Below, in pieces: positions 1 through 64,000 of a stretch of DNA of 64,000 bases (positions are counted from its first letter, which is position 1; every line of letters begins with the position of its first letter). Both the position numbers and the translations under genes were made by a program. The stretch comes from Candidatus Melainabacteria bacterium 17Bon1m (GTDB lineage Bacteria > Cyanobacteriota > Vampirovibrionia > Obscuribacterales > Obscuribacteraceae). The DNA is taken from assembly GCA_032128875.1 (NCBI GenBank), contig JAVLKG010000001.1, positions 985,453 through 1,049,452 on the forward strand. The letters run 5' to 3'. The notes beneath the pieces are model-generated. The model ran no database searches and was not told the origin of the DNA. It saw only the letters and a program-made list of their open reading frames with translations.

Positions 1-130
1 ATTCGCCGACGGGGACATGCACCTTTTTTATAACGCCACGCTTGTCAGTGCTGCCTAATTGCCATGCCTTGTCCTTTTCGACCCAAACTGCTTCGTCGGG
101 AACGCCGGCGGGACGAGTGGGAGTTTTCAT
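1..130 (-). CDS. hypothetical protein, N-terminal part (runs off window start)
   Basis: ATG at 130 preceded by AAGGA; reads MKTPTRPAGVPDEAVWVEKDKAWQLGSTDKRGVIKKVHVPVGE and stays open to the window edge; not in the ORF track. Confidence 0.55.
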   Translation of the reverse strand, partial: MKTPTRPAGVPDEAVWVEKDKAWQLGSTDKRGVIKKVHVPVGE

Positions 131-252
131 TTGAGATTCCTTTGGTAAGTACCAGCGCACATATAGGCGCTACGTCGCCTTTTGGAAAATTAGGAAGGCA
201 GATGTGAGACCCCAGCAAGGGCTCAATTCTTGCGCGGACTTCGGCTCCCAAA

Positions 253-1146
253 TTAGTGCTGTTCCGTCATTCGGCGCAGATCATTGAGTGACAACCAGCG
301 CAGCGGAAGGGTGTCTTCCATTGCTTTGCCTGACAGTATGCCAACTGTCTCGTGAGTCAGAGATAAAACCTTTGAATCAGGGTTTGGCACACTGGCGTAG
401 AGGACACCCAGCTTGTTTGCCGGGCTTTGGATAAACTTTTCAAACTCCCATCGCACCAGGGCAAAGCGAAGTTTTGAATGGAGAATCATAATCAGCAAAT
501 CGTTTTGTGCGCCGATTGCCGTCCAGTTTCCATCACCGGATCCTTCAACTACATGACCTGCGGGAATTGCTTTGGATAGCTGCTGCGCAGCATCGTTCTT
601 GTTGTAGGTGTGGTCTTGTTTCGCTTGATTGTTTGCGATTTTGACGAGGCGATCTACTTCAGACCCTTTGCCTGGAGTCGGCGGCGGTTGCATTTGAAGA
701 ACCGCCGCGGCAGCCGTTCTAATCTTGGACTGAAGTGCCTGCGAGTGCTCGGGATACTCATCCCATTCCTCAGTCGCTGCGATGAAAGGTCTCAAATATG
801 GATACAGCGGATCAAAGTCAGTGCCGTACTGTCCGATGCGTCGAGCGCCTTCGTATGCACCCATGCTTCCTTTCTGAACCTGCGTCGCGTACTCATGCAC
901 GAGCAGCCAAGCCGCTTCGATTTTCGTGCGCTCTTCCAAATTCATCTCGCCGAAAAGGCGCGGCAGCATTTGAGGAATAGATTCGACTTGCGACGGGTCG
1001 AGGGAGGCGAGCTTGCGCAGCGTCTGACTGTCGAGCCCTTCGCTGAGCAAAAGCCTGCAAATCTCTGGAACGTCCTCTGGATATAACGTTTGAATGGTCC
1101 ACTTCGCATGGAGTACGCGTAGGCGCTGATTTTCCCGTGGATGCAT
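253..1146 (-). CDS. hypothetical protein
   Basis: ORF 253..1209; likely start is ATG 1146 (MHPREN) with AGGAG upstream; no recognised motif. Confidence 0.7.
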   Translation of the reverse strand: MHPRENQRLRVLHAKWTIQTLYPEDVPEICRLLLSEGLDSQTLRKLASLDPSQVESIPQMLPRLFGEMNLEERTKIEAAWLLVHEYATQVQKGSMGAYEGARRIGQYGTDFDPLYPYLRPFIAATEEWDEYPEHSQALQSKIRTAAAAVLQMQPPPTPGKGSEVDRLVKIANNQAKQDHTYNKNDAAQQLSKAIPAGHVVEGSGDGNWTAIGAQNDLLIMILHSKLRFALVRWEFEKFIQSPANKLGVLYASVPNPDSKVLSLTHETVGILSGKAMEDTLPLRWLSLNDLRRMTEQH

Positions 1147-1258
1147 CAAGACGAAGCTCCTGGCGATGGATTGGTTCCCCGAAGAACACTTTATAGCCCA
1201 TGTCAACAAACTTCAATTGCCTTTTAAGGAAACTGGTTTTGGATTGCTTGACATGCTT

Positions 1259-3532
1259 CTAGCTAGAGCTTTGACTTGAATTGTTCTTGTCTAATTGTTC
1301 CCTGATTTCTTTTGCTTCTGCTCGATAACGTCTTGCACGCAAGGGGTTATTTTGCTGGTCATATAAAGACGCTAGTTTTTCTTTCGCGTCTAACTCATAC
1401 CGGGACGGTGACAAAACAGACCTTGCTCTATCATTAAATTTAGCCTCACACAAGGCTGCATCAGCTAGTCCTTTATGTCCGTCGTTTAAGTAAGCATAAG
1501 CCAAATTTGCGGCACAATCAGTCCCTGTGCGGTCATAGCGGATGTTCGTAAGCAGTATGAGGCGAGCGAGCTTCGCTGCTTGCTTGTAGTTTTTGAGTTG
1601 GTTAAGAGCGCAAACGCGATCAAGCATAGCCTCTCGATGTTCGTTAACAAATTGGTCTCTCTTTGATTCCTGTCCATCATTGGAACGAAGTGTTGACTGC
1701 GCTTCTAGGCTAGTTTCTAGCGGGCGCGAGGTAAGTTCGGCAAGTTGATAGTCAGTTAGCAGCAGTGCTAGGCGTGTTTCAATCTCCGAAATTATTAGCG
1801 CGGTTTCTGCTGATTTGAAATATTTTGCAGACGATAGATCTTTCAGTAGTTTTGTCGCAGTGGGTATGTCCGCGCGCTCTTCTGCAGATAGTGCGCGCAG
1901 TGCTAGCAATTTTGTCTGCTTTTTCAAATCGTTCTTGATCGCGCCTTCTTTTTCAATTGTTTCAAAACATACTTCAGCGCTAGTGGTTTTGCCTTGCCGT
2001 ACTAAGGATTCTGCATAGTCCAGAAGCATTTTGATTCTCTTATCCGAATCCACTTCTAGAACTCTGAGAACTTCCATCATTCGAATTGCTTGTTGCTGTG
2101 ACTTTTCGGGCTTTTGTCTGACGAGGACTTCGTTTTTCAAAAACTCTTTTTCATATGAAAGGCGAGCAAGATAAGATTGGGTTTTAGTGTTGGACAAGAT
2201 TTTATTGATTCGAACAACATCACCTTTTCGTCCAAGTTTTTCATAAACTAAAGCAAGATTGGTAAGCACAGAGATTTCGTCAGGCACCAGATTGTCAAAA
2301 AATAGCAGTTCGTGCATATCCCTGTTTTCGTGTGATACGGCATTGCCGAACCATGAATCAGCAGCTATTAGCAGCGGCAATGCACTCCAGTAGTTTTTCT
2401 TGGCAATGAAAACCTCAGCCCGAATGGCATCTGCTAGGGCTATGAATGCGCTGGGACATTGGATTTGGTAGGAAAGTTGACCAAGTGAAATTAGTTGGCA
2501 AATTTTATTTGCCATCGCATATTTGCCTTGCCTTCGATAGCATGCCGCAAGCAGCAATTTGTCAATTGGATTCAGAGTTTTAATTTGTTTCGTCAGCACT
2601 GCCTCAGCCTGCTGAGAATTCCCTGCTCTGAGGTAGGCGCATGCCAATTGAAGAAGCAAAATGTGAAGCGTCTTCTCCTCAACCTTGGACAATTTTGCAG
2701 CATCTACGAGCGCCTTTTGAGCTGTTAATGCCTCAGTTTTAGAGCATCTCCGGAAAAGGTCAAAATATATGTTGTCCAGTTGGACAAGGTATTGGTTTTT
2801 CGTTTGGGCTGATAATTTTGCAATTGCGAGTGCATCTCGAAAAAGCAATTTCCCATCGCTGGTGCCTCTAGGGATTTCACTTGTATATGAAGCAATTATT
2901 TGTGAAATCATGTTTTGAACTTGGCTATTAATCAATTTCGTGTCGTTGAATTCTGCAAGCCGTTCTACAGCTATAGTTCCAATTTCACGACCACAATTTT
3001 TGTTGGCTTGTGCTATCCGTGCCAATTTTGTCAGCAATAGCACCTTGGTTTTTTGTTGCTCTTTATTTAGAGTTGCGACTTTTTCGGCATCACGTGTCCA
3101 ATTCAAGAGATTTTGCGCAGCATTTTCTGACAAACTTTGAGGGGGATGTTCATCTATCGTGGCAAGGGCATTATCTAAGAGCTTTAGAGAATCTACGTCA
3201 GTTATTTTGAAATCATTTAGAGCAACTAGCCAATGTTCAGCAATGACAGGTCCGAATCTGTAAACGCTGTTTGATTCATCTTTCCTGCATAACGGCAATA
3301 TTGCGTTAATGCGCTCGCTTGGCGTTTTCTTTTCTTCTTTGAGTGCAAAAATATAGTCAAATACAAGGTCCACTGTATCTTCGAAATCTGTCTGCTCTGT
3401 ACTTTGAAGTTGAGCAAGCACCGAAGCCGAAGCTGAAGGCGAAGCGATGCCTTCTGCATAAACAGGGCAAGAACCACAAACTGTGGAGAATGCGGCGACC
3501 AATGTAATTAGTATTTTCAGCACATTTTGCAT
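1259..3532 (-). CDS. secreted helical/TPR-like repeat protein
   Basis: 757 aa ORF with signal peptide and TPR-like segments (LACAYLRAGNSQQAEAVL, LAACYRRQGKY, LASLYDQQNN). Confidence 0.7.
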   Translation of the reverse strand: MQNVLKILITLVAAFSTVCGSCPVYAEGIASPSASASVLAQLQSTEQTDFEDTVDLVFDYIFALKEEKKTPSERINAILPLCRKDESNSVYRFGPVIAEHWLVALNDFKITDVDSLKLLDNALATIDEHPPQSLSENAAQNLLNWTRDAEKVATLNKEQQKTKVLLLTKLARIAQANKNCGREIGTIAVERLAEFNDTKLINSQVQNMISQIIASYTSEIPRGTSDGKLLFRDALAIAKLSAQTKNQYLVQLDNIYFDLFRRCSKTEALTAQKALVDAAKLSKVEEKTLHILLLQLACAYLRAGNSQQAEAVLTKQIKTLNPIDKLLLAACYRRQGKYAMANKICQLISLGQLSYQIQCPSAFIALADAIRAEVFIAKKNYWSALPLLIAADSWFGNAVSHENRDMHELLFFDNLVPDEISVLTNLALVYEKLGRKGDVVRINKILSNTKTQSYLARLSYEKEFLKNEVLVRQKPEKSQQQAIRMMEVLRVLEVDSDKRIKMLLDYAESLVRQGKTTSAEVCFETIEKEGAIKNDLKKQTKLLALRALSAEERADIPTATKLLKDLSSAKYFKSAETALIISEIETRLALLLTDYQLAELTSRPLETSLEAQSTLRSNDGQESKRDQFVNEHREAMLDRVCALNQLKNYKQAAKLARLILLTNIRYDRTGTDCAANLAYAYLNDGHKGLADAALCEAKFNDRARSVLSPSRYELDAKEKLASLYDQQNNPLRARRYRAEAKEIREQLDKNNSSQSSS

Positions 3533-3559
3533 TTGAAATAGTGATTTCCAGTCAGTAAT

Positions 3560-5077
3560 ATGAATTGTATGTCTTGTTTAAGCAACAGTATTTTCCACAA
3601 TGTTTTCGTGAAGCTGAGCGGTAGCTTGCTTCCGTATTACGCTGCAAGTCTCATTGCGATGACTTTCACACTTTTGCCGGCCTTGAGTGATGAAGTCAGT
3701 GAGCCATTTTTACCGCCAGGACTCTCGATTATGCGGAAGATGGATGGCTATTATGTGGTCTCTGGATCTGAAGGTCATGGCATTTATTCTGCAAAAGGCA
3801 CTCTGATTATTCCAGCTCGATATGACGACATTAAATATGTCGGCGATCGGAAGTTCGTTGTTCGCAAATTCCAAGACGCTTCAACTAGCTGTTGGCTCTT
3901 TGACGATAAAGGAACCTTCATCGCCCGATTGCCAGATTGGACACTCGTGAATGACAGCGTTTTTCACGAGGGGCTGTTGAACATCGGCGACAGCTATTCC
4001 CCTACAGCGTTTGTAGATGAGAAGGGAAAGGTCCTTCCTAATTTCGATAGATACACTGATGTCAAAGAATTTTCTGATGGCTTGGCTGCCGCGTCACTTA
4101 CTAACAGAGATGGGCGGTGGGCTGGGTTTATTAACCACCAAGGAAAAATGGTAATAGGTCCATTCGAAAACGCTGATGTCTTCAAATTTGAAAATGGACG
4201 CGCGATTGTCGCTGCGAATCCAAAGACTGGAAAACCAAAGGCTGGCTTGGTTTCCAGTAAAGGCACTTTCGTTGTTCCGATGATTTACGATTCTATATCT
4301 TCAATAGGCAACGACAAATTCTGTGCGCAAAGAAATAATCAAGTTGCTATTCTGGATTCTGATGGGAAGGTGGTTATTCAATTTCCAGCTGATTGCACTT
4401 CTATAACTCCTCCAGATAAGTTCGATAAAAACACTTGGATTGCGTGTGGGTTTAAGGGGAAACTCAATCAAGGCTTGAAGTGGGGCTTTTGCGATGTGAA
4501 CGGGAAAGTTGTCTTAACGCCTCGGTTTGCACTCGCTTCAAGCTTCATCGGAAATAGAGCTGTTGCCTATGAAAAACTTCCGGTTGAAGGACTCGCTTGC
4601 GGAGTTATTGATCGGAAGGGCCGTTGGCTTGTTGAACCGAAGTATAAGTACATCACAATAATTGATGACAATCGCTGGAATCTCGGCGAATTGGTGAAAG
4701 GCAAAGAGCCCGCTGTAATACCTAATGCGCATTCAGCGCGAGCGCTGACTTTTCAAAAGGCATTGCAAAGTCATGACTTAATCGGAATGTCTCTTAGACA
4801 ATTTGAAGAATTAGTAGGAAAGCTGGAATTTCCTCCATATCTGAAACCGGAGAAGAAGCTCGGAGTGAAGGTGGCGCAGCTAGTGCTCGTTGATTCGATG
4901 TGCGGCCAAGGAAGTGAAGTGTTAACTGTGGCTTTAGATGCGAATGACTGTATCTCCGGATGGCGCGTTCTTGAGGGTGGGATAACTGGTCATAGCCAAC
5001 CATGGATCACTGAAAACGTTTGTTTGGATGACGGCCGAAAAGGTTTTCAACTCGGCAATCTGGTGCCAAAGAAGTAA
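3560..5077 (+). CDS. WG (KWG Leptospira) repeat protein
   Basis: Repeats such as FHEGL, FSDGLA, GFINHQGKMVI, KWGFCDVNGKVV, GVIDRKGRWLVEPKY; start uncertain. Confidence 0.8.
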   Translation: MNCMSCLSNSIFHNVFVKLSGSLLPYYAASLIAMTFTLLPALSDEVSEPFLPPGLSIMRKMDGYYVVSGSEGHGIYSAKGTLIIPARYDDIKYVGDRKFVVRKFQDASTSCWLFDDKGTFIARLPDWTLVNDSVFHEGLLNIGDSYSPTAFVDEKGKVLPNFDRYTDVKEFSDGLAAASLTNRDGRWAGFINHQGKMVIGPFENADVFKFENGRAIVAANPKTGKPKAGLVSSKGTFVVPMIYDSISSIGNDKFCAQRNNQVAILDSDGKVVIQFPADCTSITPPDKFDKNTWIACGFKGKLNQGLKWGFCDVNGKVVLTPRFALASSFIGNRAVAYEKLPVEGLACGVIDRKGRWLVEPKYKYITIIDDNRWNLGELVKGKEPAVIPNAHSARALTFQKALQSHDLIGMSLRQFEELVGKLEFPPYLKPEKKLGVKVAQLVLVDSMCGQGSEVLTVALDANDCISGWRVLEGGITGHSQPWITENVCLDDGRKGFQLGNLVPKK

Positions 5078-5117
5078 TGCAAACCGGCAGAAAGATACAA
5101 GTGCTAGAATGCTGAGT

Positions 5118-5157
5118 GCCAGGACGACCTGGCCTGTGAGTCATCCGGGACGGCCCG
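5118..5157 (+). ncRNA. guanidine-II (mini-ykkC) riboswitch
   Basis: Two hairpins with ACGR loops, GCCAGG-ACGA-CCTGGC (5118-5133) and CGGG-ACGG-CCCG (5146-5157), directly before the GGAGG RBS and an SMR gene. Confidence 0.9.
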
Positions 5158-5172
5158 ATTCGGGAGGCTGTT

Positions 5173-5490
5173 ATGTCCTGGATGATTTTGTTTTTGGCTG
5201 GACTTTTGGAAGTGGCCTGGGCTGTAGGAATGAAGCACATTGACGGCTTCTCGCGCCCATGGGTTTTGGCTGGGACTGTGGCGGCGACTATCTTGAGCGT
5301 CGTGTTGCTCGGGCTCGCCATGAAGAATCTGCCGCTGGGCACTGCTTATGCTGTTTGGACCGGCATCGGTGCAATCGGTACCTTTATAGTGGGAATTTTG
5401 TGGCTCGGCGATTCAGTGTCGACGGCGAGAGTCTTGAGCGCTCTTTGCGTACTGGTTGGGCTGATTGGTCTGAAGTTAAGCACCCCATAA
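5173..5490 (+). CDS. gdx: SMR-family guanidinium exporter (Gdx/SugE)
   Basis: 105 aa, 4 TM helices, WMILFLAGLLEVAWAVGMK and LPLGTAYAVWTGIG motifs; guanidine riboswitch upstream. Confidence 0.92.
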   Translation: MSWMILFLAGLLEVAWAVGMKHIDGFSRPWVLAGTVAATILSVVLLGLAMKNLPLGTAYAVWTGIGAIGTFIVGILWLGDSVSTARVLSALCVLVGLIGLKLSTP

Positions 5491-5560
5491 ATACCTGTTG
5501 TGAAGTGACTCGATTTACAAATTTTGCGGTGATTGATCAAAAATCGACCACCCGTGATAA

Positions 5561-5582
5561 CATTTAACCGTATCGTTAAATG
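5561..5582. promoter_or_regulatory. palindromic operator, probably for the ArsR-family regulator of this operon
   Basis: CATTTAAC-cgtatc-GTTAAATG inverted repeat just upstream of the RBS of the first operon gene. Confidence 0.6.
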
Positions 5583-5597
5583 AATGAGGTGCGTGTC

Positions 5598-6212
5598 ATG
5601 AAGAAGGCGATTGCCATTGTTGTGGGCGTCGTTTTGGTTGGAGTAATTGCGATTCTCGGAATTGCAGCAACTAAGCCGGACCAAGTTCATGTCGAGCGTT
5701 CGCTGACTATGAAGGCTTCGCCGGCTGCGATTCATCCTCATATCAACAACTACAAAAATTGGATGGCGTGGTCCCCGTGGGAAAAGCAAGACCCCAACAT
5801 GAAGCGCACTTTCAGCGGGCCTGAATCGGGCGTAGGCGCTAAGTACGCGTGGGTTGGAAATGACAATGTCGGCACCGGCGATATGACCATCACCTCGTCT
5901 GAGCCAGAGCAAATCAAGCTCGACCTGCACTTCGTCAAGCCTTTCGAAGGCACTAGCAAAGTCACTTTCTCAATGGTGCCGCAAGGTGATGCGACGAAAG
6001 TCACCTGGGCAATGGACGGCGAAAACGCTTACATGTGCAAGGTCATGCAAGTATTTATGAGCATGGATGAATGCTGCGGCAAAGAGTTCGAAAAGGGTCT
6101 TGCGAGCTTGAAGACTGTTTCCGAATCATCGCAAACCGCAGAAGGCAAGCCAGCCGAGAAGAAAGCCGCAGATAAGACTGAAGAGAAAAAAGAGACCGCA
6201 AATAATGGTTAA
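5598..6212 (+). CDS. SRPBCC (polyketide cyclase/dehydrase-like) family protein with N-terminal membrane anchor
   Basis: VERSLTMKASPAAI..WMAWSPW..GVGAKYAW..TKVTWAM..FEKGLASLK pattern; GAGG RBS before ATG 5598. Confidence 0.85.
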   Translation: MKKAIAIVVGVVLVGVIAILGIAATKPDQVHVERSLTMKASPAAIHPHINNYKNWMAWSPWEKQDPNMKRTFSGPESGVGAKYAWVGNDNVGTGDMTITSSEPEQIKLDLHFVKPFEGTSKVTFSMVPQGDATKVTWAMDGENAYMCKVMQVFMSMDECCGKEFEKGLASLKTVSESSQTAEGKPAEKKAADKTEEKKETANNG

Positions 6213-6576
6213 ACATTATTCTGAGCAGTTGGACAGAACGTTCTTTGCTCTTTCAGATCCTACTCGTAGAGCCATCATTGGCAGTCTTGCAGCTAAGGGC
6301 AGTTGTTCTGTTTTGGAATTGGCAGAGCCGTTTCAGATGTCTCTTCCGGCAATTTCAAAGCATTTGAAAGCGCTGGAAAATGCTAACCTTGTCACTCGAG
6401 AAAGACAGGGACGTGTTCACTACCTCAAGTTGTGCGCCGAGCCGATGTCGGAGGCCAATGCCTGGATTGAGGCATACAGGCGCTTTTGGACAAATCACTT
6501 AGACAACTTTGAGCGCTACATTACATCACAAACGTTCGGAGAGAAACAAAATGACGACAGCAACGAGCAAAGCTGA
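6205..6576 (+). CDS. ArsR/SmtB-family transcriptional regulator
   Basis: FFALSDPTRRAII..ELAEPFQMSLPAISKHLKALENANLV..GR winged HTH. Confidence 0.9.
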   Translation: MVKHYSEQLDRTFFALSDPTRRAIIGSLAAKGSCSVLELAEPFQMSLPAISKHLKALENANLVTRERQGRVHYLKLCAEPMSEANAWIEAYRRFWTNHLDNFERYITSQTFGEKQNDDSNEQS

Positions 6577-7003
6577 AGTACTGACGCTTAGTCTTTCACG
6601 TACAATCAAAGCGCCGGTTGAATTGGTTTATCGTGGTTGGACCGAACCCGAGCAAATGAGCATGTGGCTCGGCTGCGATAAAACTGCGACAGTCAAAGTT
6701 TCGCAAGATCTGCGTGTCGGCGGCGAATATCGCTTTGATGTTAGCTGCAGCGACGGCGAACAAGTCTGCATGTCTGGTGTTTATCAAAAGATCGAGCCAA
6801 ACAAAAAACTGGTTTACACCTGGAATAACACATCGCGCGAGTATCCTGCTTCCGACACACTCGTGACGGTGGAGTTCATCTCGAAGGGCGAATCCACAGA
6901 GTTGAAATTGACTCACGCCAACCTTAATGACGCAAATTGCCTGCACGGTCACACGCTTGGATGGACCGCATCGCTCGAAAAATTTGTTGCGCATTTCGCA
7001 TAG
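6551..7003 (+). CDS. SRPBCC (AHSA1-like) domain protein
   Basis: RTIKAPVELVYRGWTEPE..DLRVGGEYR..KLVYTW..GWTASLEK. Confidence 0.88.
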   Translation: MTTATSKAEVLTLSLSRTIKAPVELVYRGWTEPEQMSMWLGCDKTATVKVSQDLRVGGEYRFDVSCSDGEQVCMSGVYQKIEPNKKLVYTWNNTSREYPASDTLVTVEFISKGESTELKLTHANLNDANCLHGHTLGWTASLEKFVAHFA

Positions 7004-7025
7004 CGAGAGGCTCGCTTCGAGAGGC

Positions 7026-7082
7026 GTATGGGCGCATTGCATGCCCCCGCAGAAAAATTGGGCGCATGCAGTGCGCCCCCAC
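7026..7082. repeat. inverted doublet of REP-like palindromes (GTRGGGGCG...CGCCC family)
   Basis: GTATGGGCGCATTGCATGCCCCC (7026-7048) and the inverted copy GGGCGCATGCAGTGCGCCCCCAC (7060-7082). Confidence 0.65.
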
Positions 7083-7136
7083 AAAAAACAAAGTTCTGAT
7101 CCCCAAAGTCAAATCCCATCACACTAGGAGAGAACA

Positions 7137-7628
7137 ATGGCTACAGCTCAGAGTTGGAAACCAGCGCACGCTCAAACCGTGACACCGTACCTCATCATCA
7201 AAGATTGCGCTAAAGCAATGGACTTCTACAAGAAAGCATTCGGCGCGGAAGAAGTAGCACGTCTTTGCTCACCAGATGGCAAAATCATGCATGGCTTCTT
7301 GAAGTTCGGCGATTCGAACGTCTACTTCTGCGACGAAATGGACGATACCAAATGCGGCGCAAGCCCCTCGACATTGGGTAATTGCCATGCAACCATGCAC
7401 ATCTTCGTTGAAGATGTTGATGCCGCATTCAAGAAAGCCGTTGACGCAGGTTGCACACCATTCATGCCGCCAATGGACATGTTCTGGGGCGATCGCTACA
7501 CCCGCGTGACCGATCCATTTGGTCAGGGTTGGAGCCTTGCTACTCACAAACAAGACTTGACGCCTGAAGAAATGCAAAAGGCCGGCAACGAGTTCTTCAA
7601 GAACATGGAAGCTTGCCCCGCTAAATAA
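7137..7628 (+). CDS. VOC/glyoxalase (PhnB-like) family protein
   Basis: TVTPYLII..AMDFYKKAFGAEE..DMFWGDRY..DPFGQGW. Confidence 0.88.
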   Translation: MATAQSWKPAHAQTVTPYLIIKDCAKAMDFYKKAFGAEEVARLCSPDGKIMHGFLKFGDSNVYFCDEMDDTKCGASPSTLGNCHATMHIFVEDVDAAFKKAVDAGCTPFMPPMDMFWGDRYTRVTDPFGQGWSLATHKQDLTPEEMQKAGNEFFKNMEACPAK

Positions 7629-7652
7629 GCGCACAATCGTTAGTTAAACCGG

Positions 7653-7680
7653 AAGGCTCCGCGGTTTGCGGGGCCTTTTG
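7653..7680 (+). terminator. intrinsic terminator
   Basis: AAGGCTCCGC-ggttt-GCGGGGCCTT hairpin with a short T-run after the VOC gene. Confidence 0.6.
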
Positions 7681-7730
7681 TGCTAACATCAGCGGCGCCC
7701 GTCTCCTTTTGAGGTTGCGAAGAAGCAGCG

Positions 7731-8519
7731 ATGAACACAGCTCCTGCAAAAATAGCCCCGGCATTGCGCGCATTGCTCGAACGATTGATTGACTACGCCG
7801 GCATTTATCCTCCGGCCGCCCTTCCTCTCGAAACCTCGGTGGCAAATTACAGCAACTATCGGAGCAGTGAATTCTCGTGGATGCTCCGGTGGTTGGTGAT
7901 CGGGACCAACGAACTCCAGAATGTTCCTAAGTCGCTAGACGGCAGTATTTCACTTCTGTCGGAAACAGATGACGCGCGCGCAGCGACCATTGAAACAAAG
8001 GGCGTTGTTCAGGCGAAACGTCCGGTCTATTGCGAGATTGCTTTGGCGAATATAGACCAGCTCGATGCTGTGAAAACTGCTGGTAATTTTGCGAAAATCC
8101 GCACAGGTGGTGTCAAGCCTGAAGCGATTCCATCTTCCAAAGATGTAGCAGCATTCATCACTGCATGTGCTGAACGCCGTTTGCCATTCAAAGCAACTGC
8201 TGGATTGCATCATCCCATTCGTGCCGAGTATGCGTTGACCTACGAGGATGATGCACCGCGGGCGGTGATGCATGGTTTTCTCAATGTTTTAATGGCTGCT
8301 GCATTTGCATGGCAGGGCGAGAAGAACATCGAAGCAGTTATTGCCGAAACCGATGCCTCCGCTTTTACCTTCGATGGCGCGGCAAAGTGGCGAGGATCGG
8401 CACTAACGGTTGAACAGATCAAAGACGCTCGCGAAAACTTCATGCACTCGATTGGGTCGTGCTCTTTCGATGAGCCCGTGCACGAACTTCAAGCTCTAGG
8501 CTTACTTCCTTCGTTGTAG
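7731..8519 (+). CDS. conserved hypothetical protein (probable enzyme)
   Basis: 262 aa with conserved-looking motifs DYAGIYPPA, AKIRTGG, FKATAGLHHP, MHGFLN, GSCSFDEP. Confidence 0.75.
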   Translation: MNTAPAKIAPALRALLERLIDYAGIYPPAALPLETSVANYSNYRSSEFSWMLRWLVIGTNELQNVPKSLDGSISLLSETDDARAATIETKGVVQAKRPVYCEIALANIDQLDAVKTAGNFAKIRTGGVKPEAIPSSKDVAAFITACAERRLPFKATAGLHHPIRAEYALTYEDDAPRAVMHGFLNVLMAAAFAWQGEKNIEAVIAETDASAFTFDGAAKWRGSALTVEQIKDARENFMHSIGSCSFDEPVHELQALGLLPSL

Positions 8520-8544
8520 GCGCGACCAGTAGTTCATTCAATAA

Positions 8545-8572
8545 GAAGGGCTCTCGTTTCCGAGAACCCTTC
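8545..8572. terminator. hairpin between convergent genes
   Basis: GAAGGG-CTCTCG-tttc-CGAGA-ACCCTTC. Confidence 0.5.
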
Positions 8573-8595
8573 AAGCTTGAGAGCTAACGTATAAA

Positions 8596-9501
8596 CTAAC
8601 TAGCTTTCTTTTGCGCTGCCGAACGTTTCTTTCCGGCGGTTGCGCGGCTTACCTTATTGGCTGCTTTATGAACCGTTTTACGCGCGGCGGTCGTAGTTTT
8701 CTTCGCCGCTGATTTGGTCGCAGAAGTTGCTTTCTTTGCAGCTTTCGCGACGGTTTTCGTTGCCTTCTTCACTGTAGCTTTAGCCTTAGTTGCTGGTTTA
8801 GCCTTTCTTGCTGGTGCCTTCTTGGCAGTCGGCTTCTTAGCTGTCGATTTCTTAGCTGTCGATTTCTTAGCTGTCGTCTTTTTAGCCGTTGCTCTTTTCG
8901 GTGCCGCTTTCTTTGCCGTAGGCTTTTTAGCTGATTTCGCTTTCGGTTTAGCCGCAGCTTTTTTAGCAGTCGGTTTTCTGGTCGACTTAGCAGCAGTTTT
9001 CTTGGCGGTCTTCGCTTTAGGCTTAGCAGCCTTCTTAGCAGTCGATTTCTTCGCCGTGCTACGTGCTTTGGTCGCAGCAGATTTACGAGTAGCTTTCTTC
9101 CGAGGCTTCTTCGGAGCGAATTCTTCTCTCAACTCTTCGTTTCTCTCTTCTTGACCGTCAGGCGTGATAGCGCTAACCAGGTCTTTCACTCTTGCTTGAA
9201 TCTTCTTAGGTGACAGCTGTTTTGTCACATCTTTTGCCATCTTTCTAGCATCAGCAGACATACGTTTTGGACTCATCGTCTTCCGCATTTTCTTCGCTTC
9301 ATTCAAAAGATTTTCAGGACTAAGTTTTTCGGCAAGGTCTTTCACCTCACCCTTCAGATTATCGGGGGTCATCTTTTCTGCTAATTCTTTGGTCTCGGTC
9401 GCGACCTTATCTGTCATTTCCTTAACGCCTTCGGCGAGCGTTTCGGCCTCGGCTTCAATCGTTTCGGCGATGAAGTCAACCAACTTTTCCACTTTGCCCA
9501 T
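8596..9501 (-). CDS. histone H1-like Lys/Ala-rich protein with N-terminal amphipathic repeats
   Basis: C-terminal AKK/KPK/TAKK repeats; ATG 9501 with GGAGGAGG RBS. Confidence 0.8.
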   Translation of the reverse strand: MGKVEKLVDFIAETIEAEAETLAEGVKEMTDKVATETKELAEKMTPDNLKGEVKDLAEKLSPENLLNEAKKMRKTMSPKRMSADARKMAKDVTKQLSPKKIQARVKDLVSAITPDGQEERNEELREEFAPKKPRKKATRKSAATKARSTAKKSTAKKAAKPKAKTAKKTAAKSTRKPTAKKAAAKPKAKSAKKPTAKKAAPKRATAKKTTAKKSTAKKSTAKKPTAKKAPARKAKPATKAKATVKKATKTVAKAAKKATSATKSAAKKTTTAARKTVHKAANKVSRATAGKKRSAAQKKAS

Positions 9502-9614
9502 GAGTTTTCCTCCTCCTATTCCCGAGGTAGGACCGAGCGAGGTGCGAAACGGTTCCAAGAAGGTAAGTTTTTTTATCTTTGTCTCGTACCATTGTGGCCT
9601 TTAGGACACGGATT

Positions 9615-9641
9615 GGAATGCCGGTGCGTAGCCGGCATTCC
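9615..9641. repeat. perfect palindrome (REP-like or terminator)
   Basis: GGAATGCCGG-tgcgtag-CCGGCATTCC. Confidence 0.5.
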
Positions 9642-9654
9642 GCAATGGTGCCTG

Positions 9655-9900
9655 TTATCCCCATCCACCTTTCTGGATTTTCTCCAAATGCTTTCGAATC
9701 CAGCGCATCAGAGTTATCGCTTTCACCTGTGCGGGGAAAATTCCTGTGCCGGTATCTGCAACGGGGATTGGAAACTCAAACATTGAGCTCCCGGTTTCCT
9801 TTTCTTTCTCGGCGCAGATGCGATACCAAAGGTCGCCATCGCGATAACAAACAAATTCAGCCGAGGTATTCTTCACCAAGCTCTTCAAAGAAATAGTCAT
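9655..9900 (-). CDS. small conserved hypothetical protein (81 aa)
   Basis: ATG 9900 with GAGG RBS; YRDGDLWY..FPIPVADTGTGIF..KAITLMRWIRKHL looks like a genuine conserved family. Confidence 0.75.
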   Translation of the reverse strand: MTISLKSLVKNTSAEFVCYRDGDLWYRICAEKEKETGSSMFEFPIPVADTGTGIFPAQVKAITLMRWIRKHLEKIQKGGWG

Positions 9901-10300
9901 TGTTCTTTCCTCAATAATGATTTGAACGCGTTGCAAACTGGACGCCTGCCAAGCAAGCGCCGAAGACTTGATCGTGCGAATTCTATGCACGCCAAAATCG
10001 TGTCCACTAGGGACATAAATGTGTTTTACCGCGAGCGTCGCTCTAGCTGTTTAGCCGCCTAGCTACGCCCGCACTGCGTCGTCAACGCGGAAGTCCGGTC
10101 TGAAATCTTTGTTCGAAAATGAGAGCGCAAAAGCTGCCGGCCGTTCCAACAAAACGGCGGCGTTTGAACTGCAAGGTGTACTCATCAGTCGCATGACTGC
10201 CAAACTCTCTAATCGGAGAACAGCTTTCAGCTTACACTTCTAAAAGCAAAAGCGTCAACTGGCTCTTTTCAAAATTTGATTCGATGGTATGATCGGTTTT

Positions 10301-10455
10301 GTAGGAATCGACGACTCGAGTGGAGGGCTGTACCATGTTTAACCAAGTGAATCGCAGCCGCCACTGCTTTCAAGCGTAGCGCGATAACCTTTAGACTTCA
10401 AATACAACTGTTCGAGTTCGCAATCTCGAATATGGAGAACTGCCGTCGTATTGCA
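10301..10455 (+). ncRNA. candidate structured ncRNA (6S RNA-like)
   Basis: Extended -10 TGGTATGAT (10285-10293); complementary ends (GAATCGACGAC / GCCGTCGTATTGC); internal hairpin; A/C-rich unpaired segments. Confidence 0.35.
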
Positions 10456-10549
10456 TAAACGGGCTAATTACCCGTTGCAATTGCGGTTATCCATTGGCGT
10501 GCGCGGGTGCGTATCGCCTGTTTCGATGCGAATTTGGAGCAATTTACAG

Positions 10550-11890
10550 ATGAAATCTAAGAAGTTGACGAAGCGCGAATTTGAACGCGCGATAAAACTA
10601 GGTTTGGGGCGCGCATTTTTACATGTGCATGATTATGGTGATAAAGGAGTTGAGCGAATCATTGAACGTTCGATACTCACCGATTATGTCTATGACAATC
10701 AATTTGAAGGGAGCAGAGGGTGGTGGACCTTCAGTATGATTTTGAATACCGGAAAGATTCGAGACTACGCAGAATTCTTTCTGAAGAATATTGGTCGTGG
10801 AAATCTCAGTCCAGTGGACATGTTCCATCAACTAAATCTCGCAGGCTATTTCTTTGAGCAGGGGTTCACTGAGTTTCGCCCACACATTTTTGAATTGGCG
10901 ATGCGTTTGCTCGCACTTCGTGACTATAAAATCGGGTCTTTGCGAGAGTTAATTTCTGTCGGTGGAGAAGCTGGACTCCAGTACGGTTTGGTTGAACTTT
11001 GTAAGTCCGAAACCGAGCTTATTACATTTTCTTGGGAGTGCAATGAAATCTATGAGTTCGCAGAAGACAATATGTTCTCTGTGAGTAAAGCGCTAGATAA
11101 AATTGAGAAACAATTTCCTGATACTAAGCATTTTCGCGAAGCTGTTAACGCTCACCGATCTGAGAAGTTGACTCCCTGTGAGGAGGAGCAACCGCCAACG
11201 CTGGAAGAGATATTAGAGTTTCTCGATTCTTGCAGTTCTTTTGTTCGAAATTACAGAGTTTCGCGCTTTGGTCGAATTGCGAGTGATGAAAATATTGCAG
11301 TCATCTATAATCGCTTGGCTGAAGCCACTACTGAAGTTCAGCAACACGCATGTATTCTGGCATTTTGCGACAGAAAGCTTCCTGTGATTGAAGACAAAGT
11401 ATTGAAGATGCTTGAGGCTAAGAATGAAAAACTTCGCCGAGCGTGTGCGAATGCACTTTCGAACTGTACGCACATGAAGATCAGGCGTAAAGCAAGACAG
11501 ATGCTTAGAGCAGATGATGTTGAAACAGTAATCTTTGGATTTAGGTTGTTGGAAAGCAACTATCGTTCGACCGATGCGAGCCTAATCTTGGAAGCTCTCA
11601 TGAAACTTCGAAAAGTGGATGACATTCATTCCGCAGGGGTGGCATTGAAGCGATTAAGCCGAGTTGAAGAGCGCAAGGAATTGAAAGATTGTTTTCTCTG
11701 GCTTTATGAAAACGGTCCTGAATCATGGTGTCGTGCTGAGTTTGTGAAAACACTCTGCAGATGGGAAGAATGTCCTGACGAAATTTTGTATGAGTCAGAA
11801 TGGGATTCGGGAGACGAGGCACAAGAGTGTGCAAGAAACGTGCTGACCGCTCGTGAGTTGGAAAAAAATGGAGGGCATATACCGCTTTAG
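10550..11890 (+). CDS. hypothetical HEAT-repeat-like protein
   Basis: ORF 10451..11890, likely start ATG 10550; helical repeats (VLKMLEAKNEKLRRACANALS). Confidence 0.7.
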   Translation: MKSKKLTKREFERAIKLGLGRAFLHVHDYGDKGVERIIERSILTDYVYDNQFEGSRGWWTFSMILNTGKIRDYAEFFLKNIGRGNLSPVDMFHQLNLAGYFFEQGFTEFRPHIFELAMRLLALRDYKIGSLRELISVGGEAGLQYGLVELCKSETELITFSWECNEIYEFAEDNMFSVSKALDKIEKQFPDTKHFREAVNAHRSEKLTPCEEEQPPTLEEILEFLDSCSSFVRNYRVSRFGRIASDENIAVIYNRLAEATTEVQQHACILAFCDRKLPVIEDKVLKMLEAKNEKLRRACANALSNCTHMKIRRKARQMLRADDVETVIFGFRLLESNYRSTDASLILEALMKLRKVDDIHSAGVALKRLSRVEERKELKDCFLWLYENGPESWCRAEFVKTLCRWEECPDEILYESEWDSGDEAQECARNVLTARELEKNGGHIPL

Positions 11891-12948
11891 TGCGGAATGA
11901 CTTCGCCTTTGACTCTGGTCTCGCGGAGGACACCAGCTCCTTGACCCGAAGCGCCCGTGCGAAGTGCGGCAGCGCCGTTCGTTGAGCGCAATTGCGCAGA
12001 AGTTTGTTGCCCCGTGATGGCACCATTCAAGCTCTGCGCCTGGGCTCTCATTGGTTTTACCGTAGGAGGAATTTTCGAATAATTGCGAACGTATAAATTG
12101 GTTCCAACCGGATTCAATTTTATATCTCTGTGCTTGTTGTATTCATCGTCAGTTAACTGACGCTCCAAGTCTTCTGCTTGCCGCTGAAGTTCCGCCGATT
12201 TCTCCTGGGCTTCACGCTCATGGCGAGCGGCTTTAGCGTCCCCAATCTGTTTGAGTATTTCAGCGTTGCGGGCTGCTCGGTCTCGCATTGCTTGAAGTTC
12301 GGCGGCGGAAACCGGAGGCAGATCGGCACGTTGTCCACCCGTTTGTGAAAAACGCTCGGCGCTTTCTATCCCGGCTCTACCTTGTGACTCAGCTTTGAGT
12401 CGTTCACCTTTACTCGCCGAATTGCCCGATTCGATTGCGTGTTCTCTTGCACGTGCAGCTTGAAAGCGAATCAATTCCAGTGTTCCTGGTGGAACCTTCT
12501 TAGTGGTTGTTGAACGCGCAGAACCTACAGAACCCTGCGTGGCAGAACCATTTCGGAGAGAAACAGGCCTCGTTCGCTCAACACTGCTGCGCTGTTCTGG
12601 TGGCATCGCGTCAATACGTTTTAGTGCGTTGCGCGAATAGTCAGAAATCACCGAATCTGGTGCAAGCTTGATGACTTGCCTGTATTCACTAGAAGCTTCT
12701 GTCAATCTGGCCAGGCTCATCAGGCAGTTGGCTTTCAAATAGTGAGCGGCGCCGTCGTTCGGTATCTTGTGAAGGTGCAGGTCTACATATTGTATGCCGC
12801 GCTCAAAGTCACCCGTAATGTAGGCCCGATTTGCGAGGTCTAATTCATGCGTTCCATTTGGACCCATCGCCCAAACGCATTGCGACCACAAAAGCAAACT
12901 CGCCGTGCCGGCCAGTGCGAATGCGAATATGTTTTTCCGACTTTTCAT
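11887..12948 (-). CDS. secreted TPR + coiled-coil protein
   Basis: Signal peptide; TPR (AHYLKANCLMSLARLTEASSEYRQVIKLAPDS); coiled coil. Confidence 0.75.
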   Translation of the reverse strand: MKSRKNIFAFALAGTASLLLWSQCVWAMGPNGTHELDLANRAYITGDFERGIQYVDLHLHKIPNDGAAHYLKANCLMSLARLTEASSEYRQVIKLAPDSVISDYSRNALKRIDAMPPEQRSSVERTRPVSLRNGSATQGSVGSARSTTTKKVPPGTLELIRFQAARAREHAIESGNSASKGERLKAESQGRAGIESAERFSQTGGQRADLPPVSAAELQAMRDRAARNAEILKQIGDAKAARHEREAQEKSAELQRQAEDLERQLTDDEYNKHRDIKLNPVGTNLYVRNYSKIPPTVKPMRAQAQSLNGAITGQQTSAQLRSTNGAAALRTGASGQGAGVLRETRVKGEVIPH

Positions 12949-12956
12949 GCGAGCTG

Positions 12957-13364
12957 TTAGCCGTAAACAGTCTGCCCTTCAGGAACCGCGTTGTACTCTA
13001 CTTCGGTCAGTGCGGCATCAAGCGTCGAGAACGTCCCGAGCATAGTGGAAAGGCATGTAGCAACTGTTTCGATTGTAATACGCTGTTGTTCTAGCAACAT
13101 CATCGTTTTGCCTAGCTTTGCAGATTGGGACGGCGTGAAAATGCCACTTTGCTGGAAGACTTGTTCTGCCGGAGTATCGCCCGCCTTCGAAAACGCAACC
13201 TGCAACTGAGCTTCCTGCTGCAAAGTCAGTGCTCCGCTGGTCTGCAAAGCCTTGACCAGAAGCGGTGCGTAGTGGACCTCTTCGCTGGCGCCCGTACTTT
13301 CGACAATATCTTCGGACATACAACCTCCCAGTTGAACCGTCGCCGTGACAACTAGAGCTACCAT
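12957..13364 (-). CDS. hypothetical protein (possible lipoprotein)
   Basis: 135 aa ORF with LGGC lipobox-like motif; start uncertain. Confidence 0.5.
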   Translation of the reverse strand: MVALVVTATVQLGGCMSEDIVESTGASEEVHYAPLLVKALQTSGALTLQQEAQLQVAFSKAGDTPAEQVFQQSGIFTPSQSAKLGKTMMLLEQQRITIETVATCLSTMLGTFSTLDAALTEVEYNAVPEGQTVYG

Positions 13365-13409
13365 GTCTCTTGTACCAGCTTGACTTGCGATTTTGTCAGA
13401 AAATATCTT

Positions 13410-14051
13410 CTATTTCTTAGCCAGGATACTGCCCTGTTGCGAAAGAAGCGGAGTGAATTCTTCCGCCTCGGCGTCGTATGCGTAGATGGTGCCGGTTTCA
13501 ATTTCGTACATCCATGCGTGAAGGGTCACGAGCCCTTTGTCCAATGCTTCTTTGACGGCTGGCAGTGTGCGGACGTGTTCGAGTTGAACCAATACGTTCT
13601 CCAGCACGGTGATGTTCAAAACCTTATCTGGATCTTGATCTCGGTAGTTTGCGTCCAAAATCCGTTTCGTTTCCTCGGCATGTTTTAGCCAGCCTGAGAC
13701 GGTAGGCAATTCGGTCAGCGATTCAGGGTTCAAAAGCCCCTGCATCGCGCCACAGTGTGAATGCCCGCAGACGACGATATCCTTGATTTTGAGAACATCA
13801 ATGCCGAATTCGATAGATGCCTCTTCTCCACTGCCCGAACCTTTTGGGGGCACGATGTTGCCGGCGTTGCGGATAGTGAAGAGTTGTCCCGGCTGCGTCT
13901 GCGTAATCAACGCGGGGTCAACGCGCGAATCTGAACAGGTGATGAATATGGCGTCCGGGTCCTGCCCTTTTGCAAGTTCTGCAAAGAAACGTTTTCTGCT
14001 GGGAACAATTTCGGATTCAAATTTGTGCAGACCGCGAAGGAGCTTTTCCAT
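13410..14051 (-). CDS. beta-class carbonic anhydrase
   Basis: Zn ligands in ITCSDSRV and VCGHSHCGAM; RNAGN motif. Confidence 0.95.
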   Translation of the reverse strand: MEKLLRGLHKFESEIVPSRKRFFAELAKGQDPDAIFITCSDSRVDPALITQTQPGQLFTIRNAGNIVPPKGSGSGEEASIEFGIDVLKIKDIVVCGHSHCGAMQGLLNPESLTELPTVSGWLKHAEETKRILDANYRDQDPDKVLNITVLENVLVQLEHVRTLPAVKEALDKGLVTLHAWMYEIETGTIYAYDAEAEEFTPLLSQQGSILAKK

Positions 14052-14313
14052 GGAACTATCCTTAAAACCGGGTTTGGGGTGAGCTTGGCACCCGCCGAAC
14101 GGACATCTGAAATGCTGGAAAGCTGGTCAGGGGCTTTCCAACCGTGCTTTCAGGCAGTCCAGCCTGCGGCCATTATACAGCTGGCATCCATACGGGAAGC
14201 TTTCTCCGGCGCCCCATGCCATAAGATTCACAAAGATCACGTCAGTTGGAACTTGTGATTAAGTCCGCAGTCCCAAGCAAGAGAACAGACGCCTGATGAC
14301 CGAGGAGACGATC

Positions 14314-14970
14314 ATGAGACTTTTACTTTGGGGATTAGCTGCCGTTGCGCTCTTTGCGACGGAACCAGGAAAACGCTTGCAGCAGAAGGCAGTAAGCAAA
14401 TTCAAAAAATTGAGAGGCGGTGGCGACGAAGAAAAGGCGGAGTCCAACGGCGAGCAGGAGAATGTCGAAGTTGGCGCCAATGGCAAGCCGAGCAAAAAGG
14501 GAGAAGAGGGTGGCAAGAAGCCTGAGAGTGTAAACGGAAAACGTAAGCTTAGAGCGGTTTCGAATGATGAAAATGAAAGTGAAAAGAAGGAATCAAAAAA
14601 TCGCGAGTCAGACAGCGACCAAGCAGAACTCGAGTCTAGCCGTGTTGCGATGAAGGAATCGGCTGAACGTCGTCCAGAAATGGGTGCGGAAGACAACGAA
14701 GACGAAGAAGAGCCACGCATCTTTGAAGAGTCTAATGAAGTTGAAGAATCCTCTGATGAGAAGTCTTCAGATGAATCAGCTGACGAGGAAACGAAAAACG
14801 AAACTGAAGACAAATCTGATGAAGAACAGTCCGAAGATGAAAAAGCCGGTGATGAGAAAGCGAGTGATGAAGAGACTGCAAAAGGTCTAGACCAAAAGAA
14901 AGCTGAAGAGCTGGTTGAAAAACTCAACACCAAACCATCGGCACCGGAAGGTGAATTGAAGTCGGCCTAA
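14314..14970 (+). CDS. acidic low-complexity hypothetical protein with N-terminal hydrophobic helix
   Basis: GAGGAG RBS before ATG 14314; E/D/S/K-rich. Confidence 0.65.
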   Translation: MRLLLWGLAAVALFATEPGKRLQQKAVSKFKKLRGGGDEEKAESNGEQENVEVGANGKPSKKGEEGGKKPESVNGKRKLRAVSNDENESEKKESKNRESDSDQAELESSRVAMKESAERRPEMGAEDNEDEEEPRIFEESNEVEESSDEKSSDESADEETKNETEDKSDEEQSEDEKAGDEKASDEETAKGLDQKKAEELVEKLNTKPSAPEGELKSA

Positions 14971-14983
14971 ACAGCCGGAGCGT

Positions 14984-15949
14984 TCACCCCTGCGTTTTTT
15001 GGGAATGCCGCATTCGGTCAAGCACGACCGCGACCACGATGATGATACCTGTCACAATCTCTTGCACCCAGTTGGATAGTCCCATCTGGGTGCATCCTGA
15101 TCTAATAACGGTCATAATCAATGCGCCCAAAATCGTTCCGAGCACCGAGCCTTCGCCTCCGGCGAGACTACCCCCACCGATTACTACCGCCGCAATAACG
15201 TCCAGTTCCAGACCTGAAGCAACTGTTGGATCGCCGACAGTCAGGCGTGAGAATTGCATTAGTCCTGCGAAGCCAGCGAATAGTCCGCTGATACTGTAAA
15301 TCAAGAGTTTTACCTTCTCAATTGGCACGCCGCACAAACGGGATGCTTGTTCGTTACTGCCAATGGAAAATGTGTACAGGCCGAACCTCGTATATCTCAA
15401 AACCAATGCCACACAAATCGCCAAAAGAACGAGCAGCCATACTCCACCGGGTACAAGCATCCAGCCTTGCTCTGGTTTTAGCGCCGCGAGCAGCTCATTG
15501 ATCCAACTGAGTGGAGCGTCAATTTTTTGTTCGTGAGCCAGACCTTTTGCACACCCCCGATAAACCAGTAGTGTGCCGAGCGTGATGATGAAAGGAACGA
15601 GTTTTAGTCGGGTGATAAGGGCACCATTTATAAAACCGCATAGCAAACCAGTAAGCACACCACCGAATGCGGCAACCAGTGGTGAGCAACCAGCCATAAG
15701 TAACCATGCAATTGCGACTGTTACTAACGCTACGATCGAACCTACGGATAGGTCGATGCCACCACCGATAATGACAAGTGTCATGCCTAGCGATGCGATT
15801 CCCACGATGGTAGTTTGACGAACTATCAACTCGAGATTTTTCAAGCTGATAAAACTCGGCGGGGCGATGATTGCAAATGTGAGGTAAACCAAAATCAGCG
15901 CAGCAAGCGGCATCAATTTGTTTATCCAATCTTTGATCTGCTTGTTCAT
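14984..15949 (-). CDS. sugar ABC transporter permease (RbsC-like)
   Basis: GGIDLSVGS, LVPFIITLG, ELDVIAAVVIGG motifs; ATG overlaps the ATPase stop. Confidence 0.92.
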   Translation of the reverse strand: MNKQIKDWINKLMPLAALILVYLTFAIIAPPSFISLKNLELIVRQTTIVGIASLGMTLVIIGGGIDLSVGSIVALVTVAIAWLLMAGCSPLVAAFGGVLTGLLCGFINGALITRLKLVPFIITLGTLLVYRGCAKGLAHEQKIDAPLSWINELLAALKPEQGWMLVPGGVWLLVLLAICVALVLRYTRFGLYTFSIGSNEQASRLCGVPIEKVKLLIYSISGLFAGFAGLMQFSRLTVGDPTVASGLELDVIAAVVIGGGSLAGGEGSVLGTILGALIMTVIRSGCTQMGLSNWVQEIVTGIIIVVAVVLDRMRHSQKTQG

Positions 15950-17442
15950 GCGATTGCTTCCATCATCACTGAGTGTTCCGACAACTCTTCTATGCATTTC
16001 GGCTCTGACAGCTTTCCTCTGTTCATCACGGCAATGCGGTCACAGGTACCAAGCAATTCCGGTAGATAACTGCTGACCATCAGTACAGCTTTTCCGCTGC
16101 ATGCGAGATTGTCAATTTGTTCGTAGATTTGCTTCTTGCTTCCGACATCAATTCCTCGTGTCGGTTCGTCCAATAAAAGCACATCGACACCGTGATGAAG
16201 CAGCCTGGCTAGAGCGATCTTCTGCTGATTACCACCCGATAGTTCGCCAATGTTCTGCTCTGATGTACGACACTTAACGGAGAGTTTTTCCACCCAAGTA
16301 TTAGCTGTAGCAAGCATTTTTGATGGAGAAAACACTCCGGAGGTTTCGCAACTTTGTGGATAAGAAAGCACCAGATTCTCGGCGATTGTTCTTGTAGTGG
16401 CCAAACCCTCACCCTTTCGATCTTCGCTGACCATGCCGATTCCCTGCGACCACCGTCGAGTGGGCGTGGCATATCCAGAGTATGTTCCGATTTTGACTTC
16501 TCCGCTTTTTATCGAATCTAATCCGAAGATAGAACGAATAAGGTCCGTCCTTCCACTTCCCACCAGTCCGAAAATTCCCAGCACCTCGCCGCGTCGAAGT
16601 TGAAAGGATGCGCTGCGCAGTCTCGCTTCTCCAACTAATGAAGTCAGCTCCAGTAGCGTTTCTCCAAACTGATGCTTGCTCTTAGGATAAAGATCTGTAA
16701 GCTGTCGACCTACCATGAGTGCGACTATTTCGTCGCGTGTCGTCTCACCGATCTTGCCACCACCTACGGTTTTGCCATCCCGTAACACCACAAAGCGGTC
16801 AGCAATTTCTTCTACTTCTTCCAGAAAATGCGATATGTAAATGATGCTGTGGCCTTGAGCCTTGAGATTGCGCATCAAAGTAAAAAGCCTTTGAACATCT
16901 TGTCTCGTGATACTGCTCGTTGGTTCATCGAGAATCAAAACCTCGCAACCAACCGCCCGGGCTCTGGCAATTTCTACAAGCTGCTGATCTGATATCGAAA
17001 GATCACGCACCAGCGTATTGAGCGGGATTTCGTGTCCAAGTTCCTTCAATGCTGTTTCTGCTGCGCTGTGCATTTTTGCGCGATCGAGTATCCAGTTGCT
17101 TCCAAAACAGGATTTCGAAAGTTCCATTCCCAAGAAAATGTTGTCCTGAACAGTCAACGTCGCAGGCAACGAGAGTTCCTGATAAATCATTGCAATGCCG
17201 CGATGCCGAGCTTCTTCAGGATTGCGGGGTGAAAAGGGCTTTCCGTCCAGAGTCATACTTCCTTCATTTGGAATTACCGCACCCGACAAAACCTTCATCA
17301 AAGTGCTTTTGCCAGCGCCGTTTTCTCCAATCAGAGCGACAATTTCTCCAGGCGCCACCGAGAATTCGACACCGTCCAAGGCTACCGTGCCGCCGAAGCG
17401 GACCTTGATGTTGTCTAGTTGGAGTCGTTTTTTTTCGTTCAT
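15946..17442 (-). CDS. sugar ABC transporter ATP-binding protein (RbsA-like)
   Basis: GENGAGKST, LILDEPT, LSGGNQQK; two ABC domains. Confidence 0.95.
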   Translation of the reverse strand: MNEKKRLQLDNIKVRFGGTVALDGVEFSVAPGEIVALIGENGAGKSTLMKVLSGAVIPNEGSMTLDGKPFSPRNPEEARHRGIAMIYQELSLPATLTVQDNIFLGMELSKSCFGSNWILDRAKMHSAAETALKELGHEIPLNTLVRDLSISDQQLVEIARARAVGCEVLILDEPTSSITRQDVQRLFTLMRNLKAQGHSIIYISHFLEEVEEIADRFVVLRDGKTVGGGKIGETTRDEIVALMVGRQLTDLYPKSKHQFGETLLELTSLVGEARLRSASFQLRRGEVLGIFGLVGSGRTDLIRSIFGLDSIKSGEVKIGTYSGYATPTRRWSQGIGMVSEDRKGEGLATTRTIAENLVLSYPQSCETSGVFSPSKMLATANTWVEKLSVKCRTSEQNIGELSGGNQQKIALARLLHHGVDVLLLDEPTRGIDVGSKKQIYEQIDNLACSGKAVLMVSSYLPELLGTCDRIAVMNRGKLSEPKCIEELSEHSVMMEAIA

Positions 17443-17498
17443 CTGATTCGTTTGTTTTCACTCATCTGATTTGGTGCTTTTCACCTTTTCTGATTCGT

Positions 17499-18572
17499 TT
17501 ACTCTGCCAACCATTTTTTGATATCAGGCGCCACCAGTTCTTTTATGCTTTTCTCTTTCAGATTCTCACGGGTTACTAGAGTCGCCGGTACGTCGATTCG
17601 TTTCTCAATTTTTTTGCCGTGAATATGGTCGACCAATTTCTCCACGCCCAGATAACCCATTCGCACAGGATCCTGCACCACGAGCGCATCCATGTGCCCT
17701 TTCTCCAAACCCTCAACAAGTTTTTCTGACGAGTCAAAGCCAATGAATTTGACCTTGCCTGTCAAACCGCCGTCTTGCAGTGCGCGCAACATGCCAAAGG
17801 CACTTGATTCATTGGGACAGAATATTCCGTCGAGACCAATCTCGCCTTGCGCTGTTTTCAATGGCGCCAACAAATTCTCGCTTTGCTTGTAAGCGGATTC
17901 GGTCGTTGCTCCTGCATAGAGGTTTGAACTGACGACCTTTACCCCGGGAGCGTTCTTCAAAGCGTCGAGAAAGCCGCGCTCTCTGTTGTCCGTGCTCGCG
18001 CTTCCCTCAACGTTTCTCAACATGGCCACTCGCCCCTTTCCGCTCAACAATTTGATCATGTGCTCGCCAGCCATGACGCCTCCTTTGTAATTGTCGGTTG
18101 CGACGAAACTCACGGACTTGTCAGAGTTGAGATTTGAATCGATGATTACCACCGGAATTTTGTTGCGGTAAGCGTCTTCAACGGGCGCACGCAGTGCCAT
18201 GTTGTCGATAGGTGCAAGAACAATGCCTTTCACGCCGCGCACAATCATGCTTTCTACTACATCTATTTGTGCCGTTCTGTCGTCTCGGCGGATAGGACCT
18301 TGCCAGATGATGTTCACTCCAAGCTTTTTCGACGCCTGCACACCTCCGGCATGTACGCTCTTCCAAAACTCATCGGTGGATCCCATGGGGATGAGTGCGA
18401 CCGTTTCCTTTTCGATTGATGGTTGCGGGTTGCAAGCGGTAAGCGCGGTGGTGACGCTGGCGAGCACAAAAATCATCAGAACCACACGGAAGTCAAGCGT
18501 TTTGCTTCTTCGTGTACCTCTTGGGATAGTGACTTGCTTGAAGCTTTGTCTAGCCGGGCGATTCCGGTACAT
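17499..18572 (-). CDS. sugar ABC transporter substrate-binding lipoprotein (RbsB-like)
   Basis: LTAC lipobox; IPVVIIDS, VATDNYKGG, IGFDSS, VVQDPVRMGY; start may be downstream. Confidence 0.92.
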   Translation of the reverse strand: MYRNRPARQSFKQVTIPRGTRRSKTLDFRVVLMIFVLASVTTALTACNPQPSIEKETVALIPMGSTDEFWKSVHAGGVQASKKLGVNIIWQGPIRRDDRTAQIDVVESMIVRGVKGIVLAPIDNMALRAPVEDAYRNKIPVVIIDSNLNSDKSVSFVATDNYKGGVMAGEHMIKLLSGKGRVAMLRNVEGSASTDNRERGFLDALKNAPGVKVVSSNLYAGATTESAYKQSENLLAPLKTAQGEIGLDGIFCPNESSAFGMLRALQDGGLTGKVKFIGFDSSEKLVEGLEKGHMDALVVQDPVRMGYLGVEKLVDHIHGKKIEKRIDVPATLVTRENLKEKSIKELVAPDIKKWLAE

Positions 18573-18769
18573 AAAACTAGCTTGGACCTGCTGACGGTAA
18601 TTCGGGTTGTCGGTGTTTAGTCTATACCTATGACCTTATTTGCAGGTGGTTTATAGGATTCTGTAGTCCGGCTGTCTTGAAGTTAGACTTGTCGGTTCGT
18701 TATCATCTTATGCGCCCAAACCGAGTATTAACTATGCTTCCAGCTAATGGATACGCTGCCGGATTTTCA

Positions 18770-20551
18770 ATGCGGAAAATAATCGTTTTTTTGAGCTGTG
18801 TGTTTTTCGTAGTTATGGGAGCAGCGCCGGTTTTCGCTGCGGACGGCGATAGACCAGTGCTGGATAAATGGGCGCTTGTGGTTGGCATCAGCCAATTCCA
18901 AGATTCGTCGATGAACTTGCAATACCCGGCAAAAGACGCGACTGACTTTTACAACTACCTGATTAACGAAGCGCACTTCGCCAAAGATCACGTGCGCTTG
19001 TTGCTCAACGAGAAGGCGACACGGGAAAATGTTCTCTCGCAAGTTGGTGATAGATGGTTGCCCCGGGTTGTGGCGCCTGATGATTTAGTTGTGATTTACA
19101 TCTCGAGCCACGGCAGTCCGTCATCCATGGACGTTGTTGGCGCAAATTACATAGTCGCTCATAACACCGACCGCGAACAGCTTTACGCGACCGGCATTCC
19201 GATGAATGAATTTGCACAGATGATTCAACAGCGTGTTCACACAGACAGAGTTGTTTTGATTCTCGACGCATGTCATAGCGGTGCAGCGAAGACGGCTGCC
19301 AAAGGTCTGATTCGACAACATAATTTCAATGCTGATCAAATTCCGATCGGTACTGGTCAGCTTGTGATTTGTTCTAGCGCACCGGAGCAGGTTTCGTGGG
19401 AGTCCAAACGTTATGCAAATGGTGTATTCACCCATCATTTGATCGACTCGCTTCGCAAAAATCCAAAACTTAGCGATTCGTACAATTATTTGAAAAATCA
19501 GGTTCAGACAGAAGTGCTTGCCGACCGCGGTGAATTGCAGGTTCCGGCGTTGAAAACTAAATGGACAGGAAGTGATCTTGTAATCGCAACAGTTCCGACG
19601 AGTCCTCGTCCGGGATTGCCCGAAGCACCAGTAAAAGGAGCTGCAAATCCCGGCGCAAACCCAACAGCAAATCCAGCCATTGCAGTGTCTGCGGCTGCAC
19701 AACCTAATACACTTCGTTTGCAGCGTCCGCCTACGGGTTCACCGTCGGCTGGGAATGTTTCTGCATCATCGACGGCAATAGCAGCACCCCCCGTACAAGC
19801 AGCGCAGTCCGTTTCGGCAGCACCCTCGCCCGCTGCCGTGTACGGAGAATATGCTACCAATGGCAAGGTTAAGATCAAATTGCTAGACGTTGAGAAAAAG
19901 ATGACCGGCACTTACTACACACTCGAACTGCAGAATGTGACAGCCGCGCCAATAAATGTCTACAACTTCAAATACTATCTCTATGACGCCGGGTATTTGA
20001 TGGCAGGTATCGGAGGCTCAGAAGTGAGTGGAGCAGACAACGACCTTCCGGCTGGAGCGAAGACGAAAATCTACTTTACCGGCATCACTGAGGCCGATGC
20101 GATTTTAGTAAAGTGTGACAAACCCGGCTGGGGGCAAATGCGTTTGCGCACTGGTGACGAACCTGGCGGTGCTGATACCTGCGGTTTGCCGGAACAAGCT
20201 TCGGTGCCCGCGACTCAAACTAGCGCTGCGTATGGTCAATACGCCTCGAACGGCAACGTGCAAATGAAGGTGGTAAATATAGATCCGAAGATGACGGGCT
20301 ATTTTGTAACCGCAGAGTTGCTTAACTTGACCAAAGAGTCATTCGAGCCGTATTACCTGACGATCGAGTTTTACAAGGATGGATATTTGAAATCGAAAGT
20401 CACCGGTGGAGCGCTTTCCTTTTCCGCTCACTATGTAGGTAGCGGACTAAAAGCAAAAGTCACAGCGAATACCTACTCGGAAGGCGCTGATCAAATGATC
20501 GTAAGATTTCCGAAACCAGGTTGGACGCCGATTACGCTTCAACTTAAATGA
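18770..20551 (+). CDS. secreted caspase-family (peptidase C14) protein with two C-terminal beta-sandwich repeats
   Basis: KWALVVGIS, ISSHG (His), ILDACHSG (Cys); signal peptide from ATG 18770. Confidence 0.85.
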   Translation: MRKIIVFLSCVFFVVMGAAPVFAADGDRPVLDKWALVVGISQFQDSSMNLQYPAKDATDFYNYLINEAHFAKDHVRLLLNEKATRENVLSQVGDRWLPRVVAPDDLVVIYISSHGSPSSMDVVGANYIVAHNTDREQLYATGIPMNEFAQMIQQRVHTDRVVLILDACHSGAAKTAAKGLIRQHNFNADQIPIGTGQLVICSSAPEQVSWESKRYANGVFTHHLIDSLRKNPKLSDSYNYLKNQVQTEVLADRGELQVPALKTKWTGSDLVIATVPTSPRPGLPEAPVKGAANPGANPTANPAIAVSAAAQPNTLRLQRPPTGSPSAGNVSASSTAIAAPPVQAAQSVSAAPSPAAVYGEYATNGKVKIKLLDVEKKMTGTYYTLELQNVTAAPINVYNFKYYLYDAGYLMAGIGGSEVSGADNDLPAGAKTKIYFTGITEADAILVKCDKPGWGQMRLRTGDEPGGADTCGLPEQASVPATQTSAAYGQYASNGNVQMKVVNIDPKMTGYFVTAELLNLTKESFEPYYLTIEFYKDGYLKSKVTGGALSFSAHYVGSGLKAKVTANTYSEGADQMIVRFPKPGWTPITLQLK

Positions 20552-20620
20552 CCTACAAATACACTTCAGTTTCTGCAAATGAGCACAGCACCGAGTGCCG
20601 CAAACATAGGCAAGTGAGCA

Positions 20621-22087
20621 TTAGTTCTTTCCGTAGGGATACCACCACGATTTCGGTGTCGTGGCAAATTCCCAGTGAACGTGTTTTGTTTCGCGGAATG
20701 AATCGAGTCCTTCTTGCCCAAGCTCACGCGCGCCGCCACTGAGTTTCATTCCTCCGAATGGTCCTGCGTAATTGTCGGTGAGTGGGTCATTGATCCATAC
20801 CGTTCCAGCTTTCGCTTCTTCGAGGAACAATTTCGCTTTCATCGGATCGCTTGTCAGAAGGCAGGCGCCAAGCCCAAACATGCAATCGTTAGCGAGTTCA
20901 ATAGCTTGTTCGAAACTGGTGTATTCCATGAGTGGAATCGCCGGACCAAACGTTTCCTCCCTCATAATCGTCATTGAGTGATCGACATTCGTCAAAATTG
21001 TCGGCTCATAAAAATAACCCTTTTGCGGATTTTGAGGGCGGCGACCACCTGTCAAAACCTTCGCTCCATGCTGGATAGCATCAGCAATCTGACCCTCGAC
21101 CTTCTCTCTATAAGTCGCTCCGATCATTGGTCCGATGTCGGTGGATGATTCTAAACCGGGTCCGAGTTTTAATTCTTTGACGTGCGCAACAAGAGCTTCT
21201 GTGAATTTAGCTGCTTTGTTTTTCGGCAGATAAACACGCTCTGTTGACGTGCAAACTTGTCCTGCGTTTGTCAGCGCTGCATAGGCAAGTGCGCGCGCCG
21301 CGACTTCCGGATCTGCATCGTCGCAAATAACGAAGGCGTCTTTGCCACCAAGTTCTAAGTGCAGCTTCTTCATCATGGGCGCCGCAATTGATGCAATCCG
21401 CTGTCCTGTCGCCAGGCTACCCGTAAATGCGATAACCGGCACATCAATGTGTTGCACAAGGGGCTCTGCAACTTCTTTGCCGAAACCATTGATCACATTG
21501 ATGACGCCAGGGGGGAAGTGATCCCAGCAGTGTTGCGCAAGGTACGCAGTGGAAAGTGGTGTCACTTCGCTGGGTTTGATGATGACGGTATTTCCCGCAG
21601 CAAGTGCCGGTGCCACTTTCCACGCCATCAAAAGCAGCGGATAGTTCCACGGAATTATGCAAGCTACGACGCCATAGGGCTCTTTCAACACCAAGTTGAG
21701 TTGCGAATACTCGCCTGATGGTAGAACGCGTCCACGTTCATGGCGCCCCAGCTCCGCGTAATAGTCAAACGTATTGACCAGCCATTCAAACTCTTCTTCG
21801 TTCTCCGGAACAGGTTTGCCTTCCTCAAGCGTCAACAAATGAACAATCTTATCCTTGTGTTCACGCATCTTTGTCGCCGCTTCATGCATTAAATGCGCGC
21901 GCGTGTTTGCTGGCGTTTTGCGCCATTCTCTGAAGGCTTCCTTTGCCGCTTTTACGGTCGCTTCGACATCCTTGGCTGTACCGCGCGGAACAGTGTCGAT
22001 TACTTCCTCTGTCGCCGGGTTGATAACTTCGATTGTTTCTGTGCCACCACCCTTGGTGAACTTTCCATCGATGTAATGAAGAGGCAT
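20621..22087 (-). CDS. aldehyde dehydrogenase family protein
   Basis: PWNYP, FTGS, LELGGK, NAGQVC, EETFGP, PFGGMKLSG. Confidence 0.95.
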   Translation of the reverse strand: MPLHYIDGKFTKGGGTETIEVINPATEEVIDTVPRGTAKDVEATVKAAKEAFREWRKTPANTRAHLMHEAATKMREHKDKIVHLLTLEEGKPVPENEEEFEWLVNTFDYYAELGRHERGRVLPSGEYSQLNLVLKEPYGVVACIIPWNYPLLLMAWKVAPALAAGNTVIIKPSEVTPLSTAYLAQHCWDHFPPGVINVINGFGKEVAEPLVQHIDVPVIAFTGSLATGQRIASIAAPMMKKLHLELGGKDAFVICDDADPEVAARALAYAALTNAGQVCTSTERVYLPKNKAAKFTEALVAHVKELKLGPGLESSTDIGPMIGATYREKVEGQIADAIQHGAKVLTGGRRPQNPQKGYFYEPTILTNVDHSMTIMREETFGPAIPLMEYTSFEQAIELANDCMFGLGACLLTSDPMKAKLFLEEAKAGTVWINDPLTDNYAGPFGGMKLSGGARELGQEGLDSFRETKHVHWEFATTPKSWWYPYGKN

Positions 22088-22151
22088 ATGCTAATCCTTT
22101 GACTTCTGAATGCGTCAGTGCAAGTAGGCTGAATATTCTACCGTAGAAATC

Positions 22152-22180
22152 GAAAGGGAGGCGTATTGCGCCCCCCTTTC
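22152..22180. terminator. GC-rich hairpin (probable terminator of the upstream minus-strand gene)
   Basis: GAAAGGGAGGCG-tattg-CGCCCCCCTTTC. Confidence 0.5.
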
Positions 22181-22214
22181 TTGTCATGCCGTGGGAAAAC
22201 TTGGTGTATGTGAT

Positions 22215-24143
22215 TTATGGATGCGTATACCCGCCACGCCCCTGCTTGATGAGGCTTATAGTGTTTGTGTCCATCTCCTCGGTCGGCAAGACTAGCCCTC
22301 CGATTTCTATGTCTACGGCTAGTCCGCCGCTGTAATAGCTCCTTCTCGGTTGCAAGCTGACCGTTTTTCCATCTGCGCCTTTGAAAGAAGACTTTGCATC
22401 CAGCGGATTTTGCAGTGTAAGCCCTGTGGCGAGTCGACCTTTGTGTACGGCACCCGCAATAAAATCGTCTCCACCGTACTCGGCCAGTTCGCACCAGTTG
22501 AGCGGACTGCCAGCGATGGGTTGCCCGGCATGCTTGCCGCCAGTATGAATGCCAAGTCTTTTCACGTTGTTTCGGAAAATAATAATTGGATTGAGCCCGG
22601 CAGTCGTACTTGTGTCGACAGTCGTCGAGACCTGACCTTCCGATGTAACGCCCGGTGGAAATGGACTTTTCGCGATTATCCTGCGAGAAATGCTTCCGTC
22701 ATTTTTGAATTCGTAGGCGTAAAGATCATTAGGCCTTGATTGAAATCTTTGGCTGAGCATGTCCATAACTGCGCCGACGCGCGGACGTAAATGTCCATTG
22801 CGCAGCCAATAATATAAGTGTTCTGCAAACTGCTGCGATGCACCATCTGCGCTATCCAGCTTGCTAGGCCTCATCTTCGCAAGCGGGTCGATTGGGTAGT
22901 CTCCTCCTATTGATTGATAGGTCATCGTCATTCGGTCGCGAAAGTTTGAAGGTTCGAGCAAGTCGGTCCATGTGTGCATTCCTTGGACTGTGGAGCCGCA
23001 GAAACGCATGGTCATGACTCCTGCCGGTCCATTGTCGTCCATGCTGTATGGCTGCGCTGCGGCAGCGAATTCAATCTTGCCGGGAGCATCCAACCCGAAT
23101 GGAAGCACGTGCTTGAAGGAGCTATTGCGAGTAAAGGTTGCTTTGACTTTGACAATAGAATTGATGTGATCGTCGTCAGCAGAGCAGAAATCTGCCGGAC
23201 TCACCAGTGAGGATGATTTACCCACACCTGCGAATGTGTATGACTTATCTCCAAACGGAACATCGACAAATGCTCGATACTCGTTATCTAATGCTTGTCC
23301 TTTTTCCACGTGAGCAAAATTGCTTGGGCTGGGAAGCGGAACCGCTGTTCTTGCAGCGCTAGATAGCCAGCCGTTTTCAATCTCTACAGATTCTAGTTTT
23401 AAGCTTGGTGGAAGATTTGCTTTGAGAAAGTCTGCGACATCTTTTTCGATTTCAATCTTTTGACCGTGATTATCTTCCAACTTTTCGAAGCTAGAACCAA
23501 CTGTCTTCTGTCTCTTTGCTTTGCCTCCCTTTGTTGTTGTGTTTTCTGCGACTAAAGTTTTGCTCTGCAAATCTTTATTGCTTGGCCCTACTGCAGTATT
23601 AAGCGCAGTATTCAACTCATCGATTGTTGATTGCAATGATTCGCGATCATCTTCAGCTAATTCGCTTATCCACTTATTCTGTATCTCGTGTCCGAGAATT
23701 GCGAGCTGCCTTATCGTCCCCACTAAAGTGTTTATGCTAGTGACAGGCAGCGGCTCGCCATCCGGTGCTTTTGTAGCTTCACCATTCGGCGGAAAATTGC
23801 TGAGCGATACATATCCGAAGTCTGGGTCATTAACTATTACGCGCGACAAGTCATTTGCTGCGACCAGTGCTGCCGCTTCAACCGCGCTTTTGGCTCTATC
23901 GCGATCAATCGCATATAGACCTCCCTGGGCAGCGAGCATAAGCAAGGGCACCAGAATCAAGCAAGAACACGCCAGGACTAATAGAAGGATGTTGCCCTTC
24001 TGATTGCGCCGGTCATTTGAACTTCGCCGGTAATTTCGCCCGTCATTCTGACTTCGCCGTGCACTTCTAGGCAAACCTAGGTTTGCACGTGTGAATCTCA
24101 ACTGATGGTAGTAGTTCATATCGAATCCAATTGAAAGTGGCAT
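22215..24143 (-). CDS. hypothetical protein with prepilin/TadG-like N-terminus
   Basis: RRNQKG-NILLLVLACSCLILVPLL followed by AKSAVEAAALVAA (Tad-like); start uncertain. Confidence 0.6.
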   Translation of the reverse strand: MPLSIGFDMNYYHQLRFTRANLGLPRSARRSQNDGRNYRRSSNDRRNQKGNILLLVLACSCLILVPLLMLAAQGGLYAIDRDRAKSAVEAAALVAANDLSRVIVNDPDFGYVSLSNFPPNGEATKAPDGEPLPVTSINTLVGTIRQLAILGHEIQNKWISELAEDDRESLQSTIDELNTALNTAVGPSNKDLQSKTLVAENTTTKGGKAKRQKTVGSSFEKLEDNHGQKIEIEKDVADFLKANLPPSLKLESVEIENGWLSSAARTAVPLPSPSNFAHVEKGQALDNEYRAFVDVPFGDKSYTFAGVGKSSSLVSPADFCSADDDHINSIVKVKATFTRNSSFKHVLPFGLDAPGKIEFAAAAQPYSMDDNGPAGVMTMRFCGSTVQGMHTWTDLLEPSNFRDRMTMTYQSIGGDYPIDPLAKMRPSKLDSADGASQQFAEHLYYWLRNGHLRPRVGAVMDMLSQRFQSRPNDLYAYEFKNDGSISRRIIAKSPFPPGVTSEGQVSTTVDTSTTAGLNPIIIFRNNVKRLGIHTGGKHAGQPIAGSPLNWCELAEYGGDDFIAGAVHKGRLATGLTLQNPLDAKSSFKGADGKTVSLQPRRSYYSGGLAVDIEIGGLVLPTEEMDTNTISLIKQGRGGYTHP

Positions 24144-24324
24144 GACTGCTGCCGAAGGTTCGGTGCCATAGAACTTGTGAACAATCTACGAGGAGTTTTG
24201 TTCTATGGCACTTACCTTTCGGTCAACCCCTTGACCGTGGCTTACAAACAATTGCTAGTTGTTTGTATTTTTCGATCAGCATGGAGCTTGGAGATTTCTC
24301 AACCTTTTATCACTTTTGGATTTT

Positions 24325-25599
24325 TTAGGTTTTCGGATTCTTTGGTATCGGCTTTGGTTTTGGTTCTTTAACTTTCTTTGGTTTCTTAGGCTTCTTAGGT
24401 TTTGGCTCCTTGGGCGGTTTTGGCGGCTTCGGTTCCTTCGGCGGTTTTGTATCCGGAGGAGGAGGAGGAGGTGGTGGTGGCGGTGGCGGAGGCGGAGGCG
24501 GTGGCGGCGGCGGTGGCGGTGGATCCGGGTCTTGCGTGCCCAAATTGTTGACCAACACCTGCATTTGCGGTGTGGTTCGACCACCTACCGGATGTACACT
24601 AAACATATAGTCCGCTGGATACCACGCTCCTGCGGTCCAATATGTGTAGCCAGTCCACACGTCTTTATTGGCATGCATGTATTTGACTACCGCATCCAAT
24701 AGAGCCAGCGCGTTCGCATCTTGCGGAACTCCGAATTCGCTCAAGAATGCTGTGCGATGGTTTTGCCTGCACCATGCCGTAAATGCGCTTAGAGTGGCAA
24801 CCCCGTTCGCCGGTGACATAGTATCGGTATGAGTGCCCGACCCATCGTAATCGAAATATTGGTGCATATCATATGACCAATTATTTCCAGGGTCAGTGAT
24901 GTTGATCATTGCAGACGCATTTTCCTGAATAAAATTGACAGGGTGCATCCAGTTGGTTGATGGAACGAGAATCAGATTGGTAGCGCCTGTGGCGCGAATG
25001 CCATTAATGGCAGCCTGAGATGAAGCACACCAGGTGGTCGGCGTCATGCCACCACCGATGGGTTCATTCATCAAACCGAATATGACTTTAGAGTTGCCTT
25101 TGTAATGTGTCGCTAAGCGGCTCCAGAAGTCGGCAAACATACTGTTTGGCCAGCCATTGGTCACTCCGACAAGTTTTGTTTTGTACTCGCCATAGTTATG
25201 TGGATCGAGAATTGTATTCATCCCTTTGGCGGTTATCATACTCACCACTGCATCCAAGCGACCCAGCTCTGCTGTGTCAAGCGGACCATTCTCAGTTGGT
25301 TGCATGCGGTCCCAAGAAAAACACACTCGAATGGTATTCATTCCCTTCGACGCGAAGAAGTCGATATCTGATTGGGATGGATACACGTAGTCCCAGTTGT
25401 ACCTGGCTGGAACCCACTTTTGATTGAATTCGCCTCCCGAAATGTTTACGCCCTGGTACGCCATTCCACCAGTAGCCAAAGCCGCATTGGTGGCGTAAAG
25501 CAACGCAATGCCTAAAGCTATACAAGTGGAAATTGGTGAGCGCTGACATCCTAGTAAGCCCGAGAGTCGCTTACGAGGACGCTTTTGTCCAATTACCAT
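24325..25599 (-). CDS. glycoside hydrolase family 5 (endoglucanase-like) with Pro/Lys-rich tail
   Basis: GVNISGGEF, ILDPHNY, GLMNEP (acid/base), MHQYFD, LSEFG (nucleophile), YWTAG. Confidence 0.92.
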   Translation of the reverse strand: MVIGQKRPRKRLSGLLGCQRSPISTCIALGIALLYATNAALATGGMAYQGVNISGGEFNQKWVPARYNWDYVYPSQSDIDFFASKGMNTIRVCFSWDRMQPTENGPLDTAELGRLDAVVSMITAKGMNTILDPHNYGEYKTKLVGVTNGWPNSMFADFWSRLATHYKGNSKVIFGLMNEPIGGGMTPTTWCASSQAAINGIRATGATNLILVPSTNWMHPVNFIQENASAMINITDPGNNWSYDMHQYFDYDGSGTHTDTMSPANGVATLSAFTAWCRQNHRTAFLSEFGVPQDANALALLDAVVKYMHANKDVWTGYTYWTAGAWYPADYMFSVHPVGGRTTPQMQVLVNNLGTQDPDPPPPPPPPPPPPPPPPPPPPPPPDTKPPKEPKPPKPPKEPKPKKPKKPKKVKEPKPKPIPKNPKT

Positions 25600-26024
25600 T
25601 ACTTACTTACTCCTTTGTGAGGTCGCCATCGCGCCCCTCCTGAAGCTTGCGCGGTGTCCGCTGCCAGCCCACAAGGCAGCAGTGCACCAGAAAACTTCAG
25701 TCGGTTTGATATGGCTGACTCACTTCCGACACAACCATCGTATGGTCGGAATGTGAGGACCGTGTGAAGACCTGCCAGTAAGTAATAGGTCATTTACGCT
25801 AAGCTAATTACGCCCGAAAAAAATACCTCGGTAACGTCTTTAGCCAAAAAGATAATCAAATTGTTGCCTGGTATCATGAACGCTCACAGGCAGCGGGTTG
25901 ATGGCTGCATACCTTGTGGATATCAGCAATCTTCAATGCGAAGTGTTTGCTCCATTTGTGAAATTCTTGTGAAAGTCTTCAACTGTGAAATGCATTCAAT
26001 TGACCGCAAAGCACCTGGATGAAA

Positions 26025-27335
26025 CTAGTGAATGAATCTATTAAAGGATCCATACTGATGCAGGATTTTTCCTTTTCTCAAACTGCTCAAACTAATAACG
26101 ATTGCCGTGGTGCAAATGGCGCATGCGGAAACCAGCGAATAGCCTGGTAGGAATATTACCGATGCCACCAACCAGGTGCAAAGAACAGGATTTAGAAAAC
26201 GCACTGTGCGGCAAACCTCCGCAAACGCCATGACTGAAAACGTCATCGCCAGAGCCCCTACGACATAGCAGTTTATTGCCGCCGCACCGGTAATATTCAA
26301 ATAGTATGGCATTGCCAACATTCCACCGGCAGCAATCATGCTTACAATCAATCCAAGTGGCGGCACCACTTCCAGTGCCTTCGATTGTTCTTTAGGCAAG
26401 TCGGAGGCTCTGTCAACATAGACTTTGGTACCCAAACAGGCTGTTTTAAAATAACCATGCCCAGCTTGTTTTGCTCGTTGCAAGTACTGGCATGTGGCGA
26501 TAGTTTCGTCCAAGGCGAATGGCACCATGAAAAGCATATTGAAGGCGGCTATCAGACAGAGAAAACACCAACTACCAACGGCAACCGGCTGAAGGATTAC
26601 GAGCACAATGCTGACCACCCCAGGTGGTATCACCAGGAAGCTAAATAAAAGAACCATCCAGGGCATTGTTTGCCACCGAGATTTGTTGCCGATAAAGCCA
26701 GCGAGTGCATCAATCAGATAGGAGACCGCACCTAGACCCGCATCAGAAATGATGAAAGCCTTTGACACTTCGGAGTGCAATATTTTTTCGGTGCCCCCTT
26801 GAAAAACTGGGTCCCAAGCCGGGCCGGTGTAGCCAAGTTGCGCGCACGCAAGATATCGGGCGATAAAAAATCCAATCAGAGCGAGTGCCATCAGCGGAAC
26901 TCTTTGCCACCAGTCAGAGGGGTTGTAGTCCCAACCGGGCGGTGTTTCCGCAACATCGCTCGGCGAATCTTTTGCGTGCGGAACAATCCAATAGCAAAGA
27001 ACGAGCAAACTAGCTGCAACGTTGTCTGTCATATAAGCAATTGGGCTCTTCGCCCAGAAGACTAGTGGTGCAAACATCAACCAGGCGGCGATTAACGCCG
27101 AAGCCCATTGTGCGATAGTGTCAAAACGTTCGCTTTTCTTATGCAGAGCAACAAACGCCAACGCTGTAATTGCAACAGCGGAGATAATGTCGCTTACGAA
27201 CATGCTCTGACTGTTAGCGTAAAACGATAGCGCGTTTGACGCCAGCCAAGTTGCTACAACAATCGCGCACCAATGAACTTTCGACTCAACGAAAAGGGAC
27301 GTTTTCCTTTTGCTTTCAATAGATTGCAAATGCAT
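26025..27335 (-). CDS. vitamin K epoxide reductase (VKOR) family membrane protein with SPW-like repeats
   Basis: PPGWDYNPSDWWQR, SDAGLGA, WCFLC (CxxC); many TM helices. Confidence 0.85.
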   Translation of the reverse strand: MHLQSIESKRKTSLFVESKVHWCAIVVATWLASNALSFYANSQSMFVSDIISAVAITALAFVALHKKSERFDTIAQWASALIAAWLMFAPLVFWAKSPIAYMTDNVAASLLVLCYWIVPHAKDSPSDVAETPPGWDYNPSDWWQRVPLMALALIGFFIARYLACAQLGYTGPAWDPVFQGGTEKILHSEVSKAFIISDAGLGAVSYLIDALAGFIGNKSRWQTMPWMVLLFSFLVIPPGVVSIVLVILQPVAVGSWCFLCLIAAFNMLFMVPFALDETIATCQYLQRAKQAGHGYFKTACLGTKVYVDRASDLPKEQSKALEVVPPLGLIVSMIAAGGMLAMPYYLNITGAAAINCYVVGALAMTFSVMAFAEVCRTVRFLNPVLCTWLVASVIFLPGYSLVSACAICTTAIVISLSSLRKGKILHQYGSFNRFIH

Positions 27336-27362
27336 TTTGCGTTTCCCTTAAGTTGGTTGAAT

Positions 27363-28433
27363 TCATGCGCTCTTTTTATGCAGCCAATCTGGGGCGTCAA
27401 GCTTATTGGCTGCATACCAGGCTTGCGGGTCTTTCTTTAGGTTTTGAATCATTAATGGAATTGTTTCCAACAGTTTGTGCTTGGGGTGCCAATCCAGAAA
27501 GATTTTTGCGCGACTAATGTCGAGTTCATAGTGGTCGTCTACTCGATCGATCATCCATGGTTTAATGAAAGTTTCGCCTATTTTGTCTTGGACCCAAGCA
27601 CCTGCTTTGGCAATCGGTTTTGGTATTGGTTCGATCAGAGCGGACTCACCATAGAGTTCTTGCGAAATCGCTTCTTGAATGTCTCGGTAAGAAGACGCTT
27701 CTTCTTCGCCCAGAAGAACGGTAAATGGACTTGGTAGTTCGTTTCTTTTTTCCAACGTCGAAACGCATGCTTCCATCAAGTCATCGAGATGCAAAAAAGT
27801 TTGACCGACATTCACATCACCAGGATAGAAAATACTCGTCAGCTGTTTTTCGTAAATTCGTTGAATCTGATGCGAGACCGGAATTGAATTGCAGTTATCG
27901 TCGTAGATGCCGGCGACTCTCAGAATCACTTTTGGGAATTTAGTTTCGGTTTTTTCCAGTAGCTCTTCAGTTTTGATTTTTGAGTTTGGGTAAGCCCAGG
28001 TCCCTTCAACTGGTGAGACCTCAGTGATCAATTCGCCAGGCATGGTTGGCTTATGTACAAGCATGCTGCTAGTAAAGACAAACTGCCCCACGTCAAATCG
28101 TTCCAGTCCACGTAGCAATCTTTCGGTGCCCTGTACTGTCACTTTGTCATACATGTCACTATCTTCGCCGGAAAAGCTGTAATAAGCAGCGAAGTGGAAG
28201 ACAGAGTCGATTTTCCTCCCTATGCGGTGCTCTAAAATATGGAACGCATTTTGGACGCTTTCGTCCGACGTCAGGTCGACCGACAACCAATCAAAGTTTT
28301 CCGGCGGGTGTGGAGGCCCTTCATTGTCGAACCCGAAGACTCTGCAGGTACGGTCGAGAACCAGTCCGAGAGCGCTGCCAATCAGCCCACTGCTGCCCGT
28401 TATTAGGACATTTGGTCTTTCATTGCTTTCCAT
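27363..28433 (-). CDS. NAD-dependent epimerase/dehydratase
   Basis: ITGSSGLIG, HFAAYY, YPNSK (YxxxK). Confidence 0.9.
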   Translation of the reverse strand: MESNERPNVLITGSSGLIGSALGLVLDRTCRVFGFDNEGPPHPPENFDWLSVDLTSDESVQNAFHILEHRIGRKIDSVFHFAAYYSFSGEDSDMYDKVTVQGTERLLRGLERFDVGQFVFTSSMLVHKPTMPGELITEVSPVEGTWAYPNSKIKTEELLEKTETKFPKVILRVAGIYDDNCNSIPVSHQIQRIYEKQLTSIFYPGDVNVGQTFLHLDDLMEACVSTLEKRNELPSPFTVLLGEEEASSYRDIQEAISQELYGESALIEPIPKPIAKAGAWVQDKIGETFIKPWMIDRVDDHYELDISRAKIFLDWHPKHKLLETIPLMIQNLKKDPQAWYAANKLDAPDWLHKKSA

Positions 28434-28444
28434 AATCTTTCAGC

Positions 28445-29392
28445 TTGCGCCTCCAAAAACTGCTCTGTACTGGGGTTGACCGATTTGTTTCTCGGGTGTT
28501 CCCTAACCTTTCAAAACTGACCTCATTTCGTCAAAGTCTTTGGTCTAGAATTAAATATGGAGCACCTAATCGGGGCGGGATTTGCTTGAAGAGCACAAAA
28601 GGGCACTGCAGGATCGGTCTGCTGAATTTGAGGTGGTATTTGCCAGCTGTGTTCTTTTCTGTTGCAATACTGCTTAAACCAGCTTCTGCTGCGCTAAAAG
28701 GCGAGACTTGTACTGTTCTGCGTCAATACGACTATAAGCTTGGTGAGATTGTAGTCTGCCTCGGCGAAAGTCACGCGCGAGTTGATTGTATGAATGGTCG
28801 ATGTACCATCGTTGCGTCTGCGCCAGACTGGAAAGTTACCGTCTTCAATAAAGATAAGCAGTATTTATCGTCCGACAGTAAGAGGTGGCGAGAGTTCGGG
28901 CTTGAGGGCATTTCCAAAAGCCGACGAATGATCTTTGATGGCAAACTAGTGCCCCTTTCGAAGGTAAAGTTTTTGGGGCTTAATGCTGTTCAGGTTAATA
29001 GAGTTCTAAATTCTGAGCCATCCGAAGGCTTTGATATTGCCTTTCAAACAAAGAAGAGAAAACAGCCCACAACAAAGCTTTATTCAAGAATCAGCACAGA
29101 CACTGCTTCAAGCGATCTTAAGTTCAATCCAAAGATAAACGATTTTGTTGAAGGACTTTATCTTACTCCACCAAATGCGCGGGTATTTTTATCTGCTGTT
29201 TCAACTGAGCAGGGAGAGAAGAGAACAACCTTTGGAACTCATTCAATCAAGAAGGAGACCTTTCCAATCGAGTATTTCCAGGTTCCAAGTGGATTGAAAA
29301 AGGCATACTCCTATTCCACTGTAATTGCAGGACGCGAAGTAGAAGGAGTGCTAATGGAAGTTTTGGGTGACGAGCGACCAATTAAGAAGTGA
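28445..29392 (+). CDS. hypothetical secreted protein (paralog of 60005..60865)
   Basis: ASAPDWKVTVFN and FQVPSGLKK motifs shared with the 60005 ORF; true start probably downstream. Confidence 0.6.
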   Translation: MRLQKLLCTGVDRFVSRVFPNLSKLTSFRQSLWSRIKYGAPNRGGICLKSTKGHCRIGLLNLRWYLPAVFFSVAILLKPASAALKGETCTVLRQYDYKLGEIVVCLGESHARVDCMNGRCTIVASAPDWKVTVFNKDKQYLSSDSKRWREFGLEGISKSRRMIFDGKLVPLSKVKFLGLNAVQVNRVLNSEPSEGFDIAFQTKKRKQPTTKLYSRISTDTASSDLKFNPKINDFVEGLYLTPPNARVFLSAVSTEQGEKRTTFGTHSIKKETFPIEYFQVPSGLKKAYSYSTVIAGREVEGVLMEVLGDERPIKK

Positions 29393-29402
29393 GCTTCTGT
29401 GG

Positions 29403-31115
29403 TTACTTCTTGTCTTTGCGCAGTTTGTCCTTTTCTTTTTGTTTGGCTAGTTTTTCAGCACGGCGCCTTGCTTCTTCTTCAGCGTGTTTTTTCGCAATCG
29501 CCTGATTTTTCTCTTCTTCTTTTTTCTCCAAATAATAGTGATAGTTACCGCTGTAGCTCACCAGCTCACCATCGCGGATTTCTATTATGCGATTGGCGAT
29601 TTTGGAGATGAAATAGCGGTCGTGAGAGATAACCACCACCGTTCCAAGGTAATGAGTGATGGCTTCTTCGATCATCTCTTTGGCTGGAATATCAAGGTGG
29701 TTTGTAGGTTCATCAAGTACCAGAAAATTTGCGGACTGGAGCATCATTTTTGCCAACGCCAGACGCGCTTTCTCTCCACCGCTCAATGAGCCAACCTTTT
29801 TGAAAACTTCATCACCCGGGAAGAGAAAACATCCCAGGAGCGTTCTTATTTTGGTATCAGGCCAGTCAACGACTTCATCAGCGATTGTACTCAATACAGT
29901 TTTGTTCAGGTCTAGCGCTTCTGCTTGGTTTTGTTCGAAATAGGCTGGAATAATGTTGTGCTCGCCCATTGTGCATGTTCCTTCCGTGGGCTTTTCCGAA
30001 CCCATTAGAAGTCTAAGCAGAGTCGATTTTCCGCTGCCGTTCGGCCCCAGCAATGCAATTCTGTCGCCACGGTCGATATCGAGATTGGCGCCCAAGAAGA
30101 CGACTTTATCGCCATAGCTGTGAGTCACATCGCGAATCGTTGCAACTTCTCGTCCACTGCGAACCGCTTCTGGAAAGCGAAATCTCAGCGTTGTTTCTTC
30201 TGTCTCTGGTGCGTCGATAATTTCGATTTTGTCGAGCTGTTTCTCACGGCTCTTAGCTTGAGTGCTACGAGTTGCACTGGCACGAAATCTGTCGACGAAT
30301 GCTTGTTGTTTTTCCAGCTCGCGTTGTTGGCGCTCGTAGGCTGCTTGTTGCGCTTCACGCACTTGCTGTCTGGCTGTGACGTAAGCGGTGTAGTTGCCCA
30401 GGTAGCACGTAGAAACACCGCGCTCAACTTCTACAATGCTGGTACACAAGCGATCGAGAAACTCTCTATCGTGAGAAATGATCACCATGGGTATACTCAA
30501 GCCCTTCAAATATTTTTCCAACCACTCGACCGTTTCCAAATCAATATGGTTGGTAGGTTCGTCTAGCAGCAGAAGTTGCGGTTCTTGCAACATAATTTTG
30601 CCGAGACCTATCCGCATTTGCCAGCCACCGCTGAACTCGCCGACTAGCCTATCTGCATCAGCCAGCGACATGCCAATTTCCGGCAAAATCTTTTCGGCTT
30701 TGTGCTCTAGTGCATATCCATCTTTTGCCTCAAACTCTCGCTGCAGCTTGTCCAAGCGGTTCAGCAATTTGTTCATCTCTTCGGGCGGTGCCGTCTCCAT
30801 CTCGTGCTGCACCACATGCAGTGCATGCCGGATTTCTTCGACGTCCTTAAATGCTCTCAGCAATTCATCGACGACAGTATTCTCTACATGAACATCGAAC
30901 TCTTGGCTGAGGCAAGCGATTTTCAGCCCTGCCGGTTTGATGACGTTGCCCGATGTCGGTTCAATTTCACCCATGATTATCTTGAATTGCGTCGTTTTGC
31001 CTGCGCCATTGGCGCCGACTAATCCAATTCGTTCTCCGGTCTTAACTTCCCAGGTGACTTCTCTAAGTGCTTCGCCGGTGGGGAAGATTTTGCTAATTTT
31101 GTCGAGTCTGAGCAT
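29403..31115 (-). CDS. ABC-F family ATPase
   Basis: Two ABC domains (GANGAGKTT/FSGGW; GPNGSGKST/LSGGE) with linker RFRASATRSTQAKSR; no TM segments. Confidence 0.95.
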   Translation of the reverse strand: MLRLDKISKIFPTGEALREVTWEVKTGERIGLVGANGAGKTTQFKIIMGEIEPTSGNVIKPAGLKIACLSQEFDVHVENTVVDELLRAFKDVEEIRHALHVVQHEMETAPPEEMNKLLNRLDKLQREFEAKDGYALEHKAEKILPEIGMSLADADRLVGEFSGGWQMRIGLGKIMLQEPQLLLLDEPTNHIDLETVEWLEKYLKGLSIPMVIISHDREFLDRLCTSIVEVERGVSTCYLGNYTAYVTARQQVREAQQAAYERQQRELEKQQAFVDRFRASATRSTQAKSREKQLDKIEIIDAPETEETTLRFRFPEAVRSGREVATIRDVTHSYGDKVVFLGANLDIDRGDRIALLGPNGSGKSTLLRLLMGSEKPTEGTCTMGEHNIIPAYFEQNQAEALDLNKTVLSTIADEVVDWPDTKIRTLLGCFLFPGDEVFKKVGSLSGGEKARLALAKMMLQSANFLVLDEPTNHLDIPAKEMIEEAITHYLGTVVVISHDRYFISKIANRIIEIRDGELVSYSGNYHYYLEKKEEEKNQAIAKKHAEEEARRRAEKLAKQKEKDKLRKDKK

Positions 31116-31289
31116 TGCCGTTGAGTTTCCCTGTGAGCTTTTATCCGATTAACAAAGCTCGTGTTTCTCTGAGACGCGGAAGCCGCGTACCCAACTATTA
31201 GAGCACTCTTACGACAAAATGGCGTAGAGACAACGAAAAAGCCTAATTTTTTGGCTATTATTTCTCCACACAAAAGGAGACATTGGCGC

Positions 31290-33092
31290 TTGGGAATTCT
31301 CGTCAGCTGCCAGACAATCAGCAAGTCATACAGTTCTCGACCACTCTTTACCGACATCTCATTTGGGATTGAAGAACGCGAGCGGATCGGCCTTATCGGT
31401 CCAAACGGCGCCGGTAAATCAACTTTGCTTAAGATATTGGCAGGCATGGTCGAACCTGATGGCGGGTCTGTCGTATCCCGCAGGCAGCTTCGTATCTCGT
31501 TCTTAACACAAGAACAGACTTATCCAGCCGATGCAAGTGTCGCGGACATCGTCGCCGCTGCCGCTCGGGAGGTTGAATTTGAAGAGCATGAGCGTGCCGC
31601 TTCCGTCGACTCGACCCTCACCGATATCGGCTTCCCTGACCGCAATGCCAAGGCAGGTACGCTTTCTGGGGGATGGAAAAAACGTTTGGCAATTGCCTGC
31701 GTTTTAGCCCAGCAACCTGAACTTCTGTTCATGGACGAACCTACCAACCATTTGGACCTGGAAGGTATTCTGTGGCTAGAGGGTGTTCTCAAGAAATCTA
31801 ATTTTGCCTACCTCGTAATCAGCCACGACAGGGCGTTTTTGGAGTCAGTAGCCAATCGAGTCATCGAACTCAATCCAACCTATCCGCAGGGTTTCCTCAG
31901 CGTAAAAGGCAATTACAGCCAGTTTCTCGAAGCTAAGGACTTGCAGGTCGAAGCGCAGGTCCACCAGCAGCAAGCATTGGCGAGCAAGGTCAGGCGCGAA
32001 ATTGCATGGCTGCAGCGCGGTGCCAGAGCGCGTCAGACAAAGGCACGTGGTCGCATTAAGGACGCGGGGGAGCTGATGGAGCAGTTGGCGGAAGTGAAGC
32101 AGCGAAATTCGCTCACTTCGCCTGTCGAAATAGGCTTCGACTCATCTGGACGCAAAACTAAAGAACTTCTCTCTTTGAAGGGCATTTCTAAATCGGTCGG
32201 CGGACGCAAGCTTTTGTCGGATTTTGATTTGGTAATTTCGCCTGGGACAAAACTCGGAATTGCCGGTCGTAATGGCACAGGCAAGACAACTCTTTTGAGA
32301 ATCATTGCGGGCGATTTGCAACCTGACAGTGGAACAATCAAGCGAGCTGACGAACTCAAGGTTGTCTGGTTCGATCAAACCAGAGAACAATTGGATCAGA
32401 CGAAAACCCTCAGAGACTCGCTCAGTCACCAGGGAGAGTCAGTTACTTATCGTGGCAGAAACATGCATATAGCAAGTTGGGCGAGGAAGTTTTTGTTCAA
32501 GCCCGACCAATTGAGCATGCCGATCAGTTATCTTTCTGGCGGTGAGCAAGCGCGCATTCTCATTGCTAACTTGATGCTAAAAACCGCTGATATCCTCATT
32601 CTTGACGAACCAACAAACGATCTCGATATTCCATCGCTTGAAGTTCTTGAAGAAAGTTTGGAGGATTTCCCGGGAGCGGTGATTCTCGTAACTCACGACC
32701 GAATGATGCTCGACTCTGTTTCTAAATATCTTCTTGCGCTCGATGGGAAGGGCAAAGCCGAGTTCTTTGTTGATTACGAACAGTATGAGCAGGTTGCCGA
32801 AGAGTTTGCCGCTGAAGAAGATGTTAAGCCTGCCAAGCAAGAGAAGCCTGCAAAACCAGCAGGTAAAGTTCGTTCGGGCTTGTCCACTGCTGAGGCGCGC
32901 GAGCTGGAGCGGTTGCCTGACAAAATTGAAAAGAAAGAAGCATCGCTTTTGACAATTCAGGCTGATATGAGCAAGCCAGAGGTGTCATCGAATCACGTAA
33001 AACTGCAAGAATTGATGAAGCAGCAAGAGCAAGTACAAAGGGAACTAGATCAGCTATTCAAAAGCTGGGAAGAACTTGAAGCCAAACGGTAA
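31290..33092 (+). CDS. ABC-F family ATPase, Uup-like
   Basis: Two ABC domains, linker REIAWLQRGARARQTK, C-terminal coiled coil ending WEELE; TTG start after AAGGAG. Confidence 0.9.
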   Translation: MGILVSCQTISKSYSSRPLFTDISFGIEERERIGLIGPNGAGKSTLLKILAGMVEPDGGSVVSRRQLRISFLTQEQTYPADASVADIVAAAAREVEFEEHERAASVDSTLTDIGFPDRNAKAGTLSGGWKKRLAIACVLAQQPELLFMDEPTNHLDLEGILWLEGVLKKSNFAYLVISHDRAFLESVANRVIELNPTYPQGFLSVKGNYSQFLEAKDLQVEAQVHQQQALASKVRREIAWLQRGARARQTKARGRIKDAGELMEQLAEVKQRNSLTSPVEIGFDSSGRKTKELLSLKGISKSVGGRKLLSDFDLVISPGTKLGIAGRNGTGKTTLLRIIAGDLQPDSGTIKRADELKVVWFDQTREQLDQTKTLRDSLSHQGESVTYRGRNMHIASWARKFLFKPDQLSMPISYLSGGEQARILIANLMLKTADILILDEPTNDLDIPSLEVLEESLEDFPGAVILVTHDRMMLDSVSKYLLALDGKGKAEFFVDYEQYEQVAEEFAAEEDVKPAKQEKPAKPAGKVRSGLSTAEARELERLPDKIEKKEASLLTIQADMSKPEVSSNHVKLQELMKQQEQVQRELDQLFKSWEELEAKR

Positions 33093-33094
33093 TC

Positions 33095-33145
33095 GTGGGT
33101 GCGCGTTGCACGCGCCCAAATAGGAGCGCGGGCGGCTCGCTCGCA
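33095..33145. repeat. two adjacent REP-like palindromes
   Basis: GTGGGTGCGCGTTGCACGCGCCC (33095-33117) and GGAGCGCGGGCGGCTCGCTCGCA (33123-33145). Confidence 0.55.
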
Positions 33146-33168
33146 TTTTTTCACAAAGAGGAAAGGAA

Positions 33169-34533
33169 ATGAATTCGTTATCTGCGCGCCTGGTAGTCTT
33201 AGCCGCAACACTGTTGGCAGCAGGCACTGCACCTTTCGCTTTTGCTGATGACGCGTCTTTCAAGAAGCACATGGACGCGGGAGTTGAAGCGCTTAAGAGC
33301 TCCAACTATTCCGATGCCGCCAACAGCTTTTCCGAAGCACAGAAGGTTGCTGAAGCTGACCATAATGATTTCTATCTTTCGCTGAGCATGAGTAGAATTG
33401 CTGATATTCGTTTGCGAGAGAAAAAGTACAGCGAAGCTGAGACACTGTTCAAGCAGTCACTGGTCCTCGCTGAAAAAGCAAAAGGACCTGGGCGGTCCGT
33501 TGTATTGATGGATCTGAATTCGCTGGGGACTCTGTATATTGCACAAAGCGATTATGCTCAAGCCGAAACATATTTGAAGCGCGTAATCGCCATGCTCGAT
33601 AGCAACACATCTGACGAAGTCGTCAATCGTAAGTTCTTGCCGACCGCGCTCGACAATCTTGCTGTTGTCTATCGTAATACCAAGAAGTTTGACCAAGCGG
33701 AAGCTCTCTATAAGAGAGCAATTCCGATGTGGGAAAAGCTTGCAGGGCCGGAAGACTCTGATACCGCCACAAGTATCAATAATTTAGCGGCGCTTTATTA
33801 TTACGAGCGGAAATATACGGAAGCTGAGCCACTTTTTGTTCGTTCGCTCGCCATTAGAGAGAAGACCCTTGGCGCAAACCATCCTGAAGTCATCAACAAC
33901 GCGAACAATTTGATTTTGGTCTATCGCGCATTGAAGAAAACATCCGAAGCTGAAGAAATTTCGAAGAAATTTGCTGGAGCAAACGGTGGTGACGGCACTT
34001 CTCCTGCTGTTTTGACTGGTGCGGGCGTTGATACTGATGAATGGTCAAAACACGTTCAAGCTGGACGTGAACATCTTAACGCTCAGCGCTACGCAGAAGC
34101 AGAGAAAGAACTTCAAGCTGCTGTAGCTGAAGCCGAGAAGGGCGGAGTCGAAGATCGTCGATTGGCAGCCACCTTATATAATCTCGGCCACGTCTACGCT
34201 AAACAGAAAGACTACGAGAAAGCAGAAGCAACGTACAAACGTTCGTTGAATATTTGCGAGAAAATCTGCGGCGACAAGGACAAAGAAGTACATCGCACAA
34301 TGACGAGTCTTGCGAAGCTCTATACAGAAGAGAAGAAGTACGAGCTGGCAGAACCTCTGTTCAAGCACGTTATCGATGTTCAGCAGAAAGCACTTGGTCG
34401 CAATCACCAAGACGTTGCCGAAGCGCTGAACAATTTAGCTGCGATGTATTCACAAGCCGGACGCAAGTCTGAATCAGCTTCTTGCGAGAAGCGCGCTAAA
34501 TCAATTGGTGCGAAGAAAGGCAAGATTCAATAG
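33169..34533 (+). CDS. secreted tetratricopeptide repeat protein (kinesin light chain-like)
   Basis: Repeated SINNLAALYY..AEPLFVRSLAIREKTLGANHP motifs; signal peptide. Confidence 0.92.
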   Translation: MNSLSARLVVLAATLLAAGTAPFAFADDASFKKHMDAGVEALKSSNYSDAANSFSEAQKVAEADHNDFYLSLSMSRIADIRLREKKYSEAETLFKQSLVLAEKAKGPGRSVVLMDLNSLGTLYIAQSDYAQAETYLKRVIAMLDSNTSDEVVNRKFLPTALDNLAVVYRNTKKFDQAEALYKRAIPMWEKLAGPEDSDTATSINNLAALYYYERKYTEAEPLFVRSLAIREKTLGANHPEVINNANNLILVYRALKKTSEAEEISKKFAGANGGDGTSPAVLTGAGVDTDEWSKHVQAGREHLNAQRYAEAEKELQAAVAEAEKGGVEDRRLAATLYNLGHVYAKQKDYEKAEATYKRSLNICEKICGDKDKEVHRTMTSLAKLYTEEKKYELAEPLFKHVIDVQQKALGRNHQDVAEALNNLAAMYSQAGRKSESASCEKRAKSIGAKKGKIQ

Positions 34534-34552
34534 CAAATTATTGAGAAATTAA

Positions 34553-35785
34553 GTGAAAACGCATTGCAAAAGAGAGCGCTTCATACTTCCGAGTTTTCTG
34601 TTAGCACTGTTTGTCTGTTTTGTGATGTGTGAGCAAAGTGTTTCTTCTGCCGCGGTTGGTTTTTATAAATTTGAAGATCTTCGTTGGGGTCTCGTTGATA
34701 GAGAAGGAAGAGTAACTCTTTGGGAATCTGACATCGTACCGCTCTCAGGTAGATCTGAAGGTTTGATTGTCTTTGGGAAGAATAAAAGTTTCCCAAATGG
34801 AGGAGTGATCGATAAGCTCGGCAAACGTCGCAAACTTAGAGACTGGGTGCTTTTTGAAAAGACCAAGTTTGTTGATGGTCTAGCACTGGTTAAGGATTGG
34901 ACGAAAGAGAGAAAGTGTGTTTATTGCAGATTGGACGGAAAGAGAGCGTTTAAAGAGACGTTTAACAATGCTGAGCCGTTTTCTGAAGGATTAGCCGCCG
35001 TAGCTAGCCTCAATGGCAAACGATGGCAATCGGATAGAGGTTATGACTGGAGATACATAGATCAGACTGGGAGAACAGTTTTACCAGGTCCATACTCTTT
35101 TGCTGGCCCCTTTGTCAATGGAAGAGCCGTAGTAGAACGGAGAGCGAAGAGGTATGTGCGAGCGTTGATAGATCGAAAAGGTACCATTTTATTTGAGATG
35201 AAAAACGCAGAACTTTCGAACTTGAGTTCTGATGGATATTCGCTACTAACTTACTCGGCAAAAGATCAAGGCAGAGCAGAATTGAATGAAAGTCAATTGA
35301 AAGAGGACGAATTCAATTACATACGAATGAACGACTCTAGGAGGAATTGGGCGGGCCCATGGCGTACCGTCCGTGATTTGCTAGACATGGATGGGAAGGT
35401 GGTTGCGCGCGACGTTCCCATGTTGAATTATTCCGACGGGCTAGGGCTTGTGCCTTCAAAACATGGATTCGAGTTTGCAGATAAATCTGGAAAAGTAGTC
35501 GTGTCTTGGACGGCGGAAGATCGGCCAACTCCATCGAAGCAGCCAATTTTCGTTGAAGGCTTTGCGATTCTGCCAATCGCGAAGTATCGAACTTGCGGTC
35601 GTCTATACCGTGGTTATGAGATGCCCTCACACCAACCTATTTTGGGTTTCCTCGACAAAAAATCCAAACTGTTAAATGTCAAACTGCCGCCGGGGCGTTT
35701 CATATTGGATGCCTATCCATTTTCTGAAGGTGTTTCTGTAATTGAAACAGCAACAATAGCAGTGGACAAAACGGCGCGATTCTAG
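34553..35785 (+). CDS. WG repeat protein
   Basis: WGLVDREG, PFSEGLAAV, YIDQTGRTV, FVNGRAVV repeats. Confidence 0.8.
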   Translation: MKTHCKRERFILPSFLLALFVCFVMCEQSVSSAAVGFYKFEDLRWGLVDREGRVTLWESDIVPLSGRSEGLIVFGKNKSFPNGGVIDKLGKRRKLRDWVLFEKTKFVDGLALVKDWTKERKCVYCRLDGKRAFKETFNNAEPFSEGLAAVASLNGKRWQSDRGYDWRYIDQTGRTVLPGPYSFAGPFVNGRAVVERRAKRYVRALIDRKGTILFEMKNAELSNLSSDGYSLLTYSAKDQGRAELNESQLKEDEFNYIRMNDSRRNWAGPWRTVRDLLDMDGKVVARDVPMLNYSDGLGLVPSKHGFEFADKSGKVVVSWTAEDRPTPSKQPIFVEGFAILPIAKYRTCGRLYRGYEMPSHQPILGFLDKKSKLLNVKLPPGRFILDAYPFSEGVSVIETATIAVDKTARF

Positions 35786-35790
35786 TGTTC

Positions 35791-37182
35791 CTACTTTCCT
35801 AAAAGTCCTTGTAAATACTTTGTACAGCGAGGAAATGCTTGGCTCAGACCAGTAGATCTCTTATTGTCGCTTGGCGAAATTGTAGCGAGGAAAAGTTCTG
35901 CGAACATCTCCGAACGTCCTGCATCATTTTCTTGCAGAAAATACTCCCAGGTTCTTCTCTGTTCGCTGCCCAAGTATTTTCCATCGTCTTCATATGCTTT
36001 GACGAATTCTTCCGCCTTCGAGTAGCTGCCGGTATGGTCGTATGCATGCCCCATCTCATGCAGCGCTGTCGTAGGAAGATACCAATTTTCCTGTAGTGGG
36101 CTGTTTTGCCAAGAAACTCGTTCGCAGAGATAAATCTTCTTTGGACCAGGACTAAACATGCCACCACAATTGTCGTAGCCACCACCATGATACCCACGCG
36201 GTTTTTCAATGTTTAGTTCTGGATGTGCAGACAACATGTCTGGCACAATGAAGATGGTGATGCCAGCGCTTTTTACCGACTCTTGAACTCGCTTCGGCAC
36301 TTTTGCGATGGCTGTTCTCACTTGCTGTTCTGTTTTGTCTGTGTATTGCGTTCTTCGAAAAATTTCGATTGGTACAAATATCTCTGCTTTTGGTTGAACG
36401 ACTGTTGGATTAGGAGGTTGTGAAGGATAGCTTGTTGTTCTCTGTGATGTGTTGGTCCTGCTTGCAGTCGTTGCAGTACTGCCGCCAACCGGAACCGTTG
36501 GACTGCTTGTGGTGTATTTTCTTGGTGTTCCTTGCGGCTTCCTTCCACCTCCTAGTTCAACGTTGAAACTTTGCTTGCCTCGTTTCACCTTCAGGTGTAA
36601 CGCACCACCGCTGGGGTTAGAGAGCGACTCCAACAAATCCTGATCTCCAGGGTACTCCCTCACGTTTGTCCCATTTACATACTCAATTTGATCGCCCGGA
36701 CGGAGTCCTGCATACCAGGCTGGAGAACTCTCGTCAACGCTCTCAATGCGATAATTGTTCGAGGCTGATAGTCCAGTGTAAATGCCACCATGTTTGATGT
36801 CATCCTGTTCGGAGGCTGCTTCGATCGCTGCCTCCGAGACTCCACGCACAAGATCACATTTGTATCGGTTAGCTCCTCTCACTATGACTAGCGACAGCTT
36901 TGTACCCGAAGGTCCAGTTATCAGATTTACAACCTGCTCCAGTTTCTTTCCAGCTGAAGGCACATTGTTTACTGACTCTATTTTGTCGCCGCGAAGTATG
37001 CCCGCCTTTTGCGCAGGCGAGTTTGGCATAACATACTCAACAATAATGTTCTCGTTGAGTTTCATTCCCGTGAAGCCTTTGTCAGCAAACGCAATTTGGC
37101 AACTTACTGTCGCTGCGATCAGTAAAGCTGTTTTCGCCGATTTGAAAAACTGCATGGTCGTTGCTCTTTGTGTCATCGTCAA
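35791..37182 (-). CDS. secreted protein with two PDZ domains and an anthrax-LF/Pro-Pro-endopeptidase-like zincin domain
   Basis: NSPAQKAGILRGDKI and SSPAWYAGLRPGDQI (PDZ); KPRGY, LHEMGHAYD, EMFAE (zincin). Confidence 0.8.
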   Translation of the reverse strand: MTMTQRATTMQFFKSAKTALLIAATVSCQIAFADKGFTGMKLNENIIVEYVMPNSPAQKAGILRGDKIESVNNVPSAGKKLEQVVNLITGPSGTKLSLVIVRGANRYKCDLVRGVSEAAIEAASEQDDIKHGGIYTGLSASNNYRIESVDESSPAWYAGLRPGDQIEYVNGTNVREYPGDQDLLESLSNPSGGALHLKVKRGKQSFNVELGGGRKPQGTPRKYTTSSPTVPVGGSTATTASRTNTSQRTTSYPSQPPNPTVVQPKAEIFVPIEIFRRTQYTDKTEQQVRTAIAKVPKRVQESVKSAGITIFIVPDMLSAHPELNIEKPRGYHGGGYDNCGGMFSPGPKKIYLCERVSWQNSPLQENWYLPTTALHEMGHAYDHTGSYSKAEEFVKAYEDDGKYLGSEQRRTWEYFLQENDAGRSEMFAELFLATISPSDNKRSTGLSQAFPRCTKYLQGLLGK

Positions 37183-37356
37183 CTGTTGTTCGTCCAGACC
37201 TGATATACCACTTCTTTCTCATTCTTCAATCAAGTGTGTATCTAAGGGAGTACGTCGAGAATTTGCGCTTCTCTTAGAACAAAAAACACTTGTTCTCGAA
37301 GAGTTTCCTCGTCGATTTCATTTGTAGGAAGGTTGGACATCGTTTTCGGTTCGATA

Positions 37357-38235
37357 CTAGTAGTTCGAAATAAAGAGCTCTGAACCTATCTTACTTTCTT
37401 TCTTCAAATTGCAGTTGTTCATGCCGTATTGAAGCTGCCAGTTCTGAATATTCGCCCAACGATAGAGTTTGCGAATTTCCGGGCAGTCGTCGTAGGTGAT
37501 GAGAAAGCGGTGCTTAGGTGTTTCTTTCAAAACTTTTGCCAAGCGCACGTGATCGAATTCGTGCAAGATGCCACCACGTCCATACAAGCGTGATGCTTTA
37601 AAGTACGGCGGATCAATAAAAATGAAAACGTTTCTGCCCGGCTTTTGGATCACGTGCTCGTAATCTAGGTTTGTGATTTCAACGCCACTCAACGCTTCTG
37701 GCATAGGCGCAAGGCGTTGAATTGATGATGCGGTAAAACGTCGCAAACTAGCCGCGCTGGAAAATCCACCTGCGCGAGTGGTACCAGAAAATGTGACGCG
37801 ATTGAAGAAGAAAAACAGAAACGCCGCGCGATATCGATCTGGCGTTTTTTCTGAACGCGCTTTCAAAAAATACTCTTTGATTTTTTCAGCATCATCTCCG
37901 AAGCTTTGGCGCAAAAGCTCCAACTCGCGCATCAACCGCGCACATGTTTCCTCATTTTGCACCGCTTTCCAAAACGCATGCAGCTCGCTGAATTTATCGT
38001 TGATCCAATACTTTTCTGCGAATCCCTTAGATTTCGCGTGGAAGAAAACGCTCGCACCGCCAACCAGCGGTTCGCGAAATTCTCTGGCGGACGCTGGAAA
38101 AAGTTGAGCTATCTGATCGATAGCTTTCTGCTTGCCGCCTGGATATCTCAAGGGCGAGCGATAACGTCTCTCGGTGCTCGCGGTTTCTGCGTCGGCGCCC
38201 GGAATGATGATTGTGGCGTTGTTAGTGACAGCCAT
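37357..38235 (-). CDS. DNA adenine methyltransferase (Dam/D12 class)
   Basis: SPLRYPGGK, EPLVGGASV, IND, FIDPPY, ELFISNY. Confidence 0.92.
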   Translation of the reverse strand: MAVTNNATIIIPGADAETASTERRYRSPLRYPGGKQKAIDQIAQLFPASAREFREPLVGGASVFFHAKSKGFAEKYWINDKFSELHAFWKAVQNEETCARLMRELELLRQSFGDDAEKIKEYFLKARSEKTPDRYRAAFLFFFFNRVTFSGTTRAGGFSSAASLRRFTASSIQRLAPMPEALSGVEITNLDYEHVIQKPGRNVFIFIDPPYFKASRLYGRGGILHEFDHVRLAKVLKETPKHRFLITYDDCPEIRKLYRWANIQNWQLQYGMNNCNLKKESKIGSELFISNY

Positions 38236-38346
38236 CGGCGTAATAATAGCAGCGTTGCCAATCCTGTCCCACTCATTTAGTTAATGGGAGCGACAGAGTA
38301 TATCTAATGTGCTGTATGCTCGCTGTCTGTTGTGATTGAGGCGTCG

Positions 38347-39324
38347 ATGCGCGACCAGTGGAATAGAGACACCGAGAGAGCCATACTCAGCAATGAGGAT
38401 GCCGAGATTCTTCTCAGCTCTCACTTTCCTAATGTTGAAGTCGCGAAGGTTGAACCGACGAAGGGCGGATTGGCAAATGCCAGCTATTTGGTAGCCCTCA
38501 AAACAGGGCAGCGTCTCCATCTGCGAATTTGTCAGCGCGACCCGTCGGCTGCAGAAAAGGAATTTCGCCTGATTCAATTGGTGCAGGGAAAAGTGCCGGC
38601 GCCAAAACCGCTGTATTTCTCTCTTGTAAATCCCGTCAACAGCTTTCCCTTCATGATCTTGGATTGGGTGGAAGGTGCCCGGCTTGAGAGCATCATCGGT
38701 GAACTCTCTCCACGCAGTGTCGAGCATCTAGGTAAATCTTTAGGTGAAACACTTGCGCTGATTCATGGATTTAAATTCGAACAGTTCGGATTTTTCGACG
38801 ACCATTTAGAAATTCCATCTCCCATGGAGATGGGCGGCAATGGGCTACTTCAGTATGCTGAGGAGTGTCTCTTAAAAAATTTAGGTGAAGAGCGTTTAGG
38901 GGAAGATTTAACGAATGAGGTTCTCAACTTTATAAAGAAAGAGGCGCACCTGCTCGATGAGTGGTCTGGAAAGCCCTGTCTCACTCATTGTGACTTCAAT
39001 AGTTCCAACATTCTTATGAAGAAAGAAGAGCAAGGCTGGGAAGTAGCTGCAGTAATTGACTGGGAATTTGCCTTTAGCGGAACACCCTTTTTTGATCTGG
39101 GCAATCTCTTGAGACCCCCTCTGGGAGAGATTCCCGGTATGCAGGAGGCTGTCGAGCGAGGCTACCGTAACGCTGGCGGCGATTTGCCAAATGAGTGGAG
39201 AAAAATGAGCAAGCTCACAGACCTTACCGCGTGGCTAGAGTTTCTCACGCGTAAAAATGCTGGTATTAACCTCATTTCCGACTGTAAAACGCAAATATGT
39301 AAAACGATGGGTGAGTGGGACTAA
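38347..39324 (+). CDS. aminoglycoside phosphotransferase (APH/choline kinase-like) family protein
   Basis: GGLAN, HCDFNSSNIL, VIDWEFA. Confidence 0.88.
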   Translation: MRDQWNRDTERAILSNEDAEILLSSHFPNVEVAKVEPTKGGLANASYLVALKTGQRLHLRICQRDPSAAEKEFRLIQLVQGKVPAPKPLYFSLVNPVNSFPFMILDWVEGARLESIIGELSPRSVEHLGKSLGETLALIHGFKFEQFGFFDDHLEIPSPMEMGGNGLLQYAEECLLKNLGEERLGEDLTNEVLNFIKKEAHLLDEWSGKPCLTHCDFNSSNILMKKEEQGWEVAAVIDWEFAFSGTPFFDLGNLLRPPLGEIPGMQEAVERGYRNAGGDLPNEWRKMSKLTDLTAWLEFLTRKNAGINLISDCKTQICKTMGEWD

Positions 39325-39444
39325 GGGCAGGAACCTTTGAGGGTTTCCCCAGTCTCTTTCGAGGAATTGCTAAGGCAATCACACAGCGGGACCCCTGGTT
39401 CGAAGCCACACGAGAATCGCTGTTGTCGGAAGGAGGATTCCCAA

Positions 39445-39948
39445 ATGTTTAGAAACCGATTAATTGCAATAACACTCCCGGCGATTGCGCTTTCGGCATC
39501 ACTACCGGTTTTTGCAGACACAGTAACACGCTATGAAATTAGAAGCACCACAGATGGTGTCGCCCCGATTTTGCAGCCTGGTGTTGTGGAGTACAGAAGA
39601 TTTAGTTCTTCAACTGTTCCAAATGTAGTTGAAACGCGCACTATCACCAACAGTGTTGTTGCGCCTAGACCATTGTTTGTTCCATCGACTGCCTCATCAG
39701 TGAGACTCATCGAGACTCCTGTTGTTGCGCCGGTAACAAACCGAGTATTGATTCCAAGCCCGGCTCCGGTAGTTATGGAAAGTCGCGTTATTTCCCAGCC
39801 GGTTGTCATCCAACGCGCACCTGCGCCTGTTGTGATGGAAACCTATAACCCGCCAGTTGTTGTTGAGAAACGCTATAAGCACAGACATCACAGCGATCGC
39901 CATTTGCTTGATGTCGGCGTTCCTCTCATTCATATGAGAGCGTTCTAG
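39445..39948 (+). CDS. secreted Val/Pro-rich hypothetical protein
   Basis: AGGAGG RBS; signal peptide; repeated PVV motifs. Confidence 0.7.
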   Translation: MFRNRLIAITLPAIALSASLPVFADTVTRYEIRSTTDGVAPILQPGVVEYRRFSSSTVPNVVETRTITNSVVAPRPLFVPSTASSVRLIETPVVAPVTNRVLIPSPAPVVMESRVISQPVVIQRAPAPVVMETYNPPVVVEKRYKHRHHSDRHLLDVGVPLIHMRAF

Positions 39949-39992
39949 CGACTCACAAAAGTCCGTTGACGGGCCTCGTGCCCGCCGATGAT

Positions 39993-40041
39993 GAGGAAGG
40001 AAGGTGCCCTGCCCCGGGAGCCTTCCTCTCCTCTATTTTTT
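39993..40041 (+). terminator. intrinsic terminator
   Basis: GAGGAAGGAAGG...CCTTCCTCTCCTC followed by a T-run. Confidence 0.6.
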
Positions 40042-40245
40042 GGATGTTTTTGCCCGTGGACTCCTAACGCTTCCGGCCCTCGCCCGGGAAAGCGTTGTAA
40101 AGGTCGTAATTCCACCATGATCTCTTCACATATAAGATGAAATCTCCCGGTGTGGGTGGTGAAAACCGGGGGGTTAACGATTGTGCATTGCTTACCAGCA
40201 ACCTATTCTGGACGCATACCCTTTGCAGACCGACCTCTTCACTCT

Positions 40246-41409
40246 ATGACTTACGAAAATTTCCAAAATGCTGGGTACTCCCAGCCGGAATCTACCAACA
40301 GCGGCGTTTATGAAGACGCTTACCAGCGTGCAAACTGGAGAGCGACTTTCGGCGGTGATGTAGGTCAAAACTACCGGGAAGGGCAGCAAGCGCAGCAAAC
40401 GCAGAGTGGCGGACAGTGGCGTGCAACTTATGGCGGTGATGTGGCGCGGACTTACCGAGCAGGTCAGCAGACTGAAAGTTCGGGACAATGGCGCGCTACC
40501 TATGGCAGCGACGTCGGACAGACATTCAGACCGGGTGTTCAGAATGAAAACTCCGGCGAATGGCGTTCGACCTATGGTCGTGATGTAGCTCAGACCTTTA
40601 AACCGGGTGTGATGAATGAAACCTCCGGCGAATGGCGTTCCACCTATGGGCGCGACGTTGGTCAAACCTACAGATCAGGCATCCAAAACGACGGTACTGG
40701 TTATGTCGACAGCACCGGGCAGTGGAGACAGAATTACGGCTCCGATGTCGGACAGACTTACGTTCCTGGCAACGGCTACGTCGATAACAGCGGTCAGTGG
40801 AGACAGGATTATGGCTCGGACGTAGGCCAGACTTACGTTCCTGGCAACGGCTATGTCGATAATAGCGGTCAGTGGAGACAAGACTACGGCTCTGACCTCG
40901 GTCGCTACCAGGTCACCGACCCCAGTGCTGCTGGCTATGTTGAACCTTGGCGGCTGTATTACGATGACTCGCTGCGCACAGCTCAAGGTCCGCAGTCATT
41001 TGATCAATATGGACAACGCGATCAATACGCTCAATACGACCAATACGCCCAGTACGCGCAGGACTACCGCCAGACAGACCGTTATGCTGCCACAGACCCG
41101 AGCATGCAATACGAACAATATGAGCGCTCGGCTTATGACCCACGCCAAAACGTTTTATATGATCGCAACGGTCGACCCATGGCATTCGGAAATGAATACA
41201 GTTACGACTTCGATCCGCGTCAACAACAATATCTTCAAGTAATGATGCTGCGCCAGATTCTCGGCATGATTCACAATAATGGCGGTCGAGTCAATTTCTA
41301 CCGCGACGACCGTGGCTACTATGATGGCAACAACGGCGGTCATCAGCACCACCACCATCATCGCCAACACAACAATGGTTCACGCCTCCAACTGCGCATG
41401 AGTTTCTAA
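40246..41409 (+). CDS. tandem-repeat Gln/Gly/Tyr-rich protein
   Basis: 8 repeats of G[QE]WRxxYGxDV[GA]QT[YF] (mostly 24-25 aa) with synonymous variation between copies; His-rich C-terminus. Confidence 0.75.
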   Translation: MTYENFQNAGYSQPESTNSGVYEDAYQRANWRATFGGDVGQNYREGQQAQQTQSGGQWRATYGGDVARTYRAGQQTESSGQWRATYGSDVGQTFRPGVQNENSGEWRSTYGRDVAQTFKPGVMNETSGEWRSTYGRDVGQTYRSGIQNDGTGYVDSTGQWRQNYGSDVGQTYVPGNGYVDNSGQWRQDYGSDVGQTYVPGNGYVDNSGQWRQDYGSDLGRYQVTDPSAAGYVEPWRLYYDDSLRTAQGPQSFDQYGQRDQYAQYDQYAQYAQDYRQTDRYAATDPSMQYEQYERSAYDPRQNVLYDRNGRPMAFGNEYSYDFDPRQQQYLQVMMLRQILGMIHNNGGRVNFYRDDRGYYDGNNGGHQHHHHHRQHNNGSRLQLRMSF

Positions 41410-41515
41410 ATCCGGTGCTCCGGCAAATACAATTTTCTTGTGATCTGAAAGTTTGTCCGCGGTATAGTATGCCCCTGTAAAAGCACGTTAGCACACGGGT
41501 TTTCAGGAGGCGTTT

Positions 41516-42910
41516 GTGGCTGCTGTCGAGAATTTTGATTACCTGATCGTAGGTGGCGGAAAGGGCGGCAAATCCTTAGCGATGTCCCTTGGACCTGCCA
41601 GCAAGAAAGTTGCGCTTGTCGAAGAAGGGCAGATAGGCGGCACTTGCATCAATGTAGCGTGCATCCCCACTAAGACGATGGTGGCGAGCGCAAAACTTCT
41701 GCATCATGTGAATCACGGCGAACACTTTGGACTGTCTGTGACAAACGGTGGCGATCATATAAAGGGAGTCATCGACCGTAAGCGCCGAGTCGTAAAAGGC
41801 ATGGTTGATACGCACAAGCAGCTATTCAGCAGTACCCCAAACATGGAATTCATTTTGGGAATTGCCAAGTTTGTCGATCACAAGGTAATTGAAGTCAATA
41901 CTGTAGATGGTGGCACCAGAAGGCTCACCGCCGATCGCATCGTCATAAATACAGGTAGCGCCCCAATGGTGCCAAATACGCCAGGCCTCGCTGAAGCGGG
42001 CTATTTGACCAACGCCAGCATTATGGAATTGGAAGAGCTTCCTTCACATCTGTGCATTGTCGGCGGTGGCTACATTGCGCTTGAGTTCGCACAAATTTTT
42101 AGACGTCTCGGCAGCGATGTAACAGTGCTTTTGCGAACGGACAGATTTTTGCCCAAAGAAGATGAGGACATTGCTTTAGCAATTAAGGAGGTCTTAGAGA
42201 AAGAAGGTATCCGCTTTGTTTCAGGCGTGGATGTTACATCTGTTTCGCGGACGGGTAAAACCGCAAAACTCGCATTGAAGAAAGGTGATACAGACGAAAC
42301 TTTGGAGTGCTCGCATATTCTCGTTGCCACTGGCAGAGTTTCAAACAATGAAAAACTCCATCCAGAAATGACTGGTGTAAGACTCGACAAGCGTGGATAC
42401 ATCGAAGTAAGCGAGTATTTGGAAACATCTGCAGAAGACATCTGGGCGATTGGTGACTGCAACGGCGGTCCGCACTTTACGCACGTCAGTTGGGATGATT
42501 ACCGTATACTGCGCGATTTGTTCCTCCACAGCAAAAAGCGTTCAACCAAAGGGCGACTCATTCCCTACACGTTGTTCGTTGACCCAGAACTTGGGCGTGT
42601 TGGAATCACCGAGCAAGACGCGCGCAAAGCAGGGCGCGAGATTTTGATCGCTAAGATGCCGGCAGCAAAAATTCCCCGCGCCACCACTTCCGGTGAAACA
42701 CGCGGATTGCTAAAAGTCGTGATTGACAAGAATTCAAAACAGATATTGGGATGTTCAATCTTTGCGCACGAAGGCGGCGAAATAATGTCTGTCGTTCAAG
42801 CTGGAATGCTTGGCAATTTGACATACGAGCAAATGCGCGATGCTATCTGGACTCACCCCACGATGGCTGAGAGTCTGAATTTGTTGCTAGCCAACGTCGT
42901 TGAGGGCTAA
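41516..42910 (+). CDS. pyridine nucleotide-disulfide oxidoreductase (RclA/mercuric reductase-like)
   Basis: GGGKGG, GGTCINVAC, VGGGYIALE, AIGD, WTHPT; GTG start after AGGAGG. Confidence 0.9.
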   Translation: MAAVENFDYLIVGGGKGGKSLAMSLGPASKKVALVEEGQIGGTCINVACIPTKTMVASAKLLHHVNHGEHFGLSVTNGGDHIKGVIDRKRRVVKGMVDTHKQLFSSTPNMEFILGIAKFVDHKVIEVNTVDGGTRRLTADRIVINTGSAPMVPNTPGLAEAGYLTNASIMELEELPSHLCIVGGGYIALEFAQIFRRLGSDVTVLLRTDRFLPKEDEDIALAIKEVLEKEGIRFVSGVDVTSVSRTGKTAKLALKKGDTDETLECSHILVATGRVSNNEKLHPEMTGVRLDKRGYIEVSEYLETSAEDIWAIGDCNGGPHFTHVSWDDYRILRDLFLHSKKRSTKGRLIPYTLFVDPELGRVGITEQDARKAGREILIAKMPAAKIPRATTSGETRGLLKVVIDKNSKQILGCSIFAHEGGEIMSVVQAGMLGNLTYEQMRDAIWTHPTMAESLNLLLANVVEG

Positions 42911-42917
42911 AGCGGCC

Positions 42918-42967
42918 GGAGCGCCGCCTTCCAGGCGGCACAGGGTGATGCAAGGCATCGCCCCAAC
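42918..42967. repeat. two adjacent REP-like palindromes
   Basis: GGAGCGCCGCCTTCCAGGCGGCA (42918-42940) and the reverse-strand GTTGGGGCGATGCCTTGCATCACCC (42943-42967). Confidence 0.55.
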
Positions 42968-43001
42968 GAAAACCTCGCGCAGCCTATGAAACCTTGCTTT
43001 A

Positions 43002-44282
43002 CTATTCCAGTCTTGCTCTAACAACTGGTTTGAGTTCTTCGGTTAGTTGCTTTGCGAGAACTTTGTGTCCGTTTGCGCTCATATGCGGATCATAGAAAAG
43101 CGGCACCTTCCTGTCGTTGTACATCAAGAATGCTTTTGTCGCATCGATCCAAGTGACACCATTTTTAGTGGCAAAGGTTTTTAATAATTCGCTTTCGGGA
43201 ATATTGTCGTATCCATTTACCTGTGGCAAGCGAACAAGTACCATGTCCGCTCCAACAGCACTACATTCCTTCTTCATCTCATTTAGGATTTGGTTGTGAA
43301 CCGGCCACCATTTCCGCAATTCAGCTTGCTTTTGTGGCAGCATTACACTCGGTAGTTTCGGACTGTAGACAGCTTCCGGCTCAATAAACACACCATTGAC
43401 GCATGCCGGACCTCTCGCTGCTTCAAACGTTGTTTTCTTCTCGGTGACGGCTGCGCCGAATTTTGTTTCGCCGTGCTTAATTCCATCCATGAAAATTGTC
43501 ACTTGCTCAACGGCTTTGGCGATGACTCCCCATATGCGGCTGTGCTCTCTAAGCCAACCAGTTGCACTTACGCGCAGTCCTTCCGGTGATTGCAGCCAGG
43601 CATTTTGCCTGTCGTAATTACAAAGAAGTCGATTGTTAGCATCCAGGGTAAAGTTCGGACGTGCGCGGAAGAAGCCGCCACCCTCTGGGGACAAACCTCG
43701 TGTCGAATCGACCGATTCTGTGACAACTACAATATCCGGACTGAATTTGACTGCGAGGTTTTTCATGCGCATGTAAATTTGCGCGATGTTGTACGCAGAA
43801 ATTCCGAAGTTGAGAACCTCTATTTTTTTGCCTTCGACGCTTGCGTCTGCAGCAAGAGATCGTTCAATCACCTTGCAGAAGTTTTGTTCACGAGGAACCT
43901 GCAGCGCTTCAGTGTACGAATCGCCCACAACCGCTATGCGTATCGTGTCCTTGCTTTTTTCTATGGGAAACTCGCGGTCCAACATTCCGGCGCTGTTCAC
44001 TCGTGTGACGGAGTATCCTTCGTGCCGCCAGGTGATGTGCTTATTGGGCATCATTACCCAACCAATTTCAGGGTCGCGTTTCAAATACTCTTCTTCGCCC
44101 AGTCCTGCGTATGCCAGGCAAAATTCGAGCATCAATATAGAAATGACAATACTTCCTACAAGAACCGCAGCGACGGATGCGGGGGTGTTCGTTTTTGACT
44201 TGTTTGTTTTGGGTTCGCGACTCACCACCGGTACACTTTCGTGTACTGCGTTTGAAATTGGTGGTGTCGTGGTTTTGACCAT
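43002..44282 (-). CDS. SGNH/GDSL hydrolase-family protein (AlgJ/AlgX-like partner)
   Basis: VVGDSYT, LNFGISAYN, DPHMSANGH; one N-terminal TM helix. Confidence 0.85.
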   Translation of the reverse strand: MVKTTTPPISNAVHESVPVVSREPKTNKSKTNTPASVAAVLVGSIVISILMLEFCLAYAGLGEEEYLKRDPEIGWVMMPNKHITWRHEGYSVTRVNSAGMLDREFPIEKSKDTIRIAVVGDSYTEALQVPREQNFCKVIERSLAADASVEGKKIEVLNFGISAYNIAQIYMRMKNLAVKFSPDIVVVTESVDSTRGLSPEGGGFFRARPNFTLDANNRLLCNYDRQNAWLQSPEGLRVSATGWLREHSRIWGVIAKAVEQVTIFMDGIKHGETKFGAAVTEKKTTFEAARGPACVNGVFIEPEAVYSPKLPSVMLPQKQAELRKWWPVHNQILNEMKKECSAVGADMVLVRLPQVNGYDNIPESELLKTFATKNGVTWIDATKAFLMYNDRKVPLFYDPHMSANGHKVLAKQLTEELKPVVRARLE

Positions 44283-44297
44283 CTAAGTGAAACTGCC

Positions 44298-45923
44298 TCA
44301 GAACTGGAAGTAGATAAATGAGGATGGTTGCGTCGGTGCAAAGGCAATTGCCGTTACTGCGACGACTGCATAAAACGGAATTCTGACCGCCCAACCGATT
44401 GCATCTAGCGGGCGTAATTGAATTTGCTTTTCAGAAAGAAATCTGGGCAGGCAGAAAATTGCGGCATAACCGCTGTAAATCAACAATGCTGCGATGACCT
44501 GCGAGCGCATCAAAGCGGTCCAAAGAAGGGGGGCCGAAGCTGTTGCAGCGGGCGTTGCCGATGCAGTTGCAGAAGCCGTTGATGCCGCTACCGCCGTAGC
44601 TGTTTGCCCGACACCGAAGAACATCACTTGCATGATCTGCATCGCCTGGGTGACCGTGTCTGCTCTAAAAAGCGTCCAACCAATAATGACCAGAAGGAAT
44701 GTGAACAACACTGAGGCGACCTTTCCGATGGCATGAGCATGGAAATTGCTCAATGCAGAATTCTTCTTCGCCAAGCTGTCATACCAGTTGTTCAGCGCTA
44801 ACATCGCACCTTGGTATGCCCCCCACACTACAAAGTGCATGGCCGCACCGTGCCAGAGTCCGCCAAGCAACATCGTCAGGAAGAGATTTCGATTCTTGTT
44901 GGTTCTGCCCCCGCCCAACGGAATGTACAGATAGTCGCGCAGCCAAGTCGATAACGAGATGTGCCAGCGGCGCCAGAAATCAGAAATGCTTTTCGCCAAA
45001 TACGGAAAGTTGAAGTTGTCCGGCAACGATATGCCCAGCAACAGCGCACTGCCTCTGCCCATATCCGTGTAGCCGGAGAAGTCAAAATAAATCTGGAACG
45101 TGAACGCGAGGACCGCCACCCATGCGTCACCGGTGCTCATGCTAACAGCGGGATTGAAGCCAGCGTTAGCCAAAATTGCCAGGTTGTCTGCAATCGCCAC
45201 TTTCTTGAACAGCCCCTGGAGGATCAGTGCCAGACCAGCGTGCATGTCAGTGCTGCGGAATTTTAGTGCGGTTCCGTTGTGTCCAGGGCGAGTATCAAGT
45301 TGTTCGATGAAGTGCTCAAAGCGCTTGATTGGTCCTGCAATTTGTGATGGGAAAAACGCGGCGAACAGCGCGAAGTCGACGGGGTTACGAACTGGCTTTT
45401 CGCCTTTCGCGACGTCCACCAGGTAATGAATAAATTCGAACACGAAGAAGGAAATGCCTAGCGGCAGAATGATATCGAATGTGATGGCATAGAATTTTGG
45501 CGCATTGATGTGGAAGAAGGAAGCGCCGCTATTCAATGCATCAGTGAAGGTCGTGAAAAGAAAATTGACGTACTTGAAGTAGATCAAGCAACCGAGGTTT
45601 ATCACAAGTCCGAGTGTCAGAGTCAGGCGAGTAGCTGTCGACATCTGCGTGTTGACGGAATGTGTCGTGCTTTGCGCCAGTTCCTGGTTCACAACCCGGT
45701 TCTGATTTTTGCTTTGATTCTGCAGTTTCCCCAGCAGCAAGCCGATGGCGTAGTTGACGGCGGTGAGAGCTGCAACCATTAGTCCATACTTCGGAATCCA
45801 ACTCATATAGAAGACGTAACTCGCCAACAGCAAAACCGGCTTCTTCAGAGCACGAGGCGAGAGCCAGTACAGTGCGAAAACCACCGGAAAAAATATGAAG
45901 TATGAAAGGCTGGTGAAAAGCAT
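44298..45923 (-). CDS. MBOAT family O-acyltransferase (AlgI/DltB-like)
   Basis: LPLGISFFVF, FQIYFDFSGYTD, FWRRWHISLSTWLRDYLY, GLWHGA. Confidence 0.95.
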   Translation of the reverse strand: MLFTSLSYFIFFPVVFALYWLSPRALKKPVLLLASYVFYMSWIPKYGLMVAALTAVNYAIGLLLGKLQNQSKNQNRVVNQELAQSTTHSVNTQMSTATRLTLTLGLVINLGCLIYFKYVNFLFTTFTDALNSGASFFHINAPKFYAITFDIILPLGISFFVFEFIHYLVDVAKGEKPVRNPVDFALFAAFFPSQIAGPIKRFEHFIEQLDTRPGHNGTALKFRSTDMHAGLALILQGLFKKVAIADNLAILANAGFNPAVSMSTGDAWVAVLAFTFQIYFDFSGYTDMGRGSALLLGISLPDNFNFPYLAKSISDFWRRWHISLSTWLRDYLYIPLGGGRTNKNRNLFLTMLLGGLWHGAAMHFVVWGAYQGAMLALNNWYDSLAKKNSALSNFHAHAIGKVASVLFTFLLVIIGWTLFRADTVTQAMQIMQVMFFGVGQTATAVAASTASATASATPAATASAPLLWTALMRSQVIAALLIYSGYAAIFCLPRFLSEKQIQLRPLDAIGWAVRIPFYAVVAVTAIAFAPTQPSSFIYFQF

Positions 45924-46261
45924 TGTTCTAAAAGCGACAAAAGGGCAGTGCTGTGAGGTTTTTAGCCCGTTGCCAACTCTTATTTTTGCTGGTTATGTCT
46001 TAGTTTTCTTTAGCCGAGGCTCAGATTTCAATGGGTAATTCCTGGGAGGCTCTATGTGAAGTTTTCAAACCCTTGAATAGCTGCCCTAAACTGCTCTCTA
46101 CGTGGTCTACACCATCTTGTTATGTTCTTCTCATTTTTGTTGCCAAGGGCGTCAAGGACCAAACAAAAGCGCAAAATTGGGGTTCGCACGTCTCTCCTCC
46201 TAAAGCCCTCGGTTCAATCGTAGAAGAGGAAGTTGGCAGTCTGAATAGGATGAATTACCAA

Positions 46262-46765
46262 ATGAACACGAAAAATCGCATCGCATCACTTTCCTTGCTT
46301 GTCGGCAGTCTTGCTGTTCTGATGAGCCCGTCCGCTTTTGGCGAAGATGCGAAGGCGACCCCGGAGTCTGTTTATACGAAGTATCACCAGACGCTGCTGA
46401 ATGCGAAGACTGTAGACGAAGTCACGCCCTTCATGTGCGCGGGACGCGTCAAAGAAGTGAATACAACGCCCAAAGAGGAGAAGGCGATGTTTTTCGGCTT
46501 CATAAAAGAAACCTGCCCCAAGGACGTACATATTGTTTCGTCTAAAATAGACGGCAGCACTGCGAATCTCAAGCTGATAGTCGGTGATGGCAAGCCCGTT
46601 GTTTTGGATCGACCCCTCCTCGGAAAAGTCAAGGAAGAAACCAAAGGCGAATGCTTGATGGTTCTCGAAAACGGTGTGTGGAAGGTTGACAAAGAAAGCT
46701 GGAAGTCGAGCTCAGTCTCAGTTGATTCCGATGCTCCGCCAGCAGAGTCGCCGAAGAGTAATTAG
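46262..46765 (+). CDS. secreted hypothetical protein (NTF2-like/DUF4878-like)
   Basis: Signal peptide; TPESVY..KIDGSTANL..MVLENGVWKVD. Confidence 0.65.
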   Translation: MNTKNRIASLSLLVGSLAVLMSPSAFGEDAKATPESVYTKYHQTLLNAKTVDEVTPFMCAGRVKEVNTTPKEEKAMFFGFIKETCPKDVHIVSSKIDGSTANLKLIVGDGKPVVLDRPLLGKVKEETKGECLMVLENGVWKVDKESWKSSSVSVDSDAPPAESPKSN

Positions 46766-46805
46766 TCCCGCAAGAGTCCCACAAAACTTAGGTCTGTTAG
46801 TCGAA

Positions 46806-47366
46806 ATGCAAATTGAAGAGCGTCCTCTCTCTCCTGTTTTGAAGTCGGAGTTGGACGCTCATTTGCGTGATGGGTTGCGCACAATAGGTGGGCAAGGCAT
46901 TGCTTCAGATGCGGATAAGCTCGGCGCAAAATTGAATGAGTTTCTCATCGAATTCGAAAAAGCAAAATCGCAATTTAAAGAGAACCAGATTCAATTGTTG
47001 CTAGTTCAAGTGGGTGCTGTACTCGCGCATCTTTTTGTTGTGAAGTACGGCTGGGCATGGACCTGCGCGAAGGATGAGAATGAGCGCGACTTTTATTTCA
47101 TCGTGTCGCGCGATAAGAAGTTGATGTTGCAACCTTGGACATTCTTACAGGATTGCGTTCAACAACCGGACTTCCATGAGGTTGTGAAAAACATTGTTGC
47201 TGTGCCGGAATTGGCGTCACAGAGTGATGAAGTGATGAATTCTGATTTGCTCTACCAAGACATCGGCATGGCATTTATGGCTATGGGCTCTCTGGTTTCG
47301 ATTTCGCAAGGAGTCGGTACGATTCTCGAAGATGTACTGCCTCCCGACATGGAGACGAAAAACTAA
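46806..47366 (+). CDS. hypothetical protein
   Basis: Probable ATG 46806 after the upstream gene; no confident motif. Confidence 0.6.
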   Translation: MQIEERPLSPVLKSELDAHLRDGLRTIGGQGIASDADKLGAKLNEFLIEFEKAKSQFKENQIQLLLVQVGAVLAHLFVVKYGWAWTCAKDENERDFYFIVSRDKKLMLQPWTFLQDCVQQPDFHEVVKNIVAVPELASQSDEVMNSDLLYQDIGMAFMAMGSLVSISQGVGTILEDVLPPDMETKN

Positions 47367-47370
47367 GCTG

Positions 47371-48042
47371 TTAATATTTGATGCCCAAACTTTCGAATGG
47401 CTCTGTCAAATCCGTAGGTAGGGGCGCGTGAATCGTTATGCTTTCATCGTACACATTGCGGAGCGTTAGCTCAAGTGCGTGCAGTGCCATGCGGTTGAGC
47501 CCGTGAGTCTCCCGGAAAAAACGGTTGACGTCGCCCTTTCCATATCGAACATCACCGACAATTGGATGACTCAAGTGTTTCAAATGTCGGCGAATTTGAT
47601 GCAGTCTGCCGGTTTTTGGACGGGCTTCAACTAATGACCAGCGGTCTTTGTGTGCGATGGGAATGAACTCAGTAATTGCCGGCACGCGGACGTGATACTT
47701 CTCTTTTGGAATGGGATGGTCGAGCAGGCAACCTTCTTTCATTGGTCCGCGAACAAGTGCCAAATAGCGTTTTTGAAACCCGCCTTCTTCCATTTGCTTT
47801 TGCAAATTTCTTGCGGTGTCTGCATCCAGAGCGAATAAGAGCACTCCGCTCGTGGCACGATCTAATCGATGTGCTGCGAAAACCTGAGCATGCACAATGT
47901 CGTCGCGAACAATGTCTGATGCAGTAATTGGATCATTGTCCCACCCTCGATGCACGATCATGCCAGAAGGCTTAGAGACCGCGATCATGTGTTCGTCACG
48001 GTACAGCACTGGCAATTCTGGTCGGGGTTCCAGCTCTTTCAT
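47371..48042 (-). CDS. RluA/TruC-family pseudouridine synthase
   Basis: KPSGMIVH, HRLDRATSG (catalytic Asp), TGRLHQIRRH, HPIVGDVRYG. Confidence 0.93.
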   Translation of the reverse strand: MKELEPRPELPVLYRDEHMIAVSKPSGMIVHRGWDNDPITASDIVRDDIVHAQVFAAHRLDRATSGVLLFALDADTARNLQKQMEEGGFQKRYLALVRGPMKEGCLLDHPIPKEKYHVRVPAITEFIPIAHKDRWSLVEARPKTGRLHQIRRHLKHLSHPIVGDVRYGKGDVNRFFRETHGLNRMALHALELTLRNVYDESITIHAPLPTDLTEPFESLGIKY

Positions 48043-48089
48043 GTCGTGGGGTTTAAACCAGTTGTACGTTTTCTTCTATTCATCTGCTG

Positions 48090-49424
48090 TTAGTGACCGG
48101 CACCACCTGCAGTTTCAACAACCTCGCCCGAGTCTTCGACTCGCGCAACCAAAAGGGCTGCCACAAGCATTGATGCGCCACCGAGCATAACAACATATAG
48201 GGGGTTGTTGTGAAATACATGTTTTACCAATGGCTGGAAAGTCACCGACGCTAGAATTTCAGGAATGACGATGAAGAAATTGAAGACTCCCATGTATACG
48301 CCAGTGCGCGCTGCCGGAATAGCGGCAGAAAGGATTGCGTAAGGCATTGCCAAAATTGACGCCCAGGCGATTCCGACACCAATCATGGTGAACTGAAGAG
48401 TGTTGGCATCTTGAATGAAATAGACGGATAGTAAGCTTAAGCCACCTAATGCAAGCGCCACTCCGTGTATGAGCTTGCGACTAAATTTCTTTGCAAGCTT
48501 TGGCAACATGAATGCGACGAGAAAACAAACGATCGAATAAACGGCGAAGCACCAGCCTGACCATTCAGTTGCTTTGTCGAACAATTCAGAACTGGGACCA
48601 GGCGCTTTGAACACGTGATAAGCCGTCGTTAGTCCGAAGAACATCCACATGCAGAAGAGCCCGAGCCACGTGAAAATTTGCACTACGGCTAGCTGCTTCA
48701 TGGTCTTAGGCATTTCGCGAACAGCCTCGGGGATTTCTTGGAATACTTCCCTCAGCAATCCTAGAAAGCCCGGATTCTGAGCGCGATGTTTTTCAAACGC
48801 TTCCATGTCTTCAGGTGGATATTCGTTTGAGAGAAACACCGTCCAAAGGACGCACAGCAAGAACATTGCTGCGCCGATTTTGAATGAATATTGAACGGTC
48901 AAGGGAACGCCGTTGGGTGCAAGACCGGTCACGCCGAAGTTTCTAAACAACATCGGGAGGGCATTAGCCATGGTGGCACCGATGCCGATGAAAAAGCTCT
49001 GCATGATGAAGCCGGTCGTTCGTTGCTCATGGTTCAACTTGTCCGCGACGAACGCGCGGAAAGGTTCCATGCTTATGTTGATTGATGCATCGAGTATCCA
49101 GAGAAGCGTGGCAGCCAACCACAGCGCGGAGCTGTCAGGCATAAGGAAAAGCGCAACGGAAGCAAGAATTGCTCCGACAAGAAAATACGGACGGCGTCGC
49201 CCCAGCTTGCCCCAAGTTCTGTCGCTCATAGCGCCAATAATTGGCTGGACCAATAAACCAGTTACCGGTCCAGCTAACCACAAAATTGGAATGTGTTCGG
49301 GATCAGCACCAAGCTTGGTGTATATGGCGCTCATGTTTGCCAATTGCAAACCCCAACCGAACTGAATTCCGAGAAATCCGAAATTCATATTCCAGATTTG
49401 ACGGAAGCTCAGCCGCGGCTTCAT
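48090..49424 (-). CDS. MFS sugar transporter (maltose/sucrose-type)
   Basis: WNMNFGFLGIQFGWGLQ, SDRTWGKLGRRRPY, YMGVFNFFIVIPE. Confidence 0.9.
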   Translation of the reverse strand: MKPRLSFRQIWNMNFGFLGIQFGWGLQLANMSAIYTKLGADPEHIPILWLAGPVTGLLVQPIIGAMSDRTWGKLGRRRPYFLVGAILASVALFLMPDSSALWLAATLLWILDASINISMEPFRAFVADKLNHEQRTTGFIMQSFFIGIGATMANALPMLFRNFGVTGLAPNGVPLTVQYSFKIGAAMFLLCVLWTVFLSNEYPPEDMEAFEKHRAQNPGFLGLLREVFQEIPEAVREMPKTMKQLAVVQIFTWLGLFCMWMFFGLTTAYHVFKAPGPSSELFDKATEWSGWCFAVYSIVCFLVAFMLPKLAKKFSRKLIHGVALALGGLSLLSVYFIQDANTLQFTMIGVGIAWASILAMPYAILSAAIPAARTGVYMGVFNFFIVIPEILASVTFQPLVKHVFHNNPLYVVMLGGASMLVAALLVARVEDSGEVVETAGGAGH

Positions 49425-49425
49425 C

Positions 49426-50013
49426 TTACTTCGCCAAGGGTGGCTGAATCAGCCTGTCGAGCACATGCAACGTGCCGTTGGTACACGGAATATCAATCAC
49501 TTTCATCAGTGACTTGTCGGCGTAATAATCTCCACCTGGGTTGGAGATGCTTACGCTGTGCCCTTCATGTGTTTTTACTGTGCCCATCTTTGCGAGATCG
49601 GCGGCACTGTAATTGCCATCGATGATGCAATATTCCAAAACCTGACGCAGTTTTTTCTTGTTGTCGAACAATTGGGATAGATCGTCTTGCGGATAACGTT
49701 TAAACGCGTCATCGCTTGGTGCCAGGAAAGTAAAGGGTCCGCCGCCCTTCAATACTTTGTCGAGTTCGAACGCCTGGGTCAAACCATCACGCAAGGTCAT
49801 GAAGCGCGTCACTTCGTTTTCCTTGAGTGTATTGATGATGTCTAACTTCTTGCGCTCGAATCCTTCCTTTTCACTGTATTTCGTTGTCTTGGCGGCAATT
49901 TTGACCCGGTCTGCCTTGTCAGAAGAGGTTTTTGCATCTACCGCGTTGATTCCGCTGGCAACTCCAAGAAATAGTGCCAGCGCTGTGGCTACCGAGTTCC
50001 GAACCTTGGACAT
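49426..50013 (-). CDS. fasciclin (FAS1) domain protein
   Basis: GPFTFLAPSDDAF, DIPCTNGTLHVLDRLI; signal peptide. Confidence 0.9.
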   Translation of the reverse strand: MSKVRNSVATALALFLGVASGINAVDAKTSSDKADRVKIAAKTTKYSEKEGFERKKLDIINTLKENEVTRFMTLRDGLTQAFELDKVLKGGGPFTFLAPSDDAFKRYPQDDLSQLFDNKKKLRQVLEYCIIDGNYSAADLAKMGTVKTHEGHSVSISNPGGDYYADKSLMKVIDIPCTNGTLHVLDRLIQPPLAK

Positions 50014-50087
50014 TGTGCGACCCCCATGAAGTCCAGTGAGTAAGGCTTAGATTCTAACCCTTTGAAAACTTCCAAGCGTTAAATGAA

Positions 50088-50148
50088 AGGACGACGCTTG
50101 GCGCCGCCCTGTTCAGTTGATATGTAGGAGCGATGCCGTGTATCGCCC
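50088..50148. repeat. REP-like palindromes
   Basis: AGGACGACGCTTGGCGCCGCCCTG and GTAGGAGCGATGCCGTGTATCGCCC (50124-50148). Confidence 0.55.
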
Positions 50149-50189
50149 GGTTCAAATTTCGAATCTATCTTGAAAACAAAGTGCCCGTA

Positions 50190-50657
50190 CTACTCAGGCC
50201 ACTTAATTGGGTCCATGTTGGGGATGCCGTCTTCAAACGTGTGTTGTCTCAGCGAATTTTCGCGGACCTGAATGCAAATGGAGACCATCGGTTCTTCACC
50301 TGTGTTGCGCCATGTTCTCAATCCGTTCGGCGCGATACGCACAATTGAGCCTTCGCACACATCAATCACTTCGTGATCGACCTGCATTTGACCTTTGCCT
50401 TTGATAAAAATGTAGACTTCTTCATTTTCTTTGTGCTGGTGGGAGAAAGGCATGGCGCCACCGACCGGCAAGGAATTGATGGAGATTTCGCAACCGGTGA
50501 AATCCAAATGGTCTTTGAGGAAATGCTTTCCTTTGATTTCTCCACGTCTTGGGTGATTCATCTTGTGCTCAGCCCACTCTGCAAGAGAGCCGCCATTGTA
50601 ATGCGAGTAATTTGTGCCCCGCTTTGTCTCATTATTCATTGTCTTTGTCTCTGACAT
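50190..50657 (-). CDS. cupin domain protein
   Basis: PFSHQHKENEEVYIFIKGKG..EGSIVRIAP. Confidence 0.88.
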   Translation of the reverse strand: MSETKTMNNETKRGTNYSHYNGGSLAEWAEHKMNHPRRGEIKGKHFLKDHLDFTGCEISINSLPVGGAMPFSHQHKENEEVYIFIKGKGQMQVDHEVIDVCEGSIVRIAPNGLRTWRNTGEEPMVSICIQVRENSLRQHTFEDGIPNMDPIKWPE

Positions 50658-50774
50658 TTTTCGCTCCTTTGATTTGATAGCACGCTCGTTGCTTTGCTAA
50701 ATCTGCGTATGCGTTCGCCGTCTGTGCACATGCACAGAGCGACTTGTATTTAGTACTGCGGGCGATGCCCCAAG

Positions 50775-50861
50775 TTGTTTAACGAACTGACTGGAATTGC
50801 TTTACGCGTTGACTTGACTTGTTTTACGAACTGACTTGATTTGTTTTACGAACTGACTTGA
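50775..50861. repeat. four 22-bp tandem repeats
   Basis: Consensus TTGTTTTACGAACTGACTTGA(N) at 50775, 50797, 50819 and 50841. Confidence 0.8.
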
Positions 50862-51442
50862 ATCGCTGTGATTTGATTGCGCAGGCTGGTGGCAACAGAG
50901 TGCATGTATGTTAGATCCGAATACAGCCTCGTCAACATGATGCCACCTTCAAGAGTGGCTATGAATGATCGGGCTACTTGCTGCGCATCTGTTGATGGTT
51001 TGATATCGCCTTCGCTGATGCCATTCTCTATCAACTTTTCTACTGTTCCAAGGACTGAATCCATCGCCTTTTGAACGCGGATTTTCATCTCCGGATGCCC
51101 ATCGTCACACTCTACAGCGCTGTTTAACAACGGGCAGCCCCCAGTAACCGGCGGGTCTGATGCGACACTCATGAATGCATCTACAAATGCCATCAGCTTG
51201 TCGATTGCCCTCTCTTTCATATTTAGATGGCGCGTGACTTCGGCAGAGCTTACTTGAAATGCGAAATCAAATGCTTCGAGAGCCAGTTGGTCTTTGCTCG
51301 GAAAGTGGTTGTAAATTCCTCCCTTTTCCAAACCTGTTGCGTTCATCACGTCAGACATGGACGCGCCAAAGTAGCCACGGCTGTTGAATAGAGCCGCTGC
51401 CTTACCCAAGATCATGTCGCGGGTGACTTTACCTTTGCCCAT
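50846..51442 (-). CDS. TetR/AcrR-family transcriptional regulator
   Basis: ILGKAAALFNSRGY..ATGLEKGGIYNHFPSKDQL; GGCPLLN. Confidence 0.93.
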   Translation of the reverse strand: MGKGKVTRDMILGKAAALFNSRGYFGASMSDVMNATGLEKGGIYNHFPSKDQLALEAFDFAFQVSSAEVTRHLNMKERAIDKLMAFVDAFMSVASDPPVTGGCPLLNSAVECDDGHPEMKIRVQKAMDSVLGTVEKLIENGISEGDIKPSTDAQQVARSFIATLEGGIMLTRLYSDLTYMHSVATSLRNQITAIQVSS

Positions 51443-51454
51443 ATTTCTCAAAAT

Positions 51455-51470
51455 CGGACCGAACGGTCTG
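51455..51470. promoter_or_regulatory. putative TetR operator
   Basis: GACCG-aa-CGGTC palindrome about 15 bp upstream of the TetR start. Confidence 0.55.
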
Positions 51471-51517
51471 AAATATACTCCCCGGCTTTGTGTCTGTCAA
51501 GCAAATCCGCAACAGCT

Positions 51518-54283
51518 TTATTGGGCTTGCTTTGCCGGCTCTGGGGTGGCTGGACGAACGCGCGCCAGGATTTCGGCGAACTGCTGTTGTGCGACTTCAC
51601 TTGCCAAAACATCCGACATGCGCAAGAAAGTCAGTCCGTTATAGAAGCCGTCGTTGGGGTTGTCGCCCCATCCCTTTAAGAGTCGAGCCATTCTTTCCCA
51701 AGCGGCTTTGTCGTAAAGGGTTCCTGCCAGGGCGTTTTCGCCTTTGATAATCAGACCCTGATTGTTGGCTTCCTTGCCGACCCATTTTGCCAATGAGTTC
51801 GGCAGTGACTGGGCGATAGCGCCGTCCTGTCCGTCAGGCAATTCGAGAGCTGTGAAATGTGGCACGACCCGTGAGAACGGGCTCTTGGTCTGGAGGTCTT
51901 TGAATACACTGAGCAGTGGTCTGTAGCCGTAGCCGCCTGCTTCGTTCCAGTCTTCTGTTCCGGTCGAGATTAGTCCGGCGGAAAGTTCTGCTTGCCGCCC
52001 GGTGAAGACGATATTGCCGTTTTCCCAATAACCCATACGCCAGTGTACGCCTGGGATCTTCGCACCGAGGTCGATGCCTGCGAATGCCGAACCTTTGGAA
52101 CCAAACACGTCGAGGGCTGAAGAAAGTACCTGGTTGCCGTGTTGTTGCAACGACTTGCTGTACCAGTCGAAGAAGTCTTTGCCATATTGCGTGTTGCGGT
52201 AGTCACCGCTTGCATAGAAGTCTTCAGCGTTTTTCGGCGGTTCGATCGCAGTGCCGTACTTCTCTCCCCATGCTTGTTTTGCTGCTTCTTCGGAGCCGTA
52301 TTTTTCAATTGCGAATGTTTTCAACGACTCGCGGGCGAGGTCAGAATAGGCTTGTAGCGAGCCTCTTGTCGGCCAGCCGCTGCCTTGATCGTGGTAGTTG
52401 TATGACGGATACCGCAACTCGCCTGCAGGTCCGAGGCTGACGTTGATTTCGGCGATGATCGGAGCTTTTCCGGCAAAATGATTTTGGAATTCGGTAAACA
52501 CGTTGCGGTAAAACGGCAGAGCATGTTTCGTTGCCCAAAAGTCTACATACTCGCTGCTTACGTTGCCTTGTTCACTCTTAAACTTGCCGACATCCGGGTT
52601 GGATGAACCGATGCTTGATTGGAGCTTGCTCCAGATCCACATCGGAATCGGAACATTGGCGGTATCTCCGACGTTGCCTCCGCATTCGTGCAACGACAAA
52701 ATCGGCACCCACTTAAGTCCTTGCGATGCAATTTTTGAAGAGAGAATGTCGTAATACTTGAATTGAAATTGTCCCGGCTTTGGCTCGACGGCGCCCCACC
52801 AGACATCGGTGCTCACTGCGTCGGCGCTCAGTTTTTTGGCTCGCGCTAATTCGCCGTCATAGTTATTCCATGCATCTTTGTATTTCGGATTTTCGGGGTC
52901 ATGCACACTGCCGATTTCTAGCGGGCCCATCACGTTCATCGTGATCATGTGTCCGTCGAGGCGGACGATCTTGCCGATCGGATTGTAGTTGCGGTGCTCC
53001 CAAGGCGTCTTGCCTGTGGCGAGTTTTATCCTTCCGGCTTCGCTTGTTTCAAGCCAAATTGTGCCTTTGGCTGTGGGGAAAACATGCTTTGCTCTCTCGG
53101 CGGCAGTCAGTTTTTCAGGAAAACAGGTGGCGAGTATGTCGGCGGCATTAGCGGCTGGACGAATTCCTGGCTGTCCTTCTCCAAATCTTTGAACGAAGAG
53201 GCTCTTTATGTCGCCAAATTTTTCAACACCAAGTACTCTTTTCACTTCCCTGACATTGAGAGTCGCTTCTCCCTCGTGTCTGGCGGTGAACTTGTCCAGC
53301 GCTTCTTTTCCATCAACGACGACGAACTCACGAGCCTGCGTGGTGCGTCCAATGTGCCAACGCTCCAACGCGTTGGAAACCTTCTCTGCCGGCTTGGCGA
53401 GCACTCTTTCGACGTTCGCGTGTGCTTGGCTTGAGGAAAACTTTAGACCTGCACCGGCTCCGAGTACACCAACACCACCGTCGATTACCCCTTTCTCTAC
53501 AACCTTCGTCCAGTCAATCGGCTTGCCTTCGGCCTGCTGGCGCATGATTTCGCCGCTGCCGCCGTTAACCATACCGAAGCTGCCGCCCATGACCATGCCG
53601 GACGCCAGGGGATTTTGGACGAGGCGCCCACCCATGGCTTTGTTGACGCCATAGAAGGTACCTTCTGCAGCGCCAAATACTGCGGCATCGAAGAGCCAGG
53701 CTTGCGGGTTGATTGTCTCTGCCTTGAGGCGTTCGGCCTGCTTCAGCGGGTCGGTAAATGTTTGGCGATCGAAAACTATATCTGCATCCCGAGCGGCTAT
53801 GCCCATGAAGACGCCTTTGGTTGGTGCAAAGCTATAGTTTCGAGACACTGCTCCGAAAAGCATTTTGATTGACTGTCCCTTGACCGCACCCAATGTGAAA
53901 TCGGCGGCTCGCTGCATGGGCGTGTCGTCCGGACTGGCCTTATCGAGCCCGTAGGTTACAAGAGTGGTTGCAACGCCGATTTTGCCACGTGAGAAGAGCG
54001 CCGCGGTCTTCAAAAACTCTGTGCCAAGGTGGTCGTATTCTTTGCGCTGTGCCTCGTCTTTAACCGCAATGGAAAGAGCGCTGTCGACGGCATTTTCCAG
54101 ATAGCTATGTCTGGGTTTTGGTGCTGGGTTTGCCTTGATGTAGAGGTCTGAAGCTTCGGCCAAATGCGCGTACATGATGGCAGAAACGTTCTGATTCGCC
54201 GCATCCAGCGCTTGATTCTGCGCCCCTTCCGGGGGCCGATTTTGCTCGACTGTCTTACCCTTTGCGGGCAGAATCTCAGGCAT
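51518..54283 (-). CDS. beta-amylase (GH14) domain fused to a long unknown N-terminal region
   Basis: STDVWWGAVE, HECGGNVGD, LGPAGELRYPSY, GAKIPGVHW, FTALE, GENAL; start taken as ATG 54283 (ORF is open to 54433). Confidence 0.88.
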   Translation of the reverse strand: MPEILPAKGKTVEQNRPPEGAQNQALDAANQNVSAIMYAHLAEASDLYIKANPAPKPRHSYLENAVDSALSIAVKDEAQRKEYDHLGTEFLKTAALFSRGKIGVATTLVTYGLDKASPDDTPMQRAADFTLGAVKGQSIKMLFGAVSRNYSFAPTKGVFMGIAARDADIVFDRQTFTDPLKQAERLKAETINPQAWLFDAAVFGAAEGTFYGVNKAMGGRLVQNPLASGMVMGGSFGMVNGGSGEIMRQQAEGKPIDWTKVVEKGVIDGGVGVLGAGAGLKFSSSQAHANVERVLAKPAEKVSNALERWHIGRTTQAREFVVVDGKEALDKFTARHEGEATLNVREVKRVLGVEKFGDIKSLFVQRFGEGQPGIRPAANAADILATCFPEKLTAAERAKHVFPTAKGTIWLETSEAGRIKLATGKTPWEHRNYNPIGKIVRLDGHMITMNVMGPLEIGSVHDPENPKYKDAWNNYDGELARAKKLSADAVSTDVWWGAVEPKPGQFQFKYYDILSSKIASQGLKWVPILSLHECGGNVGDTANVPIPMWIWSKLQSSIGSSNPDVGKFKSEQGNVSSEYVDFWATKHALPFYRNVFTEFQNHFAGKAPIIAEINVSLGPAGELRYPSYNYHDQGSGWPTRGSLQAYSDLARESLKTFAIEKYGSEEAAKQAWGEKYGTAIEPPKNAEDFYASGDYRNTQYGKDFFDWYSKSLQQHGNQVLSSALDVFGSKGSAFAGIDLGAKIPGVHWRMGYWENGNIVFTGRQAELSAGLISTGTEDWNEAGGYGYRPLLSVFKDLQTKSPFSRVVPHFTALELPDGQDGAIAQSLPNSLAKWVGKEANNQGLIIKGENALAGTLYDKAAWERMARLLKGWGDNPNDGFYNGLTFLRMSDVLASEVAQQQFAEILARVRPATPEPAKQAQ

Positions 54284-54438
54284 TATTATTTCGCGCGACA
54301 AGAGAGAACCAGATTCTCTTATGTAATTGTTTTTGCTCTCAGATCTCAATGGGGAAAGTCCCAAAAGCAAGCAGATTGCTATGGGAAACATACGCGCGCC
54401 ATTTAATCTAAGGCGAACTCGTTTTCGAATCATGGCTC

Positions 54439-55671
54439 TTATGTTTCTTTGAGCGGGTCGTATTCGTCTGCGGACAAACCGAAGGTCCAGGCTACGCCCT
54501 CGCGAGCGGTTTTGGTGTCGGGCGGAACGCGCAAGAAATAGTTGTTGTAAGTCCCGTCAGGCTCGGGAGTTGAATTGACTACATGCACAATGACTATGTC
54601 TTCGTGATTGTCGCCGAAATGCTGACGATAGAGGACTCCGCTCTTGTCTTGCTGAACGACTTGCGCCCCAGAGTCTTTGATAAAGGCTTCCAAACCGTAC
54701 ATCTCAAGCATCATTCGACGAATCTCGACGTTAGGCTCATAAAAAATAAGCGTCACGTCTTTCTTGATGCCAAACTCTAAGAACCGCTCAGGAACGAATG
54801 TTCCGTGCCATGCAAAAGTTTCCCACCCGTCTTGATACTTTATCGCGCCGCCAATGGTATTGTGCAAGAGCCCCTCGCGATCAACGCTGACGCGATTTGG
54901 TCTGTCTATCATCAAGCACACATCTTCAAACGGCCACCATATATGCCCGAAGCGCGCTAGATGGAAATACGGCATGATTTCCGGCACTCTAAAGCCTGCT
55001 GCACCAGTTATGTCGTAAAAGGGCAACTCGGCGTCTAAGTTGCCATATCCGGCAGACGCAAATTGTCCCATCGCAGAAATAGCCAATCCGCAGGTTAGCG
55101 GACGGTCGTCGAATTCTTCGAACGGCTTTGTATATTCTTCAGGCAAAACATAAGTCAGCTTGTTTATCAACATGGTCAAAAGCGCTGGTGGTGCCAATTG
55201 GCCCCACACAAGCTCGAGGTTGATATTCTCCACGCCGGGTCCGACGTGCCCGACAAAACTAGCAAGAACAGCCTGGCGTATTTGATGCGGCAGAGTTGCG
55301 AACGAACGTCTGAGTGCGGGCGTCAGTTTGTTTTGGATTGTCGTCCACCACTGTTTGTCGCCCTTGTCCTCGATCAGTTTCCAGAGTTTTGCACTGCATT
55401 GGTTTCTAAAATTGGTGACTACCTGCTTGTGAACACTGTTAGTACCCTTTGAGACCAATGCAGCCGAAACGGCACCGTGAAATGGCGAATCGAACCACAC
55501 GAAATAGCGCGGAGGTTTTAAGCCGGCGTTTGAGTAAATGTTACAGACTGCTTCCTCAGCCTTGCGCCGGTCGCAAGGCGAAATATTAAACGCCACCGCC
55601 TTGGAGCGTTCTACTACTTTCTTTACCGCCTCATCAGCGTTCTGACCAACTTCGAACTGGGTCGAGGACAT
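54439..55671 (-). CDS. DUF6745 domain protein
   Basis: WWPFEDVCLMIDRP..LHNTIGGAIKYQDGW..WHG..NVEIRR..VVNSTPEPDG..YFLRVPP..AREGVAWTFG. Confidence 0.8.
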   Translation of the reverse strand: MSSTQFEVGQNADEAVKKVVERSKAVAFNISPCDRRKAEEAVCNIYSNAGLKPPRYFVWFDSPFHGAVSAALVSKGTNSVHKQVVTNFRNQCSAKLWKLIEDKGDKQWWTTIQNKLTPALRRSFATLPHQIRQAVLASFVGHVGPGVENINLELVWGQLAPPALLTMLINKLTYVLPEEYTKPFEEFDDRPLTCGLAISAMGQFASAGYGNLDAELPFYDITGAAGFRVPEIMPYFHLARFGHIWWPFEDVCLMIDRPNRVSVDREGLLHNTIGGAIKYQDGWETFAWHGTFVPERFLEFGIKKDVTLIFYEPNVEIRRMMLEMYGLEAFIKDSGAQVVQQDKSGVLYRQHFGDNHEDIVIVHVVNSTPEPDGTYNNYFLRVPPDTKTAREGVAWTFGLSADEYDPLKET

Positions 55672-55673
55672 AC

Positions 55674-55982
55674 TTAGTCGACTACGAGCCTTGTAGAGCC
55701 AGGGACGTATTCGCGCTGCTGAACAACTCGATATATTCCGGGTTTGAGCGTGATAGCGCTGTGCTCTTCATGTACCAATATGGCGCCGTCAAGAGCTTCA
55801 ATAAATCTCTCCGCTCCATGCTGATACAGCTTTGCAAAACGAGCATCTATGGCGTGCGCGTGTCCCGTGGTTTCGCCCCATGCCAGAACAATTCTCTGTT
55901 CAACCGGTTTCCTCTGGGCGTTTTTTGGCAAAGTCTGAACTCTCGCCAACAAAACGTCTCCCTGTCTGTAGGTTTCAACCAT
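55674..55982 (-). CDS. conserved His-rich small protein (DUF6745 partner)
   Basis: YRQGDVL, LAWGETTGHAH, LVHEEH, PGIYRVVQQREY; ATG 55982. Confidence 0.8.
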   Translation of the reverse strand: MVETYRQGDVLLARVQTLPKNAQRKPVEQRIVLAWGETTGHAHAIDARFAKLYQHGAERFIEALDGAILVHEEHSAITLKPGIYRVVQQREYVPGSTRLVVD

Positions 55983-56144
55983 GTTTCTTCTCCGTTCGGG
56001 CAAAGGGCGCCTCAGCGTTCTTATACCCATTTACTCATATTTTGATGTGTTTTGGGGCAGCAGCCCGGTTCTCAACAGGTTGGCTCAATGCAAGTTGCAC
56101 CTGGCTACGGTAAACTTTGCAGGTTCAGAAAAAGGGGAATTCAA

Positions 56145-57437
56145 ATGAGATTAGGGGCCTTTGGAAGCGTATTTTTTGCATTGAGTTTGTTGGCTGGTTC
56201 ATTCGTACAAGTAAATCAGCAATGTTTGGCTGCTACCGCCCGTGGTGCACGGACATCAAACAGTGAAAAGTCCGCACCGGTTTCTGTAGAGCCTACACCC
56301 TCTCACTTTTCGAACAAGGCTACCGCGCCATGTGACTGGACGCCTATGATGGTCCTTCCGGTCAGCGCTCCGCGCCTTTTCCGCGGCAGTGACAATCTCT
56401 ACAATCTCGTGTACGAAGTTCACTTGATCAATTACAACGCTGCGCCCTCAAAGATTTTGAGCTTCGAGATTCTCGACAATAATGGTCGTGTCCTAAAGTC
56501 ATATTCGCCTGCAGAACTCAAAAAGGTTACCCTCAACTTGCGAGACTCGAAGTCCGGAAAGTCGAAGGATGAGAAAGGCAACTCGTTTGCAGCTGGCGCT
56601 TCCGGCATCCTCTGGCTGAATCTCGAATTTAAAGACAAGGAAAGTGCTCCAAAAGAACTTCTGCACAAAATTGTCGTAGAAACAGACTTTGCCGGCAAAA
56701 CGCGACGATTTGAAAACGCGCATTACAAGGTTAAAGTAGAGGAGAAATCACCAGTCGTTGTTGGACCGCCGCTCAAGGGCGGACGTTGGTATGTGGCGGG
56801 CGGATATGCCGGTGATTTCGGGCACAGACGTGCTTTGTTTCCACAGGGCAACCGACTTGTAGCGGCTCAACGCTATGCTATCGACTGGCTGCTAATGACT
56901 AATGACGATCATGTTTTCAATGGGGATGGAAAAGAGTGTTCGCAATACCCGGGTTATGGCAAACCAATAATCTCGGTTGCTGATGGCACCGTCATTGGTA
57001 TCGTCGACAAGTTCGAAGATCAAGTACCAAATCATGCTAAAGGCGACCAACTTGCCTTTTATCCGGGCGGCAACACGGCTGTAGTCGATATTGGCGATGG
57101 CAATTACGCTTTCTATGCTCATATGAAACCAGGCAGCATAAAAGTTAAGGAAGGTCAGAAGGTAAAACGCGGCGAGGTGATCGGATTGCTCGGCAGCTCC
57201 GGCAATTCGACCGCTCCGCACTTGCACTTTCACGTCATGGATGGTCCCTCGATTCTTGGTTCTCAGGGCGTCCCATACGTCTTCGATAACTTTTCTGTCA
57301 AAGGCATTGCCAATGAAGAAGCAACGATCAAATCGATGGACAAAGATGGCCGCGCACCTGTTGTTAAGTCGAAGTTCGACGGGAAGCATTCCGAAGAGTT
57401 GCCGCGCGAAGGCATGCTGATCGTTTTTCCAGAGTAG
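56145..57437 (+). CDS. M23 family metallopeptidase
   Basis: H..RYAIDW, FYAHMK, GSSGNSTAPHLHF; signal peptide. Confidence 0.88.
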   Translation: MRLGAFGSVFFALSLLAGSFVQVNQQCLAATARGARTSNSEKSAPVSVEPTPSHFSNKATAPCDWTPMMVLPVSAPRLFRGSDNLYNLVYEVHLINYNAAPSKILSFEILDNNGRVLKSYSPAELKKVTLNLRDSKSGKSKDEKGNSFAAGASGILWLNLEFKDKESAPKELLHKIVVETDFAGKTRRFENAHYKVKVEEKSPVVVGPPLKGGRWYVAGGYAGDFGHRRALFPQGNRLVAAQRYAIDWLLMTNDDHVFNGDGKECSQYPGYGKPIISVADGTVIGIVDKFEDQVPNHAKGDQLAFYPGGNTAVVDIGDGNYAFYAHMKPGSIKVKEGQKVKRGEVIGLLGSSGNSTAPHLHFHVMDGPSILGSQGVPYVFDNFSVKGIANEEATIKSMDKDGRAPVVKSKFDGKHSEELPREGMLIVFPE

Positions 57438-57457
57438 CCCAAGAGGTTTTACCGCTA

Positions 57458-58573
57458 ATGTCCAAGCGACGTCGAACGAAGCGCAAACCGCGAATGACAC
57501 ATTTGCCTCCAGGGTCAGCGCCCGGCACTTTGATTCCTGCGCCGGATGCAGTGAAAACGACGCTCCACCTAATCGCTTATGGACCAGACGGTCTGGAAGA
57601 GAAAGAACTGAAAGACGCCGGTGAAATCCGCAAGTTTATCGGCAAATGGCCCGTTATTTGGCTAAATGTTGAGGGACTCGGAAGTGCCGAGGTCGTGAAG
57701 GAAGTCGGTGAGATTTTCAACATTCACCACCTGGCTCTGGAAGATGTCCTCAACGTGCACGAGCGGGCCAAAATTGAACGCTACAACGACGATCTTTTTC
57801 TTGTCATGCATATGATGGAATTCAAAGATCACCTAGAACAAGAACAGTTGAGCGTCTTTAGTGGCAAGCATTTCGCAGTCACATTCCAGGAAGGGCCCAT
57901 TGATACCCTTGACCCCGCGCGTGAGCGAATACGAAAAAATCAAGGTCATATTCGGAAATTGGGTTCGGACTACCTGATTTATTCGATTATCGATTCTGTC
58001 CTCGATAACTATTTTCCGATTTTGGAAACATACGGAGAATTGCTGGACAAGCTGGAGGACGAGATTATCACTAAGCCCAGTCACGAAGTTGTCGCAAATG
58101 TGCATGCTGTGAAACGCGAGCTGCTAACTTTGCGCCGTGCTGTTTGGCCGTTGCGCGAAGCAATCAACACTTTGATTAGAGACATGGAAGTTACTTTCTC
58201 GGAGGAGACTCGTATTCACTTGCGAGACTGTTATGACCATGCCGTCCGCATTATCGATTTCATTGAAACCTACAGAGAATTGGCTGCAGACCTTATGGAT
58301 GTTTATCTTTCGAGTCTGAGCAATCGTATGAACGAAGTGATGAAAGTGCTCACGATTATCACCACTTTGTTTGTGCCACCAACTCTTATCGCTGGTATTT
58401 ACGGCATGAACTTCAATACGGAAGTATCGCCATACAACATGCCTGAACTCAACTGGTTCTTCGGATATCCATTTGCGCTATTCCTGATGCTCGCACTCAC
58501 TTTGGGCGTTGTGATTCTGCTCTGGTACAAGGGCTGGCTGGGTGTTTTGAGCAGGAAGAACAGCGAGAACTGA
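57458..58573 (+). CDS. corA: magnesium/cobalt transporter CorA
   Basis: PGSAPGTL, IHHLALEDVL, MNEVMKVLT, GIYGMNF, MPELNW. Confidence 0.95.
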   Translation: MSKRRRTKRKPRMTHLPPGSAPGTLIPAPDAVKTTLHLIAYGPDGLEEKELKDAGEIRKFIGKWPVIWLNVEGLGSAEVVKEVGEIFNIHHLALEDVLNVHERAKIERYNDDLFLVMHMMEFKDHLEQEQLSVFSGKHFAVTFQEGPIDTLDPARERIRKNQGHIRKLGSDYLIYSIIDSVLDNYFPILETYGELLDKLEDEIITKPSHEVVANVHAVKRELLTLRRAVWPLREAINTLIRDMEVTFSEETRIHLRDCYDHAVRIIDFIETYRELAADLMDVYLSSLSNRMNEVMKVLTIITTLFVPPTLIAGIYGMNFNTEVSPYNMPELNWFFGYPFALFLMLALTLGVVILLWYKGWLGVLSRKNSEN

Positions 58574-58747
58574 GGGTTCAAAGCTGTTGAATTTCGATTT
58601 TCTTTCGAATGTTAATGCTTTCTCTTTCGAACAGCTTTCAAACTTGCTTTCATTTTGCTGTTGCTGAAACGAGCATTGCAACTAGCTTTCATGCGTTTGC
58701 GTCGCAGTGAGGTTTCTGATAGGCTGGAATCAAGGAGGTTGCATCTG

Positions 58748-59077
58748 ATGAGAAATCGCAATGCAATCATTAGCTTATTCGCGGCGATTCTGTTGCTGGG
58801 GCTGATTTTTATCGAGCCACAACGACTGCATGCTAGCGATCGGAAATTCACTCAGTACGAGGGTCTTTATTGCAATGTGGCTGTCAGCTCGACCGTCACG
58901 TTGGCAGAATCGAAGCCTCCTAGAGTTGATTCATTCGATGTTTCCTCACTTTTAAATGTCGTCTTCTCGGATATTTTGCTGCATCCGAGTCTCGCCGAGT
59001 GCTTCACGCCTGAGAGCAGAGCGATATGTTTCGTACCACAGCCATTGTGGCTTTTGAAAAGATCGCTGCTGATTTAG
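58748..59077 (+). CDS. hypothetical protein
   Basis: AGGAGG RBS; N-terminal hydrophobic helix; ends PLWLLKRSLLI. Confidence 0.55.
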   Translation: MRNRNAIISLFAAILLLGLIFIEPQRLHASDRKFTQYEGLYCNVAVSSTVTLAESKPPRVDSFDVSSLLNVVFSDILLHPSLAECFTPESRAICFVPQPLWLLKRSLLI

Positions 59078-59259
59078 AAATTCAACATTGACTCAAAACT
59101 TTCTCGCTGATCTGGATTTGATCAACGAAAGTTTTGCATATCCACAAGTTTTAGTGCTCGTCCTGCCTTGATGCAAGACGTAAGCATTGCATCTATTAGC
59201 ATCACCTCGCTGTTCGCGTTGTAGATGCAGCTTTGCACAATCTTCAAGAGGTTTTATTT

Positions 59260-59472
59260 ATGAGCGAATTCAAAATGTTAGGTATTGCATTCTCAACGAT
59301 GATTGCTTCCAGCGTCGTTGCTGCTTATGTCATGCAGTCCATGAATGCAACACCAGTTGCGCTATTGAGTGTCACAACCATTGCAGCCCTGCTCTCTTAC
59401 ATCTGCGTCTGTGTGTACCTGATGCCACGCGTCAGATTGGCTGCCCGTGCTGACGGAGAGCCTGATGCTTAA
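59260..59472 (+). CDS. small two-TM membrane protein
   Basis: GAGG RBS; two hydrophobic helices. Confidence 0.55.
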   Translation: MSEFKMLGIAFSTMIASSVVAAYVMQSMNATPVALLSVTTIAALLSYICVCVYLMPRVRLAARADGEPDA

Positions 59473-59519
59473 TTGCATAAGTTTTTGGCGTTGTAATTAT
59501 CCGAAAGGAGGAATCCACT

Positions 59520-60008
59520 ATGGACGAGGAAAATACTTACATTCGCGCCGGTCGATACGATACACCTGCAACAGAGTTGTTTCATTTGTCGCAGAATCCC
59601 AGCAGCCTGATTAGAGTTCGAGTTGCTGAAAACCAAGCAACACCGCAGGTTCTTCTTGAAGAGTTGAGTACCGATAGCAATGAGGACGTTCGCATTGCGG
59701 TAGGTGGCAACCCGTCTATTCCGTTTCAGGTGTTGATGCGTTTGGCTTTTGACGAACACGTCGATGTGCGATTCAGTTTAGCGGAAAATCACTGCATCAA
59801 TATTCTTGCATTGCTGTGTTTGGCAGGCGATGAAAATCCGTTTGTCTCTCAAAGGGCATTGAAGACGTTGCAGCGTGTCGCATTAGGAAGGCGGAGCGAT
59901 TTGAAGAGGAAAGACGACTCCCCTGATTTGACTGTGAAATTGAAACAAGCGAGGCCAAAGCTTCGGTCGCTAGGGTTGAATCCGCGCGCAGTCTATCCGG
60001 CGTGTTAG
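59520..60008 (+). CDS. leucine-rich-variant/HEAT-like repeat protein
   Basis: VRVAENQATP, VRIAVGGNPSIP, VRFSLAEN repeats; AGGAGG RBS. Confidence 0.75.
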   Translation: MDEENTYIRAGRYDTPATELFHLSQNPSSLIRVRVAENQATPQVLLEELSTDSNEDVRIAVGGNPSIPFQVLMRLAFDEHVDVRFSLAENHCINILALLCLAGDENPFVSQRALKTLQRVALGRRSDLKRKDDSPDLTVKLKQARPKLRSLGLNPRAVYPAC

Positions 60009-60865
60009 TGTTGTTTCAGTCCCATTTGATCGAAAATGGAATCTAGCGAATCCGGTGTCGCTTTGGTGACTGTCACGTCGCGGTCGTCCCTTGCGCGTTT
60101 GTATCCAGAAGGAAGTTCGAAGGTGTCTTTTGGCACCGAAGCTTTTGTTATCGATGTGGTTTCGAGCAAAATATGTTCTTTGCTTGGAGTTGCACTTGAC
60201 GCTCCTGGATATCCAAAACTCTCTTTGCTGAAAGTTTTCAGTGCTAAGGGAGTTTTGGCGGCGCGCGGAGTTCTGTACAACTGAAGCATGACTTCCGTTC
60301 GCTCCTTTGCGCATGCTGCTTTGTCGACCCAGTAAATACCTGCTTTTCCATAGCTGAAATCGATCGGTTTATTCATGCGCAGTTTTGCTTTTGCACTAGG
60401 ATCTGCGGTCATGAAGAAAACATCCGCGTTGCGATTCAGTATTTTTTCATCGCCTGCTTTGACAATCGGCCATTCGCTAGTTGCCGACATCATTGACCAC
60501 GTCGCACGCAGTCCGTGCTTTCTCCAAACATCCATCGTCATGTCGTAATAGAGTTTGCTTTTCTTGTTGTAGACGAAAACCTTCCAATCTGGACCTTTGG
60601 CAATGATCACGATGTGTTTGCCTTTTTCGCTTATTTTGATCGCATCAGGCGCAAGAATCACCTCAATGGGGCCAAGATAACCGTGCTTTTGCTGCCAAAT
60701 TTCTACTTGTTTGCTTGTCGGGACTGCTAGTGTCACTTGGGTGGAAACATCGCTCAAGAGCAAGGCTAAAACTAAAGGCACAGCGAAGCCCAATGCTAGA
60801 GCGTGCGCCCGATTAAATCGGACCCGGCATTTGTCAGGCGTTCGACTGTCCCATTGCATCGACAT
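60005..60865 (-). CDS. hypothetical secreted protein (paralog of 28445..29392)
   Basis: IAKGPDWKVFVYN, FELPSGYKR. Confidence 0.65.
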   Translation of the reverse strand: MSMQWDSRTPDKCRVRFNRAHALALGFAVPLVLALLLSDVSTQVTLAVPTSKQVEIWQQKHGYLGPIEVILAPDAIKISEKGKHIVIIAKGPDWKVFVYNKKSKLYYDMTMDVWRKHGLRATWSMMSATSEWPIVKAGDEKILNRNADVFFMTADPSAKAKLRMNKPIDFSYGKAGIYWVDKAACAKERTEVMLQLYRTPRAAKTPLALKTFSKESFGYPGASSATPSKEHILLETTSITKASVPKDTFELPSGYKRARDDRDVTVTKATPDSLDSIFDQMGLKQH

Positions 60866-60992
60866 ATTTTAGATCAGACACCGAATTGCGCCCACTGATT
60901 GCCCTTTTGACAACCGGCGTGGCGCTCCCATTCGTGGCAACACCCCCATAAATGCGCTATGCTTGAAACTGTGAAATTGAGGTGACAGCTTC

Positions 60993-62258
60993 ATGAGTTC
61001 GGGCGAAAATTTGCCCTGCATATCATCACCCGAAGAGTTTGCCGAGATGGTCAAGACCGCGCTCAAGACCCGTGGCGAAGCAAGAACGCTGCGTTACGAG
61101 CCGGTTAGATTCGCATTGATTGTTGAAAACGAAAGTGGGGAGCCTCAGCAACTGTTCGGGCTGGCGGCGATGTTTGATGAATACAACACTGCCCACGAAA
61201 CCGAGCGCAATTCGGTTATCGATCGTTACTGTAGTTTTTTCCTTGGCGTAAATAGAAATAGTTTGCCGGATACTTTTGCTGAAGCAAAAGACGGATTGAT
61301 GCTAATTATTCGGCATCGTTATTTGTATCAAGTGATGCAAATGCGTTTAGCCCTCGAGCAAGGGATCACTGCTAAGAGCGATGAATTGCCGCAGGATCAA
61401 GAAATTCCCCATGTTATTGTCGGCGATGATTTTGCTGCAGGACTGAGTTACGATTTTCCTGATGCGATGATTCAGATTACGGGAAGACAGCTCTCTAAGT
61501 GGGGAGTTTCTTTTGATGAAGTCTATCAGTGTGCGCTGGAAAATCTAAGAAAGCGCAGCGAGAAGCCGCTTGTCGAGGCTGTTACCGGTGTCTATATCTC
61601 CAATTGGCAAGATGGCTATGATGCATCGAGAATTCTTCTAACAGACATGATTCAGAACTTGCCTTTTAAAGGCACTCCCGTTGTGATGTTACCCAGCGCC
61701 GAGAATATGGTTATGACCGGCTCGGACGACCTAGAGGGTTTGGCCTCCGTACTAAATGTTATTGAGCCCATGGCTGATAAGCCACGATCAATGGTTGGAG
61801 TCCCGCTGGTTTTGCGCGCTGGTGAATGGGTTCCGTTTGAGATGGCTCCAGAGCATCCGCTGTACGAGCGGTTTCGCGTGCTGCGAATTTCTGCCACCGC
61901 TCGCAGTTATGCAGATCAGCGTGGAGTCGTTTCTGAATGGTTGCAGAGCATAGGTGAGCCGGCAGTTGTAACACCTTACCTGGCAACACAGCGAAAAGAC
62001 GGCTCTGTTTCTAGCTGCAGTGTTTGGCCGGAAGGAGTTCCGTGTGTAATTCCTCGTGCTGACTCCGTTGTGTTTACCGGAGACTCGCAAGACTCAAATC
62101 AGGAAGTCGTCGCCTGCAACACATGGGAAAGGGTTTTGGAGGTTGTTGGCGGATTGCTGAAGCCGACGCCCTTTCATCCTGAACTCTACAGAGCAACTCG
62201 GTTTCCATCGTCCACCGAACTTGCTCAAATTGGCATGGGCGTTTCTTATTTGAAGTAA
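60993..62258 (+). CDS. DUF1444-like hypothetical protein
   Basis: YDFPDAM..LSKWGVSFDEVYQCALENL..DGYDASRILL. Confidence 0.6.
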   Translation: MSSGENLPCISSPEEFAEMVKTALKTRGEARTLRYEPVRFALIVENESGEPQQLFGLAAMFDEYNTAHETERNSVIDRYCSFFLGVNRNSLPDTFAEAKDGLMLIIRHRYLYQVMQMRLALEQGITAKSDELPQDQEIPHVIVGDDFAAGLSYDFPDAMIQITGRQLSKWGVSFDEVYQCALENLRKRSEKPLVEAVTGVYISNWQDGYDASRILLTDMIQNLPFKGTPVVMLPSAENMVMTGSDDLEGLASVLNVIEPMADKPRSMVGVPLVLRAGEWVPFEMAPEHPLYERFRVLRISATARSYADQRGVVSEWLQSIGEPAVVTPYLATQRKDGSVSSCSVWPEGVPCVIPRADSVVFTGDSQDSNQEVVACNTWERVLEVVGGLLKPTPFHPELYRATRFPSSTELAQIGMGVSYLK

Positions 62259-62287
62259 AAAGGTTACGGAGTTGCATTTAGATCGTC

Positions 62288-62995
62288 ATGATTAACGATG
62301 TGAAGCTTGCATTCAATTCCGGTGTCGAATTGCAAGGGAGCCAGAATGGTGTCTCTCGCGCTGTTGTCCTCGATCTGGGCATGAAGTTCGAACTTTCCTG
62401 GGATCGTTACATTCGTTTGTCGCATACAGCCGAAGCAATTAAAAGATACTTGTCGTCGGGAGCCACCATCCTTGATGTTGGTGGGTTTGACGGAGCTTTA
62501 GCTCTTTTCCTTCCTGATTTTTTTATTGACGTAATTGACCCTGTCACTACGGGCGGCAGCGGTTTTGATCTTCCAACAACATACACGAATGTTGTTGCGA
62601 TCGATGCGTTGGAGCATATCGAACCGTCGAGAAGAGATGAATTTCTCACGCAACTTTGCCGTGCTGGTGACAAGCTGTGCTTTATCAATTATCCCGCACA
62701 ACACTCTGAGAGTGCGCAAAAGCTTGTATTTGAGCTTACGAACAATCCTCTAGTTAGAGAGCATGTTGAGTGGAAACTTCCGGATAGCGAAGCAGTTAGG
62801 ACTTTTCTTGCAGATAGAGGATATGAAGTCGAGTTGCAACATTATGGCAGTGTCTCGCAATGGGTGTCTCAATATCTCTTGCAGACATTCGCTCCCGATG
62901 AAGCTAGTGTGGCTAGCCGTTTTTTGGTGGAAAATCATCTTACAGAGCGCTCAAAAATTTGGCTCTATGATCTTGTGATTGGTATTAAGCGCTAG
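62288..62995 (+). CDS. class I SAM-dependent methyltransferase
   Basis: ILDVGGFDG, VVAIDALEHI; start may be ATG 62381. Confidence 0.85.
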   Translation: MINDVKLAFNSGVELQGSQNGVSRAVVLDLGMKFELSWDRYIRLSHTAEAIKRYLSSGATILDVGGFDGALALFLPDFFIDVIDPVTTGGSGFDLPTTYTNVVAIDALEHIEPSRRDEFLTQLCRAGDKLCFINYPAQHSESAQKLVFELTNNPLVREHVEWKLPDSEAVRTFLADRGYEVELQHYGSVSQWVSQYLLQTFAPDEASVASRFLVENHLTERSKIWLYDLVIGIKR

Positions 62996-63081
62996 TCCAG
63001 CGAACAGAGCGATTAGTCTGTACAATACCAAGCATGAATATATTGAGTAAACTTCAAACTATAGAAGGGGGGCGTAAAAGC

Positions 63082-63267
63082 GTGGAAGCTTTGTTTTGGT
63101 CGATTGCAATCATCGCATCTTACTTTGCACTGCAATTGTGGATTTTGCCCCGATTTGGAATTTCCACTTGAATGTCGCGCAGCTGTTCGGTCGAACAGAA
63201 AAAAGGTGATTTAAAGACAGAGAGTAAGCAGCTTACGGAAAGTAGAAAGCCTGAAGCACCAGAGTAG
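63082..63267 (+). CDS. candidate small membrane selenoprotein (in-frame TGA at 63169-63171)
   Basis: GTG start after GAAGGGGGG; MEALFWSIAIIASYFALQLWILPRFGIST-U-MSRSCSVEQKKG..PE; SECIS-like hairpin 11 nt after the TGA; read-through frame ends 3 bp before the convergent gene. Confidence 0.6.
63183..63198 (+). promoter_or_regulatory. putative bacterial SECIS element
   Basis: CTGTTC-GGTC-GAACAG, starting exactly 11 nt after the TGA, with GU in the apical loop. Confidence 0.55.
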
Positions 63268-63270
63268 GCG

Positions 63271-64000
63271 TTATCGGCTATCGCCGCCGTGACCGCTTCC
63301 ATCGCCATCTTTTGCAAGGACAAGTGTTGATTTCGAACCCTGGGCACCGGCGATGGCTTTTCCTGCGTGATCACCACCACGAATACAGTAATTGGATTGC
63401 TCATCGCTGCTGGAATATTCAATTTTTCCCGCAGATATCGAAACGGGCGCCTTAAGTCTTTCCCTATAAGCACAGGTCATATTATTGAAGACGGGGTACT
63501 CGAGTTTTCCAGTAAAAGGATTCGGTAAAGCATTGCCGAATTTTTTCTTTTTAGGATCACCCCAAGGAAAGTAATATTTGAACTCATCATCCACGGCTTT
63601 GGGAAATTTGAAGTGCTCTTCTTTGTACAATTCAGCAGCCCACTGCACTGTCCGCATGTTGGCCTTCACCTGTGAATCTGGATCATTGGAAAGCACGTAG
63701 GTCAGTCGCTTATTCTGGGGGTCAAGCATTGCTTTGCCGTTGCCGGAACCAACTCTAACAGTAAAATCTTTGCCACTAGCAGCGATACTATATTCGACTG
63801 AGCCCGGATCCATTTTTCCGGGGGGAGACTTTCTGCATTTCTCCGGATCAGCGATTTTGCCAGTAAGAATCGGCTTGTGCTTCCCGAGATATGGGTTAAT
63901 TGGAATAGACCAAGATGTGAAAGTTTTGTCGTCGCACTCACCGAAGATCATGTATGACATGAAAGCATCATCCACCTTCTTCGGCAGCACGCCTTTGTGG
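63271..64000 (-). CDS. protein with tandem pilin-like globular domains (5' end outside window)
   Basis: Frame open to the window end; two similar units ([LF]PKxVDD..NP[YF]xGK..G[SK][VI]EYS..[FY]x[VI]R..GKA) linked by VKANMRTVQWAAELY. Confidence 0.65.
   Translation of the reverse strand, partial: HKGVLPKKVDDAFMSYMIFGECDDKTFTSWSIPINPYLGKHKPILTGKIADPEKCRKSPPGKMDPGSVEYSIAASGKDFTVRVGSGNGKAMLDPQNKRLTYVLSNDPDSQVKANMRTVQWAAELYKEEHFKFPKAVDDEFKYYFPWGDPKKKKFGNALPNPFTGKLEYPVFNNMTCAYRERLKAPVSISAGKIEYSSSDEQSNYCIRGGDHAGKAIAGAQGSKSTLVLAKDGDGSGHGGDSR

Follow-up and report, generated by a model that had tools for sequence, protein, structure and literature searches.

A predicted small membrane selenoprotein with a U-x4-C pair and a SECIS-like hairpin, hidden from gene calling in an Obscuribacterales genome

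Bacterial selenoproteins of the SelB/SECIS type are encoded by genes in which an in-frame UGA is followed immediately, within the coding region, by a stem-loop, and they have abundant Cys homologs and a partner Cys near the Sec. In the SECIS of E. coli fdhF, the stem begins 11 nt past the UGA, the apical loop contains a G and then a U, and there is a bulged U. Architectural parallels are found in eukaryotes: SELENOK and SELENOS are small single-pass selenoproteins of the ER membrane with disordered cytosolic tails, and they carry the Sec close to the C-terminus, a SECIS in the 3'-UTR serving its decoding. With respect to sulfur metabolism, cst/BigR-type persulfide operons comprise an ArsR-family repressor, rhodaneses, persulfide dioxygenase-rhodanese fusions and a TauE-like exporter; we know of no small [U/C]-x4-C membrane peptide assigned to such operons, and our literature search found none. 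According to a 2026 review that catalogues prokaryotic selenoproteins (PMC13188914), the majority of those characterised are of thioredoxin-like fold and carry UxxC or CxxU motifs.

The locus described here occupies positions 63082-63267 (+) of the window, by which we mean the whole stretch of 64,000 nucleotides analysed from Candidatus Melainabacteria bacterium 17Bon1m (Table 1). Its read-through frame encodes 61 aa, consisting of an N-terminal TM helix, the motif LPRFGIST-[TGA]-MSRSC and a charged disordered tail. There are two in-frame starts (ATG 63034 and GTG 63082), and after the TGA the frame stays open for 31 further codons up to a TAG, ending 3 bp short of the stop of a convergent ORF. 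These elements, together with the U-x4-C spacing and a perfect hairpin 11 nt past the TGA, had been described in a first-pass annotation of this DNA, and all of them were confirmed in the sequence. We estimate a probability of about 85% that the locus is a genuine coding gene which annotation misses or truncates, and whose UGA is decoded as Sec under the direction of the hairpin to yield a 61-aa product. The TGA most likely encodes selenocysteine, an incorporation that we infer from the comparative evidence below.

The locus shares with the SelB/SECIS selenoproteins all the features named above. It resembles the fdhF element in the 11-nt distance to the stem and in the loop G followed by U, but differs in having a stem of only 6 bp, unrelated sequence and no bulged U (the last as already stated in the first-pass annotation, the stem being perfectly paired), and the genome has no Sec-type FdhA counterpart. 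The likeness to SELENOK and SELENOS, with which no kinship in sequence is expected, is one of architecture only, namely the N-terminal TM helix, the Sec in a disordered region and the very small size, whereas here the Sec lies next to the membrane, is paired with a Cys at +5 and is associated with an in-frame SECIS of bacterial type. Unlike the characterised selenoproteins, the product is a peptide of ~60 aa without a confidently folded domain and with a U-x4-C motif. The read-through product had 0 matches in Pfam and NCBIfam at E <= 10, searches of both with 10 Cys forms gave insignificant matches only, and the Rfam covariance models returned only a chance match to U54 (E = 7.1). Among the 119 prokaryotic selenoprotein families in Table 1 of the 2026 catalogue (PMC13188914), none has U-x4-C or is described as a small single-pass membrane peptide, the few cd/PTHR models in that table being judged by name (thioredoxin-like, CopZ, BtuF and Fe-S oxidoreductase domains).

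Table 1. Positions of the small gene, its parts and its neighbours in the window
Feature	Position	Strand	Basis or remark
Co-directional 235-aa methyltransferase-like gene, upstream	62288..62995	+	recurrent neighbour of the window paralog
Alternative upstream extension from ATG, 16 codons	63034..63081	+	frame open; probably untranslated
G-rich Shine-Dalgarno-like run GAAGGGGGG	63064..63072	+	9 nt 5' of GTG; read directly; putative RBS
N-terminal 29 codons: GTG start, TM helix ending ...YFALQLWILPRFGIST	63082..63168	+	alignment, AF2
In-frame TGA, predicted selenocysteine (U30 of the 61-aa product)	63169..63171	+	ATG 63172 directly 3'
C-terminal 31 codons: MSRSCSVEQ, then K/E/S/P/Q-rich variable tail	63172..63264	+	tail disorder predicted
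SECIS-like hairpin, 6-bp stem CTGTTC/GAACAG	63183..63188 / 63193..63198	+	no bulge
Cys codon TGT, +5 from Sec: U-x4-C couple	63184..63186	+	part of the 5' arm of the hairpin
Hairpin loop GGTC	63189-63192	+	stem begins 11 nt, loop 17 nt past TGA
True terminal stop TAG	63265..63267	+	read directly; terminal stop varies among copies
Convergent ORF, no family assigned	63271..63990	-	stop 3 bp beyond TAG of small gene

With regard to the start codon, the first-pass annotation had left a choice between GTG 63082 and ATG 63034, of which the former is the more probable start. GTG 63082 aligns with the conserved ATG of other copies, and the 16-codon extension from ATG 63034 is missing or blocked in copy L039 and in the Cys forms: a longer N-terminus is excluded in L039 because a stop lies upstream, and in the Cys homologs only 3-4 residues precede the TM helix. 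The region matching the putative RBS is purine/G-rich in other copies as well (e.g., AAGGAG in L039). On these alignments, translation is predicted to start at GTG 63082 rather than at ATG 63034. In an AF2 model based on a 52-row alignment, residues 2-25 form a helix (pLDDT about 90), while the motif has a pLDDT of 52-64, i.e., no confident fold, and residues 41-56 fall below 50; with a mean pLDDT of 65.6 and a pTM of 0.35 overall, the TM helix is the sole confident part of the model.

Relatives of the gene are numerous. In the species genome collection, 99 were confirmed by tblastn. A set of 81 distinct copies comes from MAGs whose titles name Obscuribacterales/Melainabacteria, Verrucomicrobiales/Akkermansiaceae, Myxococcota and other groups, Sec forms being found in the three groups named. 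Of the 81 copies, 80 have TGA as the internal codon and the remaining one has TGT (Cys), with no instance of TAA or TAG, whereas their terminal stops are mixed (32 TAG, 31 TAA, 17 TGA and 1 off the contig end). The Cys copy (L055) is a single uninterrupted ORF, ...GIPTCMSRNCSVEQ..., and the tail of the window gene is homologous to the tail contained in this ORF. A profile search gave 286 matches at E <= 1e-3, and 761 in a larger collection. Among the best 150 of the 286 matches, 70 are full-length with Cys at the site (64 of them C-x4-C), other residues at the site are W in 17, R in 2, S in 2, G in 1 and L in 1, and 56 protein calls end exactly at the Thr before the Sec/Cys site. These 56 calls bear out two points of the first-pass annotation, which had pointed to the existence of short proteins in databases with LP[KR]xG[IV][SP]T at their C-terminus and had expected gene callers to miss or truncate the gene; the window copy itself was left uncalled and is absent from the protein collection, and a protein search with its read-through product (42-135 aa range) returned no candidate, this copy being divergent and short. 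In metagenomes, 75 loci with the motif had TGC in 51 cases, TGT in 15 and TGA in 9, so that Cys is encoded in 66 of the 75. The window gene is a member of a widespread family of single-pass membrane proteins of roughly 50-90 aa, most of which have Cys at the site.

The core motif of the family is W-[IV]-L-P-x-[LF]-G-[IV]-x-T-[U/C]-[ML]-S-x-x-C, and in an alignment of 52 Sec and Cys forms (A4) the L, P, G, T, [U/C] and C+5 are invariant, the Cys at +5 thus being conserved beyond the TGA in both forms. The couple is not universal, since copy L121 is without the +5 Cys. In Sec forms taken alone, conservation of this Cys could be RNA-driven because its codon lies inside the stem, and protein and RNA constraint on it can be separated only through the Cys forms. 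Amino-acid conservation coexists with synonymous nucleotide variation among the copies, and in 9 close pairs the tail substitutions at codon positions 1/2/3 number 23/14/38, which is a coding pattern. Indels in close pairs comprise 2 gaps, both of 3 nt, which probably represent one event because both involve copy L030. An all-pairs indel analysis (158 pairs, 531 gaps, 130 of them multiples of 3) was discarded, as it was dominated by low-complexity misalignment. Frames open for at least 15 codons in the tail were found in frame 0 in 76 of the 81 copies and in frame +1 in 56 of the 81, which is weak evidence because the sequence is A-rich and T-poor.

Taken singly, the SECIS-like hairpin of the window is not beyond chance. 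The pattern of TGA, N11, a 6-bp stem and a GGTC loop occurs at 3 sites in the 7.55-Mb genome against about 2.6 expected (2 of the 3 being copies of the small gene), the 42-nt fold in the window has -10.4 kcal/mol and z = -1.76, with 11 of 200 shuffles folding as well, and the 16-nt hairpin by itself has -5.6 kcal/mol. The arrangement in the window may nevertheless be taken as real because the whole of it is conserved in 81 distinct copies. Published criteria for bacterial SECIS elements (bSECIS) specify a loop of 3-9 nt, a stem of 4-16 bp, a UGA-to-loop distance of 16-37 nt, a G within the first two loop positions followed by G or U, and an MFE of -7.5 kcal/mol or lower (PMC13188914). In all 81 copies, loop, stem and spacing lie within these limits (GGUC, 6 bp and 17 nt in the window). 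The energy of -7.5 kcal/mol is reached by the hairpin alone in 53 of the 81, by either the hairpin or the 42-nt fold in 75, and by neither in 6; the window hairpin reaches it only with the predicted lower helix of the 42-nt fold.

Two types of hairpin were found. In the GGTC type (alignment A2, 64 copies), 99.4% of cells are paired, 4 of the 6 pairs are changed on both sides, every slid register collapses, and 0 of 500 shuffles were as good, a count that, like the one for the second type, is not a probability because the sequences are related. The second type (A3, 17 copies, from other phyla) has 7 bp and a CGGGU-like loop; here 97.5% of cells are paired, 4 of the 7 pairs are changed on both sides, the covariation score was reached by 0 of 500 shuffles, and the slide control was passed by this type as well. 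Compensatory changes are thus present in both types. The changes fall partly at synonymous third positions (TGC/GAG versus TGT/GAA), and the sole altered loop among the 64 GGTC-type copies, GGTT, is that of the Cys copy. Taken together, these alignments indicate a putative SECIS hairpin that is conserved in every copy and covaries at SECIS distance from the TGA.

The genome encodes the machinery needed for Sec, with all components scoring above their cut-offs: tRNA-Sec (67.5 bits, called SeC/tca by ARAGORN), SelA (430 bits), SelB (286 bits) and SelD (370 bits). Among 151 sampled genomes of the class, 25 had a strong match to the small gene, and SelA was present in 24 of these 25, the exception being an 86%-complete genome (G161). 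The strong matches in the class sample (n = 34) carry a single in-frame TGA in 33 cases and 3 TGAs in 1. Beyond the class sample, SelA was present in 5 of the 5 genomes tested (2 Verrucomicrobiales, 1 Myxococcota, 1 'Deltaproteobacteria' and the genome of the Cys copy L055). Neither FdhA nor GPx carries an in-frame TGA in the window genome, and they are therefore unusable as positive controls there. The surmise of the first-pass annotation that the host is a non-photosynthetic member of the Cyanobacteriota agrees with its relatives of the same genus or family, which are titled Candidatus Obscuribacter, Obscuribacterales or Melainabacteria; our full-text literature search turned up no earlier report of Sec being used by the Obscuribacterales, a non-photosynthetic branch of that phylum.

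In a separate genome-wide scan for TGA followed by a hairpin, 388 candidates were found, 137 of them with a nearby Cys; nearly all were noise outside coding frames, and only C6:273341 was worth following. A second hidden candidate selenoprotein, which is thioredoxin-like, was observed at G000:C6:272795-274159.

Alternative to Sec decoding, the TGA might be a true stop, in which case the product would be a 29-aa membrane peptide and the hairpin a regulatory or stability element of the RNA. The shortness of the hairpin and its weak energy in the window would suit this explanation, as would the overlap of the conserved MSRSCSVEQ with the stem-loop, given that this conservation could be partly at the RNA level. 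However, the Cys forms, which contain neither the stop nor a need for a SECIS, still keep [C]-x4-C and the tail, the substitutions in the tail follow the coding pattern described above, the loop, stem and spacing are those of bSECIS elements in every copy, TGA forms are found only in SelA-positive genomes apart from the one that is 86% complete, and the sequence after the hairpin is A-rich rather than T-rich, so that on this strand the hairpin does not qualify as an intrinsic terminator. We consider a true stop improbable. Another explanation, which the first-pass annotation had itself raised in the form of an independent ORF starting directly after the TGA, is that two small genes are joined by stop-start coupling (TGA-ATG), producing a membrane peptide of 29-45 aa and a hydrophilic peptide of 31 aa from ATG 63172. 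It is true that ATG follows the TGA in 77 of the 81 copies and that the first part is often called alone (the 56 calls among the best 150 of 286 representatives), but in the remaining 4 copies this codon specifies Leu (CTG twice, CTA and CTC), and no SD-like run was found directly 5' of ATG 63172. Further, TAA or TAG would serve just as well for coupling, yet all 80 copies with a stop at this site have TGA, while the terminal stops are mixed; the two halves are fused in the Cys forms (L055, 70 of the best 150 of 286 matches and 66 of the 75 metagenome loci); and the Met is kept after the Cys in these forms too (TCMSG), which makes it a feature of the protein rather than a start. An independent downstream ORF is therefore not supported, and we judge the two-gene arrangement very unlikely.

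It is likewise very unlikely, in our view, that the UGA is read through without Sec, either by near-cognate insertion of Trp or Cys or under an alternative genetic code. This idea might draw on the W found at the site in 17 of the best 150 of 286 relatives, but the 'W' protein P0007 is a close relative of copy L108, whose DNA has TGA, and the W thus probably reflects gene calling under another code. Moreover, the genome elsewhere ends genes with TGA in the usual way, TGA accounts for 17 of the family's 80 terminal stops, and SelA, SelB, SelD and many other genes are free of internal stops. Leaky read-through would account neither for a dedicated hairpin that covaries at the distance of a SECIS nor for the co-occurrence with SelA, both of which Sec explains. 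That there is no gene at all, the frame being open by chance in an intergenic gap or belonging to a repeated non-coding element, might be suggested by the unremarkable statistics of the window instance alone and by the protein search with the window product, which found nothing. This explanation seems to us already refuted by the homolog data, and its chance of being correct is negligible, since the 99 tblastn-confirmed relatives, the 286 profile matches (761 in the larger collection), the conservation of amino acids beside synonymous variation and the conserved neighbourhoods all stand against it.

The small gene is found in several genomic contexts. Its commonest Obscuribacterales locus (<ArsR, rhodanese+YgaP-like TM, TauE, MBL+rhodanese, CoADR-like+rhodanese, [gene], alpha/beta hydrolase) resembles cst/BigR-type operons in combining ArsR, a rhodanese with a YgaP-like TM segment, TauE/SafE, an MBL-fold protein with rhodanese and a CoADR-like protein with rhodanese, co-directional with the small gene; the CoADR match of the neighbour (480 bits) lies under the NCBIfam equivalog cut-off of 579 bits. 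The window copy, unlike these, adjoins a methyltransferase-like gene outside a rhodanese operon, and more can be learned from the neighbours of its paralog than from its own (this gene and the convergent gene, to which no family could be assigned). The 235-aa gene in the window matched no Pfam or NCBIfam family, and its ortholog at locus L044 matched Methyltransf_23 with 25.5 bits, under the 27-bit cut-off. Across the 81 loci, which are not independent because they are drawn from related genomes, the nearest upstream co-directional gene contains rhodanese in 18, and the methyltransferase-like cluster is present in 12, being the nearest upstream gene in 5. A truncated globin is encoded immediately upstream of the small gene in 10 verrucomicrobial loci. 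The loci of Cys forms (n = 75) contain thioredoxin in 20, zf-HC2 in 17, YgaP-like TM in 8 and DUF302 in 8, a context that describes mainly a subgroup, as 10 of the 43 Cys alignment rows were used for the metagenome scan.

The YgaP-like TM segment (DUF2892, PF11127) is, like the product described here, a small membrane segment found with rhodanese, and it neighbours both Sec and Cys forms. A kinship between the two, suggested by a '...LGIxTC' ending, was considered and rejected: PF11127 gave no match to the family at E <= 10 (read-through product) or E <= 1 (Cys forms), and the C-termini of the neighbours (...SGTCALGIMLGKAPWN...CCS) are without the motif. The YgaP-like TM protein is a neighbour and not a relative. 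Three runs labelled as RNA-Seq had the locus on contigs of 22-57 kb with a flat depth like that of the DNA run of the same sample, and are uninformative on transcription.

The neighbours may point, at the level of conjecture, to a membrane-tethered selenol/thiol couple engaged in persulfide or thiol redox handling, although function is not established by neighbourhood association alone. Of the small membrane-anchored redox selenoprotein proposed in the first-pass annotation, the gene and its predicted Sec are upheld by the TGA/Cys column, the hairpin and the machinery, whereas the redox role is something we infer. In the mechanism that we propose for the Sec-decoded gene, translation from GTG 63082 would produce a single TM helix ending in WILPRFGIST, UGA 63169 would be read as selenocysteine by SelB with Sec-tRNA(Sec) recruited by the hairpin at 63183-63198, and elongation would continue through MSRSC and the disordered charged tail to TAG 63265. 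The charge distribution suggests that the Sec/Cys pair faces the cytoplasm. It is conceivable, at somewhat less than even odds, that this pair at the membrane surface acts as a selenol/thiol redox couple or sulfane-sulfur relay recycled by a neighbour: the Sec would form an adduct by attack on a persulfide, polysulfide or disulfide, a selenenylsulfide would arise as Cys+5 resolves this adduct, and recycling might be performed by the neighbouring thioredoxin, CoA-disulfide-reductase-like or rhodanese protein. More speculatively, and in our view less likely than not, the gene could be the founding Sec member of a large and hitherto undescribed family of membrane-tethered [U/C]-x4-C peptides of ~60 aa, dedicated at the membrane surface to relay with rhodanese, thioredoxin and CoA-disulfide-reductase systems in the handling of persulfide and polysulfide (or selenide), and the family, along with G000:C6:272795-274159, could belong to the proteins through which the Sec trait persists in non-photosynthetic Cyanobacteriota.

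The gene adds a predicted selenoprotein family that is missing from Pfam, NCBIfam, Rfam and, as far as its Table 1 extends, the 2026 catalogue of 119 families (PMC13188914); the Cys relatives, numbering 761 homologs at E <= 1e-3, lack any characterisation as well, and the small gene demonstrates how standard gene calling can hide or truncate such sequences. For the host lineage, the predicted Sec decoding would document the use of Sec in the non-photosynthetic Obscuribacterales branch of the Cyanobacteriota. The product would be a very small and tractable membrane selenopeptide, for which synthesis is feasible and natural Sec/Cys pairs are available for comparison, and persulfide and thiol-stress operons of bacteria may have in this family a component that has been overlooked.

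The reading frame, in-frame TGA, terminal TAG, spacing to the convergent gene and hairpin from which the first-pass annotation had proposed a small membrane-anchored selenoprotein all match the sequence as read (see table). GTG 63082 aligns with a Met that is conserved 29 codons 5' of the TGA in other copies of the gene, a stop upstream of that Met excludes a longer N-terminus in one of these copies (L039), and Cys homologs have their N-terminus 3-4 residues ahead of the TM helix. Therefore, we take the window product to be 61 aa long, starting at this GTG. In the AF2 prediction, residues 2-25 form a helix (pLDDT ~90), the motif has low confidence (52-64) and the tail is disordered. Window positions 62000-64000 are present in three RNA-Seq-labelled runs as 22-57 kb contigs of flat depth, and likewise in flat-depth contigs in a DNA run from the same sample; these RNA-Seq-labelled libraries evidently contain genomic DNA.

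Features of the small gene and its neighbouring ORFs in the window
Feature	Position	Strand	Remark
Frame start candidates	ATG 63034; GTG 63082	+	GTG 9 nt downstream of GAAGGGGGG run
In-frame TGA	63169-63171	+	ATG directly next; frame open for 31 further codons
Hairpin CTGTTC-GGTC-GAACAG	63183-63198	+	Perfect; 11 nt past TGA
Terminal stop TAG	63265-63267	+	3 bp from stop of convergent ORF
Convergent ORF	63271-63990	-	At least 239 aa, continues beyond window; no Pfam or NCBIfam family matched
Upstream ORF	60993-62255	+	421 aa; sub-threshold DUF1444 match, nothing else

Judged alone, the window hairpin is unremarkable. The TGA-N11-6 bp stem-GGTC pattern occurs at 3 sites in the 7.55-Mb genome, where ~2.6 are expected by arithmetic; the hairpin by itself folds at -5.6 kcal/mol and the 42-nt fold at -10.4 kcal/mol (z = -1.76), with 11 of 200 shuffles folding equally well. 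The case therefore depends on comparative evidence.

In a DNA search of 40 relatives, the matching part was window ~63121-63203, comprising the helix end, the TGA and the hairpin, with matches at unlinked sites in 9 of 12 same-genus genomes and at a second site in the source genome (C1:599094-599180). All 13 copies read ...YFA[LM]QLWILPK[LFM]GIxT-TGA-MS[RK][SN]CSV[EG]Q... and continue into a charged tail of variable sequence. The second copy of the source genome (L030, C1:599055-599240, + strand; MDSVIWFVG...LGIPT-U-MSRSCSVGQ...) closes a co-directional operon (rhodanese / TauE / MBL-rhodanese / CoADR-like-rhodanese), and its stem has two G-U pairs. When the family alignment was used to scan one genome for each species, 113 sites matched the pattern; tblastn confirmed 99 of them, and 80 loci were retained. 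Records with copies are titled mostly Candidatus Obscuribacter, Obscuribacterales or Melainabacteria, other titles being Akkermansiaceae/Verrucomicrobiales, Myxococcota, 'Deltaproteobacteria', 'Proteobacteria' and one 'Chloroflexota' MAG. A contig titled Candidatus Melainabacteria bacterium SJ512 (L059) carries copies at ~2213 and ~5151, ~3 kb apart, one per N-terminal subtype.

Pooling the window copy, its paralog and the kept loci gives 82 motif hits, 81 of them distinct (L045 duplicates L044). The critical codon is TGA in 80 of these 81 copies and TGT in one, the true terminal stop is TAG in 32, TAA in 31 and TGA in 17 and lies off the contig end in one, and the Thr codon ahead of the critical codon takes all four synonymous forms (ACT 47, ACC 15, ACA 15, ACG 4). 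Alternatively, an independent ORF might start directly after the TGA, where 77 copies have ATG; such a start is disfavoured because the other four have Leu codons there (CTG twice, CTA, CTC). Openness of the tail frame is weak evidence of translation. The tails of 23 close pairs hold 2 internal gaps in all, each of 3 nt and probably representing one event, and substitutions in 9 non-overlapping close pairs fall 23/14/38 at codon positions 1/2/3, which is the usual coding pattern. In a Verrucomicrobiales MAG copy (L121, ~6078-6120), the TGA and hairpin are kept and CGT (Arg) replaces the +5 Cys of all other copies, and thus the U/Cys couple is not universal.

Published criteria for a bSECIS are a loop of 3-9 nt, a stem of 4-16 bp, 16-37 nt from UGA to loop, G in the first two loop positions followed by G/U, and MFE <= -7.5 kcal/mol (PMC13188914). 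Loop, stem, G-then-G/U and spacing lie within these limits in 81 of 81 copies. The MFE is low enough in 53 of 81 when the hairpin is folded by itself and in 75 of 81 when either it or the 42-nt fold may count, the window copy getting there only with an additional predicted lower helix. In the GGTC type (64 copies), the loop is GGTC in 63, stems include CTGCTC/GAGCAG, CTGTTC/GAACAG (window), TTGCTC/GAGCAA, GTGCTC/GAGCAC and TGAGTC/GACTCA, and 99.4% of cells are paired, with both-side changes at 4 of 6 pairs (15 such cells); slid registers are 22-53% paired. The second type, seen in 17 copies (Verrucomicrobiales, Myxococcota and others), has a different 7-bp stem and a CGGGU-like loop, encodes CSPGE, and is paired in 97.5% of cells, with both-side changes at 4 of 7 pairs. 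None of 500 shuffles equalled the GGTC type and none of 500 reached the covariation score of the second type, counts that are not probabilities since the sequences are kin. In the GGTC type, covariation falls on third codon positions where the change is synonymous, pairing Cys TGC/TGT with Glu GAG/GAA and Ser xxC/xxT with Gln CAG/CAA, and the codons immediately upstream vary freely; this pattern is RNA-level selection superimposed on coding sequence.

The single TGT copy (L055, 4605-4639 on the 'Chloroflexota'-titled MAG contig) is one ORF, ...LGIPTCMSRNCSVEQKN...KSN-stop, whose tail has 81-88% DNA identity to the tails of Sec copies. Its loop is GGTT, the one changed loop among the 64 GGTC-type copies, which arises by a synonymous Val change and fits relaxed SECIS constraint following Sec to Cys conversion; SelA is still present in its genome. 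Searching 1.84 billion representatives with a profile returned 286 hits at E <= 1e-3. Among the best 150, Cys occupies the site in 70 (64 with C-x4-C), and another 56 end exactly at the Thr preceding it and are truncated calls; the others have W (17, including P0007, P0013 and P0020), R (2), S (2), G (1) or L (1), and one is an unrelated long repeat protein. The W forms probably reflect gene calling under another code (TGA=Trp) in some pipelines, as we infer because P0007 is closely related to a locus, L108, whose DNA has TGA at the site. The database protein P0004 (1248 aa), with 13 profile matches over positions 25-38 via a repeated ...LSISTCFSRPVSVSL... unit, is probably an unrelated repeat protein. 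Across a 52-row alignment, in which 45 rows are Cys forms and 7 are Sec forms, L, P, G, T, [U/C] and C+5 are invariant. This alignment as query yielded 761 homologs at E <= 1e-3 in a second search; among the 120 listed, every named protein is a 'hypothetical protein', the organisms named are Planctomycetota, and none has a Pfam domain. The site codon in 75 metagenome loci, retrieved with a Cys-form subgroup as query, is TGC in 51, TGT in 15 and TGA in 9.

All four components of the Sec machinery, on which the first-pass proposal depended, are present in the source genome (35 contigs, 93% complete): tRNA-Sec (67.5 bits, cut-off 47; SeC with anticodon tca by ARAGORN), SelA (430.5 bits), SelB (285.8 bits, cut-off 242) and SelD (370 bits). 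A sample of 151 genomes drawn from the class includes 25 with a strong family match (34 matches, 33 with a single in-frame TGA and one with 3) and 31 with SelA above cut-off. Of the 25 carriers, 24 have SelA, and the remaining one (G161) is 86% complete; SelA is also present in 5 of 5 further genomes (2 Verrucomicrobiales, 1 Myxococcota, 1 'Deltaproteobacteria' and that of L055). All these genomes are kin rather than independent. An additional weak match in G134 (22 bits) lies within a 762-aa ORF and is probably spurious. The whole source genome yielded neither a formate dehydrogenase alpha nor a glutathione peroxidase with an in-frame TGA, and therefore these two widespread selenoproteins do not maintain the Sec trait there.

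A second candidate hidden selenoprotein of ~447 aa lies outside the window at C6:272795-274159 (+; L128 196-1560), with an N-terminal signal or anchor and the motif ...GKPVLLFQMMGHLDDRFC-U-TNARL.... Weak thioredoxin-fold hits span its TGA (DUF255, E 3.9e-4; VPGUxxT seleno-thioredoxin models, 18-19 bits), and a 7-bp hairpin with loop CGUGUU begins 16 nt past it. Orthologs in 10 or more same-genus genomes (62-90% identity) keep the TGA, as do paralogs at ~24% identity, including C11:87635-88126.

Neither the Sec form of the small protein nor any of 10 Cys forms matches a Pfam or NCBIfam family, and a search of Rfam likewise gave no family. None of the 119 selenoprotein families in Table 1 of the 2026 review PMC13188914 has a U-x4-C motif or is presented there as a small membrane peptide with a single pass. 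Passages retrieved by term search from the main texts on deep-Sep (PMC12013277) and BSepDB (PMC13326102) mention neither membrane proteins nor Cyanobacteria, and in those from a 2016 survey (PMC5029168) Cyanobacteria come up only in connection with the orphan SelD of Prochlorococcus. Full-text searches for selenoproteins or selenocysteine in Melainabacteria, Obscuribacter or Vampirovibrionia turned up nothing relevant. The family is previously uncatalogued, and sequence comparison suggests, with a probability of about 0.85-0.9, that it is a real selenoprotein family using the canonical bacterial decoding mechanism.

The commonest Obscuribacterales-type gene order, which includes the second copy of the source genome, runs <ArsR, rhodanese+YgaP-like TM (191 aa), TauE/SafE, MBL-fold+rhodanese (471 aa), Pyr_redox_2+rhodanese (587 aa), small gene, alpha/beta hydrolase. 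Against a CoA-disulfide reductase model with a 579-bit cut-off, the 587-aa protein reaches 480 bits. Persulfide / reactive-sulfur operons are composed of such an ArsR/rhodanese/TauE/MBL/CoADR-like gene set. The window copy is preceded by a methyltransferase-like gene, and this arrangement, with a divergent ArsR-rhodanese fusion upstream, recurs in L044, L047 and L057. A truncated globin precedes verrucomicrobial copies in 10 loci, and Cys-form neighbours (75 loci) include thioredoxin (20), a zf-HC2 anti-sigma-type protein (17), YgaP-like TM (8), DUF302 (8) and Usp (8). The theme common to the neighbourhoods is thiol, persulfide and redox chemistry. Our confidence in the proposed function is low to moderate; given this shared theme, we tentatively suggest that the small protein might act as a membrane-tethered selenol/thiol relay.
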